In this document: positions 1 to 58,827 of the stretch, piece after piece | How the letters are laid out: every line of letters starts with the position of its first letter | Numbering within the stretch: position 1 is the stretch's first letter | Source of the DNA: a virus | Taxonomy: Duplodnaviria; Caudoviricetes | Virus record (IMG/VR): IMGVR_UViG_3300021500_000001 | Coordinates: 1-58,827 of that record | Strand: one strand, 5' to 3' | DNA: 58,827 nucleotides | Position numbers and translations under genes: made by a program | Notes under the pieces: model-generated | Seen by the model: the letters and a program-made list of their open reading frames with translations, nothing else | What the model was told of the DNA's origin: nothing | Databases searched by the model: none

Positions 1-50
1 ACTTTTTTCTTTAATAATATCAAATAGTTAAACCCTAAAATGGCTCTTTT
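1..50. repeat. Terminal overlap identical to 58778-58827 (circular assembly signature)
   Basis: acttttttctttaataatatcaaatagttaaaccctaaaatggctctttt occurs at both ends. Confidence 0.95.
18..30 (+). promoter_or_regulatory. IHF-like binding site
   Basis: TATCAAATAGTTA matches WATCAANNNNTTR; identical copy at 14566-14578. Confidence 0.5.
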
Positions 51-329
51 GACCCAGGGCCACTGCTTTTTTTATAAAAAATTTTTTAGAGCAGTGGCCC
101 TGGGTCAAAATTGTTAAAAATTATTTAAGTAGCTTATATATATAGAGATTTTTTGGGCCACTACATATAGAAGCAATGGCCCAAAAAAATATAATTCTTT
201 ATATATCAGAAACTTATCTGGGACACTACTATTAGAGCAGTGGGGTAGGGAAAACCCTACACTTTTTTGCAGACTACATAACGCACGGGAAAGTTAAAGA
301 GAGATAAGGTCCTTATATATAAAGAGTTT

Positions 330-1865
330 TTATTCACAATTATTAGATTCAACCTCCCATGTCCTGATTCTTGAGCCGCCAAAACGTTTTCGTGGTTCAG
401 TCACCTTAGCTCCTAATTTTCTCAAAAACTCACATAATAACGTTCTGGTGAGTTTTAAGTTTTTGAAGCGTAGTTCCTCCTCTAAATGAGTTAGTGTGAA
501 ATAGAGTATACCCTTGTCGACCACACAGCTATTTTTTAGCATAGCCGGAAGGCTGATATGTTCTGAATTTTTCTGGCGATTCCATTGAATGAGCCATTCG
601 CCGAGGATTTCTTTTATGACTCCAAGCTCTGACTCTTCAACGGCCACTTGTACCTCTTCCGCCGAACCAAGCCACTGTCTCACAAGATCGAGCCATCTAT
701 CCTGCTTGGGCGGGTTAAATACGACACGGGTTGCTTCTACTATCTTGTTGATAGTCCTGCGGCTGGACATCAAGTCATCCACGACGAGCAAAGTTGTTCT
801 GCCTTCTCCGAGATCCATATTATATTTAGTAGATCCGTCCGGATATTTCAATATAGTAATTTTCTTGACCGCCTCAGCTATACCATAAAAATGTTTTTGC
901 TCATGTTCTTTGTAGACCGATTTGACAATTTTCTTAATGTCTTTTTTGGGAAGTGGTTGAGTATTTTTTTTATTCCATTCTTCCAGAAAAATTATTGTCT
1001 CATCTTTGGTATATTTCTTTTCGAGGTAGCTTTCTGCCTGCTGTGTGGCGAGTACGCTTACTTCTATAGCGGTATCTGCTCCGTTGCTGACAGTTGTTTT
1101 TGCCTCTGGCTCCGGGAAGTCCGGCATATTATCTGATTTAATAAAATCGAATTTAGCCACTAACGTTAGAAGGTCCTCTTTGTTGTGGCCCATTGCAAAC
1201 CAATCCGAAACATCCCCTTTTATCGGGAGACCGGGAAGCTCAATAATTTTAACCGATCTGGCTTTACCGTCCAGCGATTGAGCTATTCTTATTGCATGCC
1301 TGAGCCCCGGTTCATCATTGTCTGGTAAGATGATGCATTCTCTATTATTCAGAGAATCAGAATATTCAGTGATCCATTTATTGGCGCCGCCACAATTTGT
1401 TGTGGCGGTTAAACCTTGGGCATTGAGTGCGGCAACATCCTTTTCACCCTCACAAATAAATACCTGTTCGGAAACCAAAACTTTAGGCAGGCAATAGAGA
1501 ACTCGTCTTGTGTTTTTCAGGTTCCAAATCCAGCCGCCTTTGCCATTCGGCCTGCGTTGTCTGAAATCTTTGGGCTCGAATCGGCACACCTGATAAAGTA
1601 AATTATTATCTTCATCAACATAGTCATACGTTGCGACTATTTTCTTTTTTGTACTTTTCTCAACCCAAAGATTTTTCCTTTTAAGCTCTTCCAGGACCGC
1701 TTCTTGGGGGCAGCCAGCGTGGCAGTAAAATAAAATCTTGCCATTAGACAAACTGACGGTGAGGCTGGATTCCTTATCATCATGCACAGGGCAATGACAT
1801 TGCCATGAATTTTCTCCGTTGGGTTTCCCTCCAAGGGCGCTGACAATTTCTGAAATATTGTTCAT
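330..1865 (-). CDS. DNA primase (N-terminal Zn-binding domain + TOPRIM + C-terminal domain)
   Basis: CHCPVHDD..YCHAGC zinc motif; TOPRIM motifs ICEGEKD and LPDNDEPG; no Walker A seen. Confidence 0.85.
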   Translation of the reverse strand: MNNISEIVSALGGKPNGENSWQCHCPVHDDKESSLTVSLSNGKILFYCHAGCPQEAVLEELKRKNLWVEKSTKKKIVATYDYVDEDNNLLYQVCRFEPKDFRQRRPNGKGGWIWNLKNTRRVLYCLPKVLVSEQVFICEGEKDVAALNAQGLTATTNCGGANKWITEYSDSLNNRECIILPDNDEPGLRHAIRIAQSLDGKARSVKIIELPGLPIKGDVSDWFAMGHNKEDLLTLVAKFDFIKSDNMPDFPEPEAKTTVSNGADTAIEVSVLATQQAESYLEKKYTKDETIIFLEEWNKKNTQPLPKKDIKKIVKSVYKEHEQKHFYGIAEAVKKITILKYPDGSTKYNMDLGEGRTTLLVVDDLMSSRRTINKIVEATRVVFNPPKQDRWLDLVRQWLGSAEEVQVAVEESELGVIKEILGEWLIQWNRQKNSEHISLPAMLKNSCVVDKGILYFTLTHLEEELRFKNLKLTRTLLCEFLRKLGAKVTEPRKRFGGSRIRTWEVESNNCE

Positions 1866-2041
1866 GCTTGATCCTTATTTTTTTGGATACATCCATTCTC
1901 CGTTTCTTTAAGGAATTTCTGCATCTGGATAATTGCACCGTGCATCAATATTGCACTATGCAAATCCTTAATTTTTATCGCTTGGAATTCGTATTCTTGG
2001 AGTTCGGATATTCTTGTTTTGAGAGCTTCTATGAAATTCAT
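1862..2041 (-). CDS. Small hypothetical protein (59 aa, MNFIEALKTRISEL...)
   Basis: Translated by hand; ATGA overlaps with both neighbours. Confidence 0.7.
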   Translation of the reverse strand: MNFIEALKTRISELQEYEFQAIKIKDLHSAILMHGAIIQMQKFLKETENGCIQKNKDQA

Positions 2042-2397
2042 ATTTGATTTTTCACTCTTCTCAGCACTTCCTTAACATCCGCCACTGATCGCACGACTGC
2101 GCTGAGACCGCCTGCCTCCACATTCTTGTTGAGATATTCGGCTTGAAGCGGCGTTGGCTCTTTCAGCCTGGTTTTTACCTCCATAACCAGGGAACGCCCA
2201 TGGTAGCAACCAACAATATCAGAAACCCCTCCCTTACTCCAAGGCCCTTGAGCTATCTTAGCAAAATTTGAACATGGAACATTCTTCAGGAAAGTCATTA
2301 TACTACTTTGTATTTTCTTTTCAGGCCGGTCGTCATCGGCAAGGTGAAAATCCATCACTTGAGGAAGCAGGGGTATGAGGGGCTTCTTTTTTTTCAT
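2038..2397 (-). CDS. VRR-NUC (PD-(D/E)xK) nuclease
   Basis: GVSDIVG..MEVKT..PTPLQ..GG.SAVVRSV pattern. Confidence 0.85.
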   Translation of the reverse strand: MKKKKPLIPLLPQVMDFHLADDDRPEKKIQSSIMTFLKNVPCSNFAKIAQGPWSKGGVSDIVGCYHGRSLVMEVKTRLKEPTPLQAEYLNKNVEAGGLSAVVRSVADVKEVLRRVKNQI

Positions 2398-2407
2398 CCT
2401 TCATCCT

Positions 2408-2767
2408 TCAAATTTTTTCCCATATTAAAAATTTAACAGCTTTTCCAAGACTTTCGGAAAAATTTATTTCATCTTTTATGCCAGCCGAGCATTCCCAGCC
2501 CGGCAGCATTAGTATCCACACCTCATCGGCCCATTCGATAAATTCGTGATTTACTTTTTGCCAATATTTATAATCTTTTGGTAAATTACATATTTTTGCT
2601 ATCGGGTGGCTGTGAGCAATGGGCGAGTATACCAGGAATCCAAGACTCATTATTTCCCCAGCCTTTTTACAGACAGCATAGAATCTTTGTTCTTGTATTG
2701 CTGGGTCAGGATTTGAGTAAGGGCTTGCGAGATAGACTTTCTTTTTTAAAGCCATTTTAATATCCAT
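2408..2767 (-). CDS. DUF1937 / nucleoside 2-deoxyribosyltransferase-like protein
   Basis: [28 protein letters not shown] pattern. Confidence 0.75.
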
Positions 2768-3258
2768 CCCTTGCAGGATTTACGATTATTATGTAGGCAA
2801 CTATTGACATTACCTACATTCAATCTTTGTTCTCTGGCGAACTTACTTTGACTATAATGTCGATGCTCTACCTCCATTTTTTTGTTAATGGCGATAAACC
2901 AACGCCAACGAGAATCACAAGATCTTGGTTTATTTTGTTTTCTTATTCTTCTATTATTTGCTTGTTCTTTTGCTGTAGCCCACCGACAATTTCCGGGCTC
3001 ATAATTTCCATTATTATTTATGCGATCTAATGTCTTTTTTCTTGGTTTGTCGCCCATATCTAAATAAAAATTTTCAAATGAGTGCCACTCGTCACAAACA
3101 GAAATACCTCGGCCACCATAATCTTTATAAGCTGCATCGCTCAACCGCTCACAACGAGAAAGCATATGTTGCCAACTCCAAAAAATAGGAGTTCCCGTTT
3201 TCCCGTGTTTATAGCTTGGATTATTTTTCCCTTTTGCGCTTTCGCTTGTTCTCCCCAT
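2746..3258 (-). CDS. Free-standing HNH-type homing endonuclease with NUMOD-like C-terminus
   Basis: [38 protein letters not shown]. Confidence 0.8.
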
Positions 3259-3277
3259 TTTCCCATCCTAGCTAAGT

Positions 3278-3306
3278 ATTTTACATTACAACAGCCTGTA
3301 TGTCAA
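3278..3306 (-). promoter_or_regulatory. Sigma70-type promoter of the leftward HNH-primase operon
   Basis: TTGACA-17 bp-TAAAAT on the minus strand. Confidence 0.7.
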
Positions 3307-3330
3307 CTATAGCACAGATGTTTTAGCCTC

Positions 3331-3358
3331 TTGACTTTTAGGATTGTTATGGTAAAAT
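3331..3358 (+). promoter_or_regulatory. Sigma70-type promoter of the rightward MTase-helicase operon
   Basis: TTGACT-16 bp-TAAAAT with extended -10 TGn; back-to-back with the leftward promoter. Confidence 0.6.
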
Positions 3359-3381
3359 GTTGTGAATTTATTGGAGGTGTA

Positions 3382-4017
3382 GTGAAACCTTACTACGACC
3401 ATAAAGGAATTACCATTTATCATGGGGATTGCTTTGAAATAATGTCAGGGCTTGAGCCAGTGGATCTCATTATGATTGACCCTCCCTATGGAATTGGGCA
3501 AAGCTTTGAGAAAAACAGAGCAGGAAGCAACAAAGCAAAGGCAGGAAATTATGGTAATAAAACTTGGGATGATAAGCCTATAGACTTTAACTTGTTGTGG
3601 GAATTATTATCCCTTGGGAAATATGCTTGTTGTTTTGGGGGGAATTATTATCCTATGCCTCCATCAAGTTGTTGGCTTGTATGGGACAAGGAAAATACAG
3701 GTGATTTCGCCGATTGCGAGCTTGCCTGGACTAATTATGGAAAAGCTGTAAGACTTATCAGACATCAATGGAACGGAATGTTAAGAAAGGGAAAAGAACC
3801 ACGATATCATCCTACGCAGAAACCGCTAGAAGTGATCAGGTGGGCGATACAGCACGCACCAAAACATGATACTATCCTTGACCCTATGATGGGATCGGGT
3901 ACTACGCTTAGAGCAGCCAAGGATTTAGGTCTTGAAGCAATAGGCATAGAAAAAGAAGAAGAATATTGCGAAATAGCGGCCCGTCGCCTGCAGCAGGAAG
4001 TTTTGTTTGGAATATAA
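3382..4017 (+). CDS. Orphan DNA amino-methyltransferase (beta class, DPPY)
   Basis: IDPPYG catalytic motif, HPTQKP, ILDPMMGSGTT SAM-binding motif; GTG start after GGAGG RBS. Confidence 0.9.
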   Translation: MKPYYDHKGITIYHGDCFEIMSGLEPVDLIMIDPPYGIGQSFEKNRAGSNKAKAGNYGNKTWDDKPIDFNLLWELLSLGKYACCFGGNYYPMPPSSCWLVWDKENTGDFADCELAWTNYGKAVRLIRHQWNGMLRKGKEPRYHPTQKPLEVIRWAIQHAPKHDTILDPMMGSGTTLRAAKDLGLEAIGIEKEEEYCEIAARRLQQEVLFGI

Positions 4018-4018
4018 T

Positions 4019-5578
4019 ATGCAAGTTAAAGTTAAAATAGAAAAAGATAAAATCAGGCTCTCTTTTCCTTATGATAAAGAAAAGGTTAAATGTTGCCAGA
4101 CAATGGCAATGCGCTGGAGCAAGACAAAAAAAGAATGGTCTACTCCAAACAATTATATGAACCGTGTTTGCTTAAATCGTCTTTTCCCGGGCATACTTCC
4201 ACCTGAACAGAAAGAAGAAATAAAAGAATTAGTGATACCCTCTTTTCTGATGGATCACCAGAAGGAGGCGCTGAGAAGGGCTGCACGACAAAACAGGAGG
4301 GGCATATTCCATGACACTGGTACCGGAAAGAGTTGTACTGCATTAGAGATATACCGGCACCATAAGGTAAAAACCTTAGTTATATGTCCGTTAAGTCTAA
4401 TAGAAGGGGCTTGGTTCGAGGAAATCTATAACAGATATACAGATATTGACGCAAGTAATCTGTGGGCTGCCAAAAAAAGAAGCCCTGCGGCCTTCGGCAA
4501 AGCACTTGAAAAAGATTTGTGTATTATTAATTATGAGTCTTTTAGAACGGTCGACAAAAAACTTGCGAACGCAGGTTTCAAGATGGCTATCCTGGATGAG
4601 TCTGCCAGGATACGTACCTGGAAAAAGAATTCAACGGCTGACAAGGTAATTAATTTCTGCGACAATGTGAAATATGTTTATTTATTATCAGGGGTTCCTG
4701 CCCCTAACAGTATGCTCGAATATTGGTCACAGATTAGGATACTCGATCCTCTACTGTGGGGTAAGTCTTTTTACAGATTCAGGATAAAATACTTCAACCC
4801 CGGGGGATATGGTGGCTATACCTGGGAGGTAAAGCCTGAATGTGAAAAAAAGCTCAAAGAAGATATTAAAACTGTAGCCGAGTATGTAAATAAAGCGGAT
4901 GTCTTGGACCTCCCCGGACGCACTGAATCGATGAGAGTTTTTCAGTTATCGGCAGAAGAACGAAAACATTATAAGAATATTAAGAATGACCTTGTGACGA
5001 TTATTGAAGAAGAAGGGACGACAGCGGTAACGACACCGAGTGCGGTAACAGCGATCATGAAACTGAGGCAGATATCATCCGGTTTTCTCCTGGATGGAGA
5101 TATCTGCCATACAATAGGAAATTCGAAAATCAAAGAACTTTTACAGCTTCTCGAAGATATAGGCGAAAAGCAAGTTATTATCTGGATACAATTTAAAGCT
5201 GAAGCCCAAAGAATTAAAGAAGCCTTACAAAAGAAGGGTATCGATAGCGGTATATTGAATAGCACAACTGCAGAAAACGAAAAGCAAAATTATTTGAAAG
5301 CTTTTAAAGGTGGAAATATTCAGTATATTATTTGTCATCCGAAGTCAGTGGGGTATGGCCATACCCTCACAAATTGTTCAGAGGCTATCTATTATAGCTA
5401 TTCGTATAGCTACGATGATGATTATCAGTCGGGCGATCGGATTTACCGTTTTGGGCAAAAAGAAAAATGCTCTCTCTATTACTTGATAGCTGACAAAACA
5501 ATGGACTTAGCTATTTTAAGGGCTGTGCAAAAAAAAGACAGCACGAGTATGGCGATCTTAAATTATCTCAAAAAATAG
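4019..5578 (+). CDS. SNF2-family helicase
   Basis: DTGTGKS, ILDES, LSGVP, GHTL and Q..DRIYRFGQ motifs. Confidence 0.9.
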   Translation: MQVKVKIEKDKIRLSFPYDKEKVKCCQTMAMRWSKTKKEWSTPNNYMNRVCLNRLFPGILPPEQKEEIKELVIPSFLMDHQKEALRRAARQNRRGIFHDTGTGKSCTALEIYRHHKVKTLVICPLSLIEGAWFEEIYNRYTDIDASNLWAAKKRSPAAFGKALEKDLCIINYESFRTVDKKLANAGFKMAILDESARIRTWKKNSTADKVINFCDNVKYVYLLSGVPAPNSMLEYWSQIRILDPLLWGKSFYRFRIKYFNPGGYGGYTWEVKPECEKKLKEDIKTVAEYVNKADVLDLPGRTESMRVFQLSAEERKHYKNIKNDLVTIIEEEGTTAVTTPSAVTAIMKLRQISSGFLLDGDICHTIGNSKIKELLQLLEDIGEKQVIIWIQFKAEAQRIKEALQKKGIDSGILNSTTAENEKQNYLKAFKGGNIQYIICHPKSVGYGHTLTNCSEAIYYSYSYSYDDDYQSGDRIYRFGQKEKCSLYYLIADKTMDLAILRAVQKKDSTSMAILNYLKK

Positions 5579-5579
5579 C

Positions 5580-5617
5580 TTGCAATGTTTGTATAATGTT
5601 GTATAATGTTGTATAAA
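5580..5617 (+). promoter_or_regulatory. Promoter-like region with a 10-bp tandem repeat
   Basis: TTGCAA at 5580, then TTGTATAA three times at 10-bp period (two full TATAAT); RBS AGGAGG follows. Confidence 0.5.
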
Positions 5618-5633
5618 TATAGGAGGGGAAATT

Positions 5634-5882
5634 ATGTTTTTGTACAGAATTTCTCAGGATGTAAACAATGATTATAATACCTACGATTCGGCTGTTGTGT
5701 GTGCCGAGAGCGAAGAGGATGCACAGATGATACATCCTGATAAAGATTATAGTGACTGGGATGGAAAATGTGAACCATTTTTCGATTGGTGCGCCGCAAA
5801 AGATGTAAAAGTAGAAATAATAGGGATTGCCTCTCGTATTTTGCCGAGAGGAGTTGTCGTAGCCTCCTATAATGCAGGATAA
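5634..5882 (+). CDS. Hypothetical phage protein
   Basis: ORF with AGGAGG RBS; YDSAVVCAESEEDA..IHP pattern. Confidence 0.75.
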   Translation: MFLYRISQDVNNDYNTYDSAVVCAESEEDAQMIHPDKDYSDWDGKCEPFFDWCAAKDVKVEIIGIASRILPRGVVVASYNAG

Positions 5883-5897
5883 GATAAAGGGTGAGAT

Positions 5898-6344
5898 ATG
5901 AATTTTAAAGAATTCGGATCAAACATATTTAAAGAGGATATCAAGAGTTTGCCAAAAGAAATGGCAGAACTCGCAGAAGAATACGGCAAAGAAAAGCAGG
6001 CCATTAAGTCTGTGGAAAATGAAATTAAGGCCCGTAAAAAAATACAGGCGGAGAGAGAGGAAAAGCTCTTCGCCTTGATGGATGTTACGGGCATAGAAAC
6101 TTTCGGCACAGGGGAATATACTTACTACAAGAGGGTTGATTCCTACCCCTCAATCGCCGACGAAGAAAAGGCACATAGGTGGATCAAAGAAGAAGGTTTC
6201 GGGGATATAATAAAACTCGCAGTAAATCTCAGGTCCCTGGGATCGGCCATCAAAGAAATTTTTGAGACAACCGGTGAAATACCGGGAGAGGAAGAAGGAA
6301 TTAAGGTCCGGACTGTCAATAGAGTGGGGGTGAGGAAGAGATGA
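5898..6344 (+). CDS. Phage replication-module protein (N-terminal coiled coil)
   Basis: Operonic ORF upstream of the SSB-like gene. Confidence 0.7.
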   Translation: MNFKEFGSNIFKEDIKSLPKEMAELAEEYGKEKQAIKSVENEIKARKKIQAEREEKLFALMDVTGIETFGTGEYTYYKRVDSYPSIADEEKAHRWIKEEGFGDIIKLAVNLRSLGSAIKEIFETTGEIPGEEEGIKVRTVNRVGVRKR

Positions 6345-6646
6345 AAAAGGTCGAATTCATGTCAACGGCAAGCAGACCAATTACTATCTTTTTAGATAAG
6401 ATAACGGCTGTAAGCAAGTTTGATACCACAAGTAGCATCGTATATTCTATCGATAATTCGAGTGGACCAAAACCCAGCAATTTCGTTGAGGTTGAGTTGG
6501 ATGACGGAAAGAGTATTAACGCCGGAGAATGGATTCGGCGTGGGAAATATTGGATATTACGCATAACGTCCTTACCAAAAGAGGATGCAATACGAAAGAT
6601 TGAAGAGGTAGAAAAAGAAAAAGAAAAAGAAAAAAGGGAGGGATAA
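6341..6646 (+). CDS. Hypothetical protein
   Basis: ATGA overlap with the upstream gene. Confidence 0.6.
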   Translation: MKKVEFMSTASRPITIFLDKITAVSKFDTTSSIVYSIDNSSGPKPSNFVEVELDDGKSINAGEWIRRGKYWILRITSLPKEDAIRKIEEVEKEKEKEKREG

Positions 6647-6925
6647 TTGAAATTACGAGTGAAATGCTCATTGTGTGGTGGAGCTGGCAAAGATGGGTCT
6701 TGTATTCGATGTTTTGACGGATCAGAGGAAATCCGAAGTTGGCACGCTTCACGTGGGTTAAAAATACCATCTGTAACCAAATCAAATTCGGGTTATTTTA
6801 GAATATCTTTTGGCAGGCAATCTTTTGCACAATTCCCTGTAAATTTTAAAGGTATCCTGAGCGACGAGTATATTTTTCAACCAGAATGGAATCGACAAAT
6901 GTTTAATGATTTTGAACTCGTATAA
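6647..6925 (+). CDS. Hypothetical protein with CxxCxGxG zinc motif
   Basis: CSLCGGAG..CIRCFDGS; TTG start after GGGAGG. Confidence 0.55.
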   Translation: MKLRVKCSLCGGAGKDGSCIRCFDGSEEIRSWHASRGLKIPSVTKSNSGYFRISFGRQSFAQFPVNFKGILSDEYIFQPEWNRQMFNDFELV

Positions 6926-6972
6926 TTAATATCAGAAAACCATAATACAAAGCAAAAGGAGAAAGCACAAAG

Positions 6973-7722
6973 ATGACAAGTAGAAAGACAGAGACAACAG
7001 ATTTTACAGCCCATGGAGTGGCTACAGAAACAACAGATGTTGCGGTTCTCAAAGAAGCAAAAGTGCCGATAGTCGGTGGCGAGCTTTTTGACATGAGTGA
7101 CCAAATGGAAGGGATTGAGGTCCGGCTACCCCAGATCAGGATTGCCCATCAGGCACAGATATTCATTTTTCCTGACGGGAAAAAGGTAGAGACGTTCCGT
7201 GGTGTAATTTTGGACATGAACAAAGCGAACGCCTATTGGGCGGAGAGCTTTGAAGAAAGTGGCGGTGGCACTCCACCAACCTGCTCAAGCCTTGATGGAT
7301 TAGCCCCTGAGCCCGGCTCTGAGGATATCCAATCCAGCAGTTGCCTCACCTGTCCCCAAAACAAATTCGGGAGTGGCAAAAAGGACGGGAAGGCATGTAA
7401 AAACATGAAGAGGATACATGTCTTGATGGATGGCTCCATGATGCCATTTCGGCTGACCATCCCACCATCAAATTTGAAGGCTGTTGATCTTTATGTAAGC
7501 CTTCTTACTGCCCAAAACATACCGTACCAATTGATCGAGACTGAATTCTCGCTGCGGGTTGCCCAAAATAAGGAAGGCATAGAGTATTCCGAGCTACATC
7601 TGCGAAATTGCGGCCAAGCCCCTATGATCCAGAGTGTCGAAGATGCTCAAAAGATGAAAAGCCTCGTTGCCCAGTGGAAGGGTGTAATGCGGGGTGAGAT
7701 GATTACCCAAAACGAGATTTAA
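6973..7722 (+). CDS. Putative ssDNA-binding / recombination protein
   Basis: P.CSS.DG..P, CLTCPQNKFGS..GKACKN and IPPSNLK motifs typical of phage replication modules. Confidence 0.6.
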   Translation: MTSRKTETTDFTAHGVATETTDVAVLKEAKVPIVGGELFDMSDQMEGIEVRLPQIRIAHQAQIFIFPDGKKVETFRGVILDMNKANAYWAESFEESGGGTPPTCSSLDGLAPEPGSEDIQSSSCLTCPQNKFGSGKKDGKACKNMKRIHVLMDGSMMPFRLTIPPSNLKAVDLYVSLLTAQNIPYQLIETEFSLRVAQNKEGIEYSELHLRNCGQAPMIQSVEDAQKMKSLVAQWKGVMRGEMITQNEI

Positions 7723-7756
7723 TGTTTCAAATTTAATATCAAAATCATTAAAATCT

Positions 7757-7797
7757 TCCGGCTGGTCATTTACGGACGGCTGGCCGGATTTACTTTC
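7757..7797 (+). terminator. Putative intrinsic terminator
   Basis: TCCGGC..GCCGGA hairpin followed by TTTACTTT. Confidence 0.45.
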
Positions 7798-7811
7798 TGG
7801 AAGAAAGGGAA

Positions 7812-8015
7812 ATGAAATATTTTGTTTTGAAGCCAAGAGCTAAAAATGGAGATGATATGTTCGCACGTGCTTCACAGGTAGCAATGATTGCATATAGCGA
7901 ACGAATAAGAATAAGCGATCCGTTACTTGCAAATCAGTTACTTATGTGGGCAAAAAAAGAAGGGATCGCACAAAGCAGGCTATACCATCAGTCGTGCAAA
8001 CAGGAGAAAACATAA
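7812..8015 (+). CDS. Hypothetical protein
   Basis: ORF with purine-rich RBS. Confidence 0.6.
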   Translation: MKYFVLKPRAKNGDDMFARASQVAMIAYSERIRISDPLLANQLLMWAKKEGIAQSRLYHQSCKQEKT

Positions 8016-8017
8016 AA

Positions 8018-8272
8018 ATGAGAATTACTTCGGAAATAATAGAAAAGACAAAAGACCGTGCAGGTGAATTGCTAGATTCATATATTGCCGAAATACAAAC
8101 GGCAATAGATAATGAAGGTGAGGTTTCGATCGGGCTTCCTATTAAAATTAAGTTAAATGGAGAAAGATTTGATGTCCAGATAGGGATTAGTTTTGTGAAA
8201 TCTCGCATCAAAGATAATATTACCTTTTCTCTCACTGACCAACAAATTGAAATGTTCGAAGATAAAGATTAA
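8018..8272 (+). CDS. Hypothetical protein
   Basis: ATG after AGGAG; operonic. Confidence 0.65.
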   Translation: MRITSEIIEKTKDRAGELLDSYIAEIQTAIDNEGEVSIGLPIKIKLNGERFDVQIGISFVKSRIKDNITFSLTDQQIEMFEDKD

Positions 8273-8280
8273 GTAAGACA

Positions 8281-9807
8281 TTGCCCCAAATCTTTAAAAT
8301 AATTGGCCCCCCGGGGACGGGGAAGACAGAATATCTATTGAGGCAAGTTGAAAGAGCTTGCGATAGATATTTCCCCAAAGACATAGGGGTTGTCTCCCAC
8401 ACAGTAGCCTCTGTGAGCGAGGCCAAGGAAAGAATAAAGAAGAAGCTTGATGTCGATTGGAAAGATATCAGGAATGTCCGAACCATACACTCTCATTGCT
8501 TTGATTTGTTGAGAATCAAAAAAGAAAATATAATGGAAACGGCAAAAAATATCAGGGGATTTAACAAAAATTATCCTGCTTACCAATTGACAGTGGGGCT
8601 CAAAAATGACGAAGATATGGAGCCCGTAGGAGATAATGATCTAATTTTCAACCAGATGCAAATTTTAAGAAGTCGGATGGTCCCCCGGGAACAATGGCCC
8701 TTAGAATGCCAACATCTTGGCAGGGCTTGGTTCGAATACATGGAGAACGAAGGGAAAATTGATTTTAATGGAATGTTGGAACAATGCATTGCCCGTGAAT
8801 TATCCCCGGATATTAAGGTTCTCATGGTAGATGAGGCCCAGGACCTGCCCCGCCTGCAAATAGCGTTAATCGAGCAATGGGGCAGGGAGTGTGACACAAT
8901 ATTATACGCAGGCGATGCTAACCAGTCCATATTTCGGTTTGCCGGCAGCGACCCCGACAACTTCATCAATTTGAAAGCTGACAAAACCATCCCTCTCCAG
9001 CAATCTTACCGCCTGTCTCCTGCAGTGCTACGGAAATCCATTGAAATTATCCGGCAAGCCAATGTAAAAGAACTTGTTGATTTTAAGGCAACGAACAAAT
9101 ATGGTAAAGGACAGATCGTATTGGTCAGAGAACCGGATATCTCTCTTCCTGGTAGTCACATGATTTTGTGCCGATGTCAATTCCAGGTTAAGCGCTACAT
9201 AAAAGCTTTAACGAAAGCCAATATCCCTTTCTGTAATCAATATCGGACAGAAGATAAAACCTGGAACCCTTTAGAGCTTGACGGCGCTGAATCTATCCGA
9301 ATATATCTAAGGTTTCTCAGGGGTGAGGAACTGAATATTTACGAGATTAAACAGATGATCAAGAATTGTGTCGCCAAGCTTTGTTTGAGAAGAGGAGCAA
9401 AAAAGAAAATTGAGGGCCTGCCACTTACCGAAAAAAAGACTTACGAATTTTTCGGCCTACTTAATATGGGTTTTTTGGGATCATTCCTTGACAAGCAGGG
9501 CAATATATCAGATTACTTCAGGATAAATGCGGAGGCCAAGGACCTGATTTATTATTTAGCTGAAAATGAATCGGATCAATTTTTTAAAATTCCCCGAATT
9601 TGTGTGGGGACATACCATAGTGTTAAGGGTGGGTGTTCACGACATGTTTGGATTGATCCAAGTATAACCCAAAAGATAAAAAAAGCCATACAAAATGATC
9701 CTGATGCTTGGGATGACGAAGTACGTTGTGCTTATGTTGCGTGTAGCCGAGCCCAGGAAACAGTTGGAATTCTCCCTACTAGAGGATATAGAAATCCATT
9801 TTTATAA
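8281..9807 (+). CDS. UvrD/REP-like SF1 helicase
   Basis: GPPGTGKT, VDEAQD, GDANQSI, QSYR, HSVKG and YVACSRA motifs. Confidence 0.9.
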   Translation: MPQIFKIIGPPGTGKTEYLLRQVERACDRYFPKDIGVVSHTVASVSEAKERIKKKLDVDWKDIRNVRTIHSHCFDLLRIKKENIMETAKNIRGFNKNYPAYQLTVGLKNDEDMEPVGDNDLIFNQMQILRSRMVPREQWPLECQHLGRAWFEYMENEGKIDFNGMLEQCIARELSPDIKVLMVDEAQDLPRLQIALIEQWGRECDTILYAGDANQSIFRFAGSDPDNFINLKADKTIPLQQSYRLSPAVLRKSIEIIRQANVKELVDFKATNKYGKGQIVLVREPDISLPGSHMILCRCQFQVKRYIKALTKANIPFCNQYRTEDKTWNPLELDGAESIRIYLRFLRGEELNIYEIKQMIKNCVAKLCLRRGAKKKIEGLPLTEKKTYEFFGLLNMGFLGSFLDKQGNISDYFRINAEAKDLIYYLAENESDQFFKIPRICVGTYHSVKGGCSRHVWIDPSITQKIKKAIQNDPDAWDDEVRCAYVACSRAQETVGILPTRGYRNPFL

Positions 9808-9815
9808 CAAGGAGG

Positions 9816-10178
9816 TTGAAAGTGGGGCGCAAAAAGAGTGATAAAAAATTAGAGTGTTTGGAATGCTTACATTGCAAGACCAGGGTTTTCAAAGAAAAAA
9901 AGGATCTATTGTCCTGGTGTGGCAGGAAATCTATCAAGCCAAACGCCACATGGATCAAAGAAATAGCTGATTTTGGCTGGCTTCGCCTCATCTGGTGTGA
10001 GAAGCAAACAGATCAATACAATCTGCACGGCTTTTCTCCCAGGAATGGGAGTCCTCGCTATGCTACAGATATTAAGGAAAGACTAAAGCAAGAAAAAAAG
10101 TCAGTGTTTATTTCAAACCGTAACAAAAAACCTTTTATTCTTAATGCAGAAGGCGTATGCCCCTTTAAATCGATATGA
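9816..10178 (+). CDS. Hypothetical protein (CxxCxHC)
   Basis: AAGGAGG RBS; operonic. Confidence 0.6.
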   Translation: MKVGRKKSDKKLECLECLHCKTRVFKEKKDLLSWCGRKSIKPNATWIKEIADFGWLRLIWCEKQTDQYNLHGFSPRNGSPRYATDIKERLKQEKKSVFISNRNKKPFILNAEGVCPFKSI

Positions 10179-10423
10179 GTTGCCAAACTTTAGCCCTTGC
10201 TCTATTACTTGATGCTGTTGACGATGCGATTGGGAAAGATCGCACTGCCTACAATGAAGTAGTTTATAGAGATACATCAAAAGGGGAGGGAAAAAGGTTA
10301 AAAGATAATGCTCTTGATTTTTTCTTTTCAAAAGAATCTGAGCCATATTGCCAATTCTGGTGCGATATGGCCGGTGAATCCTTATCCAGTTTTAGAGAAA
10401 AACTCCGTCATTTAAGGGAATAA
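10175..10423 (+). CDS. Hypothetical protein, possible transcriptional regulator
   Basis: LA.ALL.DAV.D..AL.FF..FWCD.AG pattern seen in small phage proteins. Confidence 0.6.
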   Translation: MSCQTLALALLLDAVDDAIGKDRTAYNEVVYRDTSKGEGKRLKDNALDFFFSKESEPYCQFWCDMAGESLSSFREKLRHLRE

Positions 10424-10555
10424 GATATTTTTTCTCCTTTAACTCCCTGAATTTTTTACACTAAAAAATAATTTATATTTTTTCAAAAAAAGTTGCTTTT
10501 AGGGGTTGACTTTTTGGACCAGGAGTGTATCCTTAAAATCAAAGGAGGAAGAAAA

Positions 10556-10819
10556 ATGGCAAAGACAACAGAAATGTCTATAAGCGCACCTTGCGATGAC
10601 AGTGGGTGCAGTACCAACCTGCACGGCCCCTGCTCAGGGGTGCCCACTCTACGGCAAAAGGTTCGTAACAGAAAGGGCAATCCCTTTTCTGCCATTTTTC
10701 TGTGTCCGGGGCATAAAAAGCCCCGGAATGTTGGTCATAATGATCTTGATCTATCGCCTCTTCTTCACCGGGGTCGAAGATATCGGCGAAGTCAATTTCG
10801 TCGTCGGTGTTTGGTATAA
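10556..10819 (+). CDS. Small Cys/His-rich hypothetical protein
   Basis: Strong RBS AAAGGAGG and upstream TTGACT; overlapped by a plausible antisense ORF. Confidence 0.5.
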   Translation: MAKTTEMSISAPCDDSGCSTNLHGPCSGVPTLRQKVRNRKGNPFSAIFLCPGHKKPRNVGHNDLDLSPLLHRGRRYRRSQFRRRCLV

Positions 10820-10846
10820 TACCCATCATGTAAAACACAATACACT

Positions 10847-11068
10847 ATGTTGAAGGAGGATGCAATGAATAAACTTAGAAAAAAGAAAATTACGAAACAG
10901 GCTGATAAGTTGGTTAAAGGTTTTGTTAAAGAAAATCAAGAATTAATCAAAGAAGTTTTCCAAGGCAATGATAAAGCTTGGGGCGCATTATACAACGGCG
11001 TTCCTTTTTCAATGGCTTGGGGTGCATTATACGACGACATTCCTTCTAAAATCAGCAAAAGGAAGTAA
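10847..11068 (+). CDS. Hypothetical protein with a duplicated AWGALY motif
   Basis: AAGGAGG RBS precedes an internal ATG (about 10865); 39-bp-period repeat. Confidence 0.6.
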   Translation: MLKEDAMNKLRKKKITKQADKLVKGFVKENQELIKEVFQGNDKAWGALYNGVPFSMAWGALYDDIPSKISKRK

Positions 11069-11070
11069 CA

Positions 11071-11268
11071 ATGATTGGACTCGGGAAGAAGATATATTAT
11101 TGTCGGGACGGTTCGCTGGACTGGCTAAGGACCATTGTCAGGACAGTCTACTACTTTAGCAAAAATGATGCCATTTTGGTCGTCTCCATAGCAGCAAAGA
11201 GAGCCCAGAAGCTCTATTATAAGAAGACAGATATACGGTCGCTATTAAAGGAGGAATACCATGGATAA
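11071..11268 (+). CDS. Hypothetical protein
   Basis: Operonic ORF. Confidence 0.5.
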   Translation: MIGLGKKIYYCRDGSLDWLRTIVRTVYYFSKNDAILVVSIAAKRAQKLYYKKTDIRSLLKEEYHG

Positions 11269-11644
11269 GCTTTTTAAAAATGACAAAACAATCACCTTCA
11301 CTACATGTAGTGGTGGAATGGAAATTAAGATGGCCAAAGGTGGCAAGATACTTTCATCTGGCAATACAACAATATGTGGCGGTGGAATGGAAATTAAGAT
11401 GGCCGACGATAAAATAATATGCGATAAAGGGATAAAAATTAAGATGCCCACTGATAAAGATTGGCAAAATCAACAAATAGATGATAAAGAAATGGCCATG
11501 ATAAAAGACCGTGGAAAATTAGAGGAGTTGAAGAGAGAAAAGGATGACTATTGGGATATAGTTAATTTCTTGGATACAGAAGAACTCCTCCGCTTATTAA
11601 AAACGGAGATACTTATATACAACATGGAGAATACAGATGGATAA
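11261..11644 (+). CDS. Hypothetical protein with GGMEIKMA repeats
   Basis: Identical 24-bp repeat at 11312-11335 and 11381-11404; AAGGAGG RBS. Confidence 0.65.
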   Translation: MDKLFKNDKTITFTTCSGGMEIKMAKGGKILSSGNTTICGGGMEIKMADDKIICDKGIKIKMPTDKDWQNQQIDDKEMAMIKDRGKLEELKREKDDYWDIVNFLDTEELLRLLKTEILIYNMENTDG

Positions 11645-11819
11645 TAAAAGACTCGAAGATATCAAGAAAAAGCTCCGTATGACAAATAAAGAGTTGGCCG
11701 ACATGTTAGGCGTTGAGATGAGGAGACTGTTAAAATGGACCAAAGGGGAACAAGAAATACCTCTTTGGGCTGAGAAATTTTTACACATATTACTTGGTAT
11801 GAGAAGGGGGAGGGAATAA
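11637..11819 (+). CDS. XRE-family HTH protein
   Basis: LRMTNKELADMLGV..LLKW.KG..EIP. Confidence 0.8.
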   Translation: MDNKRLEDIKKKLRMTNKELADMLGVEMRRLLKWTKGEQEIPLWAEKFLHILLGMRRGRE

Positions 11820-11820
11820 T

Positions 11821-12102
11821 ATGGAAGGGCATAGCACAAACTGGCAAGACCGACAAGTGGAAGATGAGGACTATGAAGATGCCTTTGAAGATGAAGAAGA
11901 AGAAAAACTCTTCCGCTTATTTAAATCTGAGGTTCTTAAAGGGATTAGAGGAAAGCTCCGGTTGACAAACAAGGAGCTAGCCGAGGTATTGGGTGTTGGG
12001 ATGGGGAGATTGAAAAAATGGACTGAAGGGGAAGAAGAAATACCCTTTTGGGCTGAGAAAATTCTCTATATTTTACTCGATATGAGAAGAAGGGGGAAAT
12101 AA
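11821..12102 (+). CDS. XRE-family HTH protein (paralog with acidic N-terminus)
   Basis: LRLTNKELAEVLGV..LKKW.EG..EIP. Confidence 0.8.
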   Translation: MEGHSTNWQDRQVEDEDYEDAFEDEEEEKLFRLFKSEVLKGIRGKLRLTNKELAEVLGVGMGRLKKWTEGEEEIPFWAEKILYILLDMRRRGK

Positions 12103-12103
12103 T

Positions 12104-12286
12104 ATGGGTCGAATGCCTAAGAAAGTGGAAAATCTAAGGAGGTTCATTGAACAGTGGGTAGAGTTTACCAATACCGATACCTTTACAGATGATGACGATG
12201 CAGAATACATTGCAGAAGTTTTAAATATGGAAGGCCCGGGCCTTAGCAAATACTATGCAATGGCTGATGATGATATGGAGATATGA
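12104..12286 (+). CDS. Small acidic hypothetical protein
   Basis: Operonic ORF. Confidence 0.6.
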   Translation: MGRMPKKVENLRRFIEQWVEFTNTDTFTDDDDAEYIAEVLNMEGPGLSKYYAMADDDMEI

Positions 12287-12287
12287 G

Positions 12288-12479
12288 ATGACTACAGAAA
12301 AGGATTTAGCTGACAGGAGATATCTGGCTACATATATTATAGAGTCCGCCATTATAGATGCCATCAGCAGGGCGCACCCCTCCTTGACACTCCACTCGGC
12401 AAGAGACATTTACAAAGAGTGGAAGGACGAAGAGGATGGTATGATCGCCGTAGATAGGTTGGTGACATTAGTTCTCTAA
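12288..12479 (+). CDS. Hypothetical protein
   Basis: Operonic ORF (MTTEKDL...). Confidence 0.55.
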   Translation: MTTEKDLADRRYLATYIIESAIIDAISRAHPSLTLHSARDIYKEWKDEEDGMIAVDRLVTLVL

Positions 12480-12480
12480 T

Positions 12481-12954
12481 ATGTGGCGTCTTTTTATAAT
12501 ATATAGTATATTGTTTGTTGTGCCTTATGCTAATGCCGGGGATGTGTTGACGGAGATAGAGCAACAGATAATCAGGCACGAAGATTTCCGGTCTAAAGTT
12601 TTTGTAGGCCCGGAAGGTGCCACTCTCATTGGTTATGGCCGGAACATAAAAGATAAGGGCATCACGAAGGTTGAAGCCTTGATGTTGTTGAGAAGCGATA
12701 TCAAGGAATGCGAAGCTGACCTGTACAGAATATTCGGCAAGCTCTTCCTTGAAATGGATAGTAGCAGACGTAGAGCCTTGATCGATATACGGTACACCCT
12801 GGGGCCTAGTGGTTTCAGGGAGTTTAAACAGATGATAAAGGCGATAAAAGTAGGGGACTATGCCCTTGCTGCTGAAGAGATGAAAGATAGCCTGTGGTAT
12901 AAACAGGTTGGCGTCAGGGGTAAAGAATTATATGATATGATGCGAGATAATTAA
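12481..12954 (+). CDS. GH24 / T4-lysozyme-like endolysin with N-terminal signal peptide
   Basis: RHE.FR..IGYGRN, AA.EMKDSLWYKQVG.R; hydrophobic N-terminus ending YANA. Confidence 0.85.
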   Translation: MWRLFIIYSILFVVPYANAGDVLTEIEQQIIRHEDFRSKVFVGPEGATLIGYGRNIKDKGITKVEALMLLRSDIKECEADLYRIFGKLFLEMDSSRRRALIDIRYTLGPSGFREFKQMIKAIKVGDYALAAEEMKDSLWYKQVGVRGKELYDMMRDN

Positions 12955-12961
12955 TTAAACA

Positions 12962-12974
12962 TATCAATAACTTA
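12962..12974 (+). promoter_or_regulatory. IHF-like site upstream of the TerS candidate
   Basis: TATCAATAACTTA matches WATCAANNNNTTR. Confidence 0.4.
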
Positions 12975-13035
12975 AATCCTTTTTTTAGGATAATGGCTTA
13001 AACTAAAATAATCATTTAAAAACAAAGAGAATATT

Positions 13036-13497
13036 ATGAGAGAAAAAAAGCGATCTGATAAATGTAAAGAACGGCATAAAGCGGTATTGCTGGAATATCT
13101 AAGCAATCCAGACAATAAGCCGGTTAATCGAAAGGGTATGTCTATTGATGTCCTTGGCTTTGCTGACGGCACAGTACTATATCAAGTTTTTTCTCCCGAG
13201 GAAATCCGGGATATTGAACAGGAAGCCCTGGAACTTAGACGTAAGTGTTATGCGACCAAACTTGCAAAAGTCGATGACGGTCTGTTAGAGCGAGCCATGA
13301 CAGGTGATCCTGCAGCCGCTAAACTTGCATTTCAGAGATATGAGCAGTGGTCCGAAAAACAAAAGCAAGAGATCACTTTTGATGGGCCCATGCTACAACA
13401 AATCTTCGCTATCTTCCCACCCGAGATTGCGACAAAGATCAAGCTTGCCCTGATTGCTAAGCATAAGGAGCTTGCCAAACCTAAGGAGTTAACATGA
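13036..13497 (+). CDS. terS: Putative terminase small subunit (HTH)
   Basis: HTH-like N-terminus plus L.ERA..GDPAAAKL motif; lies upstream of TerL. Confidence 0.55.
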   Translation: MREKKRSDKCKERHKAVLLEYLSNPDNKPVNRKGMSIDVLGFADGTVLYQVFSPEEIRDIEQEALELRRKCYATKLAKVDDGLLERAMTGDPAAAKLAFQRYEQWSEKQKQEITFDGPMLQQIFAIFPPEIATKIKLALIAKHKELAKPKELT

Positions 13498-13709
13498 TTA
13501 GTAGCTGCCCCTATTGCAATGCGAAGATAGAGGAGTCCTTGCAGGAGTATTGGCACGGCAATAAAGGACCTTCTCTTTTCAAAATTCGATGTCCTGTGTG
13601 TGGGGAAATAATGGATGTGGTTGCGGAGGGGCAACCTTCGTTCTTGACCTTGAGGGAATTAAAACAGGGTGGGAAGGGGCACAAAAAAAGCAAGCAACAG
13701 GGCAGATGA
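13494..13709 (+). CDS. Small zinc-ribbon protein
   Basis: CPYC..CPVCG. Confidence 0.65.
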   Translation: MISSCPYCNAKIEESLQEYWHGNKGPSLFKIRCPVCGEIMDVVAEGQPSFLTLRELKQGGKGHKKSKQQGR

Positions 13710-13727
13710 TACCCTATTACTTGCTTT
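13687..13727. terminator. Putative bidirectional terminator between convergent genes
   Basis: AAAGCAAG..AGGG..CCCT..CTTGCTTT hairpin. Confidence 0.5.
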
Positions 13728-13747
13728 AACTGTAGCCTGTAATTAGG

Positions 13748-14311
13748 CTACAAAAGGTTAAATTCTACCGCCAGGCGGTAGATATCCTTCCTGGGAGCTT
13801 CAGAAAGAATGATGTCCGCAATCCTTTTCCGAAGCTCCTTATAATCAACTTCAACGGGGATTTTAACCCCATCGAAGTCGATTGTTCTGCCGTCCTCAGA
13901 GAGGACAGCCTCTCTGAGATTAAATAACAAGTCCTCTGCCATTACCTCCCAGCAAAGGCTACTGTAATCATCACCGTACCAATAGGAGTAGCCAGCGTCA
14001 CTCCCGTCTTGGTTTGTGTGACTAATACGAAAATCTCCTTGCTCAGCCTTTGTATTAAGATACTCCTGTAATGCCTTGATTGGATCACTCATAGTTTTTT
14101 CTTCCTCCTTTAAAAGGTTAAATTCTACCGCTAAGCGGTAAATATCCTTCCTGGGAACTTCAGAGAGATAGTCTACAATCCTTTTCCGAAGCTCCTTATA
14201 ATCAACTTCAACGGGGATATTAACCCCATCGAAGTCAATTGTTTTGCCATCCTCAGAGAGGACAGCTTCCTTGATAAGATATTCCTTTAACATTTCGATC
14301 GGGTCTTTCAT
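13748..14311 (-). CDS. Hypothetical protein built from two tandem paralogous units
   Basis: EAVLSEDG.TIDFDGV.IPVEVDYKELRKRI..PRKDIYRLAVEFNLL occurs twice; DNA repeat 13752-13912 vs 14112-14269. Confidence 0.75.
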   Translation of the reverse strand: MKDPIEMLKEYLIKEAVLSEDGKTIDFDGVNIPVEVDYKELRKRIVDYLSEVPRKDIYRLAVEFNLLKEEEKTMSDPIKALQEYLNTKAEQGDFRISHTNQDGSDAGYSYWYGDDYSSLCWEVMAEDLLFNLREAVLSEDGRTIDFDGVKIPVEVDYKELRKRIADIILSEAPRKDIYRLAVEFNLL

Positions 14312-14395
14312 ATTTCTTCCACCTTTTTGTTTTATAATCATATATACCATGGCATAATATTATTTGTCAATAGGTAATAAGTCTTTTTTAAAAAA

Positions 14396-14905
14396 AAAGG
14401 TCCGGCCCACCATAAATCCCCTTTTTATTGGCCTGTATCCTTAGTGCCACTAGGGTGGCCGGACCTTTTGGAGCAGTGGCCCACTACTTTCTTCTATTAT
14501 ATTAGTAACTTATAGCTTTTTGGGACACTACTCAAAAAGGTGTGGCCCACTTTTTTCTTTAATAATATCAAATAGTTAAACCCTAAAATGGCTCTTTTGA
14601 CCCAGGGCCACTGCTTTTTTTATAAAAAATTTTTTAGAGCAGTGGCCCTGGGTCAAAATCTTCAAACTCCTTATATATAGGGGATTTCAGACGGGCCACT
14701 GCTATTCGAGTAGTGTCCCAGCAAAAAAAACTACATAACGCACGGGATTAAAAAAAGCAATAAAATTCCCTATATATAAAGAGATTTTTTTAACGTTTGG
14801 ATATTTTTTTTGGGCCACTACTCGAAGAGCAGTGGCCCATTTTGACGTTTTTCTTTAATTTTAGGTAGGCAATATCAGCCCATTGCTTTATCAATATGGG
14901 CCAAA
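14396..14905. repeat. Iteron/palindrome array B
   Basis: Same GGGCCACT(G/A)CT..AG(C/T)AGTG(G/T)CCC inverted units at about 14522, 14605, 14693 and 14812; CTACATAACGCACGGGA shared with array A. Confidence 0.75.
14472..14659 (+). repeat. 188-bp direct repeat identical to 58701-58827 plus 51-111
   Basis: Base-by-base comparison across the circular junction. Confidence 0.9.
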
Positions 14906-15095
14906 TTTTTAGCTTTTATGGAAAAATCAGTTCAAGGCAGGCGTCTTTGTCATCAATGTGTTATAATATCTATTATCAAGAAAGCGGATATAATGCTTTC
15001 TAAGCAGTCTATAATCCAAAAGGGTATCAATGTACCTTTATTACTGTTTAAACTCAGTGGTGGGCTAGTGGGGCGGGTAAAATGGAGTTAAAACA

Positions 15096-15245
15096 ATGCC
15101 ATTGAAATCAGGTAAGAGCAAGAAAATCATAAGCCGGAATATCTCGGAGATGATAAGGGCTGGTCATCCTAAGGAACAAGCCATAGCTGCTGCTTTAAAT
15201 AAAGCTCGGAAGAAGAGAAAAAGTAAGGCTCGGCGCACCCTATAA
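15096..15245 (+). CDS. Small basic phage protein (49 aa, [34 protein letters not shown]...)
   Basis: Translated by hand; GGAG RBS; stop overlaps the TerL start; pattern familiar from phage packaging regions. Confidence 0.75.
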
Positions 15246-16888
15246 TGTCCGAACTGAATTTTACTATGACAGATGAGGATATTGATCGTTTCGCATCCCT
15301 CATTCTTCAGCAATCCAAGCCCGAGTATATTGATTCCTTTCTCGCTGGTTCGCAGTACCTAGAATACAAGGATGATCCTGTTGGGTTTTGCGAGCAGGTA
15401 CTTAGAGAGACGCTGACGGATGATGTCAAAGCAATGATGGAGTCTGTCAGGGATCATCAAGTCACCGTTGCCGTGTCCGGTAATGCTACAGGCAAATCTC
15501 ATGGAGCGGCGAGAGTAGCCGTTTGGTTTTATCTTTGTCATAAAGACACTAAAGTTTTTACGGCTGCGGCTCCTCCTTATGATAACCTTAAAAATATTCT
15601 TTGGGGGGAAATAGGGAGTATAGTCCGTGATCACCCTGAACTTTTTGGGGGTCATATTATTACCTCGATGGAAATCAGGAGAGGACCTGAAGATTATTTG
15701 ATCGGTGTGACTATCCCAAGTGCGGGGACGGAGCAGGAAAAGGAAGCCAAGTTCTCGGGAAAGCATCAAAAGCACATGCTTTTTTGTTTTGATGAGGGAG
15801 ATGCGATCCCTTCGCCTGTTTATAAAGGTACTGAATCGTGCATGTCCGGTGGCTTTATTAGGCTTCTCATTATGTTCAACCCACGTCATGCTGCCGGTCC
15901 TGTTTACAGGATGATCCGTGATAAGACAGCAAATGTCGTACATCTTTCAGCTTTTCGCCACCCAAACGTTATTACGGGTAAAGACATTATACCAGGGGCA
16001 GTAAGCAGGGATGTTACTGTGCGGCGGATAAACGAGTGGACCAGACCACTCAGGGTAAACGATAAAGTCAGTAAGAGAAGTGTTTATACACTTCCCGATT
16101 ACCTGGTGGGAGCGACCGGAAAATCTCACGCTGGAAAAGCTTACTCTCCCTTAGTGGGAGGGGAATACAAAATAAAAAATCCTGCTTTCAGTTATATGGT
16201 TTTAGGGCAATATCCTGCCCAAGGTTCCAACCAACTCATATCTGAGGAATGGATATCAGCGGCCAGAACCAGATATGACCTGTACGTTTCTAAGTATGGT
16301 GAGGGGCCTCCAGCCGGGACTACAGGGGTTATGGGCCTCGATGTTGCAGAACTGGGAGATGACAGAAATGTTGCTGTAGGTAGGTATGGTGGCTATCTCA
16401 CTCCTTTTGATTCTTGGGGCGGTGTCGATACCGTTGAAACGGGTGATATTGCGATCAAATGGTACAAAAATCACCCTGGTATTAGCCGAGCGTATGTAGA
16501 TGCTAATGGGTATGGGGCCGGTGTAGCCCCATACATGCAAAAGTTTGGGAAAGGGGTAGTTGCGACAGGGATTAAAGTAACCTGGAATCCTACTATAAAA
16601 ACAGAGCTTGGCGACTTCAGAATATTAAGGGATGAGCTTTTATGGAGGGTGCGGGAGTGGCTGAGGACTGATCCTGGTGCGATGTTACCGCCGAACGAAG
16701 ATTTACTTGAAGAATTGCTCGTGCCTACATACGACACTGACACTGGTTATGTTGATGTTATGCCTACAAGAGAGATGAAGGAATTGCTTGCGAGGAGCCC
16801 TGATCATTTAATGGCTTTAGCTATGACCTTCGCTGGCGCAGGTGGCTTCTTCGATGGTTGTGATTTTCAGGCTTTCCCCGAAGAATAA
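15245..16888 (+). CDS. terL: Terminase large subunit
   Basis: Walker A SGNATGKS, Walker B CFDEG, MFNP coupling motif, nuclease motifs GLDVAELGDD and RSPD. Confidence 0.92.
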   Translation: MSELNFTMTDEDIDRFASLILQQSKPEYIDSFLAGSQYLEYKDDPVGFCEQVLRETLTDDVKAMMESVRDHQVTVAVSGNATGKSHGAARVAVWFYLCHKDTKVFTAAAPPYDNLKNILWGEIGSIVRDHPELFGGHIITSMEIRRGPEDYLIGVTIPSAGTEQEKEAKFSGKHQKHMLFCFDEGDAIPSPVYKGTESCMSGGFIRLLIMFNPRHAAGPVYRMIRDKTANVVHLSAFRHPNVITGKDIIPGAVSRDVTVRRINEWTRPLRVNDKVSKRSVYTLPDYLVGATGKSHAGKAYSPLVGGEYKIKNPAFSYMVLGQYPAQGSNQLISEEWISAARTRYDLYVSKYGEGPPAGTTGVMGLDVAELGDDRNVAVGRYGGYLTPFDSWGGVDTVETGDIAIKWYKNHPGISRAYVDANGYGAGVAPYMQKFGKGVVATGIKVTWNPTIKTELGDFRILRDELLWRVREWLRTDPGAMLPPNEDLLEELLVPTYDTDTGYVDVMPTREMKELLARSPDHLMALAMTFAGAGGFFDGCDFQAFPEE

Positions 16889-16964
16889 AAAGTCCATTAG
16901 TTGCGCAATTCTCTATTGTTATTGTATTATATAACATATAAAATAACCAATAGGAGAAAAACTT

Positions 16965-17378
16965 ATGAAAAAAATGTGGCCCGTTTTTGTCGTTTTCTGT
17001 ATTACCCTTGTCTTGCTATGGGCGGTTAGCACGGCTGCCGTCGCCGTTGCCATGGACCAGTGCGAAGTAATAGGGAACTCATACACAATTACTATAGACG
17101 GGAATGATATAGTTTTGTCGGACTTTGTTGAATCGTCCCCTATGTTTTCTCCGGCCCCCAAGTGTGCCGGTACTGTGACTCTTTTAGGCCCAGCGGGGCA
17201 ATATTCTACTCTTGATTGGTGTGTTGGACATGATGGGCTCAGGATATCCGGGCTCCACGCCTTTCTTTCCGAGGATGGTTTGATGGTCTATCTTTTGCCA
17301 TCAGGTCTGCATACTTTATGTATCGGCGACACAGTTTATATGACGGAGCAAAAGATTTCACAGTTTCTTTTTAAGTGA
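16965..17378 (+). CDS. Exported or membrane-anchored hypothetical protein (moron-like)
   Basis: Signal-peptide-like N-terminus; followed by its own terminator. Confidence 0.7.
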   Translation: MKKMWPVFVVFCITLVLLWAVSTAAVAVAMDQCEVIGNSYTITIDGNDIVLSDFVESSPMFSPAPKCAGTVTLLGPAGQYSTLDWCVGHDGLRISGLHAFLSEDGLMVYLLPSGLHTLCIGDTVYMTEQKISQFLFK

Positions 17379-17403
17379 TTTACACATCCTTCCTCCTTCC
17401 AAC

Positions 17404-17438
17404 AAGGCCGCTTGGTATTTTCGGGCGGCCTTTTATTT
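17404..17438 (+). terminator. Intrinsic terminator
   Basis: AAGGCCGC..GCGGCCTT followed by TTATTT. Confidence 0.7.
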
Positions 17439-17446
17439 AGGTAATA

Positions 17447-17674
17447 ATGGGGAAAAATATATCAGCACAAGAACTTAAAGCTCACCCTGCCCCCGGCTAT
17501 TACAGGTGGAAATCCGGGGATGGTGTCACTTATCATAGCGGCCTTGCAAAGGTATTTTGTAAACGAGGCACCTGGTTCTGTGATACTCTTTGACATATTT
17601 CAGAGTTAGACAGGGTGTCTAACGATTTGTCTTTCTTTGGTCCTATTTCTATGGCAAGAGATGTATTTAAGTAA
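17447..17674 (+). pseudogene. Small ORF interrupted by an in-frame TGA at 17591
   Basis: Frame stays open after the TGA until TAA at the MTase RBS. Confidence 0.35.
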
Positions 17675-17685
17675 AAGGAAAAAAA

Positions 17686-18522
17686 ATGGAAATAAAGCAT
17701 GATCTGTATTTAGGGGATTGTGAAGAAATACTAAAAGAATTGTCTGATAATTCAGTCGATTTAATTTTTACTTCACCTCCGTATGTTGACCAAAGGAAAA
17801 AAGCATACGGAGGAATCCATCCTGACGATTATGTTGAATGGTTTTTGCCTAAAGCCGAGCAAATGTTACGCATTTTAAAGCCAGCAGGGACTTTTGTATT
17901 AAATATAAAGGAGAAAGTTGTAAATGGTGAGCGTAGCACTTATGCCATGGAACTCATTATTGAAATGAGAAAACAAGGGTGGCTTTGGACTGAGGAATTT
18001 ATATGGCACAAAAAAAATTGTTATCCTGGGAAATGGCCTAATAGATTTAGAGATGCTTGGGAACGACTATCACAATTCAATAAGCAGAAAAAATTTAATA
18101 TGTATCAAGAAGAAGTAATGGTGCCGATGGGAGACTGGGCAAAAAGCAGATTAAAAAAATTAAGCGAAACTGATAAGAAAAGAGACGAGTCTAAAGTAGG
18201 TAGCGGATTTGGGAGAAATATATCTAACTGGCTCAATCGTGATATGGCATATCCAACAAATGTACTTCATTTAGCAACAGAATGTAGTAACAAAAAACAC
18301 AGTGCTACTTTTCCTGAAGGATTGCCTGAATGGTTTATAAAATTATTTACTAAAGTTGGCGATACAGTTTTGGACCCATTTATGGGCTCAGGAACTACAA
18401 ACATCGTAGCTAATAGGATGCGCAGGAATTCTATTGGTATTGAGCTAGTCCCAGAATATTATGAAATGGTCAAAGCGCTCCACCTGACCGCTGTTCCGCT
18501 GGCGCTTCGTAGCGGCAGGTGA
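17686..18522 (+). CDS. Orphan DNA methyltransferase (beta class, SPPY, likely N4-cytosine); C-terminus fused to attC
   Basis: FTSPPY, HSATFP and VLDPFMGSGTT motifs; last codons (ALHLTAVPLALRSGR) are read through the attC stem. Confidence 0.9.
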   Translation: MEIKHDLYLGDCEEILKELSDNSVDLIFTSPPYVDQRKKAYGGIHPDDYVEWFLPKAEQMLRILKPAGTFVLNIKEKVVNGERSTYAMELIIEMRKQGWLWTEEFIWHKKNCYPGKWPNRFRDAWERLSQFNKQKKFNMYQEEVMVPMGDWAKSRLKKLSETDKKRDESKVGSGFGRNISNWLNRDMAYPTNVLHLATECSNKKHSATFPEGLPEWFIKLFTKVGDTVLDPFMGSGTTNIVANRMRRNSIGIELVPEYYEMVKALHLTAVPLALRSGR

Positions 18523-18537
18523 GCTTAATCGTTATAC
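18471..18537 (+). mobile_element. attC: Integron attC site remnant (R'' box missing)
   Basis: GCTC(C)ACCTG(A)CCGCT pairs with AGCGGCAGGTGAGC leaving two extrahelical bases (G and T on the bottom strand); R' box GTTATAC at 18531-18537. Confidence 0.75.
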
Positions 18538-18610
18538 GATGCCGATACTAAACACGGAAGATATTGAGCACAAACAAATCAAATGATTTTTTATGAAATT
18601 GGAGGTTATT

Positions 18611-18855
18611 ATGAAATACGATTTTGATGGTAAATATAAGCTTGGAAAAGGTTACAAAGGACAATTCACTTTCTCGGTGGTATATTCCCAATTCTGCCAA
18701 AAGCATCGGGAAAAGGAACGAAAAGGGGTAAAGCAGTAGTCCATGTTAAAGGACTTTACTCTGATCCTGATCCGGTATATGATAAAGCAAGAGAAATTTG
18801 CTGGGCTCTTGAAGAGGGAAAATACCAGGGACCAAAAAACGTGGTGATAAAATGA
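18611..18855 (+). pseudogene. Frameshifted small gene
   Basis: GGAGG RBS; MKYDFDGKYKLGKGYKGQFTFSV continues in another frame as GIFPILPKASGKGTKRGKAVVHVKG..GPKNVVIK. Confidence 0.5.
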
Positions 18856-18903
18856 CAAAAATTAAAGTAGGCGATTATATCCTTCCGAAATGGTAGATTA
18901 AAA

Positions 18904-19215
18904 ATGTTTTCTTTAACAGAAATAGATTTGAATTGTCCTTCAAGCCTATCTTTTTCTGCCTCTGATCAGAATGGGTGGACTATCCTCTATGAGCCGGAAC
19001 CGGAGATTATTAAAGAAGATGAAGAAGATTTATGGATGCTCTTCTCAGAATATAGGAAAAAGAAAGCATACATAAAATCATTGTGGTTGGAAACTTTGAG
19101 AAAGAAACAAAAGTTGAATCTGTTTGTAGAGAAAAGAATAATATATTACTTACGATTAATGCTACCAATATCTGGATGGATTTCACGGGCTGGCTACCGC
19201 AAGAAAAGAGACTGA
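18904..19215 (+). CDS. Hypothetical protein
   Basis: ORF only. Confidence 0.5.
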   Translation: MFSLTEIDLNCPSSLSFSASDQNGWTILYEPEPEIIKEDEEDLWMLFSEYRKKKAYIKSLWLETLRKKQKLNLFVEKRIIYYLRLMLPISGWISRAGYRKKRD

Positions 19216-19322
19216 CTTTCTTATAGTTTTCTAGATAACGGAAGTGAAAGATAATTAAGAAATATCCGTTTAAGTAAGTCGATTGGTTGCGGTTTTACCT
19301 TCTGATACAGTATAATACCTTT

Positions 19323-20075
19323 ATGAGTAACATAAAAGGTAAAATAGAGTTAATTACTCATCCTTACTCTTTTAATCTTTTACAAGCACGTATGGATTAT
19401 GCGAGATTAACAGGAACAGAGTTAGTTGAACGGCCTTATTGGTTCAAAAATATAGAGACTAAGCAACTATATTATGATCTGTACGCCTGTCTTGGTTGGC
19501 CTACGGAGGTAACAGACAGTACAAATGGCCTTCCTGGTTATGCTGCTATAGTTGGCGTTGTTCGTCCGAATGATTCAATTACTGATCCACCTGATCCTCT
19601 CAACGCAAACTTTCAGCTTCTTGACGAGGCTGAGTCAAAAGATGTGCCGACATTACTCAAGGAGTGCGTTAGACTTCGGGGAGAGTATGGGTTTGGGGTT
19701 CATAAGAACTTGCTTAGGGTGTGGCTCGGGGACCCGGACCGTTTTTTTACTCCTCTCGCTCTTTATAATGAGGCACTTATTGCTGAGGGCGGAGAAAGGG
19801 CGGCTATATTAATAAGCCCTCCCGATGATTTTTACACCCAAAAGATTTTTGATAATTATGTCCGGGCGCTGAGGTCTACACTCTTAAAGGATACCCAACG
19901 TTTTTTCTTTGGACACAATTATATTTTGCAGAACAGATTAAGGGAATTCAAGAAGGACGATCCTTGTGTTTTTGCGGTTGGTGGTTTGGTATTTTCTCTG
20001 TTGAACCGTGTACGCTGGATGGATACCCTGGGTGAAAATGCCTTTACAGTGAAGGAAGATGAAAATGAATTTTGA
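19323..20075 (+). CDS. Hypothetical protein between TerL and portal
   Basis: About 250-aa ORF preceded by TTGCGG-18 bp-TATAAT. Confidence 0.75.
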   Translation: MSNIKGKIELITHPYSFNLLQARMDYARLTGTELVERPYWFKNIETKQLYYDLYACLGWPTEVTDSTNGLPGYAAIVGVVRPNDSITDPPDPLNANFQLLDEAESKDVPTLLKECVRLRGEYGFGVHKNLLRVWLGDPDRFFTPLALYNEALIAEGGERAAILISPPDDFYTQKIFDNYVRALRSTLLKDTQRFFFGHNYILQNRLREFKKDDPCVFAVGGLVFSLLNRVRWMDTLGENAFTVKEDENEF

Positions 20076-20253
20076 AGAATTTTATATAAAATTAGAGTAC
20101 GATTTTTTTGAGCATATAATGTTTCGTAAAGCATGGGACGCTGGCGCAACCGCCATGTTTAAACGACTCGTTGATCTTGGTTATATTGATCAAAATTATG
20201 AGTCAGATGCTTGGAGGGATGTACAAAGTATATTGGAGAGCGAAAATGGATGA
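20065..20253 (+). CDS. Hypothetical protein
   Basis: Overlapping operonic ORF. Confidence 0.55.
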   Translation: MNFEEFYIKLEYDFFEHIMFRKAWDAGATAMFKRLVDLGYIDQNYESDAWRDVQSILESENG

Positions 20254-20518
20254 ATCGACTTTAATGTTTATTTTTTTGGTAGTAGGATATTTTATGGGTA
20301 TCGGATCGGTTTTCATTGGTGCCTATATACTGCCTAAGACAATGAATGGGGATTTATTCCCGGATGCTTTCTCACCAAAGGGTGATGTCTTCACTGTAGA
20401 TACCCCTGATGACATGGCCCTGTTTCCTGACGATCTTAAAAATGAAGCTGAAGAACATATCTTAAAAAAGACAAATAAATTCCTTGAAAGTTTTGGCTCT
20501 GTTCGGGAGGGTAAATAA
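20246..20518 (+). CDS. Single-pass membrane protein
   Basis: Hydrophobic segment LMFIFLVVGYFMGIGSVFIGAYIL; GGAG RBS. Confidence 0.65.
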   Translation: MDESTLMFIFLVVGYFMGIGSVFIGAYILPKTMNGDLFPDAFSPKGDVFTVDTPDDMALFPDDLKNEAEEHILKKTNKFLESFGSVREGK

Positions 20519-20985
20519 TGTCGATAGGATTAGAAGGTTTTAAGGTCAGATGCATGTCATGTGGAGCAGTTTTTTATGAAACTACTAAAGATTATATTTG
20601 CCATAAACCTTTGACAGGGAATATGCTTAGGCTACTCCCCCTTTATAAGGATTGGCCTACCTATGATGGCTCCTTAGCCGTGGAATCAACAACACGTTTT
20701 CTCATGTTTTGCTCGTCCTGCGGTGGGTATATTTGCCCAAGCGGGAAACTGGATTTTGCGGACTTCCCTGATGAGAAGGTACATACAATATCAGAGGAGC
20801 GGGGCAAACTGGTTTGGCGAGAGGCAGGCGAACCAGTTAAGAAAGCTCATACTTTGCATGATAAGCCAGTGATTGAGCCGGAGGCCAAGCAGCCTATTTC
20901 TGAGGCTGAATTATTCACCCCCGAAGATGTGATTAAAAAGATGGAAAAAGAGGCTTCTTTTTCCGGCAAAAAAAGGCGGAAATAA
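20518..20985 (+). CDS. Zinc-ribbon hypothetical protein
   Basis: CMSCG..CSSCG. Confidence 0.65.
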   Translation: MSIGLEGFKVRCMSCGAVFYETTKDYICHKPLTGNMLRLLPLYKDWPTYDGSLAVESTTRFLMFCSSCGGYICPSGKLDFADFPDEKVHTISEERGKLVWREAGEPVKKAHTLHDKPVIEPEAKQPISEAELFTPEDVIKKMEKEASFSGKKRRK

Positions 20986-21117
20986 ATTATGTCAGATTTG
21001 TTCATACCTGAAAATACAGATCATATTATTATTAGGGTACCTGTAGGTATTCCAGGGGAATTTTTATTTAGATATAAAACTTATCGAATTAATCGAAGTA
21101 AGTAAAGGAAATAAACC

Positions 21118-23076
21118 ATGCCAGCCATAAGTAAAGAATGGTCCCTTTCCAATATACCGCCCAAAGGACATAAAGATGTCGCAGCCTTTGCAAATAATCT
21201 CTTCGAAATCTCCCGTTTAGAACTTGAGAGGCTTGGAAAACATGACGACCTACTCGCCAACTACAGCCTGTACAGGGGCAAAACAGTTGGTGGGACACGT
21301 GGTAAGTCTGTTGGTTTGACGCCGGTTAATCTATATTTTTCCAACATTGAAAGGACTGTGGCAAACATCACGGCCAGAGAGCCGGTTGGAGAGGTAGTTG
21401 ATCTTGATGGCACAGATCAGGATGGGGCAGAGGATATCCTGGACTCCAAGCTGAAGAAGTGGTGGAAGGAGACCAATCAGCAAAAGAAAATCCGGTCTTC
21501 AGCCCGCACTATGGAGATTTATGGTATAACGCTTGAGAAGCCTGGTTGGAATAAAGAACAGGAATGCCCGGATATTGTTATAAGTGATCCATATACCTTC
21601 TATCCTGCTCCCGGATTTTTCGAGAATCTTGACACTGACCTTCCTTTTGTCACTTTTGCTTATTTGAGATATGTAGATGCAGTGGAGTCTGAGTTCAATG
21701 TCAAAAATATAGTACCCGATGAAGCATACGACTTGCTCGGAACAGTAAGGGAAGAATATAAGGGTACAGGTTGCACTGATCTTGATGTCTCCCTTACGGG
21801 CAAATATCAAGACCCGATGACAAAGGCTGACATAGACAGTAAGGGAGCCATAGACAAAAAGCTTGAACGTTGCTTGGTCAAAGAGGTATGGGTAAGGGAT
21901 TACAGAAAGACCAAGGTGAGCGAGGAGCATCCGGTCATTAATCCTGAAACAGGGTTGCCTGAGGTGGACGAAAAAGGGGAAATGATTATTGAGAAAATAA
22001 CGAAGATGGTCCCTGTTTATCCTGACGGAGTAAGGAAGATAACTATTGCCGCTACAAGCGGCGAAGACCATGAGGGTTTCGTTGTCCTGGATGACTGCGC
22101 AAACCCTAATATTAATCCGGCGCTGGATATTGAAATTGCTAAGACTACTCATCCGTGGGGCAGATTTCCGATTTACCACGCAAACAGTTACAAGGACCTT
22201 GTGTCCTTATGGGGATTTGCCGCCGCTGAACAAGTGGGTGATTTGATCGTTAAGATCAATAAAATAATTGCCAGGCTCATTAATTACGTTATCAATGTAA
22301 TGAGTCCGCCGCTTATAATTCAAAAGCATTGTGGTATTACACGTGAGATGATCGAAAACCAACTTAAAAAGTCTGGCCGCTTAATATTAATGCCGACAAC
22401 TCCGAATGCCAGAATCGAATTTATGGATATACCGAGTTTGCCACCCACCTTTTTTCAGGTACTTGAAGTTATAGTCGGTTTCTTCGACAGAGTATATGCT
22501 ATTGAGAGCGCAGATAGGGGTCAGGCTCCGAGGGGGGTAATCGCTGCCGCTGCCATTGTTTCATTGCAGGAGCGAAATCAGGAGTTGATGCAGTCAAAAA
22601 CATCATCGGTTGAGAGTTTGGCGGAGAATAGATCAAGATGGTGCATAGGACTGTATCAGAATTTCGGTGTAGCTTCAGAGTATGTGGAAGTGGCTGACGG
22701 ACCTTCAGAGTTTGTCGGTACTAATTTTGCCGGTCGGAAGTTCAGTTACGTAGTTGAGTCCGGTTCTACTACTCCAAAAACCAGCTTACAGGTGGCCGAA
22801 CAAAGTGTTAAATTATATGGGATGGGAGCTATCGACAGGCAAGCTCTTTTAGAGTCTGTTAATTTCCCTGATTGGAAATCTATAATCGAGCGGGTTGGTG
22901 AGGGTCAATTAGGACAGGCTTTGCAGATATTAATTGACGCAGGTTTACCGGAAGAGCAAGCTATGATGTTACAGCAATATCTTATACAGCCGGGCCAAGG
23001 TCCCGGTGGATCGAATCAAGAAAAGAAAAACATTGAGCCTCAGCCCGGGGAAGCTGGTGCTTCAAAAACTCAATAG
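21118..23076 (+). CDS. Portal protein (P22-like)
   Basis: 652 aa; position between TerL and scaffold; largely helical with G..AAAAI.SLQE and Q/G-rich tail. Confidence 0.85.
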   Translation: MPAISKEWSLSNIPPKGHKDVAAFANNLFEISRLELERLGKHDDLLANYSLYRGKTVGGTRGKSVGLTPVNLYFSNIERTVANITAREPVGEVVDLDGTDQDGAEDILDSKLKKWWKETNQQKKIRSSARTMEIYGITLEKPGWNKEQECPDIVISDPYTFYPAPGFFENLDTDLPFVTFAYLRYVDAVESEFNVKNIVPDEAYDLLGTVREEYKGTGCTDLDVSLTGKYQDPMTKADIDSKGAIDKKLERCLVKEVWVRDYRKTKVSEEHPVINPETGLPEVDEKGEMIIEKITKMVPVYPDGVRKITIAATSGEDHEGFVVLDDCANPNINPALDIEIAKTTHPWGRFPIYHANSYKDLVSLWGFAAAEQVGDLIVKINKIIARLINYVINVMSPPLIIQKHCGITREMIENQLKKSGRLILMPTTPNARIEFMDIPSLPPTFFQVLEVIVGFFDRVYAIESADRGQAPRGVIAAAAIVSLQERNQELMQSKTSSVESLAENRSRWCIGLYQNFGVASEYVEVADGPSEFVGTNFAGRKFSYVVESGSTTPKTSLQVAEQSVKLYGMGAIDRQALLESVNFPDWKSIIERVGEGQLGQALQILIDAGLPEEQAMMLQQYLIQPGQGPGGSNQEKKNIEPQPGEAGASKTQ

Positions 23077-23100
23077 CCTAAGCAAAAATGGATAATTGAT

Positions 23101-23445
23101 ATGGAAAACAGAGTACTCAAAACCGATTGCGCAAATAAAATCACGGTAATGGATGAACCCGGGGCCGGAGGGGCTTGCCATAGATATCTTGTGTCGAAAG
23201 ATCATGTGTCCCTATGTTATGTCAAATTCCAGGAAGGGCCGGTAGGTGAATTTGGTGTTGCCGGTTGTCAGAATGAAGATCTCCTTGCTATTGTGATTGA
23301 CAGGCTTGAATGTTTTCAGGCTGGGCCTTATGCTTGCGAAGAAAATGAGAAGGCATTAAAGAAAATAAGAGAGGGCCTTGCTTGGTTACGCCACCGAACG
23401 GCAGATCGTATCAGGCGAGGCGTTGAAGGAACAAATAAAAAATAG
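23101..23445 (+). CDS. tad1: Tad1-family (Acb2/Tad1-like) anti-defence signal sponge
   Basis: GAGGACHRY..KFQEGP..G..NEDLLAIVIDRL..FQAGPYAC.EN..AL..I.E.L.WL..RT.DRI.RGVEGTNKK closely follows the Tad1 pattern I recall. Confidence 0.85.
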   Translation: MENRVLKTDCANKITVMDEPGAGGACHRYLVSKDHVSLCYVKFQEGPVGEFGVAGCQNEDLLAIVIDRLECFQAGPYACEENEKALKKIREGLAWLRHRTADRIRRGVEGTNKK

Positions 23446-23454
23446 AGAGGTAAT

Positions 23455-23679
23455 ATGGACGAAAAACAAACGGAAAACCAAAAAGAACCAACGATCTTAG
23501 GGACAGTTAATATTCAAGTCTTCAGTGATGGCAATGTAAAGGTTATGGGGCCAATTAATAATCCTGCAATTATGTTCAATATTTTTGGCAGCGCCATGGC
23601 GGCCATGGCCAATCATATTGCAAAGAGTGCGGAGGAAAATCAGGATATACGGAACCCATCAATTGTTTCAATGAACTAA
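23455..23679 (+). CDS. Hypothetical protein
   Basis: GAGG RBS. Confidence 0.6.
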   Translation: MDEKQTENQKEPTILGTVNIQVFSDGNVKVMGPINNPAIMFNIFGSAMAAMANHIAKSAEENQDIRNPSIVSMN

Positions 23680-23691
23680 GGAGGTAAAAAC

Positions 23692-23847
23692 ATGAATGAT
23701 ATTACCCTTGCTATAGTAGTCATTGGTGTATTATCTGTAGTGGCGATGGCCGTAGCCGGATCAGCCGAGATTTTTACAATATTGTCATATACTGTGACTG
23801 CGGTTGGCTCCCTCGCTACCGGGCATACATTAAAGAGGTCTAAGTAG
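23692..23847 (+). CDS. Small two-TM membrane protein, holin-like (51 aa)
   Basis: Translated by hand: MNDITLAIVVIGVLSVVAMAVAGSAEIFTILSYTVTAVGSLATGHTLKRSK; AAGGAGG RBS. Confidence 0.6.
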   Translation: MNDITLAIVVIGVLSVVAMAVAGSAEIFTILSYTVTAVGSLATGHTLKRSK

Positions 23848-23851
23848 AACA

Positions 23852-24130
23852 GTGCCTCTTTATACATACAAGTGCGAGGATTGCGGTCTTGAGATGGATA
23901 GGACCTTCCCTATTAACGATTTCCCACGTGAGGTTGAGTGTATAGCCTGTGGCAGGAAAGCGAAGAAAATACTTTCTCCGACCGCCATCCAGACGGATGG
24001 TAATGTCCCATGGCTTGCCTCGGCCTGCGATACTCTTTTAACTCCCAAAGAAAGAAGAGAAAGGCCAATTACTACCAGGACAGAGTGGAGGGAATGCATG
24101 AAAAGGAAAAATCTTATCCCTATTGGTTAA
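23852..24130 (+). CDS. FmdB-family zinc-ribbon protein
   Basis: MPLYTYKCEDCG..CIACG. Confidence 0.8.
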   Translation: MPLYTYKCEDCGLEMDRTFPINDFPREVECIACGRKAKKILSPTAIQTDGNVPWLASACDTLLTPKERRERPITTRTEWRECMKRKNLIPIG

Positions 24131-24150
24131 AAATGGATACATAAAAATTG

Positions 24151-24180
24151 AAGCCCGCTAAATGCGGGCTTTTTGTTTTT
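24151..24180 (+). terminator. Intrinsic terminator
   Basis: AAGCCCGC-TAAAT-GCGGGCTT followed by a T tract. Confidence 0.85.
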
Positions 24181-24387
24181 CAGACTTATTGTCACCACTT
24201 ATCTTTATCTGGTGCATGGAATAAAAGTCGAATAATGGCGAAATAAAAAAAAATGTGATAAATTTATTATAATAACATTTTATTTCAACTATTGCAAGTT
24301 TTATTTTATTAACCTTAGAGAAGGGAACATCCTTTTGTGACGGCCTACGGGAATAACGTCAACAACAAGAGGCCCCGGAGGAAAGAC

Positions 24388-25191
24388 ATGGAAGACGACA
24401 AAAAAGACATTAAAAGCACTGAAGGCAACCCTGATGAAAATGGTGCAGACGATTATTTTCTCGGTTCTTGGAAAACCAAGGAAGATGCAGAGGAAGGCTT
24501 AAAAAATCTGCAGGGAAAATTATCGGAACAGGGTAATGAGACTGGCATGCTTCGGAGACAAGTCGAAGAGAGTCAGATGTTACTTAGTGAATTACAAGCT
24601 AAGATAGAAGCTGGTGAGAAGGCCAGTAAGCAAGAACCCTCTAGTGTGGAGGAAGACAGTATCAGAAAAGAGCAAGAAAAAATAGACAAGAAAATTGAGG
24701 AGTTAGACCCTATTGAAGAGGGTTACACTTCCAAGCTGATTGCTCTTATTCGTAAGTCAAATTCTCTGGCAGCCGAGATGCAGCACGCCAGAACATTGGC
24801 TGCCGCAACGGAGAAGTTTAAATCGGAACTTGACGAACGGGATATCAGGTCTGCTCATCAATTATTTGAGAAGGAAAATCCTGATTTCAAGACTCCTGAG
24901 ATGCAGGCTAAGATCAGGGAATATATTGCCAATGACAAAACCGGCATGTCTGACGCTTTGGTTGCGTATAGAGAGATACAGAGAGATGAGGCAGCCCGAA
25001 GAGCCAGAGAACTTGAGGAACAGAACGAAGAATTAATGAAACGCCTTAATTTAAAGAAAGGCACAGACGAAACTGGCACTGTTATCCTGAAAAGTCAGGG
25101 GACACAGGGCCAAACAAAACAACCAAAAACAACAGGAGCAGCGAGGAACGCAGGAATGCAAGCTGTTCTCGACAGGATGAGGGCAGCATAA
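24388..25191 (+). CDS. Capsid scaffolding protein
   Basis: Acidic coiled coil directly upstream of the MCP; ATG after GGAGG. Confidence 0.75.
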   Translation: MEDDKKDIKSTEGNPDENGADDYFLGSWKTKEDAEEGLKNLQGKLSEQGNETGMLRRQVEESQMLLSELQAKIEAGEKASKQEPSSVEEDSIRKEQEKIDKKIEELDPIEEGYTSKLIALIRKSNSLAAEMQHARTLAAATEKFKSELDERDIRSAHQLFEKENPDFKTPEMQAKIREYIANDKTGMSDALVAYREIQRDEAARRARELEEQNEELMKRLNLKKGTDETGTVILKSQGTQGQTKQPKTTGAARNAGMQAVLDRMRAA

Positions 25192-25221
25192 CCCCGTTGT
25201 TCTTTATACGGGAGTAATAAA

Positions 25222-26199
25222 ATGAGCTTAATTAATCAGTTAAATGCAACTACCGAATATTACTGGCTTCAGACTGAGCCGGTTGATATTCTCAACAAGG
25301 CTTCTGCCCTGGTGTGGCGCCTTATGGGCAATGCCATAGCTCGGGATAATTGGGAGGTACAGCCCCACGAAATGGTTGACGGAGGGAAGATGGTTAAAAT
25401 CCCTCTTGAGTATGCCAATTCTCATCGTGGCGGGTATGGTGCAACTACCGTAATCGATCAGTCTAAGAAGGATCTCTTTGATGCCGCTCGTTTCCGTTGG
25501 GCCGGTATATATGGCGCCAACTCCCTGAACCTGGATGATCAGGTACAGAACCAGGGGGATGCTGCAATTATCAGCCTTACCAACCAGTATATGAAGAGCA
25601 TTAAGAAGGCCGCCAGGGTCCAGATGGCTGAGGATGTTATTTCCGCCGCCGCTGATAGTACTCGGATTAATGGTCTTGGCGATCTCTTTAACACGACTAC
25701 ATCCACTGAATATGGGAGCATTGCTACTGATGATATGTCGGACTGGAAGGCCAATGTTATTGATACCGTTGAGCCTATCAGCTACGCAGTCATGCAGAAA
25801 ATTTTCCGTGAGGTCGATATGGGTGATCACGCCTGGGCCTTACCGAACTTCATCGTAACCACTGCCCTGCTTAGGGACGGCTATAAACAGAGTCTCCACC
25901 CGCAGCAGAGATATTCTGACAAGGACATGGTTAAAGCCGGATGGCAAAATATCTGGCACGAGAATGCCCCTATCGTCGCCGATCCGTATGTCACTGCCGG
26001 CGAGCTTATGGCATTGAACCTGAATTACCTTTCCTTGAGGAGCCACCCGAAGTTCAATTTCACTACTCCTGTGTGGGTAAGTAAGGAAGTGCTTGGAAAG
26101 CCGGATGACATTTCGGCTAACACCCGCTGGGTAGGTAATCTCTACTGTTCCAACCGGAAAATGCATGTTCTGCATACCAATCTGACCGCACCTGCATAG
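25222..26199 (+). CDS. Major capsid protein
   Basis: 325 aa; GG..VKIPL.Y, INGLGDL, PNFIVTT and PIVADP patterns; follows the scaffold and precedes a terminator. Confidence 0.88.
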   Translation: MSLINQLNATTEYYWLQTEPVDILNKASALVWRLMGNAIARDNWEVQPHEMVDGGKMVKIPLEYANSHRGGYGATTVIDQSKKDLFDAARFRWAGIYGANSLNLDDQVQNQGDAAIISLTNQYMKSIKKAARVQMAEDVISAAADSTRINGLGDLFNTTTSTEYGSIATDDMSDWKANVIDTVEPISYAVMQKIFREVDMGDHAWALPNFIVTTALLRDGYKQSLHPQQRYSDKDMVKAGWQNIWHENAPIVADPYVTAGELMALNLNYLSLRSHPKFNFTTPVWVSKEVLGKPDDISANTRWVGNLYCSNRKMHVLHTNLTAPA

Positions 26200-26207
26200 A
26201 CATAGAT

Positions 26208-26232
26208 AAGGGGTAGCTTGCTACCCCTTTTT
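26208..26232 (+). terminator. Intrinsic terminator after the MCP
   Basis: AAGGGGTAGC-TT-GCTACCCCTT followed by Ts. Confidence 0.8.
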
Positions 26233-26246
26233 AAGGAGTAAATATT

Positions 26247-27149
26247 ATGAGTGAACGAATAGTAACTGTCGGGGGGCCTAATCCTACACGCCTCATGACA
26301 GAATTTACACGTAAAATTGTTGGAGATGAATTTTACGTTGACTACACCAACGGAGATAACGGGAGGTCCGGGAGATCAAAAGAATCATCGGTAAAGACTT
26401 TGGCTTATGCCCTTTCTCTCGCAACCGCTAATCAGGATGACGTGATTTATTTGTTACCCGGACATGCGGAAACAATATCCGCTGCCGCCGGTCTTGCAAT
26501 AGATAAGGCGGGAATATCCATAATTGGCATTGGTAATGGCTCTTTACAGCCAACCTTTACGCTTGATACCGCTACTACTGCTGACATTGATATTGACGCA
26601 GCTAATGTGCTTATTCAGAACGTTCATTTTGTAGCCAACTACGCCGACATTGTGGCTGCAATTGACGTAAACGCCGACGACTTTACCCTTCGTGGTTGCC
26701 GCTTCACTGAAAAGGCAACTAATATGAATGCAAAAATATGGGTACAGGATGCAGCGGCTACGGGTTCTGATCGGATTACCATTGAGGATTGTTACGCAAT
26801 AGCTCGTGATGCGGCCAATACCCATTTTGTGAACTTCGCTGGGACAGGGGACGGGCACATCATTAGACGTAATATCTTGATCGGTGATTGGGGAACCATG
26901 TGTATCGGTGGAGCCGGGGTTATTACTAATTGTGTAATTGTCGATAATGTGATTTCCAACGCTGCATCGGACAATGATTCTTGCATTAACTTGCCAGCCA
27001 CCTCCACAGGGATCGTTATGCGGAACTTGGCATGTGGTGCTGCTGCCCAGGCTAATGGTATAACTGCTACAGCATGTGCGATTGCAGAGAATTATTATGG
27101 CGTCGTGTCCGAGGATCTCAGCGCAATCCTTGAACCGGCAGCTACATAG
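26247..27149 (+). CDS. Beta-helix (pectin-lyase-like) virion decoration/fibre protein
   Basis: FYVD...G.NG.SG.S..S.VKTL..AL and DVIYLLPGH.E motifs; repeated I..N strands. Confidence 0.7.
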   Translation: MSERIVTVGGPNPTRLMTEFTRKIVGDEFYVDYTNGDNGRSGRSKESSVKTLAYALSLATANQDDVIYLLPGHAETISAAAGLAIDKAGISIIGIGNGSLQPTFTLDTATTADIDIDAANVLIQNVHFVANYADIVAAIDVNADDFTLRGCRFTEKATNMNAKIWVQDAAATGSDRITIEDCYAIARDAANTHFVNFAGTGDGHIIRRNILIGDWGTMCIGGAGVITNCVIVDNVISNAASDNDSCINLPATSTGIVMRNLACGAAAQANGITATACAIAENYYGVVSEDLSAILEPAAT

Positions 27150-27169
27150 AAATTAAAGGAGAAAATAAT

Positions 27170-27556
27170 ATGAAAAATATAATCACTAATTGTGTGGCGC
27201 TAAATGCTGGAAATATTTTGTATATTCCTGTGCCGTGCCGTGGAAATGTGGTTTCAGTGAAGGCGACATCAGGGGCCACCTTAGTTGCCACTAAAACGAT
27301 TACAGTTGCCCGTGGTGGGGATGCCGTCAATACAGCAACGGCTCCAACCGGGGGCACCGCCGCCGGGACTATTCTTGAAGGTGTGCCGGACAGCACGAAC
27401 AAAGCCTTGATCTTTGATCCTGATTCATCTGATGCAACACATAAAGTGCTTAAAGTTTCTTTTGAGGCTGCTCTTTTAGCCTCTGATGGAAATATTACAC
27501 TTACCATCGAATATGATGACAGCGCTTACGTAAAGCAGAGCGCCTCAGAAGCATAG
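27170..27556 (+). CDS. Putative capsid decoration protein
   Basis: Small beta-rich, Ala/Thr-rich protein after the MCP. Confidence 0.55.
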   Translation: MKNIITNCVALNAGNILYIPVPCRGNVVSVKATSGATLVATKTITVARGGDAVNTATAPTGGTAAGTILEGVPDSTNKALIFDPDSSDATHKVLKVSFEAALLASDGNITLTIEYDDSAYVKQSASEA

Positions 27557-27602
27557 TAAAATGATAAGGTTTCCCTTTTTGTGAAGCAATATTAAAGAGG
27601 GT

Positions 27603-27638
27603 GCACCCCGTCAAGCAGAGACGGGGTGCTATTTTTTT
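27603..27638 (+). terminator. Intrinsic terminator
   Basis: GCACCCCGTC..GACGGGGTGC followed by 7 Ts. Confidence 0.85.
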
Positions 27639-27666
27639 ATATATTAAATTTTGAGAAGAAGCCAAA

Positions 27667-27897
27667 ATGAAAAAATATTTTTTAAATCTTCTTATTAGTA
27701 TAGACCAACTATTTAATACAATTCTTGGTGGCTACCCCGATGAGACAATAAGTTCTCGTTTAGGAAAACTAAAGCGAAAGCACGGTGGCACTATACCTTG
27801 GTATCATCCATTTGCGAAAGTAATAGATTGGGGGCTTGATCAGATAGACACTAATCATAGTATAGATGCCATAGAAGAAGATGAAGGGGAACTGTAA
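27667..27897 (+). CDS. Conserved small phage protein
   Basis: N.LISIDQL.NTILGG.PDETISSR.G motif. Confidence 0.75.
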   Translation: MKKYFLNLLISIDQLFNTILGGYPDETISSRLGKLKRKHGGTIPWYHPFAKVIDWGLDQIDTNHSIDAIEEDEGEL

Positions 27898-27968
27898 GAT
27901 GTGGGGCTCTATACAAGGTTCGAACAAAGCAGATCAAATTTAACGTATAGATTGACAACTTAAAAAAT

Positions 27969-28670
27969 ATGGCAACTTTAACTAAACTTACAGCAGCAAT
28001 ACAAAATATCATTCAGGACGATTCTTATACTGACTTAACTGATCGGATAAACGATGCTGTCAATAATATAGCCGGTGGGATTCGGATGCCGAACGGGACA
28101 ACGTCTCCTCCTTTGCCTGATTTGTATTCAACCGCTATCGTTTCAACTACTACTGATGCTTATGCGGACCTTCCTACTGACTATCAGCGTAGTCTTTTCT
28201 ATGTAGTAGACTCCGTGGGAGATCGTATATTGCCACCTGATGGCGGCAACTATTACAGTTTTATGTTGTTCTTAAACCATTGTTTCAAGAGGGATTTAAC
28301 TGAAACAGGATCAGTAACGAGCGTTTGCGTAAAAGGTAGGAAACTTTATTATCAAGGTATACCAAGCGAAGCAGAGGATCTTCTTATATCGTACTACCGG
28401 AAACCGGTAGAGATGGTGAATAACACTGATGAACCGGACGGGATACCCGACCATTTGCAAGTTCGTCTTATTAAGCATTATGTGTGTAAGGAAATCTTCG
28501 GGGAGGGCCTGGAGGATGGGGCCGAGGCCCATGGTGTAGGAACAAGATATCATACCGATAAATTTTACGAAGCCATGATTGACTTAATAGATTTTATCGG
28601 AGTGGATGCTGAGCCTGAGTACTATGCCAGTAGCTCACTTTGTGATGTGAATTGCGTCATAGGATATTAA
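27969..28670 (+). CDS. Head-tail adaptor protein
   Basis: M.TL..L...I..IN.A, LP.DY, YYRKP..M...DEP..IP pattern; position in the gene order. Confidence 0.7.
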   Translation: MATLTKLTAAIQNIIQDDSYTDLTDRINDAVNNIAGGIRMPNGTTSPPLPDLYSTAIVSTTTDAYADLPTDYQRSLFYVVDSVGDRILPPDGGNYYSFMLFLNHCFKRDLTETGSVTSVCVKGRKLYYQGIPSEAEDLLISYYRKPVEMVNNTDEPDGIPDHLQVRLIKHYVCKEIFGEGLEDGAEAHGVGTRYHTDKFYEAMIDLIDFIGVDAEPEYYASSSLCDVNCVIGY

Positions 28671-28672
28671 TA

Positions 28673-28831
28673 ATGGCTAAAAAAACATTAGCAGAAAAAC
28701 TCAGAAGGAAACTTCAGGAATATATATTACCTGAAAAGAAAGAAAAAAAGGTATTCAAAGGTAACCTTCAGGGCGCTACATCAAAGATAAATAGACGCAG
28801 AAAATTATTAGAGGAATCCCTAAAATATTAA
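28673..28831 (+). CDS. Small basic protein (52 aa)
   Basis: Translated by hand; fills the gap exactly and overlaps the next ATG. Confidence 0.55.
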   Translation: MAKKTLAEKLRRKLQEYILPEKKEKKVFKGNLQGATSKINRRRKLLEESLKY

Positions 28832-29742
28832 TGGCAAAGACTTTACCATATTTAAGATCATCGACCGGTCTTAATACAGTCGATGACCCGACAAGGATAA
28901 GATATAAATCTAAGTCCGGGATTTCTGATCTTGCGGTAGCTGTCAATGTTATGATTTCTCCATCAGGGAGAATTAATAGGCGCACAGGCAAGACTTTAAA
29001 AGTGCCTCTGGACGCACATAGTCTTTTTTGTGATGGAGGGGAATGCGTTTTTGTCCATGACGCCGGACTTTATTTGCTTGAGACAAATTTTTCTTATCGG
29101 CTTTTGCGGTCTCTTTCTTCCAATAATCTTATGGCTTACGCTCAAGTCGGTGACCGGATTTATTTTACAAATAATCAAACGTTGGGCTATGTAGAGAACG
29201 GTATTGCCTGTACTTGGGCAAAGACCAGGGATTATGTCGGGCCTGTTACACAGAGAATTTTTACAGGTCCTTTCCCGGGGAATCACCTTGCCTACCATGG
29301 TGGGCGAATATATATCTCCAAGGGGAATATATTATGGTATTCGGAATATGGTGCACTGGATTGGTACGATATGGCCCGCAATTTTTTTCTGTTTAATACG
29401 CATATCCGAATGATAAAGCCTATGACGTATGGCCTTTTTGTATCTACCGAAAAGGCAATATATTTTTTAAAAGGGCTGGTCCCCGGAGATATGGTGCAGA
29501 GTAAATTAACAACCTATCCTGCCCTGGAGTGGTCTGATGCGATAGATTATGTGGATGGTACAGACATACCTGAGTTTGAAATAAGTGGTCCTTGCGCTTT
29601 ATGGATCACCAGGGAAGGGGCAATGCTTGGGACACAGGAGGGTGGCGTAATAAATCTTAATAAAAAGAAAGTAGTTTATCCTCAAGGGACAAAAGGAAGA
29701 TCTTTGTTGAGGGGATTAAATTTTATTCATACCATAGAATAA
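28831..29742 (+). CDS. Tail nozzle / tubular-protein-like beta-propeller protein
   Basis: GLN..DDP..AVNV.IS.SG.I.RR.G N-terminus typical of podovirus tail proteins. Confidence 0.6.
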   Translation: MAKTLPYLRSSTGLNTVDDPTRIRYKSKSGISDLAVAVNVMISPSGRINRRTGKTLKVPLDAHSLFCDGGECVFVHDAGLYLLETNFSYRLLRSLSSNNLMAYAQVGDRIYFTNNQTLGYVENGIACTWAKTRDYVGPVTQRIFTGPFPGNHLAYHGGRIYISKGNILWYSEYGALDWYDMARNFFLFNTHIRMIKPMTYGLFVSTEKAIYFLKGLVPGDMVQSKLTTYPALEWSDAIDYVDGTDIPEFEISGPCALWITREGAMLGTQEGGVINLNKKKVVYPQGTKGRSLLRGLNFIHTIE

Positions 29743-29754
29743 AGGAGTAAAATT

Positions 29755-30468
29755 ATGGCTTTTAGATTTTCAACCAAAGTACGAAATGATATGTTGGGCT
29801 TGAAGGCTACATGCAATCAGCTTGTTACAGGGACAGATATTGCTATCGTTGATGGTGGCACAGGGAATGATACTATTACCCAAGTATCAAATGGTCTTGG
29901 CGGGTTTGAGGTCGGAGATAAGGTTACTATTCAGGGTTCTGCTGCCGATGATGGTTCTTATGAAATTCTGGCAGTTGCCGATGGGCAACTTGATATCCCC
30001 ACAGGAAGCATCACCGGTGAAGGGGCTGGTAGCCAGATAATTCTTGGTTCTGCCAGGGGCGGGGCTTTAATCGACCAGTTCCGTAACATGACTATGAAGA
30101 TTTTCACCGGTTCACAGCCAACTTCGGCAGACGATGCCGAGTCCGGGTCTGAACTTATTCAGATCACAGAAAGCAGTGGTGCCTTTACAGGTGGCTCTGC
30201 CACGAACGGTATCAACTTCGGGCAGGTAGCGGATGCCGAACTTCATGCTGCCTCCGGCGAAGTATGGTCCGGTGTGGCCACGGCCACCGGTACAGCCGGT
30301 TGGTTCAGAATTTATGATAATGCTGCTGCCGGTGGAGCAGATGACCAGGTTATTGACGGCGCTATTGCGACATCCGGTTCACAGATGAATATGGCAAATA
30401 CATCTATCACATCGGGAGGAACCACTACTATAGATGAGGTTAATATCCCGATGGCTGAAAGTGTGTAA
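29755..30468 (+). CDS. Virion structural (tail) protein
   Basis: IFTGSQPTSAD..GTAGWFR..IDG pattern. Confidence 0.65.
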   Translation: MAFRFSTKVRNDMLGLKATCNQLVTGTDIAIVDGGTGNDTITQVSNGLGGFEVGDKVTIQGSAADDGSYEILAVADGQLDIPTGSITGEGAGSQIILGSARGGALIDQFRNMTMKIFTGSQPTSADDAESGSELIQITESSGAFTGGSATNGINFGQVADAELHAASGEVWSGVATATGTAGWFRIYDNAAAGGADDQVIDGAIATSGSQMNMANTSITSGGTTTIDEVNIPMAESV

Positions 30469-30480
30469 AGGGGGCATGAT

Positions 30481-31059
30481 ATGGCTGAACCGACGACAAG
30501 GTTTAGATTGATACCACAAAGTACAGCGGTGGCAGATATTGATACTGCTGCTGAGAGGCTGGCAGCGATATCGGGCCAAAGTGTCGTCTCGACAGGGGAG
30601 GGAAACGAAGCTGACTTTGGAACAGTGGATATTTCCGGGGGGGCTGCAAATTCTTCGGTCCTTACTCTTTTGTGGGACGTAACGGCTGACGGTGGGAATA
30701 CCTTAGCTGAGACTTTTAAGCTTTGGATGTCCAGTAACGGGTTTGACCAGGCGGGGAGTGTCTGTAAAGTGCAGCCGTTATCCGGCGGTGATAATGCAAC
30801 TCCATCGTCAACAGAGAATTATGTGGCTAATGCAACTACTGCAAGCTACACTTGGGCTACCATGGATGAATCAGAGCCAGGGGCAATTAATGTATGGCCC
30901 ACCGACGAAGGATCAAGCATGGTATTATCCACCACGTCTGATGATGTCGTCATGTGGGCTATGTATCTTGCTATTGCTGCAGGAGAAACTACCGGGACTT
31001 ACAAAGGGACGGATGCCGGGTACGAGCTCCAATATAGTTTTAAATTTTCCTATAGCTAA
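30481..31059 (+). CDS. Virion structural protein
   Basis: Thr/Ser/Gly-rich beta protein in the tail cluster. Confidence 0.6.
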   Translation: MAEPTTRFRLIPQSTAVADIDTAAERLAAISGQSVVSTGEGNEADFGTVDISGGAANSSVLTLLWDVTADGGNTLAETFKLWMSSNGFDQAGSVCKVQPLSGGDNATPSSTENYVANATTASYTWATMDESEPGAINVWPTDEGSSMVLSTTSDDVVMWAMYLAIAAGETTGTYKGTDAGYELQYSFKFSYS

Positions 31060-31080
31060 GCACAGCAAAGGAAACAGGGA

Positions 31081-31500
31081 ATGAAATATTTACACCTTGA
31101 TTCGGAATACCGGGATCGCTGGGTAGAGTTTCATCTAGCCAACGGCACGGTTGAAGATTCTCGTTCGAAGAACTGGCGACAGGTAGCATGGGATCAGGTT
31201 ATTCGTATAGTTTGCCACATGGTAGGCAAGGTCCATCAAGTTGATTGCAAAGGCCCTGGGTTCAGGGCCTTTTTAAATTTTCGCTGGGGAGGTAGGGAAG
31301 CTACCTTTGACAAACAAGGGAAATATGCAGGGCATAGAGAAATCAAGATATGGACCATTGGCTGGACTGATGGCCGATATTGTTTTTTGAAGGACATTGA
31401 TTTCTATACAGGGAGATACGTTAAAGGTTATATTGCTCCCCTTTCTCAGTTCATGGGTCATATTCATCCACTTGTCAGAGATAAGGTTTTAGGGTTGTAA
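31081..31500 (+). CDS. Hypothetical protein
   Basis: Operonic ORF. Confidence 0.6.
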   Translation: MKYLHLDSEYRDRWVEFHLANGTVEDSRSKNWRQVAWDQVIRIVCHMVGKVHQVDCKGPGFRAFLNFRWGGREATFDKQGKYAGHREIKIWTIGWTDGRYCFLKDIDFYTGRYVKGYIAPLSQFMGHIHPLVRDKVLGL

Positions 31501-31501
31501 T

Positions 31502-33526
31502 ATGGGCTGGTTGTCTGGATGGGATAAAAGAATAAAACTTACCATCGACTCTTCTAAAGTTGATACCGCAAATCTGACTAATTTTCCAGTTCTAATTCAT
31601 TTGTCTAGCACTTCAGGTATTACTTCTGCGGATGTTTCCTGTGTTTTTGATGAGTTAACTTCCGATGCAAACAGAAAAAAGATAGCTGTAACTACTTCTG
31701 ACGGGGAGACACAGTGTTATGTTGAGATAGAGAGATGGGATGATGCCAGTGAAAAAGCCTGGCTTTGGGTTAAGGTTCCTTCAGTAGCTTACAATTCAGA
31801 CACCGAATTATACCTTTATTATGATAAAGACCACGCCGATAATACTACCTACATAGGTGATACTGGCTCAACTCCTGCCCAAAACGTTTGGGATTCAAAT
31901 TTCATTCTTGTCCATCATATGAGCCAAGACCCGTCAGGTGGATCGGGTTGCATGAAGGATTCCACTTCAAATGAATTCAACGGCACTCCAGGATCAGCAC
32001 TTACATCTGGAAGATTGGTAGATGCGTTAATTGGTAAGGGCATTCAATTTGAAGATGGAACTCAAACAGATACTAATGACTATATAGATGTAAGTGATCT
32101 TGCCGCATTAGACAATTTATCCAATATAACTGTTGAGGTTAGTTACAAACAAGAATACCCAGCTAATTCATCCCCCGCCTACGAACAAACATTAGTAAGC
32201 AAACGATATGACGGATCAAATCATAGCTTTAGGGTCTATATAAGCGCAAGTAGCAACAAAATATTTTTTGCCTTAGCTACTGATGATACAGATACAGATA
32301 GTCCTGCGGGAACAAACGATGCTATTGTCGTAGACACTAATTACTGTTTTGCTGGAAGGTGGAAATCTTCTTATGATAAAATTGAATGCTTTTTAGATGG
32401 AATTAAACAATCATCAGAGATAGACAGAATTGGCGATACAGTTAGAAACAATACAGCAAAATTTGTAATTGGCGGGGAAGACTATGCAGGTACTATGATG
32501 CGTCCTGCTGATGGTATTATTGATGAAGTTAGGATATCAAATGCAGGGAGGGCTGATGAGTGGATTAAAGCAACAACTTATTCTAATAAGGATAACTTAG
32601 TAACATTTGGGTCAGAAGAAGCATTTTTAACCAATTTCTTTGACGGCAAAATTAGAATAAAAAACGTAGCAACCAATCTTCTTGATGGCAAAGCATTTAT
32701 TGATACTTTCGATATCGATCTTCTCGATGGCAAGGCTAGAATAAAAAATATAGATACCAACCTATTAGATGGGAAAGTAATAGTAAAAAGTGCAGCAACC
32801 AATCTTCTTGATGGCAAAACAGGTATTAAGCATTTAACCACCAACCTTTTAGATGGTAAGACATATATTACATATACAGGACAGATAAATGGTTACTGCC
32901 CAACCCCGACCTGCGAGATGTCGGCTGTTTTCAGATATGCTCGCATTGATGCTTCTCCACCGGTTCCTACTGCAAGTTTTAGAATCGGTAGGATAATAGA
33001 AGGCGATTGTCCAGTCCCCGAATTTACATGTATAGCTTACAGCGGCAGAAATCCTTCAATTATAGCCAACGCTCCGTGCCCGACCTGCTCAATGCGGATC
33101 GGTCTTAGTTTTAGCGGAGACGTTCCTGTTCCAACCTGTGATATAGTAGCTGATACTCACCATCTTGCCACTATATATGGTTGGGCACCAACTCCCCTGT
33201 TTACCTGTATAGGTGACACAGAGAATATCACAGTTATATCCGGTACAGTTCCAACCCCTACAGGATTATTTGAAGCTACTGTTGGCAACGTAGCCTCTAT
33301 CCTCGGGAGAGTGCCTTGCCCATATTGTACCATGGTGGCTTTGACAGGACAGGTTGTCACTTTGTCCGGTAGAGTGCCGGTACCTGGTTCCCTTGTTCGT
33401 TTTTATGCGTCGCTGGCAAACGATACCATAATACTTACAGGCACGGTTCCGACTCCTACTATGACATCAAGCGTTGATTGCTTCACAAGTTCGATATTGA
33501 GGCATGTGAGGGGGAAAATACGATAA
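31502..33526 (+). CDS. Tail/receptor-binding protein: DUF2341 + LamG (ConA-like) + repeat stalk
   Basis: W..RIKLTID..LTNFPVLI, EIERWD..WVKVP and G.IDEVRISN motifs; six 14-aa (N/D)xxDGK repeats; Pro-rich repeats. Confidence 0.8.
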   Translation: MGWLSGWDKRIKLTIDSSKVDTANLTNFPVLIHLSSTSGITSADVSCVFDELTSDANRKKIAVTTSDGETQCYVEIERWDDASEKAWLWVKVPSVAYNSDTELYLYYDKDHADNTTYIGDTGSTPAQNVWDSNFILVHHMSQDPSGGSGCMKDSTSNEFNGTPGSALTSGRLVDALIGKGIQFEDGTQTDTNDYIDVSDLAALDNLSNITVEVSYKQEYPANSSPAYEQTLVSKRYDGSNHSFRVYISASSNKIFFALATDDTDTDSPAGTNDAIVVDTNYCFAGRWKSSYDKIECFLDGIKQSSEIDRIGDTVRNNTAKFVIGGEDYAGTMMRPADGIIDEVRISNAGRADEWIKATTYSNKDNLVTFGSEEAFLTNFFDGKIRIKNVATNLLDGKAFIDTFDIDLLDGKARIKNIDTNLLDGKVIVKSAATNLLDGKTGIKHLTTNLLDGKTYITYTGQINGYCPTPTCEMSAVFRYARIDASPPVPTASFRIGRIIEGDCPVPEFTCIAYSGRNPSIIANAPCPTCSMRIGLSFSGDVPVPTCDIVADTHHLATIYGWAPTPLFTCIGDTENITVISGTVPTPTGLFEATVGNVASILGRVPCPYCTMVALTGQVVTLSGRVPVPGSLVRFYASLANDTIILTGTVPTPTMTSSVDCFTSSILRHVRGKIR

Positions 33527-34059
33527 TGGCTGATATAAACGGATACGCTCCTACCCCAACAGCAGATATTACGGCCTCTTTCGTGCCATATAGCTCTTGT
33601 ATGTTTGTCCTGGATCATACTTTACAGGCAGGGGCTACAACTCAGTACATTAATTACGATTTCAATTCTATGGTGAAATTCGGGGATATTTACCTTGGAG
33701 CGTCTGCCGATGGTATATATGAGCTTGGCGGCGACACAGACGATGGTGATGCTATAGGAGCCTATTTTGAACCGGTAGTAACGGATTTTGGAATCAATAA
33801 TCCTAAAAAGGTACGGTTCATATTTTTAGGATATGAGGCTGATGGAGACCTTATAGTAACTCTCGGGGATAACCGTTCGTGGGTATCCAGGACTGTAGAC
33901 TCGGTAAGGACCGATCAACAATGGAGAAGGATAACGGGAACCAGGGAGATAAGGGGAAGATACCTTACCTTTCAGATATCTAATGTAGATGGCTGTGACT
34001 TTGGCATTGACTCTATTGATGTTGCTCTGGTTATAATGCCGAGAGGTTTTAAGGTATGA
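33526..34059 (+). CDS. Tail structural protein
   Basis: TQY.NYDFNS..G..DGIY.L.G..DDG..I, TDFG and RGRY patterns. Confidence 0.6.
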   Translation: MADINGYAPTPTADITASFVPYSSCMFVLDHTLQAGATTQYINYDFNSMVKFGDIYLGASADGIYELGGDTDDGDAIGAYFEPVVTDFGINNPKKVRFIFLGYEADGDLIVTLGDNRSWVSRTVDSVRTDQQWRRITGTREIRGRYLTFQISNVDGCDFGIDSIDVALVIMPRGFKV

Positions 34060-36359
34060 TAACCTTACCTTGCAAAATAACTCTCTTGGGCGATAAGGAA
34101 AGAGCCAGAGATTTTATAGGCGCTGCTCAGAGCCAGATGAGAATACTTGAAAATCAGATGAGTTTTCAAAATTTAAAGCAGGGCGCAAGAAGAGTGAGGC
34201 TTAATCCGAGGGTGACAATTAGTGCCTTGGCTTGCTTTAGTCTCAGAGAAGTTATCATTGAGTGCATTCCTCGCAAGGTTAAAAAAGCAGAAAAAAGGAA
34301 ATTGAAGTTAATTCCGAGGTTCTTCGCTTATATTGTTAAGGTTGATCCGATTACGGAAGTACAGACCAGGGAATATAAGTGGATATATTTTAATAATAAA
34401 GAAGACTCGGTTGATTTAAATGAGTTAGAGAGACACTGGTCAAGGTTTGATTTAAACGATACCTACGAATTTCTTATAAGGAAAACGACAAATTCACATC
34501 TTGAAATGATGAGAAATACTCCTATTGGAGTCCCGGAAACATCTATATATAAACATCCCCATAAACATACCAAAGCATTTATGATGGATGGGAGGACTAC
34601 GGAAGAAAGGGAAGCCGATAAAGACGAAGAGGGCAATATTATAGAAAGACCTGAGCGTTGGGTAGCGGCTGCACACATGCTTACCAAGAATAGAAATATA
34701 ATGTTTATGCCACTTCATGCGTATGTTGCAGAGGATGGTACTCAGCATCCTACAGTACCCGGTGATTATTTTTGTGATATACTTGATACAAGTAAATGGC
34801 CTATGTACCCATTACCTTTTCCAGACTCATTATGGGCGGAACATAATAATATATTATCAACCGGATTAAAATTTCCCGTTCCTCCAAGACATTTTTACGC
34901 CGATGTCGAAAAAGGAATTATGGCCTGGTATAGTACAAATATAGATTGTTGCTGTGATATGTTAGACTTTATAGGTGGCATAGTTTATGATATAAGAAAT
35001 GAAGCCTTCTACGATTTTCTGGTATATCCTGATGAAGCTAATGGAAAAGGTTATGAAACTTGTTGGGCGCTTTATTATGGACATTCAGAACTACCTCAGA
35101 ATTTAATGTCTGACATACAAAGTCTAGATCAGGATAAAGTAGTAATTGCAATGAGTTGGAATAAAAGACCAATTCAATATACTTATGATTTAAAAAATGA
35201 TACAATAGCAACAGCAGAAATAACATCATGTACCAGAGTTAGATGGACTAAAGAGGATACAGGATTTGAACATGAACTATTGACGGAATGGACTCAATTT
35301 TATGAAGATCCTCCAGCGGTATATCAGGAAGATTCTGTTCCATCAATATATATTGATGATGACTATGCTCCATGTGGAGAATCTGGTTTTTTAGATGGTA
35401 GTGAATATAAATATGATGGTGGGGATATTACTGGATTTGTTGACCTATCTCATAGACACTCAGACCAAAGTTGGGATCTTTTAGGTACTGAAGTTAAGTT
35501 ATTAGTTGATGTAAGAAGTCAAAGTGTTAGCGAATATTGTTATAATTATGTAGCTTTCTGTGAAATTACCGGACCATTATACGATCATGGAATTGTTCAC
35601 AGAACATATTCAAAATGGAGAAGTGTCCAAGAGCAACTTTTCCAACAAGAAAGTGATGATTACAGAGGATGCTGGGTTTGTAATAATGCTCTTGATTTTA
35701 GATATAGGAAACATCGGCAGTATATTGACGGAGAGGCATGGACACATGCTTATCATTCTACGACATTAGGTTGGCGTCCAGGATATTTTCCTCAATGTAG
35801 TGGTTGCTCTTGTGATTCTACTCCAACCGAAGATGACTTTAATAGCAGATGTACTTGGGATAAGAATTTTCCGCCTTCATATATAGATGCGTCAGGATTT
35901 TCCTTCCCTTGTTTTTATACTATGGATGGAGATGAAATGAGGGGCGATGATTGGATAGCTATAGATTCTGATACAATTAGCTGTAAAAGTGATCGTTGGG
36001 AGTGGTTAAGAGAGTCGAACAAGGACGATTATCATTATTATGATAAAGATATTTTTAATATAGATGGGGAAATAGAGTTTTCTTACGACGATGTAGATCA
36101 TGTATATTATCTTGATGATAGAGCTACTGAGGACAATCAAGGACTTATTGCTGCAGGGAAAGGTGACTCAATCACAGAGCTTTATATTAATGATTGTACG
36201 GGAGTGACAGAATACAAGCCGGATTATTGGAAGATATACTGGAAAATACAGTGGGATGAAGAAGATACGGAAGATATGGAATATCTGGATATAACCGAGA
36301 AATTGTTAGAAGCTTTAGGTTGCGAGAACCACGAATTGATTGACCTTGGGCTTATATAG
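34056..36359 (+). CDS. Large tail-associated protein with acidic, Cys/aromatic-rich C-terminal region
   Basis: 767-aa ORF in the tail cluster. Confidence 0.6.
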   Translation: MITLPCKITLLGDKERARDFIGAAQSQMRILENQMSFQNLKQGARRVRLNPRVTISALACFSLREVIIECIPRKVKKAEKRKLKLIPRFFAYIVKVDPITEVQTREYKWIYFNNKEDSVDLNELERHWSRFDLNDTYEFLIRKTTNSHLEMMRNTPIGVPETSIYKHPHKHTKAFMMDGRTTEEREADKDEEGNIIERPERWVAAAHMLTKNRNIMFMPLHAYVAEDGTQHPTVPGDYFCDILDTSKWPMYPLPFPDSLWAEHNNILSTGLKFPVPPRHFYADVEKGIMAWYSTNIDCCCDMLDFIGGIVYDIRNEAFYDFLVYPDEANGKGYETCWALYYGHSELPQNLMSDIQSLDQDKVVIAMSWNKRPIQYTYDLKNDTIATAEITSCTRVRWTKEDTGFEHELLTEWTQFYEDPPAVYQEDSVPSIYIDDDYAPCGESGFLDGSEYKYDGGDITGFVDLSHRHSDQSWDLLGTEVKLLVDVRSQSVSEYCYNYVAFCEITGPLYDHGIVHRTYSKWRSVQEQLFQQESDDYRGCWVCNNALDFRYRKHRQYIDGEAWTHAYHSTTLGWRPGYFPQCSGCSCDSTPTEDDFNSRCTWDKNFPPSYIDASGFSFPCFYTMDGDEMRGDDWIAIDSDTISCKSDRWEWLRESNKDDYHYYDKDIFNIDGEIEFSYDDVDHVYYLDDRATEDNQGLIAAGKGDSITELYINDCTGVTEYKPDYWKIYWKIQWDEEDTEDMEYLDITEKLLEALGCENHELIDLGLI

Positions 36360-36450
36360 GGAGAATGCCAGGAGTAGCAATGGGTTAGGCGATCCCTTAT
36401 TGATATATCTTTACGAAAGACCCAATATGATAGAAAAGAGGTAAAACAAT

Positions 36451-38394
36451 ATGAGCACATGGGTGCCAGTACCGGAATGGGCAGAGGGCAGGGTTGGGGA
36501 TATTTCTATCCCGGGGAAAGTAGAAGATCGTTTCGATAAATGCCAAAGATTTGCAGAAGATCAGCTTGATACAGCACATGGTTTTATGCAAAATATGGAA
36601 AGCTATCTCAGGGAACTTGAAGAAGATGGAACCGATTTTGATGTTGAAAGATACCATCCTTATCCTCCCAACATAGAACCTATTGATTATAATGAAAGAC
36701 CTGTTCCTGAAGACTATCCATTAGAAGATATACCGGAGAACAGTATTGCACAGCCGGTATGGAGAGAAATTGAACATATAGAAGAGCCTGATTTTGACAA
36801 TTTTACTGAAACCGCTCCAGATACAAAAATAGAGTGGCCTGAACATGATGTTATTGCAAAGCCAACCGGTCCGGCAGCATTAGAATCTATCGAATATCCT
36901 GCTAAGCCGGATAACGAATTGCCGGCGGAACCTAATATTCCGGACATTACTTTTCCGACAGCCCCCGTTATTACAGTATCGGAATTTGAGGGAGAAGTGC
37001 CTACTGAAATATGGGATATGCCGGAAAATTTCTCATATACCGAAGCAGATTATGGTTCTGATATATGGGCTGATTTGCTTGCCAAGGTATTAAATGATAT
37101 CCGCAATGGCGGAACCGGTCTTGGTGCTACAATCGAAGAAGAACTTTATGATAGAGCTTTAGCACGACAAGAAACCGAGAACGAGCGTTTATACCAAGAA
37201 GTAGAAAATTATTTTGAGGCGAGAGGTTTCACCCTTCCTGTTGGCGCAATGGCCGGTCGCCTGGCTGAAGTTGCGAGAGAAGTGTCGAGGAACAATACCG
37301 AGATTAACTCAAAAATAATGATCGACCAGGCCCAGCTTGCCCAGGCCAATACACATTTTATAATTGAGCAAGGGATTCGGCTCGAAGGAATGCTTAGAGA
37401 TTTTTTCAATGCCCAGGCAAACAGAGCATTTGAAGCATCCAGAACTATTGCTCAAATAGGTATTGAACTATTTAATGCCAATGTAAATAAATTCAATGCA
37501 AAGGTCGGGGCATATCAGGCACAGGCTGCGGTTTATGAATCTAAGATCAAGGCTGCCCTGACACAGGCCGAAATATATAAAGCACAGATTAGCGCATGTG
37601 AAGTAAAATCCAAAGTAAACAAGAATACCATAGATATGTATAATGGAAAAGTTGAGGCGTTCAATATTATTGCCAAACTATATACTGCAGAAATGGAGGC
37701 AGTAAAAACTAAGGCTGAAGTGGAAAATTTAAAACTCGAAAGGTTTAACTTAGATATCCAGAATTATATTGCTCAGATTAATGCAGACAAAGCTATCTTT
37801 GATGCTACTGCTGCTGAGATGAATGGAAAACAAATAGAGATGCAGGTATATTCTGAAAAAGTAAAGGCATATTCCCAAAAAATAGAAGCTCAGAAAGTCA
37901 AACATGCTGCTCTTATTCAAAATGCAGAATTGAGCTTAAAAGCAAATCAATGGGATATAGAAGAGTATAAAGCCGAACTTGCGGGCTACGAAATGGAATT
38001 GAAGGGAACCTCAGAACGAAATAGCAAAATTTTGAATAAGCTTGAACAAGATACAGCAAAATATATCGCTGAGTTGGATTCTCAAAAAATGTATTTAGAC
38101 AAACAATCAAGACAGTGGGCGCTCGAAGTCGATAATGCACATTATCAACTAGATAGAGCGATAGCGCAGGTTAACGCATCGATTGAAGGATTCAAGGCTC
38201 TTAAATCGCTTCAGGGTGCAGGTGTTGAAGGGCTTATGAATGTAGGTGCCCAGCTAGCCGCAGCATCCATGAATGCTATTAATGCCAACGCTTCAATGGG
38301 GACTACGCAAACAGGCCAGGAAAGCGAGAGTTGGAATCATCACGAATCTATGACTGAAAGTCATCCATACGAAGAGCAAGCGCCACCTAGCTAA
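36451..38394 (+). CDS. Coiled-coil internal virion / ejection protein
   Basis: Pro/Glu-rich N-terminus, ARGFTLP.G motif, long Ala/Gln heptad repeats. Confidence 0.65.
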   Translation: MSTWVPVPEWAEGRVGDISIPGKVEDRFDKCQRFAEDQLDTAHGFMQNMESYLRELEEDGTDFDVERYHPYPPNIEPIDYNERPVPEDYPLEDIPENSIAQPVWREIEHIEEPDFDNFTETAPDTKIEWPEHDVIAKPTGPAALESIEYPAKPDNELPAEPNIPDITFPTAPVITVSEFEGEVPTEIWDMPENFSYTEADYGSDIWADLLAKVLNDIRNGGTGLGATIEEELYDRALARQETENERLYQEVENYFEARGFTLPVGAMAGRLAEVAREVSRNNTEINSKIMIDQAQLAQANTHFIIEQGIRLEGMLRDFFNAQANRAFEASRTIAQIGIELFNANVNKFNAKVGAYQAQAAVYESKIKAALTQAEIYKAQISACEVKSKVNKNTIDMYNGKVEAFNIIAKLYTAEMEAVKTKAEVENLKLERFNLDIQNYIAQINADKAIFDATAAEMNGKQIEMQVYSEKVKAYSQKIEAQKVKHAALIQNAELSLKANQWDIEEYKAELAGYEMELKGTSERNSKILNKLEQDTAKYIAELDSQKMYLDKQSRQWALEVDNAHYQLDRAIAQVNASIEGFKALKSLQGAGVEGLMNVGAQLAAASMNAINANASMGTTQTGQESESWNHHESMTESHPYEEQAPPS

Positions 38395-38408
38395 TAGGAG
38401 AAAATATC

Positions 38409-39161
38409 ATGACATTAACAGAAAAACGAAAAAGACTGGATTCACGAGTACCATTTTATACAAATATACCGGGTGCCAAACCTCTTCCCTCTGGCTCACG
38501 TACTGCAAGGTTTTCTAATGTAGGTACATTTAATGCGCCTGCACAGTCAGGGAATAATATAGGACGGACAAACACATATACCCCTTTACCGTTGCCTGAA
38601 GCTGCCAGGAGAGGGAGGCTTACAGGCTTGACGGGAGAGCAATACAACGCTTTACGGGGAAGTGCAGAGACCAAGAGAAGAAGAGCTGCTGAAGAGGCAA
38701 GATTAACTAATATCGGACAACTAGCTCGCCAAAGATTGATAGGCGAGCAGCAAAGGGAAGCTGCCACAGCCAAGGCAATCAGAGAGGCAAATGCCGCAAG
38801 CATGGAATACGGTCGTAAATTAACTCTCGGTGAACTAAAGCATTCTCGTGACATAGAACTAGCTAAAACCAGAAATGAAGATAAGTTTGAGTCTTTATTC
38901 TCTGAACCAGGCAAAACGGCCAGTGGGGAGATTGGAGAAAATCAAAAAGATTATACTTTTGCACAATTTGCGGAAGCATCTCCAGAAAAACAAAGAAAAT
39001 ATATGGCATATATGAAAAAGTTTGACCCTGAAAGATATCTTGATTTTGCCAGACAATATAAATTGCTCTATGCCCCGGAAAAGAAAACCCCTTCCACTGT
39101 TCAAGATAACATGAGTCGACCAATATATCAGTCAGATAGTAGCATTTACAGGAATTATTAA
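38409..39161 (+). CDS. Putative internal virion protein
   Basis: Helical protein positioned among ejection genes. Confidence 0.55.
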   Translation: MTLTEKRKRLDSRVPFYTNIPGAKPLPSGSRTARFSNVGTFNAPAQSGNNIGRTNTYTPLPLPEAARRGRLTGLTGEQYNALRGSAETKRRRAAEEARLTNIGQLARQRLIGEQQREAATAKAIREANAASMEYGRKLTLGELKHSRDIELAKTRNEDKFESLFSEPGKTASGEIGENQKDYTFAQFAEASPEKQRKYMAYMKKFDPERYLDFARQYKLLYAPEKKTPSTVQDNMSRPIYQSDSSIYRNY

Positions 39162-39189
39162 GTATAATAGTCAATGCTGAGGAGAAAAT

Positions 39190-42100
39190 ATGTCTATAAA
39201 TGATATAATGAGGGAATTTGATAAAGGCGTAGCTGATATTGAGAGGGAAAAAGCTCTCAAAAAGCAGAGGTCCTTTGTATCCCCCGGCATTGTATCTGAA
39301 GAAAAAGCTCCAGAAATGCCTTCCCGTGATTGGTTAATGGACGAGTTTGATGCCGGGGTGAAAGAGATAGAGCAAAGCAGGGCAAAAGAAAAACCTTCTA
39401 TCGCTCCAGTAGAGTACGGGAAGGGTTTTGTTTCCGGTGTACGTCACAGATTGCCCGAAATGGTTGGTCAAGCAGGGCAGGCAGTAGGCATAGAAAAAGC
39501 TAAAAAATTAACTGAATGGGCACGCAAAGGAGAGAAGCCCAAAGAACATGGAGCTTTTTATCAAGCGGGTGAAATGACTCCTGCGTCTGTGGCTCTTCCA
39601 TTAACTCTCGGGACAGCAGCTAAGGGTGTTGCAATGCTGCCCGTTCCCGGTGCTCGTCCGGTAGCAGCCGGATTACAAGTAGCAGCATGGACTATCCCCG
39701 CCATTATGTTTGGCTTGTCTCAATTCCAATCTACAAAAGAAGAGGCTCAAAAAAGAGGAATTGACCCCGGTGCGGCTCCTTATATTACTGGTGGTATTGA
39801 GACGGCAGGAGAAACAGCAGGGAACTATGCTCTTACGAAATTACTCGGTCCTCTTGCTCCGGGTATTCCGGTTGCAAAGGCTGGGGTGAAAACACTTTTA
39901 AAATCGTCCCTTTTCCGGGCAGGTAAAACTTTAGCACTTAAAACTGTACCGACTGAAGTTTTGACCGAGATGGGCCAAAATTGGGGAGAAACTTTAACAG
40001 AGAAAGCTTACAAAGTTAGACCAGAGGCTAAACCTGTTGAAGAAGCAATGTCAGCTATCTGGCCTACGGTGATAATGACTCTGGTTGGCGGAGGTGCAGC
40101 TACAGGGATACAGCGATATCAATCAAAAGTTGTTCTAGATACGCTTCAAGACCCAAACGCAGATATAAGAAAAAGGCAGAATGCCGCTGATACAATAACC
40201 GGAATTATTCTCAGCCAGGAAGAGGCTGAGAATAAACCAATGGCTAAAATTTTCCATGATTATGCTGTTGATCGAATTGCAAAAAAAATGCCTATCAATA
40301 TTGAAAAACCGGTGGGCGAAATAAAAGAAGAAATTTTAAATGACATAGTATTGGGATATGAAAAAGGTGAGCAGGACATCGATCAAACTCAAAATTTAAT
40401 TATAGAAGGATATAGAAATCAACTCTTCGACGATAAAGACTTAGAGAAATTATCAAAAAAATCTCCTGATCTGAAAGATAAAATAGAGACTATCCGTGCC
40501 GCTGCCCGGGCTGGAATAGTTAAAGATACTTTAAGTGAAGCTATTCACCATGGACTTGCAACCGGTGAATTCAACGGTGAAGAATTTACGCTCGACAATG
40601 CCATGGGTTTTATTCGCAGTGGTTTAAAAAATAATATTTTTACAGATGAAGATGTTGATGAGTTTAAAGAAAAATATCCAGACCTTAAACATGAACTGAA
40701 TAATCTGATTGCTGAAAAAGTTGTTTCTGATATAGATTCGGAAGTTACCAGGTTTAAACCTGAACCTGTCGTTAAGACCGAAAAACCTGCGGACGAATAT
40801 GCTATAAAGGATATTGAAGACACTTATCTCAAGGCCAAGGAACGTGTAAGGACTGAGCCGGTATCCCTTCAGGAGCTACAAGAAAGATTTAAGGAGCGCC
40901 AAGGGCGTGAGGCCACAGAGAAAGAACAAAATGAACTGAACCGTATTTATGAAAAGGCTAAACGCAGATCACAACAGAAAAAAACATTTGAAGAAAAAAG
41001 AAAGACAGAAGAAGCTCCGCCGAAGACAAAGGAAGAATTAGAGCTTGAAGCTTATGAGCCTGAATTACCACTGGGAGTAACTAAAGTAAAGGCTGAGCAG
41101 AAAGCAAAACCGAAAGCGCCGGTGGTAAAACCGGGAGCAAAAGAACCCTGGGAAATGACAAAAAAAGAATACGAGTCTTCCCCGTATGCTAAAAACAAAA
41201 GTTATGATGTCGCTGTTGAAACATGGAAGGACGAGGGTAGAAAAATTACCCCGGCATATGGGAAGGAACCGTGGGATATGTCTCTCCCCGAATTTACGAA
41301 AGCCCTGAACGACGGGCTTGTTCCTCCTTTGGGGAAAATGAGCGGATCTGAAATTATAAAAGATTACGATAGATATGGCAGGAATAAAACCCAACATCGG
41401 TGGGCTATAAAATATGCTCTCAAAGAAGGCAAATTAACCCCGGAGAAATACGCCGAATTTCACGAAAAAGAGTATGGGCCTCTTGATGAATTTATGCCGG
41501 GAATAGCTGATAAGCAACCTAAGATCGAACCAAAAGAACCCAAAAGCGGCCCCAAAGCATTTTCGATATTAGGGGAGGAAATTTCTACCCATAAAAATAA
41601 TATTAGAAATTGGTTCAAAGAACCTGCTAATTGGGAAAATAAAAAAAGGCTAACTTACAAAGAGGTTGCTGAAAAAATAGCGGGTGATAAAGATGTTACA
41701 TTAAAGAAAGAGGAAATTCCGATAGATACATCAAAGCCATTAGGCAAAACTAAAGAAAAATATGTGGCTTATTATGATGGTAAAAGATTAAGAGAATTTC
41801 CGAAAGAGGTATACGATTATGTGCAAGAAATAGTTGAGAAGCCTAAAGAACCCCGGGGAATGACTACAGATGAAGCTATAGCTAAAGAGAAAAATAGAGC
41901 AATTGAAGCGGAAGCAAAGTTAATCCCCGAATTTAAAAACACTGAAGAGGCTCTGGCTTTTGGAAAAACTGCAACACCTGAACAAATCAAAGCTCTAAAA
42001 ATTAAAAGGGATGAAAGTTCAGTAAAGATAAATGCTTTAAAATCCAGGGGCGACATACAAGGCGCCATGGATGAGGCAGTAAGAGGGCAATTTTTCAGAG

Positions 42101-42345
42101 AAGCAATTGAATCTGCTAAGCTAAAAGCAGAGCCAAAAGCAAAGACTGAGGTAAAATCGAAGGCCAAAGACCCAGTATCTTTCCTTCTTTCTTCCAAGAA
42201 GAAAGCGGGCGTGAAATATGAAATGAAAGTAAAGGTTGCTGAGACAAATGAGATTATTACTGTGACTAAAGATGCAGGAGTAGCACTGAGAGAGACAAAG
42301 GAAGAGCTTGATAAAATGAACAAATTCCTGGAATGTCTGACATGA
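39190..42345 (+). CDS. Large ejection / polyvalent-type protein, part 1
   Basis: Gly/Ala hydrophobic helices with TEVLTEMGQ motif, then charged modules separated by KEPW(E/D)M linkers. Confidence 0.7.
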   Translation: MSINDIMREFDKGVADIEREKALKKQRSFVSPGIVSEEKAPEMPSRDWLMDEFDAGVKEIEQSRAKEKPSIAPVEYGKGFVSGVRHRLPEMVGQAGQAVGIEKAKKLTEWARKGEKPKEHGAFYQAGEMTPASVALPLTLGTAAKGVAMLPVPGARPVAAGLQVAAWTIPAIMFGLSQFQSTKEEAQKRGIDPGAAPYITGGIETAGETAGNYALTKLLGPLAPGIPVAKAGVKTLLKSSLFRAGKTLALKTVPTEVLTEMGQNWGETLTEKAYKVRPEAKPVEEAMSAIWPTVIMTLVGGGAATGIQRYQSKVVLDTLQDPNADIRKRQNAADTITGIILSQEEAENKPMAKIFHDYAVDRIAKKMPINIEKPVGEIKEEILNDIVLGYEKGEQDIDQTQNLIIEGYRNQLFDDKDLEKLSKKSPDLKDKIETIRAAARAGIVKDTLSEAIHHGLATGEFNGEEFTLDNAMGFIRSGLKNNIFTDEDVDEFKEKYPDLKHELNNLIAEKVVSDIDSEVTRFKPEPVVKTEKPADEYAIKDIEDTYLKAKERVRTEPVSLQELQERFKERQGREATEKEQNELNRIYEKAKRRSQQKKTFEEKRKTEEAPPKTKEELELEAYEPELPLGVTKVKAEQKAKPKAPVVKPGAKEPWEMTKKEYESSPYAKNKSYDVAVETWKDEGRKITPAYGKEPWDMSLPEFTKALNDGLVPPLGKMSGSEIIKDYDRYGRNKTQHRWAIKYALKEGKLTPEKYAEFHEKEYGPLDEFMPGIADKQPKIEPKEPKSGPKAFSILGEEISTHKNNIRNWFKEPANWENKKRLTYKEVAEKIAGDKDVTLKKEEIPIDTSKPLGKTKEKYVAYYDGKRLREFPKEVYDYVQEIVEKPKEPRGMTTDEAIAKEKNRAIEAEAKLIPEFKNTEEALAFGKTATPEQIKALKIKRDESSVKINALKSRGDIQGAMDEAVRGQFFREAIESAKLKAEPKAKTEVKSKAKDPVSFLLSSKKKAGVKYEMKVKVAETNEIITVTKDAGVALRETKEELDKMNKFLECLT

Positions 42346-42680
42346 AAACGATATCGAAAAAAGACCTGGATAAATTAAGAGGCAAAGGCTGGGAGTTAAC
42401 ACCTGATAGTAAAAAGGCCATACGAGACCAGAACAGGGCCGCTATGCGATCTAAACAGGTCGAGGCTATAACAAGGCTCTCTGAAAGTGTGGACGGCATA
42501 AAGGATGCTTTGCGGGCGGATACCGGGAAAGATTATACACTTATCATTAATAAACTCATAAAGTCGATTAGTGATATAAAAATAGAGCCTGCACCTGCAC
42601 CGGAGCAGAAGGACTACAGATTTATTGTAAAACGAGGCCAGGACGGTCTCATAACAGAGATCGAGGCCCATACAAAATGA
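42342..42680 (+). CDS. Hypothetical virion-associated protein
   Basis: ATGA overlap; F.VKR..DGLI..I C-terminus. Confidence 0.65.
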   Translation: MKTISKKDLDKLRGKGWELTPDSKKAIRDQNRAAMRSKQVEAITRLSESVDGIKDALRADTGKDYTLIINKLIKSISDIKIEPAPAPEQKDYRFIVKRGQDGLITEIEAHTK

Positions 42681-44659
42681 CAGCAGTCAGAGTAATAGAT
42701 AGCCATTTGGAGCTTGCGGATATAGGCTTAAATACTCATGATCAGATAGATACTGAGCTGTCATCATTGAGGCATATATCAAGTTCAGCGGATTCTCCCA
42801 TGATAGTAACAGGTGGTGAAGTAACCGAGGGAACTAACGCCGGAACTTTTAAGGTAGCGGAGCTTACAGCCTTATTAAGGTCCACTGACAGCGCAATTGG
42901 AAATCTTGTATCTGTATCTCTTGCTGAGCATGATAACCAGTCCATACCGGTAGCGGATACAATATATATAATAAGCCTGAATTATAATGGTGGGTCTCCC
43001 ACTATAAGCCTGAGCGTATCGAATCCTTATAGCCTTGATAAAAGAAATATTCCTATTGGAAGAGTAATGAAGGATGCCGCAGGCACTGTACACTATATAA
43101 GTGGCGGATACAGATTTCAGGACGGAGTGGAAAAATTACATGACAGGGCAAGAACTACAAGAAAGATTGAGCTTGAAAGCGGCTCTACGATTGCTTATTC
43201 AGGCACAAATAATTTTACAATGACGGAAGGTGTGGCATATGGTGGGATTAACAAGTTCTTACTTACTTCGTACAATTCTGCCACCACCACATTCACTCCT
43301 GTTTATCAAGATGGGGGTGGTGGTTGGACCGAGGGAGCTGCTTCTAATGCAATAGATCACACTCACTATGACGATGGTAGTGGGGTTTTGGCAACTATAG
43401 GGAATAATAAATATGGGTGTTTCTGGGTTTACAAACATATAGGGGATGGACACGTCTATGTTCTCTATGGAAGAGATTCTTATACCCGGGCAAAGGCAGA
43501 GGCGGAAGGTGAACCAACCAGACCTGATCATCTCATACACTTTGGCCTTCTCGTTGGTAAAATAATAGCTCCAAAAGCAGGTGGCAGTTTTACCGAAGTA
43601 CAAATGGTAACTGATATTTTCTTTACTGGTGTAGCGGTAGCTGATCATAACAACCTTGGTGGATTGCAGGGTGGAACGCTTGGCGAATATTATCATCTTA
43701 CATCCGCAGAATTAACTAAATTAGGAGGGATAGCAGAGGGAGCCGAGGTCAATGTTCAATCTGATTGGGATGCTGTTGACGGGGACGCACTTATTCTAAA
43801 CAAGCCATCAGATATAACAGATTTATCAGGGCATAATGTAACTGAACTCTCCGATGTTACCGGAGCAGGTAGCGGGATAATAATATCTGCCGCTGAACGG
43901 ACAAAGCTTAATGGAATTGAAGAGGGTGCCACTGCCGATCAGACGAAAGCTGATATCGACAGTCTGGGTTTATCGCACGATAACTTGGTAGATGTCTCAG
44001 CCGACGATCATCATGCAGAATTGCATAGCATAGCAAGCCATAATGATACCTCGGCTACCGGAGCCCAGCTTAATACTCTAACAAATAACTCTATTGCCGA
44101 TACTTTGCATAGGCATTCCGAGCTTGTGGCGAGTGACGGCAGTCCTGATCCTGTTTTGAGTATTAATGCCTCTGGACAGGGTGAAATAATTGGAAGTACT
44201 TATCCTGTCTTTAGAAATACAAGAACTACCTCTGGTTTATCTTCAGCTGGGGCTTGCTTTGATAATCTTCTTAAAACATCAGGGGATATGGCTGATGGTT
44301 TTGGACCAGGCATCACACTCTCCATACAGGATGATACAGCCGGACCTTATTACATAGCTGGAATCTATGCAAGAAGAAAAGGAGCGGATGACCAAGGAGA
44401 TTTGTTGTTTTACACTAATGGCGTAAGTTGGGGTACTAAAATGATCTTAACTTATGATGGTAAACTCGCTGTTGGGACGACTTCACCTGTTACGTCTGCA
44501 AAATTACAGCTTGATTCCACAACAGGAGCTTTACTCCTGACAAGAATGACAACAACACAAAGAGATGCTTTAACTGCTGTCAACGGAATGATACTGTATA
44601 ACTCAACTTTAAATAAATTTCAAGGTTATGAAAATGGGTCATGGACTAATTTAATATAA
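42677..44659 (+). CDS. Tail fibre protein
   Basis: H..L..IG.NTH.QID, HNNL.GLQGG...EYYHLT, KL.GI.EGA repeats, C-terminal RMTTTQRDAL..NGM..YN. Confidence 0.8.
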   Translation: MTAVRVIDSHLELADIGLNTHDQIDTELSSLRHISSSADSPMIVTGGEVTEGTNAGTFKVAELTALLRSTDSAIGNLVSVSLAEHDNQSIPVADTIYIISLNYNGGSPTISLSVSNPYSLDKRNIPIGRVMKDAAGTVHYISGGYRFQDGVEKLHDRARTTRKIELESGSTIAYSGTNNFTMTEGVAYGGINKFLLTSYNSATTTFTPVYQDGGGGWTEGAASNAIDHTHYDDGSGVLATIGNNKYGCFWVYKHIGDGHVYVLYGRDSYTRAKAEAEGEPTRPDHLIHFGLLVGKIIAPKAGGSFTEVQMVTDIFFTGVAVADHNNLGGLQGGTLGEYYHLTSAELTKLGGIAEGAEVNVQSDWDAVDGDALILNKPSDITDLSGHNVTELSDVTGAGSGIIISAAERTKLNGIEEGATADQTKADIDSLGLSHDNLVDVSADDHHAELHSIASHNDTSATGAQLNTLTNNSIADTLHRHSELVASDGSPDPVLSINASGQGEIIGSTYPVFRNTRTTSGLSSAGACFDNLLKTSGDMADGFGPGITLSIQDDTAGPYYIAGIYARRKGADDQGDLLFYTNGVSWGTKMILTYDGKLAVGTTSPVTSAKLQLDSTTGALLLTRMTTTQRDALTAVNGMILYNSTLNKFQGYENGSWTNLI

Positions 44660-44668
44660 GAGGATATT

Positions 44669-44839
44669 ATGGCAAAGGATATAAAAGAGATAGACGAAGA
44701 ATATATTGCTGTTGTTGAGACAAGTGTGAATGAGTGTTTAATTGCAAAAGCAACACTTGAAGCACAAAAGGCTGCTTTATTGCAACAGATAGAAGAAATT
44801 GATGAAATGCTTACTCATTTTAAATCTAAGGAGAAATGA
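44669..44839 (+). CDS. Small coiled-coil protein (56 aa), possible fibre chaperone
   Basis: Translated by hand; GAGG RBS. Confidence 0.55.
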   Translation: MAKDIKEIDEEYIAVVETSVNECLIAKATLEAQKAALLQQIEEIDEMLTHFKSKEK

Positions 44840-45069
44840 TGACTAAAGAGGAAAGGATTCAGCAATTAGAGCAGGAAATTATACAGTTCGATTATCAAAG
44901 AATGAAGAAGATAGAACTTGCCCAGGAAACCCAGGCTACGCTTCAGAAAGAACTTGAAGATATTAATAGCGGAATACTCACTCGTCGGGGTGAAATTATC
45001 TGTTTGCGAAGATTAATAGCCGAGGAAAAGAAGGCAGAGGAAAAAATAGATGAGTCTGACGATTCCTAA
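44836..45069 (+). CDS. Small coiled-coil protein
   Basis: ATGA overlap with the upstream gene. Confidence 0.6.
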   Translation: MMTKEERIQQLEQEIIQFDYQRMKKIELAQETQATLQKELEDINSGILTRRGEIICLRRLIAEEKKAEEKIDESDDS

Positions 45070-45490
45070 AACATGCAGTATGGGTAGTTCTCAGACCGGG
45101 CTGGTCGGGACTATAGGTGTTACTCTACTTAATTCCAATGGCACTGTCCATACCGCCAGGACAACAGATGGTATATTCGAGATCGGAGGTGGCTGTTATG
45201 GCAAAAATATCACCTTCCCCGATGATTTTAAAGGTTCGATAAAATGGGATACTGGCGGCGGTACTCCTTTTTATGCTGTTGAAGATTATTTTGTTGATGG
45301 TAAAGTAAACAGTATATACGATATTTGTGATACCGAGATTGGTGAATATTTGCATGATCTGTGGTTAATTCAAGGTTTAGATACAGAAAATCCTATGACA
45401 GTAACACCATCATCGAGAGTGGCCGGGACCATACGGCAGACTATTTCAGGAGACGGGGAGACGACTTCGACCATCACAAGGACTGCTTAA
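45050..45490 (+). CDS. Virion structural protein
   Basis: QGLD..NPMTVTP.SR.AG.I.Q.I pattern. Confidence 0.6.
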   Translation: MSLTIPKTCSMGSSQTGLVGTIGVTLLNSNGTVHTARTTDGIFEIGGGCYGKNITFPDDFKGSIKWDTGGGTPFYAVEDYFVDGKVNSIYDICDTEIGEYLHDLWLIQGLDTENPMTVTPSSRVAGTIRQTISGDGETTSTITRTA

Positions 45491-45493
45491 TGT

Positions 45494-45727
45494 ATGTTGT
45501 TCTCTATAACAATAGCAACGCAAGGATATATCGAGAGGGGAGAATGTCCTGCTCTCTGTATAGCTACCGATGGATTGCTTTATTGTCCGCCGATCCAAAA
45601 GGCCATACTTGATGTAGGCGGCGGGGTAATGGGCAAGGTACAGGAAGACTTGTACCGCTGGCGCAAAAGGGACGATAAGGAAATTATTGAAATTATTATG
45701 GGCATAGTTTTATCCGGGGGATTATAG
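45494..45727 (+). CDS. Hypothetical protein
   Basis: IAT.G repeats and RDDKEIIEII. Confidence 0.6.
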   Translation: MLFSITIATQGYIERGECPALCIATDGLLYCPPIQKAILDVGGGVMGKVQEDLYRWRKRDDKEIIEIIMGIVLSGGL

Positions 45728-48700
45728 ATGGCATCTATTATAAATTGTTTCAAAATACATAAGAACCTATTCACGGTTGAAGAAAAAAAGGCTTTGCGCT
45801 TAGAATCCGGCAAGCTGGCGACAGAGAAAAAAATATCGTTCAAAGATGCCATGGTGCAGATTGTAACAGCCCACAGGGACGAACTTCAGGCCGAGTATGA
45901 CAAAATAATTGATGTTGTAAGAAAACATTACAAGTTGCCTGAGAAAGCAGTAGCTAAAGCTGAAGTTCCAAAAGCTAAGCCTGAGAAAAAAGAACCCTGG
46001 GAAACCTCCGACTTAGCTAACAATCCCAACATTCCTATTAGTTATGTCCAAGCCAAGAAGCAAGCGAACGGAAAATATAAGCTCTTCTTTACCGGAACTA
46101 CATCGGAAGTTTTTGAAGGCGAACTTTTTGCCTCGGCTAAAGAGGCACGATCATTCTTTAAAGCTCAACAAGCGAAGGCACAAGAGGCTGCGTCTAAAAA
46201 AGAAGTTGCCCCGGAAGTTCCGAAAGAAATAATTGCCAAAGATACTATTAATGGCAAGCAATATGAGTACAGGGTAGCAAAGATTAAAGATACTGAAACC
46301 CCTCAACTTACACATCATATTGAAATGCGACCTGTAGGTTCCAAAAATTGGGAATCGGCTCTGGTAGGCAAAGCAACATCAAGAAAAAATGCTATCAGAT
46401 TCTTGGCCGAGAGATACCACAGGGTAGGCAAAGATATCGCCGATCTTGAAGTTTTAGACCCTACGCTCAAAAAGTTTGTAGATGAAGAAATAAAAATAAA
46501 GGAAGAAAGGGCTGAAAAGGCAAGAAAGGCTGAAAAGGCAAGAAAAGAAAAAGAAGAAGTTGCCCAAACTGAACGTCAAGAGCGGCAAAGATTTATAGAT
46601 AAGGTTAATAAAGAGAAAATAACAGGCAAAAAAACAACGATTTCAATAAAATCAGACACAGAAGAATCGCTAAGAATAGATGCTGTTGTGTTTGGCGATT
46701 ACGCTGTTCATAACAGTCTTGGGACACAGGGATATACTGTAACACACATACCATCAGCTCTTAAAATCTTTAGCACTGATACATTAAAAGAGGCTCGAAC
46801 TGCTGCAAAAACATTTTTTCTTTATGCTGATAAAATGCTGGCAGATAAAAAATCGATGTCCAAAGAAAGCATTTCAAAGCTGAAGGAATTAGTGAAAATC
46901 TTTACCAAAGGGGAAGCCATACCGGATTTTGTAAAAAAGATCGAATCTAAAACGGCGGCAAAAAAAGAGGCAAAGCCTACCGCAAAAAAAGCAGTAGGGC
47001 AAAGAAGCAATAGGAAGGGCGTTGAATTTTATAATCCATTTAATGTAAAAACTCGGAATAAAGTAATTGAAGGTAAACTTAACTCCGCAGGAGAAGTGAG
47101 ACAGGGTTACCGTGACGGCTTTTTTACCCAAGGACATTATGCCGTAAAATTACCTGAAGCACCCAAAACTAAAAAACCATTGTTAAAAGGGAAAGATGTC
47201 CCTGATATTCTCAGTATTGTCCCCAGCAAAACAACGGATGCACATTTTGTCGGTGAGCTTAAAGCAAGCGAATCAACTGTTACCCTTGCTCATGCCGTGG
47301 CGCCTGGTATACAAGATTGTTTTTTTAACGCCAATTATATTGACATTATTCTTACAAGATATCCTGATGCAAAATTCAGTATTGGCCCGAAGGTATACAA
47401 CGGACGATATAACGGACGACTTGGAATTTTTACTGTAGATAAGGATGTTGTCGGTCTTGTTATGTCAGCTCATGTTGATGCCAACGAGATGTTGGATGAA
47501 ATACAAAAAATAAAGAATAAAGAAAGTGGTATCAAGCTACCTGTTGCAGAAGCCGGGGAAGCAGAAGGGCGGGGATTATATGGAGAAAGGACTGGACCCA
47601 AAAAAGAACAGCCTTCGCCTGAAATCAAACCTATTAAAATTAGCGCACAAGCTGAGCGTAGGATTAATACATTAGCTGATAAGAAAAATTTAACTGTTGC
47701 GGATTTGAGCGATCCTCAAAAAGGACTTGATCCAATCGTCCAAGGTAATCCCATTGGTGCCTTAAAGTATGCTGAAGAGCAAGCCGGAAGAGACTGGGAA
47801 GATCAAAACTTCAAAAGAAATTTTGGCAAAATTGCAAAATATATTGAAAGAAAATGGCCTACTATCAAGGAACCTGAAGCCGAGTATACAGTAGCAGAGC
47901 CCAAGCATTTAACAAAAAAAGAACTATTAGAGAAAAAACGCCTTTTCCGAAAATATGGCGCAAAAATTAAAGGGAATAAAGTCATTTTGTACCGTGGAGG
48001 GGATGTCCCAAAAAGTCAATTAAAAAAATTAAGATATGGAGATTATTTATCTGCTTCAGGCAAAGGCCCCGATATTACAGGAAATGAGGGAGCTGATGCA
48101 TATGGGAAAAATGTAGTTCGCTTTGAATTACCTGTCACTGACGTAGAAGTGACAGGGGCCGGGGAATTCCAATACAAAGGCAGATCGGCATCTCTTGAAA
48201 AAGGTGGAAGGAAATATCCTATTGCAATATACAAAGCATATAATGATTATCACGGGTCTAATTTTACGGCAGAAGAAATAGATAAAGAAGATGATGTAAG
48301 AAGGGCTGCATCTATGGCTTTGCCGGGTGGCCGTGAGGAATTTGATGCACTTATGGCTAAACATCTGAAAGAAAAAGATGGTTTGGGTATCAAGGAATCT
48401 GAAGCCAAGTATGTAGTAGCAGAACCCGAGCCATCCATGTACTCAGCTCTTACTCGTGCAGCCGAATCTCAAAGATTTCCAGCTAAGTTACCTGCCAAGT
48501 CCATCATAAATCGTCTCAAAAAAGCCCCTGGCGTAAAGCAAGCTGAAATAGATGCCGTGGGCCTCGCTGAATGGCTGGAGGGCAAAGAGAAGGTAGCTAA
48601 AGATGATTTGGTGAATTTCTTGAGGATGAATGAAATTCGGGTTGAGGAAGTTGAGAAAGGTGCTCTTGATATAAAACTAAAAGATATAAAAGTTAATTTT

Positions 48701-51700
48701 CGCCAACCATCTACTACCCAAAGATATGCAACAGTTACATATAATGGTAAAAATATTTATGGAGGAGAAATTGAAGTAGGTTTAAATGAATCTGAAGAAA
48801 GTGTAAGGCTTAATGCAAAAAACTGGTTGTTAGAACCGGATCAACGTGGTACTGCCACAGAGATAACAGATTTGCCCAAATTCTCCGAGTATACTCTCCC
48901 CGGCGGTGAGCCTGGTAGTTATCGGGAGTTAATTCTTAAAGTACCTATAGATATTGTTCGGCAAAAGCAATACAGCAAAGCAAAATCCGAATGGTTTGAT
49001 AGGCACATGGGGCCACAACCAACAGAAGAAGAAGTTGAGCAAAGTGATTTTTTTGATGGAAGAATTTTAGATGAGGCATTGGAAGAATTAAGAGAGGATA
49101 TAAAAACAATACCTCAATCAGTAACCTACAAATCTCCCCACTGGGAGGACGAGCTCAACGTAATAGCCCACATCCGAGGCGATACTCGTACAGTAGACGG
49201 CAAACGAATCTTTCATATAGCTGAATTTCAGAGTGATATTTATAGCCGGATAGTTGAACTCGAAGCCATTGAGTCCCCCACTGATACTCGGGAAAAAGAA
49301 CTTGCCAACCTAAAAAAGCTCTTCCCCTGGGGCGGAAACTGGCACGAACTCGTATCCAAGAAAGCCATTGAGTATGCCATACGGAATGGCTTTGACGGCA
49401 TTTCATGGGATACTGCTAAGACACAGGTTGACCGGTGGGAAAGTGCGCTAAGGAAGAGTGTTGATACAATAGGTTGGAGAAAAATATCAAAAAGAGATCA
49501 GGTCCGAATAACTGGTGTTAAAAACGGAAAAAGTGTTTTTAGTAACTTGATCTCTCTCTATGGCGAAACCACAATAAGCGGTCAGCGTGTAACCCTCAAT
49601 AATCTCATAGGTAAAAATCTTGCTAATAAAATCCGGGAATCCTCTAAGACTACAGGTAGTTTTGAAGGAGAAAATCTTACTATTGGTGGGGAGTTCTATA
49701 AAATTCTCTATGATCAAAGAATCCCTGGCTTCTTAAAAAAGTATGGGAAAAAGTGGGGAGCAAAAGTCGAAATAGATAGCCTGGAAACCGGGCAATATAG
49801 AGTAGATGAAGCAGGCGGCGGAAGATTCAGGATTGTTCGTGGTGATGGATACGTATTTGAAGACAGCACTGGAGACCAGTTATTATTTAATACAGAAAAA
49901 GAAGCTACTGAGTACATTGACAGCCAAAAATTTAAAAATATTCATTTCATGGAAATAACTCCCCGTATGCGCCAAGCCATTCAGACCTATGGCCAGGCTA
50001 TTATGGAGCCCGCTGGCGAATACAGACAATCCGAAATCGATTTAGCCTTTGGAGGTAAAAAGAAAGCAGATGAAGCAATCGAATCAGTCGCAAAGAAAGT
50101 CGATTTTATATCCAGAAGAAGAGTGCCGGATCGGGGTCGGGTGGACAAATCAGGGTCCACGTCCAAAGTTGCTGAAGAAATCAGGAAAAACAAGCGTGTG
50201 GATCTTACAGGGAGAAAGCTCACAAAAGGAAAAGAGTCACAAGAAATAGCCGAACTTTTCCAGGTCTATCGTTCTCCCAAAATGGAGATATTGCATGCTA
50301 TCTATACCGCTGAGGACGGAACTATTCTGGCCCACAATGCCATAACTTCCGGCCAAATAAATTATATTCAGCCAGAGAATGCGGCACAGTGGATTTATAA
50401 ATTAAAATCTGCTGCTGAGCGTTTAGGTGCCTCAAAAATACATTTCTTACACAATCATCCATCCGGCAATCCTGCTATGAGCGAAGAGGATATCGCCCTG
50501 GCAAATATGCTGCACCGTAAAAAAATAGGCAAAGATTTGATGGGTGAATTTGTTGTCATAGACCATGGTAAATATTCATTCATACCAAGATATGATGCCG
50601 GAGCGTTATGGGCTGAAGAAGGAACCTATAAGGTTCTCCCCGGCACTGGTGAATGGATGCTCAGGAAGGGGCCTAAATTAACCGGGCCAAAGGTAGTGGC
50701 GGCCTTTGGCAATAGCCTCTCTCATGATAAATCGAAGGCATGTTTTGTTTATGTCGATAACAATAATAACGTTATGGGCTGGTCTGCCCATGACAATACA
50801 ATATTAAAGAAAAGCGTCCCTGAGCTTGAGAAAGTTTTAAGACAGCAAGCAAGAGCACATGGTGCAAAAAGGACTGTAATTATAGCAGAGGACATGGCAT
50901 TGTTTGAGCCGATTGCCGAGCATGGGGATGTGGGAGACTGGTTGCTGGATGCATTGGATGCCAAGGGAAAAAGTTTAAGAGAAACTGTTCCGAAGGCATT
51001 TGAAATAAAAATGCGGCCAATAAAATCGGCAAGGGTATTGTTTTCAAAAAAACCTTTGCATGGTAAGGGTCTCACAACATCAGATGCTCGCCAAGAACTT
51101 GTTGAACGCTTAGGGGAAAAAGCGACAAATACCCTTCTCACAAAAGGGCTTGTGCGACTTATCACAAAAGAAGAAGCAGACAGAAAAAAGGGTTATACTC
51201 TTCCATCCAATATCCAAGGATTTTATACAGATGGAATTTCATATCTGGTTACAGATAATATTTCCCCGAGGAGAGTATGGAATGTATTGATGCATGAGCT
51301 TGGAGTTCACCTTGGGTATAACAAAATCTTTGGTGAAAAACTCGCCAAGGAAGTCTTCAGGGCTTTTGTAGAGAATAATGGGAAAAAGACTCCATTGGGC
51401 AGGGCCGTAAGCCGAGCTATGGGTAGAGTACCTTACGGAACACGTGCGGACCTTGTTAATGAGGAAGCTGTGGCTTATTTCATTGAAGATCATGCCAATA
51501 TAAATCTGCCCTTGTACCGGAAAATTATTGCACGCATGCGGTTATGGGCTGTTAAGTATCTTGGTGTCAAACCTGATGTTTTTGTGATGGATGATTATGT
51601 GGCACTAGCCGCAAGTGCTATGAGAGGGGAAATTAGAGAAGCTTATAAGGCGCCTGTGAGAGCAGGGGAAAGCCGGGAGGTATTTTATTCTACTAAAGCA

Positions 51701-54700
51701 TGGCACGGAGGTCCTTACGCCTTTGATAAATTTCAAGTGGAAAAAATAGGCGAGGGCGAGGGTGCCCAGGCATTCGGCTGGGGTCTATATTTTACTGACA
51801 AGGAAGATATCGCTCGCAGTTATGCGGAAATGGCTAAGAGTAAATTTTTGCTATTTGATGGCAAACAAATAACGTATGACGATTTAGCTAACAAAATTAG
51901 CAAAAAATATGGTAAACAATATGAAGACCTTATATCTAGGATAATATATGATTTTAAATCTGGTTATCTAGCTGATGACATTCTGGAGCACGTAAAACAA
52001 TTTAGGGCATCTGAATATGGTATAGCAAAAGAAATAGTCGAAAAAATGGAACATATATCATTAACGGATGTTAATAGATGGACAGTAAAAGTAGGTGGAG
52101 GTATAAAAACCGAAAACAAGATGTCGGAAAAGGAACGTTTAGCATTATTTGATATACAGGGGCGCATAGGTTGGTACAAAGAAAATGTAAAAAATCCGTT
52201 AGAAAAGGTTAAGAGTGAGCTGGAGCGGACAGTCTCAGCGCATAAGGAAAGAAAACTGAAGGCGGATAGGGAAGACTTGCGCAAAATAAACAAAATAATA
52301 AATAATGCACAGGCTGGACTTGATGTAATTAAAAAATATAATCTTAGCGTTACTTTTAATAAACCTATAAGGAATCTTTACAAGGTAACGCTTCATAAAG
52401 GTAAAACGCCTGATGAATATGATTATTTGAGTTGGGAAGATAGCATAAGCAAAAAAGAATTAAGTAAAGTAATGTCTCAGGCTGAAAAAGAAGGAATTGC
52501 AAAAGATCTACATGGAATAGTAACTAAAGAAGATTCAGAAAAACGAAATAAGCCAAATTTGAAAAGTAAATATGCTACGCCTGAAGTTATAGCTGCTACA
52601 AAAAATGCAGGATATGGATATCAGGACTTAACACTAGCTGTTGAAAACGATGAAAATGCTTATCTTTCCATTATGGAAAATTTCCCCGAAATGGTAGAAG
52701 ATGAAGAATGGGCTGAAAAAGTAGTAGTGGATATTTTTGGAACCGAGACTCTAACATCTCCATCTGATGGCGAAGCTTTATACCGAAAGATAAGCGAAAT
52801 ATTAGGCTCAGATAAAGAAGCTTCACTATTTCTTCTCCGAGCCGGTATTGATGGGATAAAATATCCGGCAGGAATTTTAAGCGGTTACGAAGAAGAAGGC
52901 GTATTTAATTATGTAGTCTTCGACGAGAATGCCATTACTATAGATGAGCACATTCGCTACTCTATAGCAGAGAAAAAGGACCTCCAGTCCTGGGCCGATG
53001 ATCTTATTAAAAGTGCAAAAGACCCAAGTTTTATCCTTGATACTCAGAAAGCATCCCCTGAAAAGATCAAAGAATCATCCATTAAAATATTGGCTGATCT
53101 TGATTTTGAAAAGCTGAGTCAGCCTGCTAAATCCTTTTTGGCGGGCATGAGTCCGAAAGGCAAGGGAGCGGGAGCAGCTATTGAGAAATGGCTGGCCTCC
53201 CCGGAATGGTACCAGCACCCGGTTCTTAAAAAGATCGTTGGACATGCCCTGAATAAAGCTGAAAAATTCCATACTACATTTAATGAATTCAATGCTGTAG
53301 ATGATCCTTTTGCTGAATACGATACAGTAGCAAAAACTCTTGAAGCTCTGGCCCGAAAGGGTGGAATAAGTAAAGCTGCCTTTACCCTGGGCCGAACCTC
53401 AGCCGATTTCAAAAAACTTGAAGCTCTCCTGGATGATGCCGATGTATATGGCGAAAAACACACAGTCGAAGAACTAAGGAAAAAAGGATATAGTGAAGAT
53501 GTAGTACATGCATGGTCGATTGTCAGGGAATCTTACGATAAGCAACTCGATGCCCTGATTAAACCGATGAAGGACCTTGTTGCCAAAATTAAGGAACAGG
53601 CTGCTTTTATGGGGACCGAGCCTGTATATCCCGACTTCGGTGATTTTATTATCGAAGGCAAAAAACGTAGACTCACCCTGAAAGAGGCTGTTATGGAGAT
53701 GGGCCGTTACAAGGGAACATACTCTCCTCGTATCCGGGATCGGGGGGCATGGGTAGTTACCGGAAAGAAAAAGGGTGTTATCTCGGAGGGCGGGGACGAA
53801 TATGTACGTTATAATAGGAAAACAAAAAGCTTTGCCAATCTTTTGAGAGATAAATTAAAAAAGGAAGGCTTTACCGATATTAAAGTTGAAAAAGAATCAA
53901 GACTCCCTGAAGAAACTTTCCAAGCTGTTCGTATGGCCGAGATGGGAGCTATAATCGAACATGCAGCCTCAAAAGGACTTGATAAATATGATGATAAAAT
54001 GCAAATGGCCTTTATGGACGAAATTATTACGGCATCCGCTGACCTGATCAAGTCCAGGGGTGCAAGGGCCACTATGATTCGCCGTAGGGAAGGAGCCGCT
54101 ATCAAGGGATATATAACTAACCCCTTAACAAGATTTATAAGATACACGGGGACCAATGCGGCAGGCATAGCCAAAAAAGAAATGGCCGAACGCATGATTA
54201 GGGATTTATACGGTACTTATGTGAACGGCAAAAAAGTTGGCGGTATTGATGTAGCAAAAGAGAGTGAGGTTCATTCCCTTGCAAGAGCATATGTCGAAGA
54301 ACAGTTGAGGAATACTGAAACCGGAGACCGGATAATCGGGGTAATGAAGGCACTTACTACTTTCAAGTTTTTAGGCTTCAACCCACGGTCTGTCCTGGTT
54401 AACATATCGGCACTTGCAACATCCGTACCAATATCTTTACATACTTATATTATGGATGGCAAAGGGAGCCTCCTGAAGGTTGGCAAAACTTTATCTAAAA
54501 GCTGTAAAGATTATACAAAGATTATGGCCGGGAAGCGCCTCGCAAATGTGGATGAGCAAACTTTCATCGATGAATTCAGAGCAAGTGGTTACACTAATGC
54601 TCAATATACAAGAGACGCTATAGGAAATGTTCAGGGAGCTTATGGAACGGCATGGGCGAAACTTATGGGCGGATCAATGTATGTGTTCGGCAAGTCTGAA

Positions 54701-56134
54701 GAGTGGGTGCGTGGAGGGACTGCTCTGGCTGCTTATAGATTATGCCGAAAGCAAGGTCTCTCTCATACTAAGGCAAGCACCAAAGCGATAGAAGCAACTG
54801 CTAAAGCCCATGGCACTTATGGGAAAGAAACCCTGTCGATGATAGCCTGGGGTAAAGGGGTAGGGCGCCTTGGGCAAGCATTTTATACTTATATGAAATT
54901 CCCACACAACTACCTTCAGATGCTCTATGACGCCGGTATCAGGAAGAAAAATATCAAGGGTGTCATATTCGGCATGGCCGCTCCTGCAGTACTCGGCGGG
55001 ATAGCGGCGGTCCCGATGTATTCAACTATTATGGCCATAGCAAATGCCTTAATGTCTGCGATAGACGATGATCGTGACGCAGAAAAATTAGTATATGATA
55101 CCATCAATGAATATATAGGTAAAACAGGGGAAGAAACTATAAGGGGCGGTATCCTTGGCCTTCTTGATGTTGATATATCAGGGTCGTTGGCTATGGGGCC
55201 AGGGGCTATACCTACAAGCCTGTTTGAGTTAACGGGTGCGGTTGGCGGCATGGCAGAAGATATTTATAAGGGCGTTGGTTATGCAGTAGAAGGTGAGTAT
55301 GGAAGGGCCTTTGAAAAATTGACGCCGAAGGTCATAGGAAATATTGCTCTTGCTATTAGAGAAACAAGGGAAGGTGCGACAACAAGTAAAGGTAACAGAG
55401 TGTGGGACGAAGAAGGCAGACCTTATATGCCGACATTGAGTGAAACAGTTAAGAGGGGCCTCGGCTTTCGGTCCGCTCGTAGGGCATTACTTACTCAATC
55501 AACTTGGGTCTCGAAGCGTGAGGAGCAAAGATTCAAAAAAACACGATCCGACATTTATAGAAAAATCAAATACCTGACAGCAGGGTCAGAAAATGTTATA
55601 ATAAATAAAGAAGTAGGAGATGAAATCAGCAAATATAATAAAAATGCGTTAAAGACTAGTAATGTACCGCTTATTACTCCAGCGTCCATCGAACTTCAAA
55701 TGGAAAGGATGAGGACCCCGACGACGAAACAGAAAGTCAGAGTCACAGGTTGTGAGAGAGCTACAATGTTTGAGGGCGATATATGGGCAGGGGCTTTAGG
55801 TGTCGTTGATGAAATGGACGAAACGCAAAGCGAAGTTAAAAGGTTGTCGGACGCTGGTATCCTTAAATATTCGGCTCCGCCTTCCAGGAACATAAACGCC
55901 GGATATGGTATAAAGGTTAAGTTGGATGATGACCAGTATAGACGGTATGTAGCAGACACAAGTGCAATAATCAAAGAGGCCGTTGATCGGTTAACACATC
56001 GTTCGGAATGGCGAAGGTGGAACGACAAGAAAAAAGCTTTTGCGATTAAAACAGTGATTAATAAGGGACGGAAAATTGTTAGAGATCGTCTCAAAATAAC
56101 AATATTGAGAACAAAATTAGAGAGAGGTAAATAA
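45728..56134 (+). CDS. Giant polyvalent ejection-type protein (ART-like x2, JAB/RadC, zincin-like, LPD modules, hydrophobic C-terminus)
   Basis: LYRG..DYLS..EFQY (about 47981-48180); EFQSD module (about 49223); HNHPSG..S..D (50450); HELGVH (51293); WHG..GWGLYFT..GIDGIKY..NYVVFD (51701-52925). Confidence 0.85.
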   Translation: MASIINCFKIHKNLFTVEEKKALRLESGKLATEKKISFKDAMVQIVTAHRDELQAEYDKIIDVVRKHYKLPEKAVAKAEVPKAKPEKKEPWETSDLANNPNIPISYVQAKKQANGKYKLFFTGTTSEVFEGELFASAKEARSFFKAQQAKAQEAASKKEVAPEVPKEIIAKDTINGKQYEYRVAKIKDTETPQLTHHIEMRPVGSKNWESALVGKATSRKNAIRFLAERYHRVGKDIADLEVLDPTLKKFVDEEIKIKEERAEKARKAEKARKEKEEVAQTERQERQRFIDKVNKEKITGKKTTISIKSDTEESLRIDAVVFGDYAVHNSLGTQGYTVTHIPSALKIFSTDTLKEARTAAKTFFLYADKMLADKKSMSKESISKLKELVKIFTKGEAIPDFVKKIESKTAAKKEAKPTAKKAVGQRSNRKGVEFYNPFNVKTRNKVIEGKLNSAGEVRQGYRDGFFTQGHYAVKLPEAPKTKKPLLKGKDVPDILSIVPSKTTDAHFVGELKASESTVTLAHAVAPGIQDCFFNANYIDIILTRYPDAKFSIGPKVYNGRYNGRLGIFTVDKDVVGLVMSAHVDANEMLDEIQKIKNKESGIKLPVAEAGEAEGRGLYGERTGPKKEQPSPEIKPIKISAQAERRINTLADKKNLTVADLSDPQKGLDPIVQGNPIGALKYAEEQAGRDWEDQNFKRNFGKIAKYIERKWPTIKEPEAEYTVAEPKHLTKKELLEKKRLFRKYGAKIKGNKVILYRGGDVPKSQLKKLRYGDYLSASGKGPDITGNEGADAYGKNVVRFELPVTDVEVTGAGEFQYKGRSASLEKGGRKYPIAIYKAYNDYHGSNFTAEEIDKEDDVRRAASMALPGGREEFDALMAKHLKEKDGLGIKESEAKYVVAEPEPSMYSALTRAAESQRFPAKLPAKSIINRLKKAPGVKQAEIDAVGLAEWLEGKEKVAKDDLVNFLRMNEIRVEEVEKGALDIKLKDIKVNFRQPSTTQRYATVTYNGKNIYGGEIEVGLNESEESVRLNAKNWLLEPDQRGTATEITDLPKFSEYTLPGGEPGSYRELILKVPIDIVRQKQYSKAKSEWFDRHMGPQPTEEEVEQSDFFDGRILDEALEELREDIKTIPQSVTYKSPHWEDELNVIAHIRGDTRTVDGKRIFHIAEFQSDIYSRIVELEAIESPTDTREKELANLKKLFPWGGNWHELVSKKAIEYAIRNGFDGISWDTAKTQVDRWESALRKSVDTIGWRKISKRDQVRITGVKNGKSVFSNLISLYGETTISGQRVTLNNLIGKNLANKIRESSKTTGSFEGENLTIGGEFYKILYDQRIPGFLKKYGKKWGAKVEIDSLETGQYRVDEAGGGRFRIVRGDGYVFEDSTGDQLLFNTEKEATEYIDSQKFKNIHFMEITPRMRQAIQTYGQAIMEPAGEYRQSEIDLAFGGKKKADEAIESVAKKVDFISRRRVPDRGRVDKSGSTSKVAEEIRKNKRVDLTGRKLTKGKESQEIAELFQVYRSPKMEILHAIYTAEDGTILAHNAITSGQINYIQPENAAQWIYKLKSAAERLGASKIHFLHNHPSGNPAMSEEDIALANMLHRKKIGKDLMGEFVVIDHGKYSFIPRYDAGALWAEEGTYKVLPGTGEWMLRKGPKLTGPKVVAAFGNSLSHDKSKACFVYVDNNNNVMGWSAHDNTILKKSVPELEKVLRQQARAHGAKRTVIIAEDMALFEPIAEHGDVGDWLLDALDAKGKSLRETVPKAFEIKMRPIKSARVLFSKKPLHGKGLTTSDARQELVERLGEKATNTLLTKGLVRLITKEEADRKKGYTLPSNIQGFYTDGISYLVTDNISPRRVWNVLMHELGVHLGYNKIFGEKLAKEVFRAFVENNGKKTPLGRAVSRAMGRVPYGTRADLVNEEAVAYFIEDHANINLPLYRKIIARMRLWAVKYLGVKPDVFVMDDYVALAASAMRGEIREAYKAPVRAGESREVFYSTKAWHGGPYAFDKFQVEKIGEGEGAQAFGWGLYFTDKEDIARSYAEMAKSKFLLFDGKQITYDDLANKISKKYGKQYEDLISRIIYDFKSGYLADDILEHVKQFRASEYGIAKEIVEKMEHISLTDVNRWTVKVGGGIKTENKMSEKERLALFDIQGRIGWYKENVKNPLEKVKSELERTVSAHKERKLKADREDLRKINKIINNAQAGLDVIKKYNLSVTFNKPIRNLYKVTLHKGKTPDEYDYLSWEDSISKKELSKVMSQAEKEGIAKDLHGIVTKEDSEKRNKPNLKSKYATPEVIAATKNAGYGYQDLTLAVENDENAYLSIMENFPEMVEDEEWAEKVVVDIFGTETLTSPSDGEALYRKISEILGSDKEASLFLLRAGIDGIKYPAGILSGYEEEGVFNYVVFDENAITIDEHIRYSIAEKKDLQSWADDLIKSAKDPSFILDTQKASPEKIKESSIKILADLDFEKLSQPAKSFLAGMSPKGKGAGAAIEKWLASPEWYQHPVLKKIVGHALNKAEKFHTTFNEFNAVDDPFAEYDTVAKTLEALARKGGISKAAFTLGRTSADFKKLEALLDDADVYGEKHTVEELRKKGYSEDVVHAWSIVRESYDKQLDALIKPMKDLVAKIKEQAAFMGTEPVYPDFGDFIIEGKKRRLTLKEAVMEMGRYKGTYSPRIRDRGAWVVTGKKKGVISEGGDEYVRYNRKTKSFANLLRDKLKKEGFTDIKVEKESRLPEETFQAVRMAEMGAIIEHAASKGLDKYDDKMQMAFMDEIITASADLIKSRGARATMIRRREGAAIKGYITNPLTRFIRYTGTNAAGIAKKEMAERMIRDLYGTYVNGKKVGGIDVAKESEVHSLARAYVEEQLRNTETGDRIIGVMKALTTFKFLGFNPRSVLVNISALATSVPISLHTYIMDGKGSLLKVGKTLSKSCKDYTKIMAGKRLANVDEQTFIDEFRASGYTNAQYTRDAIGNVQGAYGTAWAKLMGGSMYVFGKSEEWVRGGTALAAYRLCRKQGLSHTKASTKAIEATAKAHGTYGKETLSMIAWGKGVGRLGQAFYTYMKFPHNYLQMLYDAGIRKKNIKGVIFGMAAPAVLGGIAAVPMYSTIMAIANALMSAIDDDRDAEKLVYDTINEYIGKTGEETIRGGILGLLDVDISGSLAMGPGAIPTSLFELTGAVGGMAEDIYKGVGYAVEGEYGRAFEKLTPKVIGNIALAIRETREGATTSKGNRVWDEEGRPYMPTLSETVKRGLGFRSARRALLTQSTWVSKREEQRFKKTRSDIYRKIKYLTAGSENVIINKEVGDEISKYNKNALKTSNVPLITPASIELQMERMRTPTTKQKVRVTGCERATMFEGDIWAGALGVVDEMDETQSEVKRLSDAGILKYSAPPSRNINAGYGIKVKLDDDQYRRYVADTSAIIKEAVDRLTHRSEWRRWNDKKKAFAIKTVINKGRKIVRDRLKITILRTKLERGK

Positions 56135-56135
56135 T

Positions 56136-56558
56136 ATGGCAGGCTCAGCTACTATAATATTCAGCAAGATCGACACCCCTTATACTGGCACTCATGGGCT
56201 GGTCAAGGTACATATTGCGTGGGTCGGAGATTCTGGCGATGGCTCGGTGCCGGAAACGGCTTTTGATTCAACTGATACCGTTGATATCCTTGGCAGATAT
56301 TGTGCCTTGGGAGTAACGGTCCCGGATGACACTGCTGCTCCATCTGATAACTACGACATTGAGATACTTGATGAATATGGGTGCGATATTTTTGGTGGTG
56401 AACTCCAGAACAGGGATACCGCTAACACGGAGCAAGCTGTGCCAAAGATCGGTAATGCTTATGGAACTCGGCTATGTGCTGGAGGAATGACCTTTAAATT
56501 GACAAATAATACGGTCGGTTCGGCAAAGGGCGAATGTATATTATATTTTGAAATGTAG
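56136..56558 (+). CDS. Virion structural protein
   Basis: Beta-rich; P..NYDI.I.DE.G.D. Confidence 0.6.
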   Translation: MAGSATIIFSKIDTPYTGTHGLVKVHIAWVGDSGDGSVPETAFDSTDTVDILGRYCALGVTVPDDTAAPSDNYDIEILDEYGCDIFGGELQNRDTANTEQAVPKIGNAYGTRLCAGGMTFKLTNNTVGSAKGECILYFEM

Positions 56559-56716
56559 GAGGATGCCGTTATGGGCATGGGTGACCCTGAAGATTGTTAT
56601 CCGATAATTTTAAGAACTCATCTTTCAAACAGTTGTGTAGGTAGACATGGCTTTCGTCTTTATTGTTGTTATCTGCCTCCTGTTTAAAATATAGAAAATA
56701 AAAAAGGAGTAATACT

Positions 56717-56923
56717 ATGAGCCAAGAAGGAAGAAGAAACACAATATTAGGGATAGCCGGTCTGATCAGGTCAATCGCAAGTATAAAAGACAGCGTTATT
56801 CGGGCGAAGGCCGATGGTCAGATTGATAAAGAGGAAGCCCTTGGACTTTTTGGAGAACTGGCTGAAGCTATCATAATAAATGGATTAGAGGTCGCTTTAT
56901 CGGCGGCCGAAAGTAGGAACTAA
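56717..56923 (+). CDS. Hypothetical protein, possible lysis accessory
   Basis: AAGGAG RBS; ADGQID..E. Confidence 0.6.
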   Translation: MSQEGRRNTILGIAGLIRSIASIKDSVIRAKADGQIDKEEALGLFGELAEAIIINGLEVALSAAESRN

Positions 56924-57144
56924 TGGAAACTTCAAAAGAATCCCTCTTAATGGCCGAAGACTCCAAGACCAGGGATGCTATCCTTTTTGATATGATGGAA
57001 AACATATCAAATAAGATAGATAGAACGAATGAAATCGAAGATAGAGTCAAGCGATGCGAGAGCAATATAACTTGTATAGGAAGAATAGGGGCGGCTCTGG
57101 CGACTCTTTTCAGTATAATAGCAACTTGGTTTAAATTTGGGTAA
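56923..57144 (+). CDS. Coiled coil plus C-terminal TM protein, holin-like
   Basis: Hydrophobic tail IGAALATLFSIIATWF. Confidence 0.55.
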   Translation: METSKESLLMAEDSKTRDAILFDMMENISNKIDRTNEIEDRVKRCESNITCIGRIGAALATLFSIIATWFKFG

Positions 57145-57150
57145 AAACAA

Positions 57151-57336
57151 TTAATTCCGGTAATGTGCAGGAATCGCAAGATTAATTAAGGATTCTACTT
57201 CCTTATTTAATTGTACATAACGTCTCCGAATAAAGAGTTCTTTGTCAGTACATAATGCCTCCGGCCTTTCAAAATTGCACATTGGGGCTAGTGCCTTGAT
57301 TTGGTCGATTAGAATCCTGAACATTGTTTTTTTCAT
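57151..57336 (-). CDS. Hypothetical protein
   Basis: ATGA overlap; AGGAG RBS. Confidence 0.55.
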   Translation of the reverse strand: MKKTMFRILIDQIKALAPMCNFERPEALCTDKELFIRRRYVQLNKEVESLINLAIPAHYRN

Positions 57337-57536
57337 TGTAGCTCCTGTCTTTTTCTTATATCATCGAACTTATCATCTCTTTCTTTTTTACTTTTAAAAA
57401 GAAAAACTATATCGGCTAATGGCGGGTAAAAATTTACAGAGATTACCGGACACTGTGTCCGGGCAAGATTGTGTGATATAAGATTACGTACTTTTTTGGG
57501 ATTTATTGATAATCCCCCTATTTGAATAAAATTCAT
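57333..57536 (-). CDS. Hypothetical protein
   Basis: GAAGGA RBS. Confidence 0.6.
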   Translation of the reverse strand: MNFIQIGGLSINPKKVRNLISHNLARTQCPVISVNFYPPLADIVFLFKSKKERDDKFDDIRKRQELQ

Positions 57537-57589
57537 ATTTCCTTCTCTGAATTTTCAGAATTTTCCAATTTCTATTCCACCCACCAAAT

Positions 57590-58408
57590 TTACGTGCGTA
57601 CATGAATGTCGATATAACGTTTGTCTTTTTTCTTTTTGATGTAAAAATCGATCCTTGCTACACCCGGATCTATTGGTTTAAACAATTTTCTGCTTGCCCA
57701 TGTGCTATATTCCCCTTCCAAGTAGGTATCCATAAATGATCCGGTATTTATGAAACGTTTTCTCTGTTTCTCATACTTGCCGTTTCTTGATATACCTGTT
57801 CGGCAAGTCCTTGTTTCCCATATGTCGTGAGTGTGCCCGGCGAGATAAATATCTGCATCATGTTCGGACGCAAGATCTTCCATTTTATTAACCTTGCTTC
57901 CCCTCTTCCTGCCACCAAGAAACTGTCCGTGAGTGCAAAAGATGGAAACCAATCTTTTTGAGCTTTTATAGTTAAACCTCAAAATAACATATGCCGGATC
58001 AGAGAGAACCGGTTTTTTAATTGCGTCTGCAATAACCTGCGTAGGGTCGTAACTGTAATGCTTTTTTACAGTTTCTTCATGGTTCCCCCCCATGACCGCT
58101 ATAACCTTCTCTTTAATAGGATCAATCAGTTTTAAAAAAGCTTCTACCTGTTTGTGGTGCAAGTTGTCTAAATGAACTTTAAATTCATCAGCTATGGATG
58201 TATTCTCAAATCTGCGATCCTTTGGGCATATACCATCGATCATGTCCCCGAGCAATATTGTTGAGGCTCCTTTTTTTGCCATCCAGTCTATCGTCTTCTT
58301 GGCGAAATCTTTATCATGGTCTACGTGGCCAATATGAACGTCTGAAATAGGGATGAGACAAAATGGGTTTTCCCAGTCAATCTCTACATCATGCATTATT
58401 ACTTTCAT
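57590..58408 (-). CDS. Calcineurin-like metallophosphoesterase
   Basis: SDVHIG, LGDMID, GNHE, THG and GHTH motifs. Confidence 0.9.
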   Translation of the reverse strand: MKVIMHDVEIDWENPFCLIPISDVHIGHVDHDKDFAKKTIDWMAKKGASTILLGDMIDGICPKDRRFENTSIADEFKVHLDNLHHKQVEAFLKLIDPIKEKVIAVMGGNHEETVKKHYSYDPTQVIADAIKKPVLSDPAYVILRFNYKSSKRLVSIFCTHGQFLGGRKRGSKVNKMEDLASEHDADIYLAGHTHDIWETRTCRTGISRNGKYEKQRKRFINTGSFMDTYLEGEYSTWASRKLFKPIDPGVARIDFYIKKKKDKRYIDIHVRT

Positions 58409-58577
58409 TTTTGCTCCCTGTATATCCTCTTAAAATAAAGGATGTTTTTGAGATAATTCTTTTAACGGGCCTTATCCTTCTACATGCTGGGCAATAAAGT
58501 ATCCATTCTAAATCTGTTATTGGATACTTCGTTGGTATAATCTTTCCACATTTCAAGCATTGATGTTCGTATTCCAT
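58389..58577 (-). CDS. FmdB-like zinc-ribbon protein
   Basis: YEHQCLKCG..CPAC..RIIS..SFILRG. Confidence 0.7.
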   Translation of the reverse strand: MEYEHQCLKCGKIIPTKYPITDLEWILYCPACRRIRPVKRIISKTSFILRGYTGSKNESNNA

Positions 58578-58601
58578 CTCAACCCCTAAACAAAGTACAA
58601 T

Positions 58602-58630
58602 ATTATAGTCGATCTCTGGTATTTTGTCAA
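58602..58630 (-). promoter_or_regulatory. Consensus sigma70 promoter
   Basis: TTGACA-17 bp-TATAAT, exact consensus. Confidence 0.85.
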
Positions 58631-58685
58631 TATCTGATCTGAAAAATTCCGGTTTCCTTTATAAAAATAGATATTTACCTTAACA

Positions 58686-58827
58686 GGCCACTGCCAATTT
58701 AGCAGTGGCCCACTACTTTCTTCTATTATATTAGTAACTTATAGCTTTTTGGGACACTACTCAAAAAGGTGTGGCCCACTTTTTTCTTTAATAATATCAA
58801 ATAGTTAAACCCTAAAATGGCTCTTTT
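58686..58827. repeat. Left part of iteron array A and the 188-bp repeat
   Basis: GGCCACTGCC..AGCAGTGGCCC and GGGACACTACT..GTGGCCC; identical to 14472 onward from position 58701. Confidence 0.85.

Follow-up and report, generated by a model that had tools for sequence, protein, structure and literature searches.

A probable orphan DNA methyltransferase gene fused in-frame to a truncated integron attC site in a phage genome

The stretch of DNA analysed here (58,827 nucleotides, hereafter the window) is a viral record of 58.8 kb with direct terminal repeats and a completeness rating of 100%. It encodes a large terminase (TerL, phrog_2), no tyrosine recombinase (PF00589) was found in the phage genome, and ARAGORN detected neither tRNA nor tmRNA genes in the window, which is the complete genome of an apparently virulent phage. 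Megablast of 20 kb against the phage database returned no close phage relative; in a more distant blastn search of the phage database, the matches were limited to the methylase of Salmonella phage SE2 and two Sulfolobus viruses. A variable region downstream of the terminase gene is occupied in the window by an insert carrying a DNA methyltransferase (methylase) gene, an imperfect hairpin into which this gene runs, a small frameshifted gene and a further open reading frame (Table 1).

The edges of the insert are formed by an imperfect 14-nt direct repeat, located at 17661–17674 and 19264–19277 and identical in 11 of 14 positions. The left copy corresponds to the left part of a promoter-like motif of the phage backbone, which precedes the next conserved gene (the 19287–20075 ORF region), occurs in its full 24-nt form only once in the window and is kept in the related phages L207, L208, L205 and L222. 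The insert itself is absent from related phages. In a contig of run X4, from a relative that is about 90% identical, position 17660 is joined directly to 19264, while the same slot holds about 80 bp in L205 and L206, about 400 bp of other DNA in L207 and L208, and about 1.1 kb of other DNA in L222. Homology to the phage relatives stops at 17674, and several bacterial loci align with the window from about 17672 onwards. The original prediction, made from the letters of the window, had tentatively placed the left junction further upstream, at an inverted GTTAGAC/GTCTAAC pair. This placement is not upheld: the pair scores as terminator-like and is kept in L207, L208, L205 and L222, all of which are without the methylase.

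In the right part of the insert, the 71-aa frame at 18640–18852 has 116 homolog clusters, with which it aligns from their residue 28 or thereabouts, the N-terminus being encoded in another frame; behind position 18677, one base more is present in a relative from run X3. Members of this family of about 88 residues are also present in two unrelated viral contigs, and the gene probably came with the phage and not with the cassette discussed below. The 103-aa open reading frame that follows is matched by homologs of 73–85% identity, all on short contigs, and has no Pfam or PHROG matches. Between 18538 and 19263 we found no second attC with covariance model R1 (described below), and the sequence there resembles neither what L207 and L222 hold in this slot nor any restriction-modification (R-M) locus.

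Table 1. Features of the insert slot and its borders, in window coordinates.
Feature	Position	Strand	Remarks
Terminator-like hairpin, phage backbone, outside cassette	17605..17623	+	8-bp stem, 3-nt loop, T-rich tail
Variable insert ('moron' slot)	17661..19263	+	1603 bp, between phage backbone genes
Leader with ribosome-binding site AAGGA, ahead of methylase	17675..17685	+	about 11 nt
Chimeric DNA methyltransferase ORF	17686..18522	+	278 aa; codons 1–264 methylase, 265–278 from attC remnant
Truncated attC, from last R'' base onward	18465..18537	+	model R1, nhmmer, blastn, folds
Former R'' position	18465–18471	+	only C18471 retained
Putative deletion junction	18471..18478	+	8 nt CAAAGCGC, common to methylase frame (V-K-A-Q) and attC R''-end/spacer
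attC spacer after R''	18472–18476	+	part of truncated attC
L''/5' arm	18477–18492	+	bulged C18481, A18487
Loop	18493–18510	+	18 nt, between hairpin arms
L'/3' arm	18511–18524	+	contains methylase stop codon
Spacer before R'	18525–18530	+	follows 3' arm
R' GTTATAC	18531–18537	+	3' end of attC remnant
Small gene, about 88-aa protein family of unknown function	18612..18855	+	frameshifted near 18677
ORF of unknown function, within insert	18904..19215	+	103 aa; 4 homologs
Promoter-like motif, phage backbone	19269..19316	+	TTGCGG 19287–19292, 18-nt spacer, TATAAT 19311–19316

Residues 24–263 of the methylase match PF01555 over profile positions 1–220 of 221 (E 4e-43, 148.3 bits against a cut-off of 26.7). 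The motifs SPPY and DPFMGSGTT, the latter containing the SAM-binding FxGxG, are present, and the 264 methylase codons are free of stops and frameshifts. Among solved structures, the closest relative is M.PvuII (1BOO), an N4-cytosine methylase, with an E-value of 8e-36 for residues 6–259 of the homolog P0002. Because of this relative and of the SPPY motif, presumably a mark of N4-cytosine specificity as a rule, the gene probably encodes an orphan beta-class DNA methyltransferase specific for N4-cytosine. M.PvuII is likewise a permuted beta-class enzyme with an SPP[FY] motif, but the relationship is distant and the partner nuclease in the present family belongs to the EcoO109I family (PF14511), not to PvuII. 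Methylase homologs are 83–94% identical; at the DNA level, the best matches reach about 80% in the loci collected, a match of about 98% being confined to a 219-nt piece of a contig.

The methylase ORF is a chimera. Its C-terminus reads ...EYYEMVK-ALHLTAVPLALRSGR, as the original prediction had described, with the tail encoded by the hairpin and the TGA stop codon (18520–18522) inside the 3' arm. This tail is not native to the family: it occurs in 0 of 184 homologous loci and, among the best 120 proteins, only in the window's own. The native tail of the homologs instead reads Q-I-S-P-V-E-L-Y-L-F-E-P..., and a PVELYLF-like version of it is found in 125 of the 184 loci.

The hairpin is GC-rich and has 14 stem pairs. 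The top strand folds with −16.3 kcal/mol (z −2.3, with 5 of 200 shuffles as good) and the bottom strand with −16.6 kcal/mol (z −2.2), both strands making the stem. On the top strand, the 5' arm has two single-base bulges, C18481 and A18487. Their bottom-strand counterparts, G and T, are the extrahelical bases that had been proposed, and bases of this kind on the R''-L'' arm of an attC select the bottom strand; the bulged A column is invariant in 11 of 11 seed attC sites of model R1. An attC carries at its 3' end the R' core box, with the consensus GTTRRRY. Here the claim of such a box stands in part: the GTT is present, but GTTATAC misses the strict consensus at position 5, which is T. The deviation is not disqualifying, because the R' boxes of bona fide attCs of the same family (GTTATGT, GTTATAA, GTTCGGC and GTTCTGC) deviate likewise. 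The R'' box (RYYYAAC), which in a complete attC pairs with R' to give the R box cleaved by the integrase, is absent at the fusion point, also as proposed, 18465–18470 being methylase coding sequence (AATGGT). The hairpin is a member of the attC family that has lost its R'', not a complete attC, and this loss predicts zero or very low recombination by an integron integrase. The hairpin 44-mer occurs once in the window (0 expected). A search across 204 loci found just the window's own copy (L001), and exact and gapped searches of viral contigs found none. The window contains a single attC-family site and no integron integrase, hence no array.

Membership of the attC family was assessed with a custom covariance model, R1, made from 11 cassette-array sites with the window excluded. 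The first seeds, L135 and L136, had been picked by their resemblance to the window's element; their status as attCs rests on array structure and on the integrase adjacency of other matches to the model. R1 matches the window on the + strand only, at 18465–18537, with 46.1 bits (E 5e-10), the next-best match in the 58.8 kb having 15.5 bits (E 0.12). A match to an attC model had been set beforehand as the test of the idea. A nhmmer profile of three attCs also matches the element (E 9.6e-9), and blastn aligns it with L136:5638–5700 (81% over 64 nt) and L135:5968–6030 (78%). In the 11 seed sites, 77.5% of cells are paired versus 24–41% in slid controls, and compensatory changes are found in 14 of 21 seed pairs; the observed value was reached by 0 of 500 shuffles.

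Matches to R1 form co-oriented arrays (L228, G002–G006, L135 and L050). In L135, the R'' of each cassette and the R' before it are reverse complements of each other. One Kiritimatiellae MAG contig has at least 10 R1 matches on the + strand, with an R-M pair between two of them, and arrays are present in four of the five genomes of one gammaproteobacterial family. Three integron integrases, scoring 406–409 bits against a curated cut-off of 265, each adjoin R1 matches on the opposite strand (genomes G003 and G004). In the Kiritimatiellae MAG G001, IntI matches are partial, the best having 184.5 bits and falling below the cut-off of 265; three R1 matches on the opposite strand adjoin one partial IntI-like gene. 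The best attC matches to the window lie on metagenome contigs. The record titles of L048 and L050 read 'Gammaproteobacteria bacterium' and 'Kiritimatiellae bacterium', respectively.

Downstream of the methylase, 160 of 203 homolog loci have a high-scoring segment for an EcoO109I-family endonuclease. It had been suggested that homologs with a longer C-terminus would be followed by a restriction endonuclease and a similar attC, and L136 has precisely this architecture: methylase, a PF14511 endonuclease of the EcoO109I family (E 2e-93) and an attC 81% identical to that of the window. For the cognate endonuclease, the whole phage gave neither a PF14511 match nor a tblastn match to the L136 endonuclease; of the two, tblastn carries more weight, because the PF14511 control genomes also gave no match. 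With no cognate endonuclease in the phage, the window's methylase is therefore an orphan. We do not claim EcoO109I specificity for the L136 endonuclease, for which phmmer gave no match to the solved EcoO109I chain.

The R-M operon is an integron cassette in part of its very wide distribution. Flank complementarity of at least 8 nt, anchored on AAC/GTT, was found in 13 of 117 testable R-M loci (permutation mean 1.5, maximum 5), and the cassette label overall applies to 22 of 164 loci. R1-positive R-M loci make up 2 of 80 genome loci and about 9–11 of 80 metagenome loci. Since most R-M loci are without an attC, we base the cassette origin on the hairpin and not on the gene alone. In the tree, the window's methylase falls in a 12-leaf clade with a support of 0.86, and 5 of its 11 other members are R1-positive. 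A donor with identical methylase and attC was not recovered, the best attC match being the one of 81%. The R-M cassette of L135 has an attC of its own that is of a different, long type; the attC fused here might therefore stem from a more downstream cassette, and a larger stretch might have been deleted.

At the fusion point, the homologies of the two parts overlap. Methylase nucleotide homology stops at 18470–18478 in most loci; in a contig of run X3 it continues to 18478 (5 differences in 219 nt), after which the contig is unlike the window. The homology to attCs starts at 18471. In other attC copies of the same metagenomes, the flank just before this position ends in ...TAA or ...CAA; the R'' ends that the window lacks are present in the foreign flanks. 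The homology limits at 18478 and 18471 are compatible with a deletion of about 0.85 kb across the 8-nt microhomology CAAAGCGC; the CAAA originally suggested as microhomology is part of this overlap. Words analogous to CAAAGCGC are found in the methylase of L120 and in the attCs of L135 and L195.

We consider it probable (roughly 85%) that the methylase comes from an R-M cassette, was orphaned by a deletion that fused it into the attC remnant, and is now a counter-defence gene of the phage. The ancestor would have been a two-gene Type II operon, with the methylase gene overlapped by that of an EcoO109I-family endonuclease. The deletion, about 0.85 kb or more in size, would have run between two copies of CAAAGCGC, one in methylase codons 262–265 and the other at the R''/spacer border of the downstream attC, and would have removed the last 19 methylase codons, the entire endonuclease gene and the R'' box; the microhomology mechanism and the exact size are put forward on the basis of the homology limits. 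The intact parent attC is expected to have read ...AAC-AAAGCGCTCC. The methylase frame would then have come to pass through the L'' arm and the loop and to stop in the L' arm. The loss of the methylase tail that had been predicted did take place, but would have been limited to those 19 codons, leaving the catalytic domain complete. An attC half-site without an R box for cleavage by the integrase would leave the gene fixed in place.

The reading of the hairpin and of its junctions can be questioned in two ways. It is hardly credible that the hairpin has nothing to do with integrons, whether as a common phage terminator or as an element of the REP/MITE kind, with the tail arising from chance read-through. 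It is a GC-rich stem-loop at a gene end, with a fold z of only about −2.3, but a terminator scan was negative, there is no T tract, the loop is as long as 18 nt, and an Rfam scan of 17300–18900 gave just three chance-level matches (E 2.4–7.8), none of them on the hairpin. The attC model, in contrast, matches with an E-value of 5e-10, including bulge positions, spacers and GTT box, and the relatives of the element sit between cassettes in co-oriented arrays beside integron integrases. Very improbable, too, is an assembly artefact, i.e., a mis-join inside a highly repeated attC family that brought together a left half and a right flank not truly adjacent. Depth over 18436–18577 does exceed that of other bins in four metagenome runs, by factors from about 6 to more than 300 (349 versus 39, or about 9 times the flanks, in run X1), and the Logan contigs of X1 break inside the element, record 1 ending at 18506 and record 3 starting at 18477, with an overlap of 30 nt; no Logan contig spans the whole element. 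However, both records have 0 differences to the window, and their depths, 39.3 and 37.1, are nearly the same. To the left of the methylase::attC junction, record 1 has 2.7 kb of phage DNA; record 3 enters phage DNA on the right, and the same related phages show synteny with both flanks. Even in the case of a mis-join, the fusion at 18471 lies within one contig. In runs X2–X4 several bins had zero depth, and no conclusion was drawn from them.

Two other alternatives accept the attC but differ on how the gene arrived or on what it is now. The cassette may have entered through an integron integrase, by recombination between its attC and a secondary site inside an infected cell; the R' box (G|TTATAC) would in that case be a junction of hybrid origin, the left end and the endonuclease having been trimmed by deletions afterwards. 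The attC homology ends at about 18534–18535, just beyond the expected crossover, donor-type arrays with integrases exist, and phage-borne attCs are recognised by IntI1 according to the available text of Qi et al. (2023, PMC9892861). Other attC copies lose homology at the same position. We nevertheless think this route rather unlikely: the left junction, with its short leader, bears no GTT or R' remnant, the direct repeat of phage promoter-region DNA at the insert edges points to recombination in phage-type sequence, and the DNA beyond R' contains a gene family seen in other phages and no second attC. Somewhat less unlikely, yet still well short of an even chance, is that the methylase is a decaying relic, which has lost a C-terminal element it needed and remains open only because the event is recent. 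P268, L271 and L273 of the native tail are conserved in at least 90% of 31 sequences, and given this conservation the loss of the tail may impair the enzyme. Of 168 near-invariant columns, the window's protein deviates at 3, the mean over 120 sequences being 0.47; the adjoining small gene of the insert is frameshifted; and the homolog in Salmonella phage SE2 is broken, its annotated CDS spanning only part of the match. On the other hand, the Pfam domain and the catalytic and SAM-binding motifs are intact, the 264 open codons stand behind a good ribosome-binding site, and the three deviations are a maximum shared with four other homologs. Some natural homologs of 274 residues also end soon after the helix, with ...ELFLL or ...ELYFF. 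An AlphaFold2 model of the native homolog P0002, calculated from a 31-row alignment, had a mean pLDDT of 54.9, with values below 50 at residues 266–283.

If the methylase is a functional orphan, as we prefer, it would modify the phage DNA and allow escape from hosts with the intact cassette. Protection of phage DNA is the most likely use of the predicted enzyme; the activity and specificity of the chimera are themselves predicted from motifs and relatives. The phage has kept 31 RGGNCCY sites, which speaks against a mere relic, where 43 are expected (z −1.7); this is a mild, non-significant depletion, and the specificity of the system itself may differ from RGGNCCY.

Phage orphan methylases have long been assumed to be of bacterial R-M descent, and integron arrays have recently been recognised as anti-phage defence stores. 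Murphy and co-workers reportedly described in 2013, in Appl Environ Microbiol, phage orphan methylases homologous to Type II R-M methylases, with a presumed role in self-protection. The window's gene resembles these in lacking a cognate nuclease and in its bacterial Type II homology, but here the donor context, an integron cassette, and the orphaning deletion are still readable. In bacterial integrons, deletions of all or part of an attC create fused or 'attC-less' cassettes. Here too the deletion would end in an attC and leave the cassette no longer excisable; unlike in those cases, a coding sequence is fused to the attC, the toxic partner is removed and the product is phage-borne. The locus ties R-M-derived phage methylases to integron defence stores in one readable molecular fossil, in which the donor type, a probable microhomology deletion with loss of both nuclease and excision, and the recipient phage slot are all identifiable.

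Methylase cassettes in phages are already published, and the attC-fused orphan is a new variation. The available text of Qi, Rajabal, Ghaly, Tetu and Gillings (2023, Front Microbiol 14:1091391, PMC9892861) describes a bacterial-type attC in an apparently virulent phage, with N6_N4_Mtase-family cargo, as here, and suggests that phages could benefit from such cassettes in evading restriction. It reports five phage methylases. According to the same text, the screen required at least two attC sites and so returned clusters, whereas the present case is a single attC without R'', fused in-frame; here, in addition, the intact parent cassette of R-M type is recognisable, and what would be a single deletion accounts for the loss of the endonuclease. 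A single R''-less attC inside a coding sequence escapes pipelines that need complete sites or two or more sites. Cassette-derived genes of phages may therefore be under-counted.

It is doubtful, though worth stating, that the 'moron' slots of this phage group are landing sites for integron cassettes, which routinely make counter-defence genes by losing the toxic partner, and that the attC half-site is kept for a function. The half-site might, for example, be a hairpin that ends or stabilises the methylase transcript. Alternatively, it could be a patch of homology, through which recombination with near-identical attCs of host arrays would sample more cassettes. If this were true, genes would be exchanged in these vent communities within a single pool made up of integron arrays and phage genomes. 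The abundance of the attC family in the same metagenomes offers a handle on the ecological partners of the phage. As in the sedentary chromosomal integrons described in the available text of a preprint on integron defence (bioRxiv 10.1101/2024.07.02.601686), the donor-type arrays hold defence cassettes, among them an R-M pair; that work concerns bacterial arrays, while here a cassette would have flowed into a phage. The L135 array also carries a GmrSD-like nuclease cassette.

The methylase ORF runs from ...EYYEMVK into a GC-rich imperfect hairpin, as described in the original prediction, which took the gene for part of a phage-captured integron cassette fused into an attC site. The ORF encodes a 278-aa protein, of which residues 24–263 correspond to positions 1–220 of the 221-position PF01555 N6_N4_Mtase profile (E 4e-43), and it terminates within the 3' arm of the hairpin. 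Close homologs number in the thousands; the best 120 of 8000 scored candidates are 82–100% identical, and record titles place methylase homologs in many phyla. The homologs are about 283 aa long and continue after EYYEMVK(A/S) with Q-I-S-P-V-E-L-Y-L-F-E-P..., a conserved native tail that is replaced in the window by 14 new residues. No homolog ends natively in the window's tail: it is absent from all 184 loci in which a methylase ORF could be found and, among the best 120 proteins, is present only in the window's own. Nucleotide homology to the loci ends at 18470–18478 in most of them and earlier, from 18338 on, in some. The C-terminal tail is foreign.

Coordinates of the hairpin and of features in the window and comparison loci
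Feature	Sequence	Coordinates
Large terminase gene (phrog_2, E 1e-22)	window	15245–16888
Methylase ORF	window	17686–18522
Hairpin, 5' arm	window	18477–18492
Hairpin, loop	window	18493–18510
Hairpin, 3' arm	window	18511–18524
6-nt spacer	window	
GTTATAC	window	18531–18537
Slot contents	window	17661–19277
Slot contents	related phage L207	5299–5696
Slot contents	related phage L222	1388–2529
GmrSD-like nuclease	metagenome locus L135	4154–5941
AAA/NACHT-like ATPase	metagenome locus L136	1402–3831

Each strand folds into the hairpin stem, with a free energy of about −16.5 kcal/mol (z about −2.2 to −2.3), and two single-base bulges, C18481 and A18487, interrupt the top-strand 5' arm. The window holds a single copy of this element. 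When the region was compared by blastn with all collected loci, two matches to 18471–18534 came up unexpectedly, in the metagenome loci L136 (5638–5700, 81%) and L135 (5968–6030, 78%). A custom attC covariance model, R1, built without the window and run over all of it with filters off, gives a single strong + strand match at 18465–18537 (46.1 bits, E 5e-10) and finds no second attC, the next match having 15.5 bits and an E of 0.12. That next match, at 22225–22255, is an inverted repeat of 31 nt whose ends resemble R'' and R' and enclose hardly any stem; it is probably due to chance. An nhmmer profile from only three sites also matches 18471–18534 (E 9.6e-9). In the R1 alignment every element is matched except R'' positions 1–6, whose place in the window is taken by methylase codons; the R'' box is missing exactly at the fusion point, as the original prediction had noted. 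The integrase cuts at the R box of the bottom strand, which needs R'' to form. Lacking R'', the window site cannot build this box and should therefore be inert.

Eleven sites from seven loci, with the window left out, were aligned as seeds for R1, and its structure was written down as an R box and a bulged L stem. In this alignment 77.5% of cells pair, versus 24–41% with the partner slid, and 14 of the 21 pairs have changed on both sides; none of 500 shuffles reached the observed values. The first seeds were found by their likeness to the window's element; the attC assignment is nevertheless independent of the window because of the array and integrase evidence. Matches to R1 are co-oriented and clustered, with at least 10 in the same (+) orientation within 20 kb of a contig from a Kiritimatiellae MAG, where the restriction-modification (R-M) pair lies exactly between two of them. 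R1-type arrays are present in four of five genomes from the family of the gammaproteobacterial MAG holding homolog locus L048, and two of these genomes between them contain three full-length integron integrases (406–409 bits; the TIGR02249 curated cut-off is 265), each directly adjoining R1 matches on the opposite strand, the classical integron layout. L135 is a textbook cassette array, reading attC, methylase and endonuclease, attC, a 252-aa ORF, attC, a GmrSD-like ORF and attC. The R'' of each of its cassettes is the reverse complement of the R' of the site before, the signature of cassettes circularizing at G|TT. Defence-like neighbours are seen in donor-type arrays: the GmrSD-like nuclease (PF03235, E 8e-30) has its own cassette, and an 809-aa AAA/NACHT-like ATPase is followed by an attC-like site.

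The predicted parental layout, a longer methylase C-terminus followed by an endonuclease and a similar attC, exists in L136. There the methylase (4001–4852) overlaps a 252-aa ORF (4839–5597), a PF14511 EcoO109I-family Type II endonuclease (E 2e-93), after which comes a 72-nt element (5632–5703) that starts with a ...TAAC box, ends in GTTAGGT and shares its stem, bulges and loop core with the hairpin in the window. The restriction gene is indeed missing from the phage: tblastn with the L136 endonuclease finds nothing in the window. Among 203 homolog loci, the same search places the gene immediately 3' of the methylase in 160. Most R-M pairs are without an R1-type attC, with two of 80 genome loci and about 9–11 of 80 metagenome loci being R1-positive. 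A model-free test agrees with this: in 13 of 117 testable loci, post-endonuclease and pre-methylase DNA share AAC/GTT-anchored complementarity of 8 nt or more, versus a mean of 1.5 and a maximum of 5 for permuted pairs. The pair is thus a cassette that recurs with attC sites of several types. A tree of 165 methylases places the window in a clade of 12 leaves (support 0.86), and five of its 11 other members are R1-positive, compared with 22 of 164 loci carrying either cassette label overall.

The closest DNA found for the methylase, a 270-nt contig from metagenome run X3, has five differences over 219 nt, reaches 18478 and is then unlike the window, while attC homology starts at 18471. The word common to both contexts, at the probable deletion junction, is 18471–18478 (CAAAGCGC). 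In the methylase context CAAAGCGC fits the V-K-A-Q codons, the closest proteins reading MVKAQIS, and L120 has an analogous word; in the attC context it fits the AAC, spacer and stem start, as in L135 and L195. Four metagenome runs contain many further contigs with the element, and depth over 18436–18577 exceeds that of the other bins by factors ranging from about 6 to more than 300. The flanks of other contigs just 5' of 18471 end in ...GTCTAA, ...GGCTAA or ...GTCCAA, and adding C18471 completes an R''-type box. With L136 as the yardstick, about 852 nt are missing by our own count: the final 66 nt of the methylase gene, all of the endonuclease, a short spacer and six R'' bases. The fused attC could instead derive from a cassette further downstream, by a larger deletion, because the R-M cassette of L135 has an attC of a different type.

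An assembly from run X1, possibly the source sample, has one contig covering 17300–18506, which crosses the fusion point and reaches 2.7 kb further into phage DNA, and another covering 18477–19400 and beyond. Both are without differences to the window, at depths of 39.3 and 37.1. They share only 30 nt, inside the repeat; the methylase-attC fusion itself is within one contig.

The 58,827-bp window has direct terminal repeats, and the virus record is rated 100% complete. Neither a tyrosine recombinase nor a tRNA was found in the window, and a phage database search with 20 kb of it gave no close relative; related phages were collected by a TerL search. Alignment to the window stops at 17674 and resumes from 19234 in L207 and L208, stops at 17650 and resumes from 19340 in L222, and stops at 17634 and resumes from 19357 in L205 and L206, with only about 80 bp between. 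A run X4 contig from a relative of about 90% identity joins 17660 straight to 19264. The stretch 17661–19263 is thus an insert of 1603 bp that occupies a variable slot. Its edges are marked by an imperfect direct repeat of 14 nt, identical at 11 positions, which is part of a conserved promoter-like region 5' of the next gene. The slot, 3' of a small ORF (17447–17593), contains different DNA in each related phage, of roughly 80 bp, 400 bp or 1.1 kb and, in the window, 1.6 kb. A TTTAA(A/G)TAAGT... motif copy, the upstream part of the next gene's promoter-like region, precedes every insert. The GTTAGAC/GTCTAAC pair at 17605–17623, tentatively put forward as the left cassette junction, is ruled out as such: it is backbone DNA, conserved in relatives without the methylase, and scores as a terminator-like hairpin. 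A strong terminator-like hairpin of 12 pairs (seven G-C), followed by a T tract, is located at 17404–17432, after ORF 16965–17378. In L205 (3046–3434) and L206 (2850–3238), about 390 nt absent from the window interrupt the TerL match near its 3' end, the last 47 nt of the gene being repeated afterwards; an inserted element is a possible explanation for this segment.

To the right of R', the insert contains a gene of an approximately 88-aa family of unknown function (18612–18855; 116 homolog clusters), split over two frames by a 1-nt difference near 18677, where a relative in run X3 has one extra base and its frame stays open. The family is also present in two unrelated viral contigs of 57–63 kb (L232 and L233). 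A 103-aa ORF with four homologs comes next.

The core of the methylase is intact and contains the SPPY and DPFMGSGTT motifs. Its three deviations at 168 near-invariant columns are the maximum among 120 sequences, tied with four others. The best relative with a solved structure is M.PvuII, an N4-cytosine methylase (E 8e-36). In the whole window GGATCC (0 versus 15 expected, z −3.9) and CAGCTG (1 versus 14.5 expected, z −3.7) are strongly avoided, with further depletion of GGCC (z −3.7) and GGNNCC (z −3.5), a pattern that suggests pressure from several restriction systems. RGGNCCY occurs 31 times versus 43 expected; the endonuclease is only a Pfam-level relative of EcoO109I, and the R-M pair may have another specificity.

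Qi et al. 2023 (PMC9892861) report integrons and attC clusters in 21 phages, with five predicted methylases among the cassettes, for which the authors suggest an anti-restriction role. Methylase cassettes in phages are known from that work; the window differs in having one truncated attC, an in-frame fusion and an identified parent R-M cassette. In a narrow literature search, no other phage methylase turned up that is joined in-frame to a lone truncated attC and has an identified parent R-M cassette. Chromosomal integrons are presented as stores of anti-phage defence in a 2024 preprint (bioRxiv 10.1101/2024.07.02.601686).

The methylase-endonuclease pair (L045–L204) retains 78–88% protein identity across MAGs labelled Bacteroidota, Chlorobi, Gammaproteobacteria, Desulfobacterota, Kiritimatiellae, Planctomycetes, Atribacteria and others, and is an unusually well-conserved, widely transferred R-M module. 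A homolog of the same methylase, 71% identical over 650 nt, is present in the Jerseyvirus Salmonella phage SE2 (L234, NC_016763: 31132–31911). No endonuclease lies beside it, and the gene may be broken, since the annotated CDS spans only its last 429 nt.
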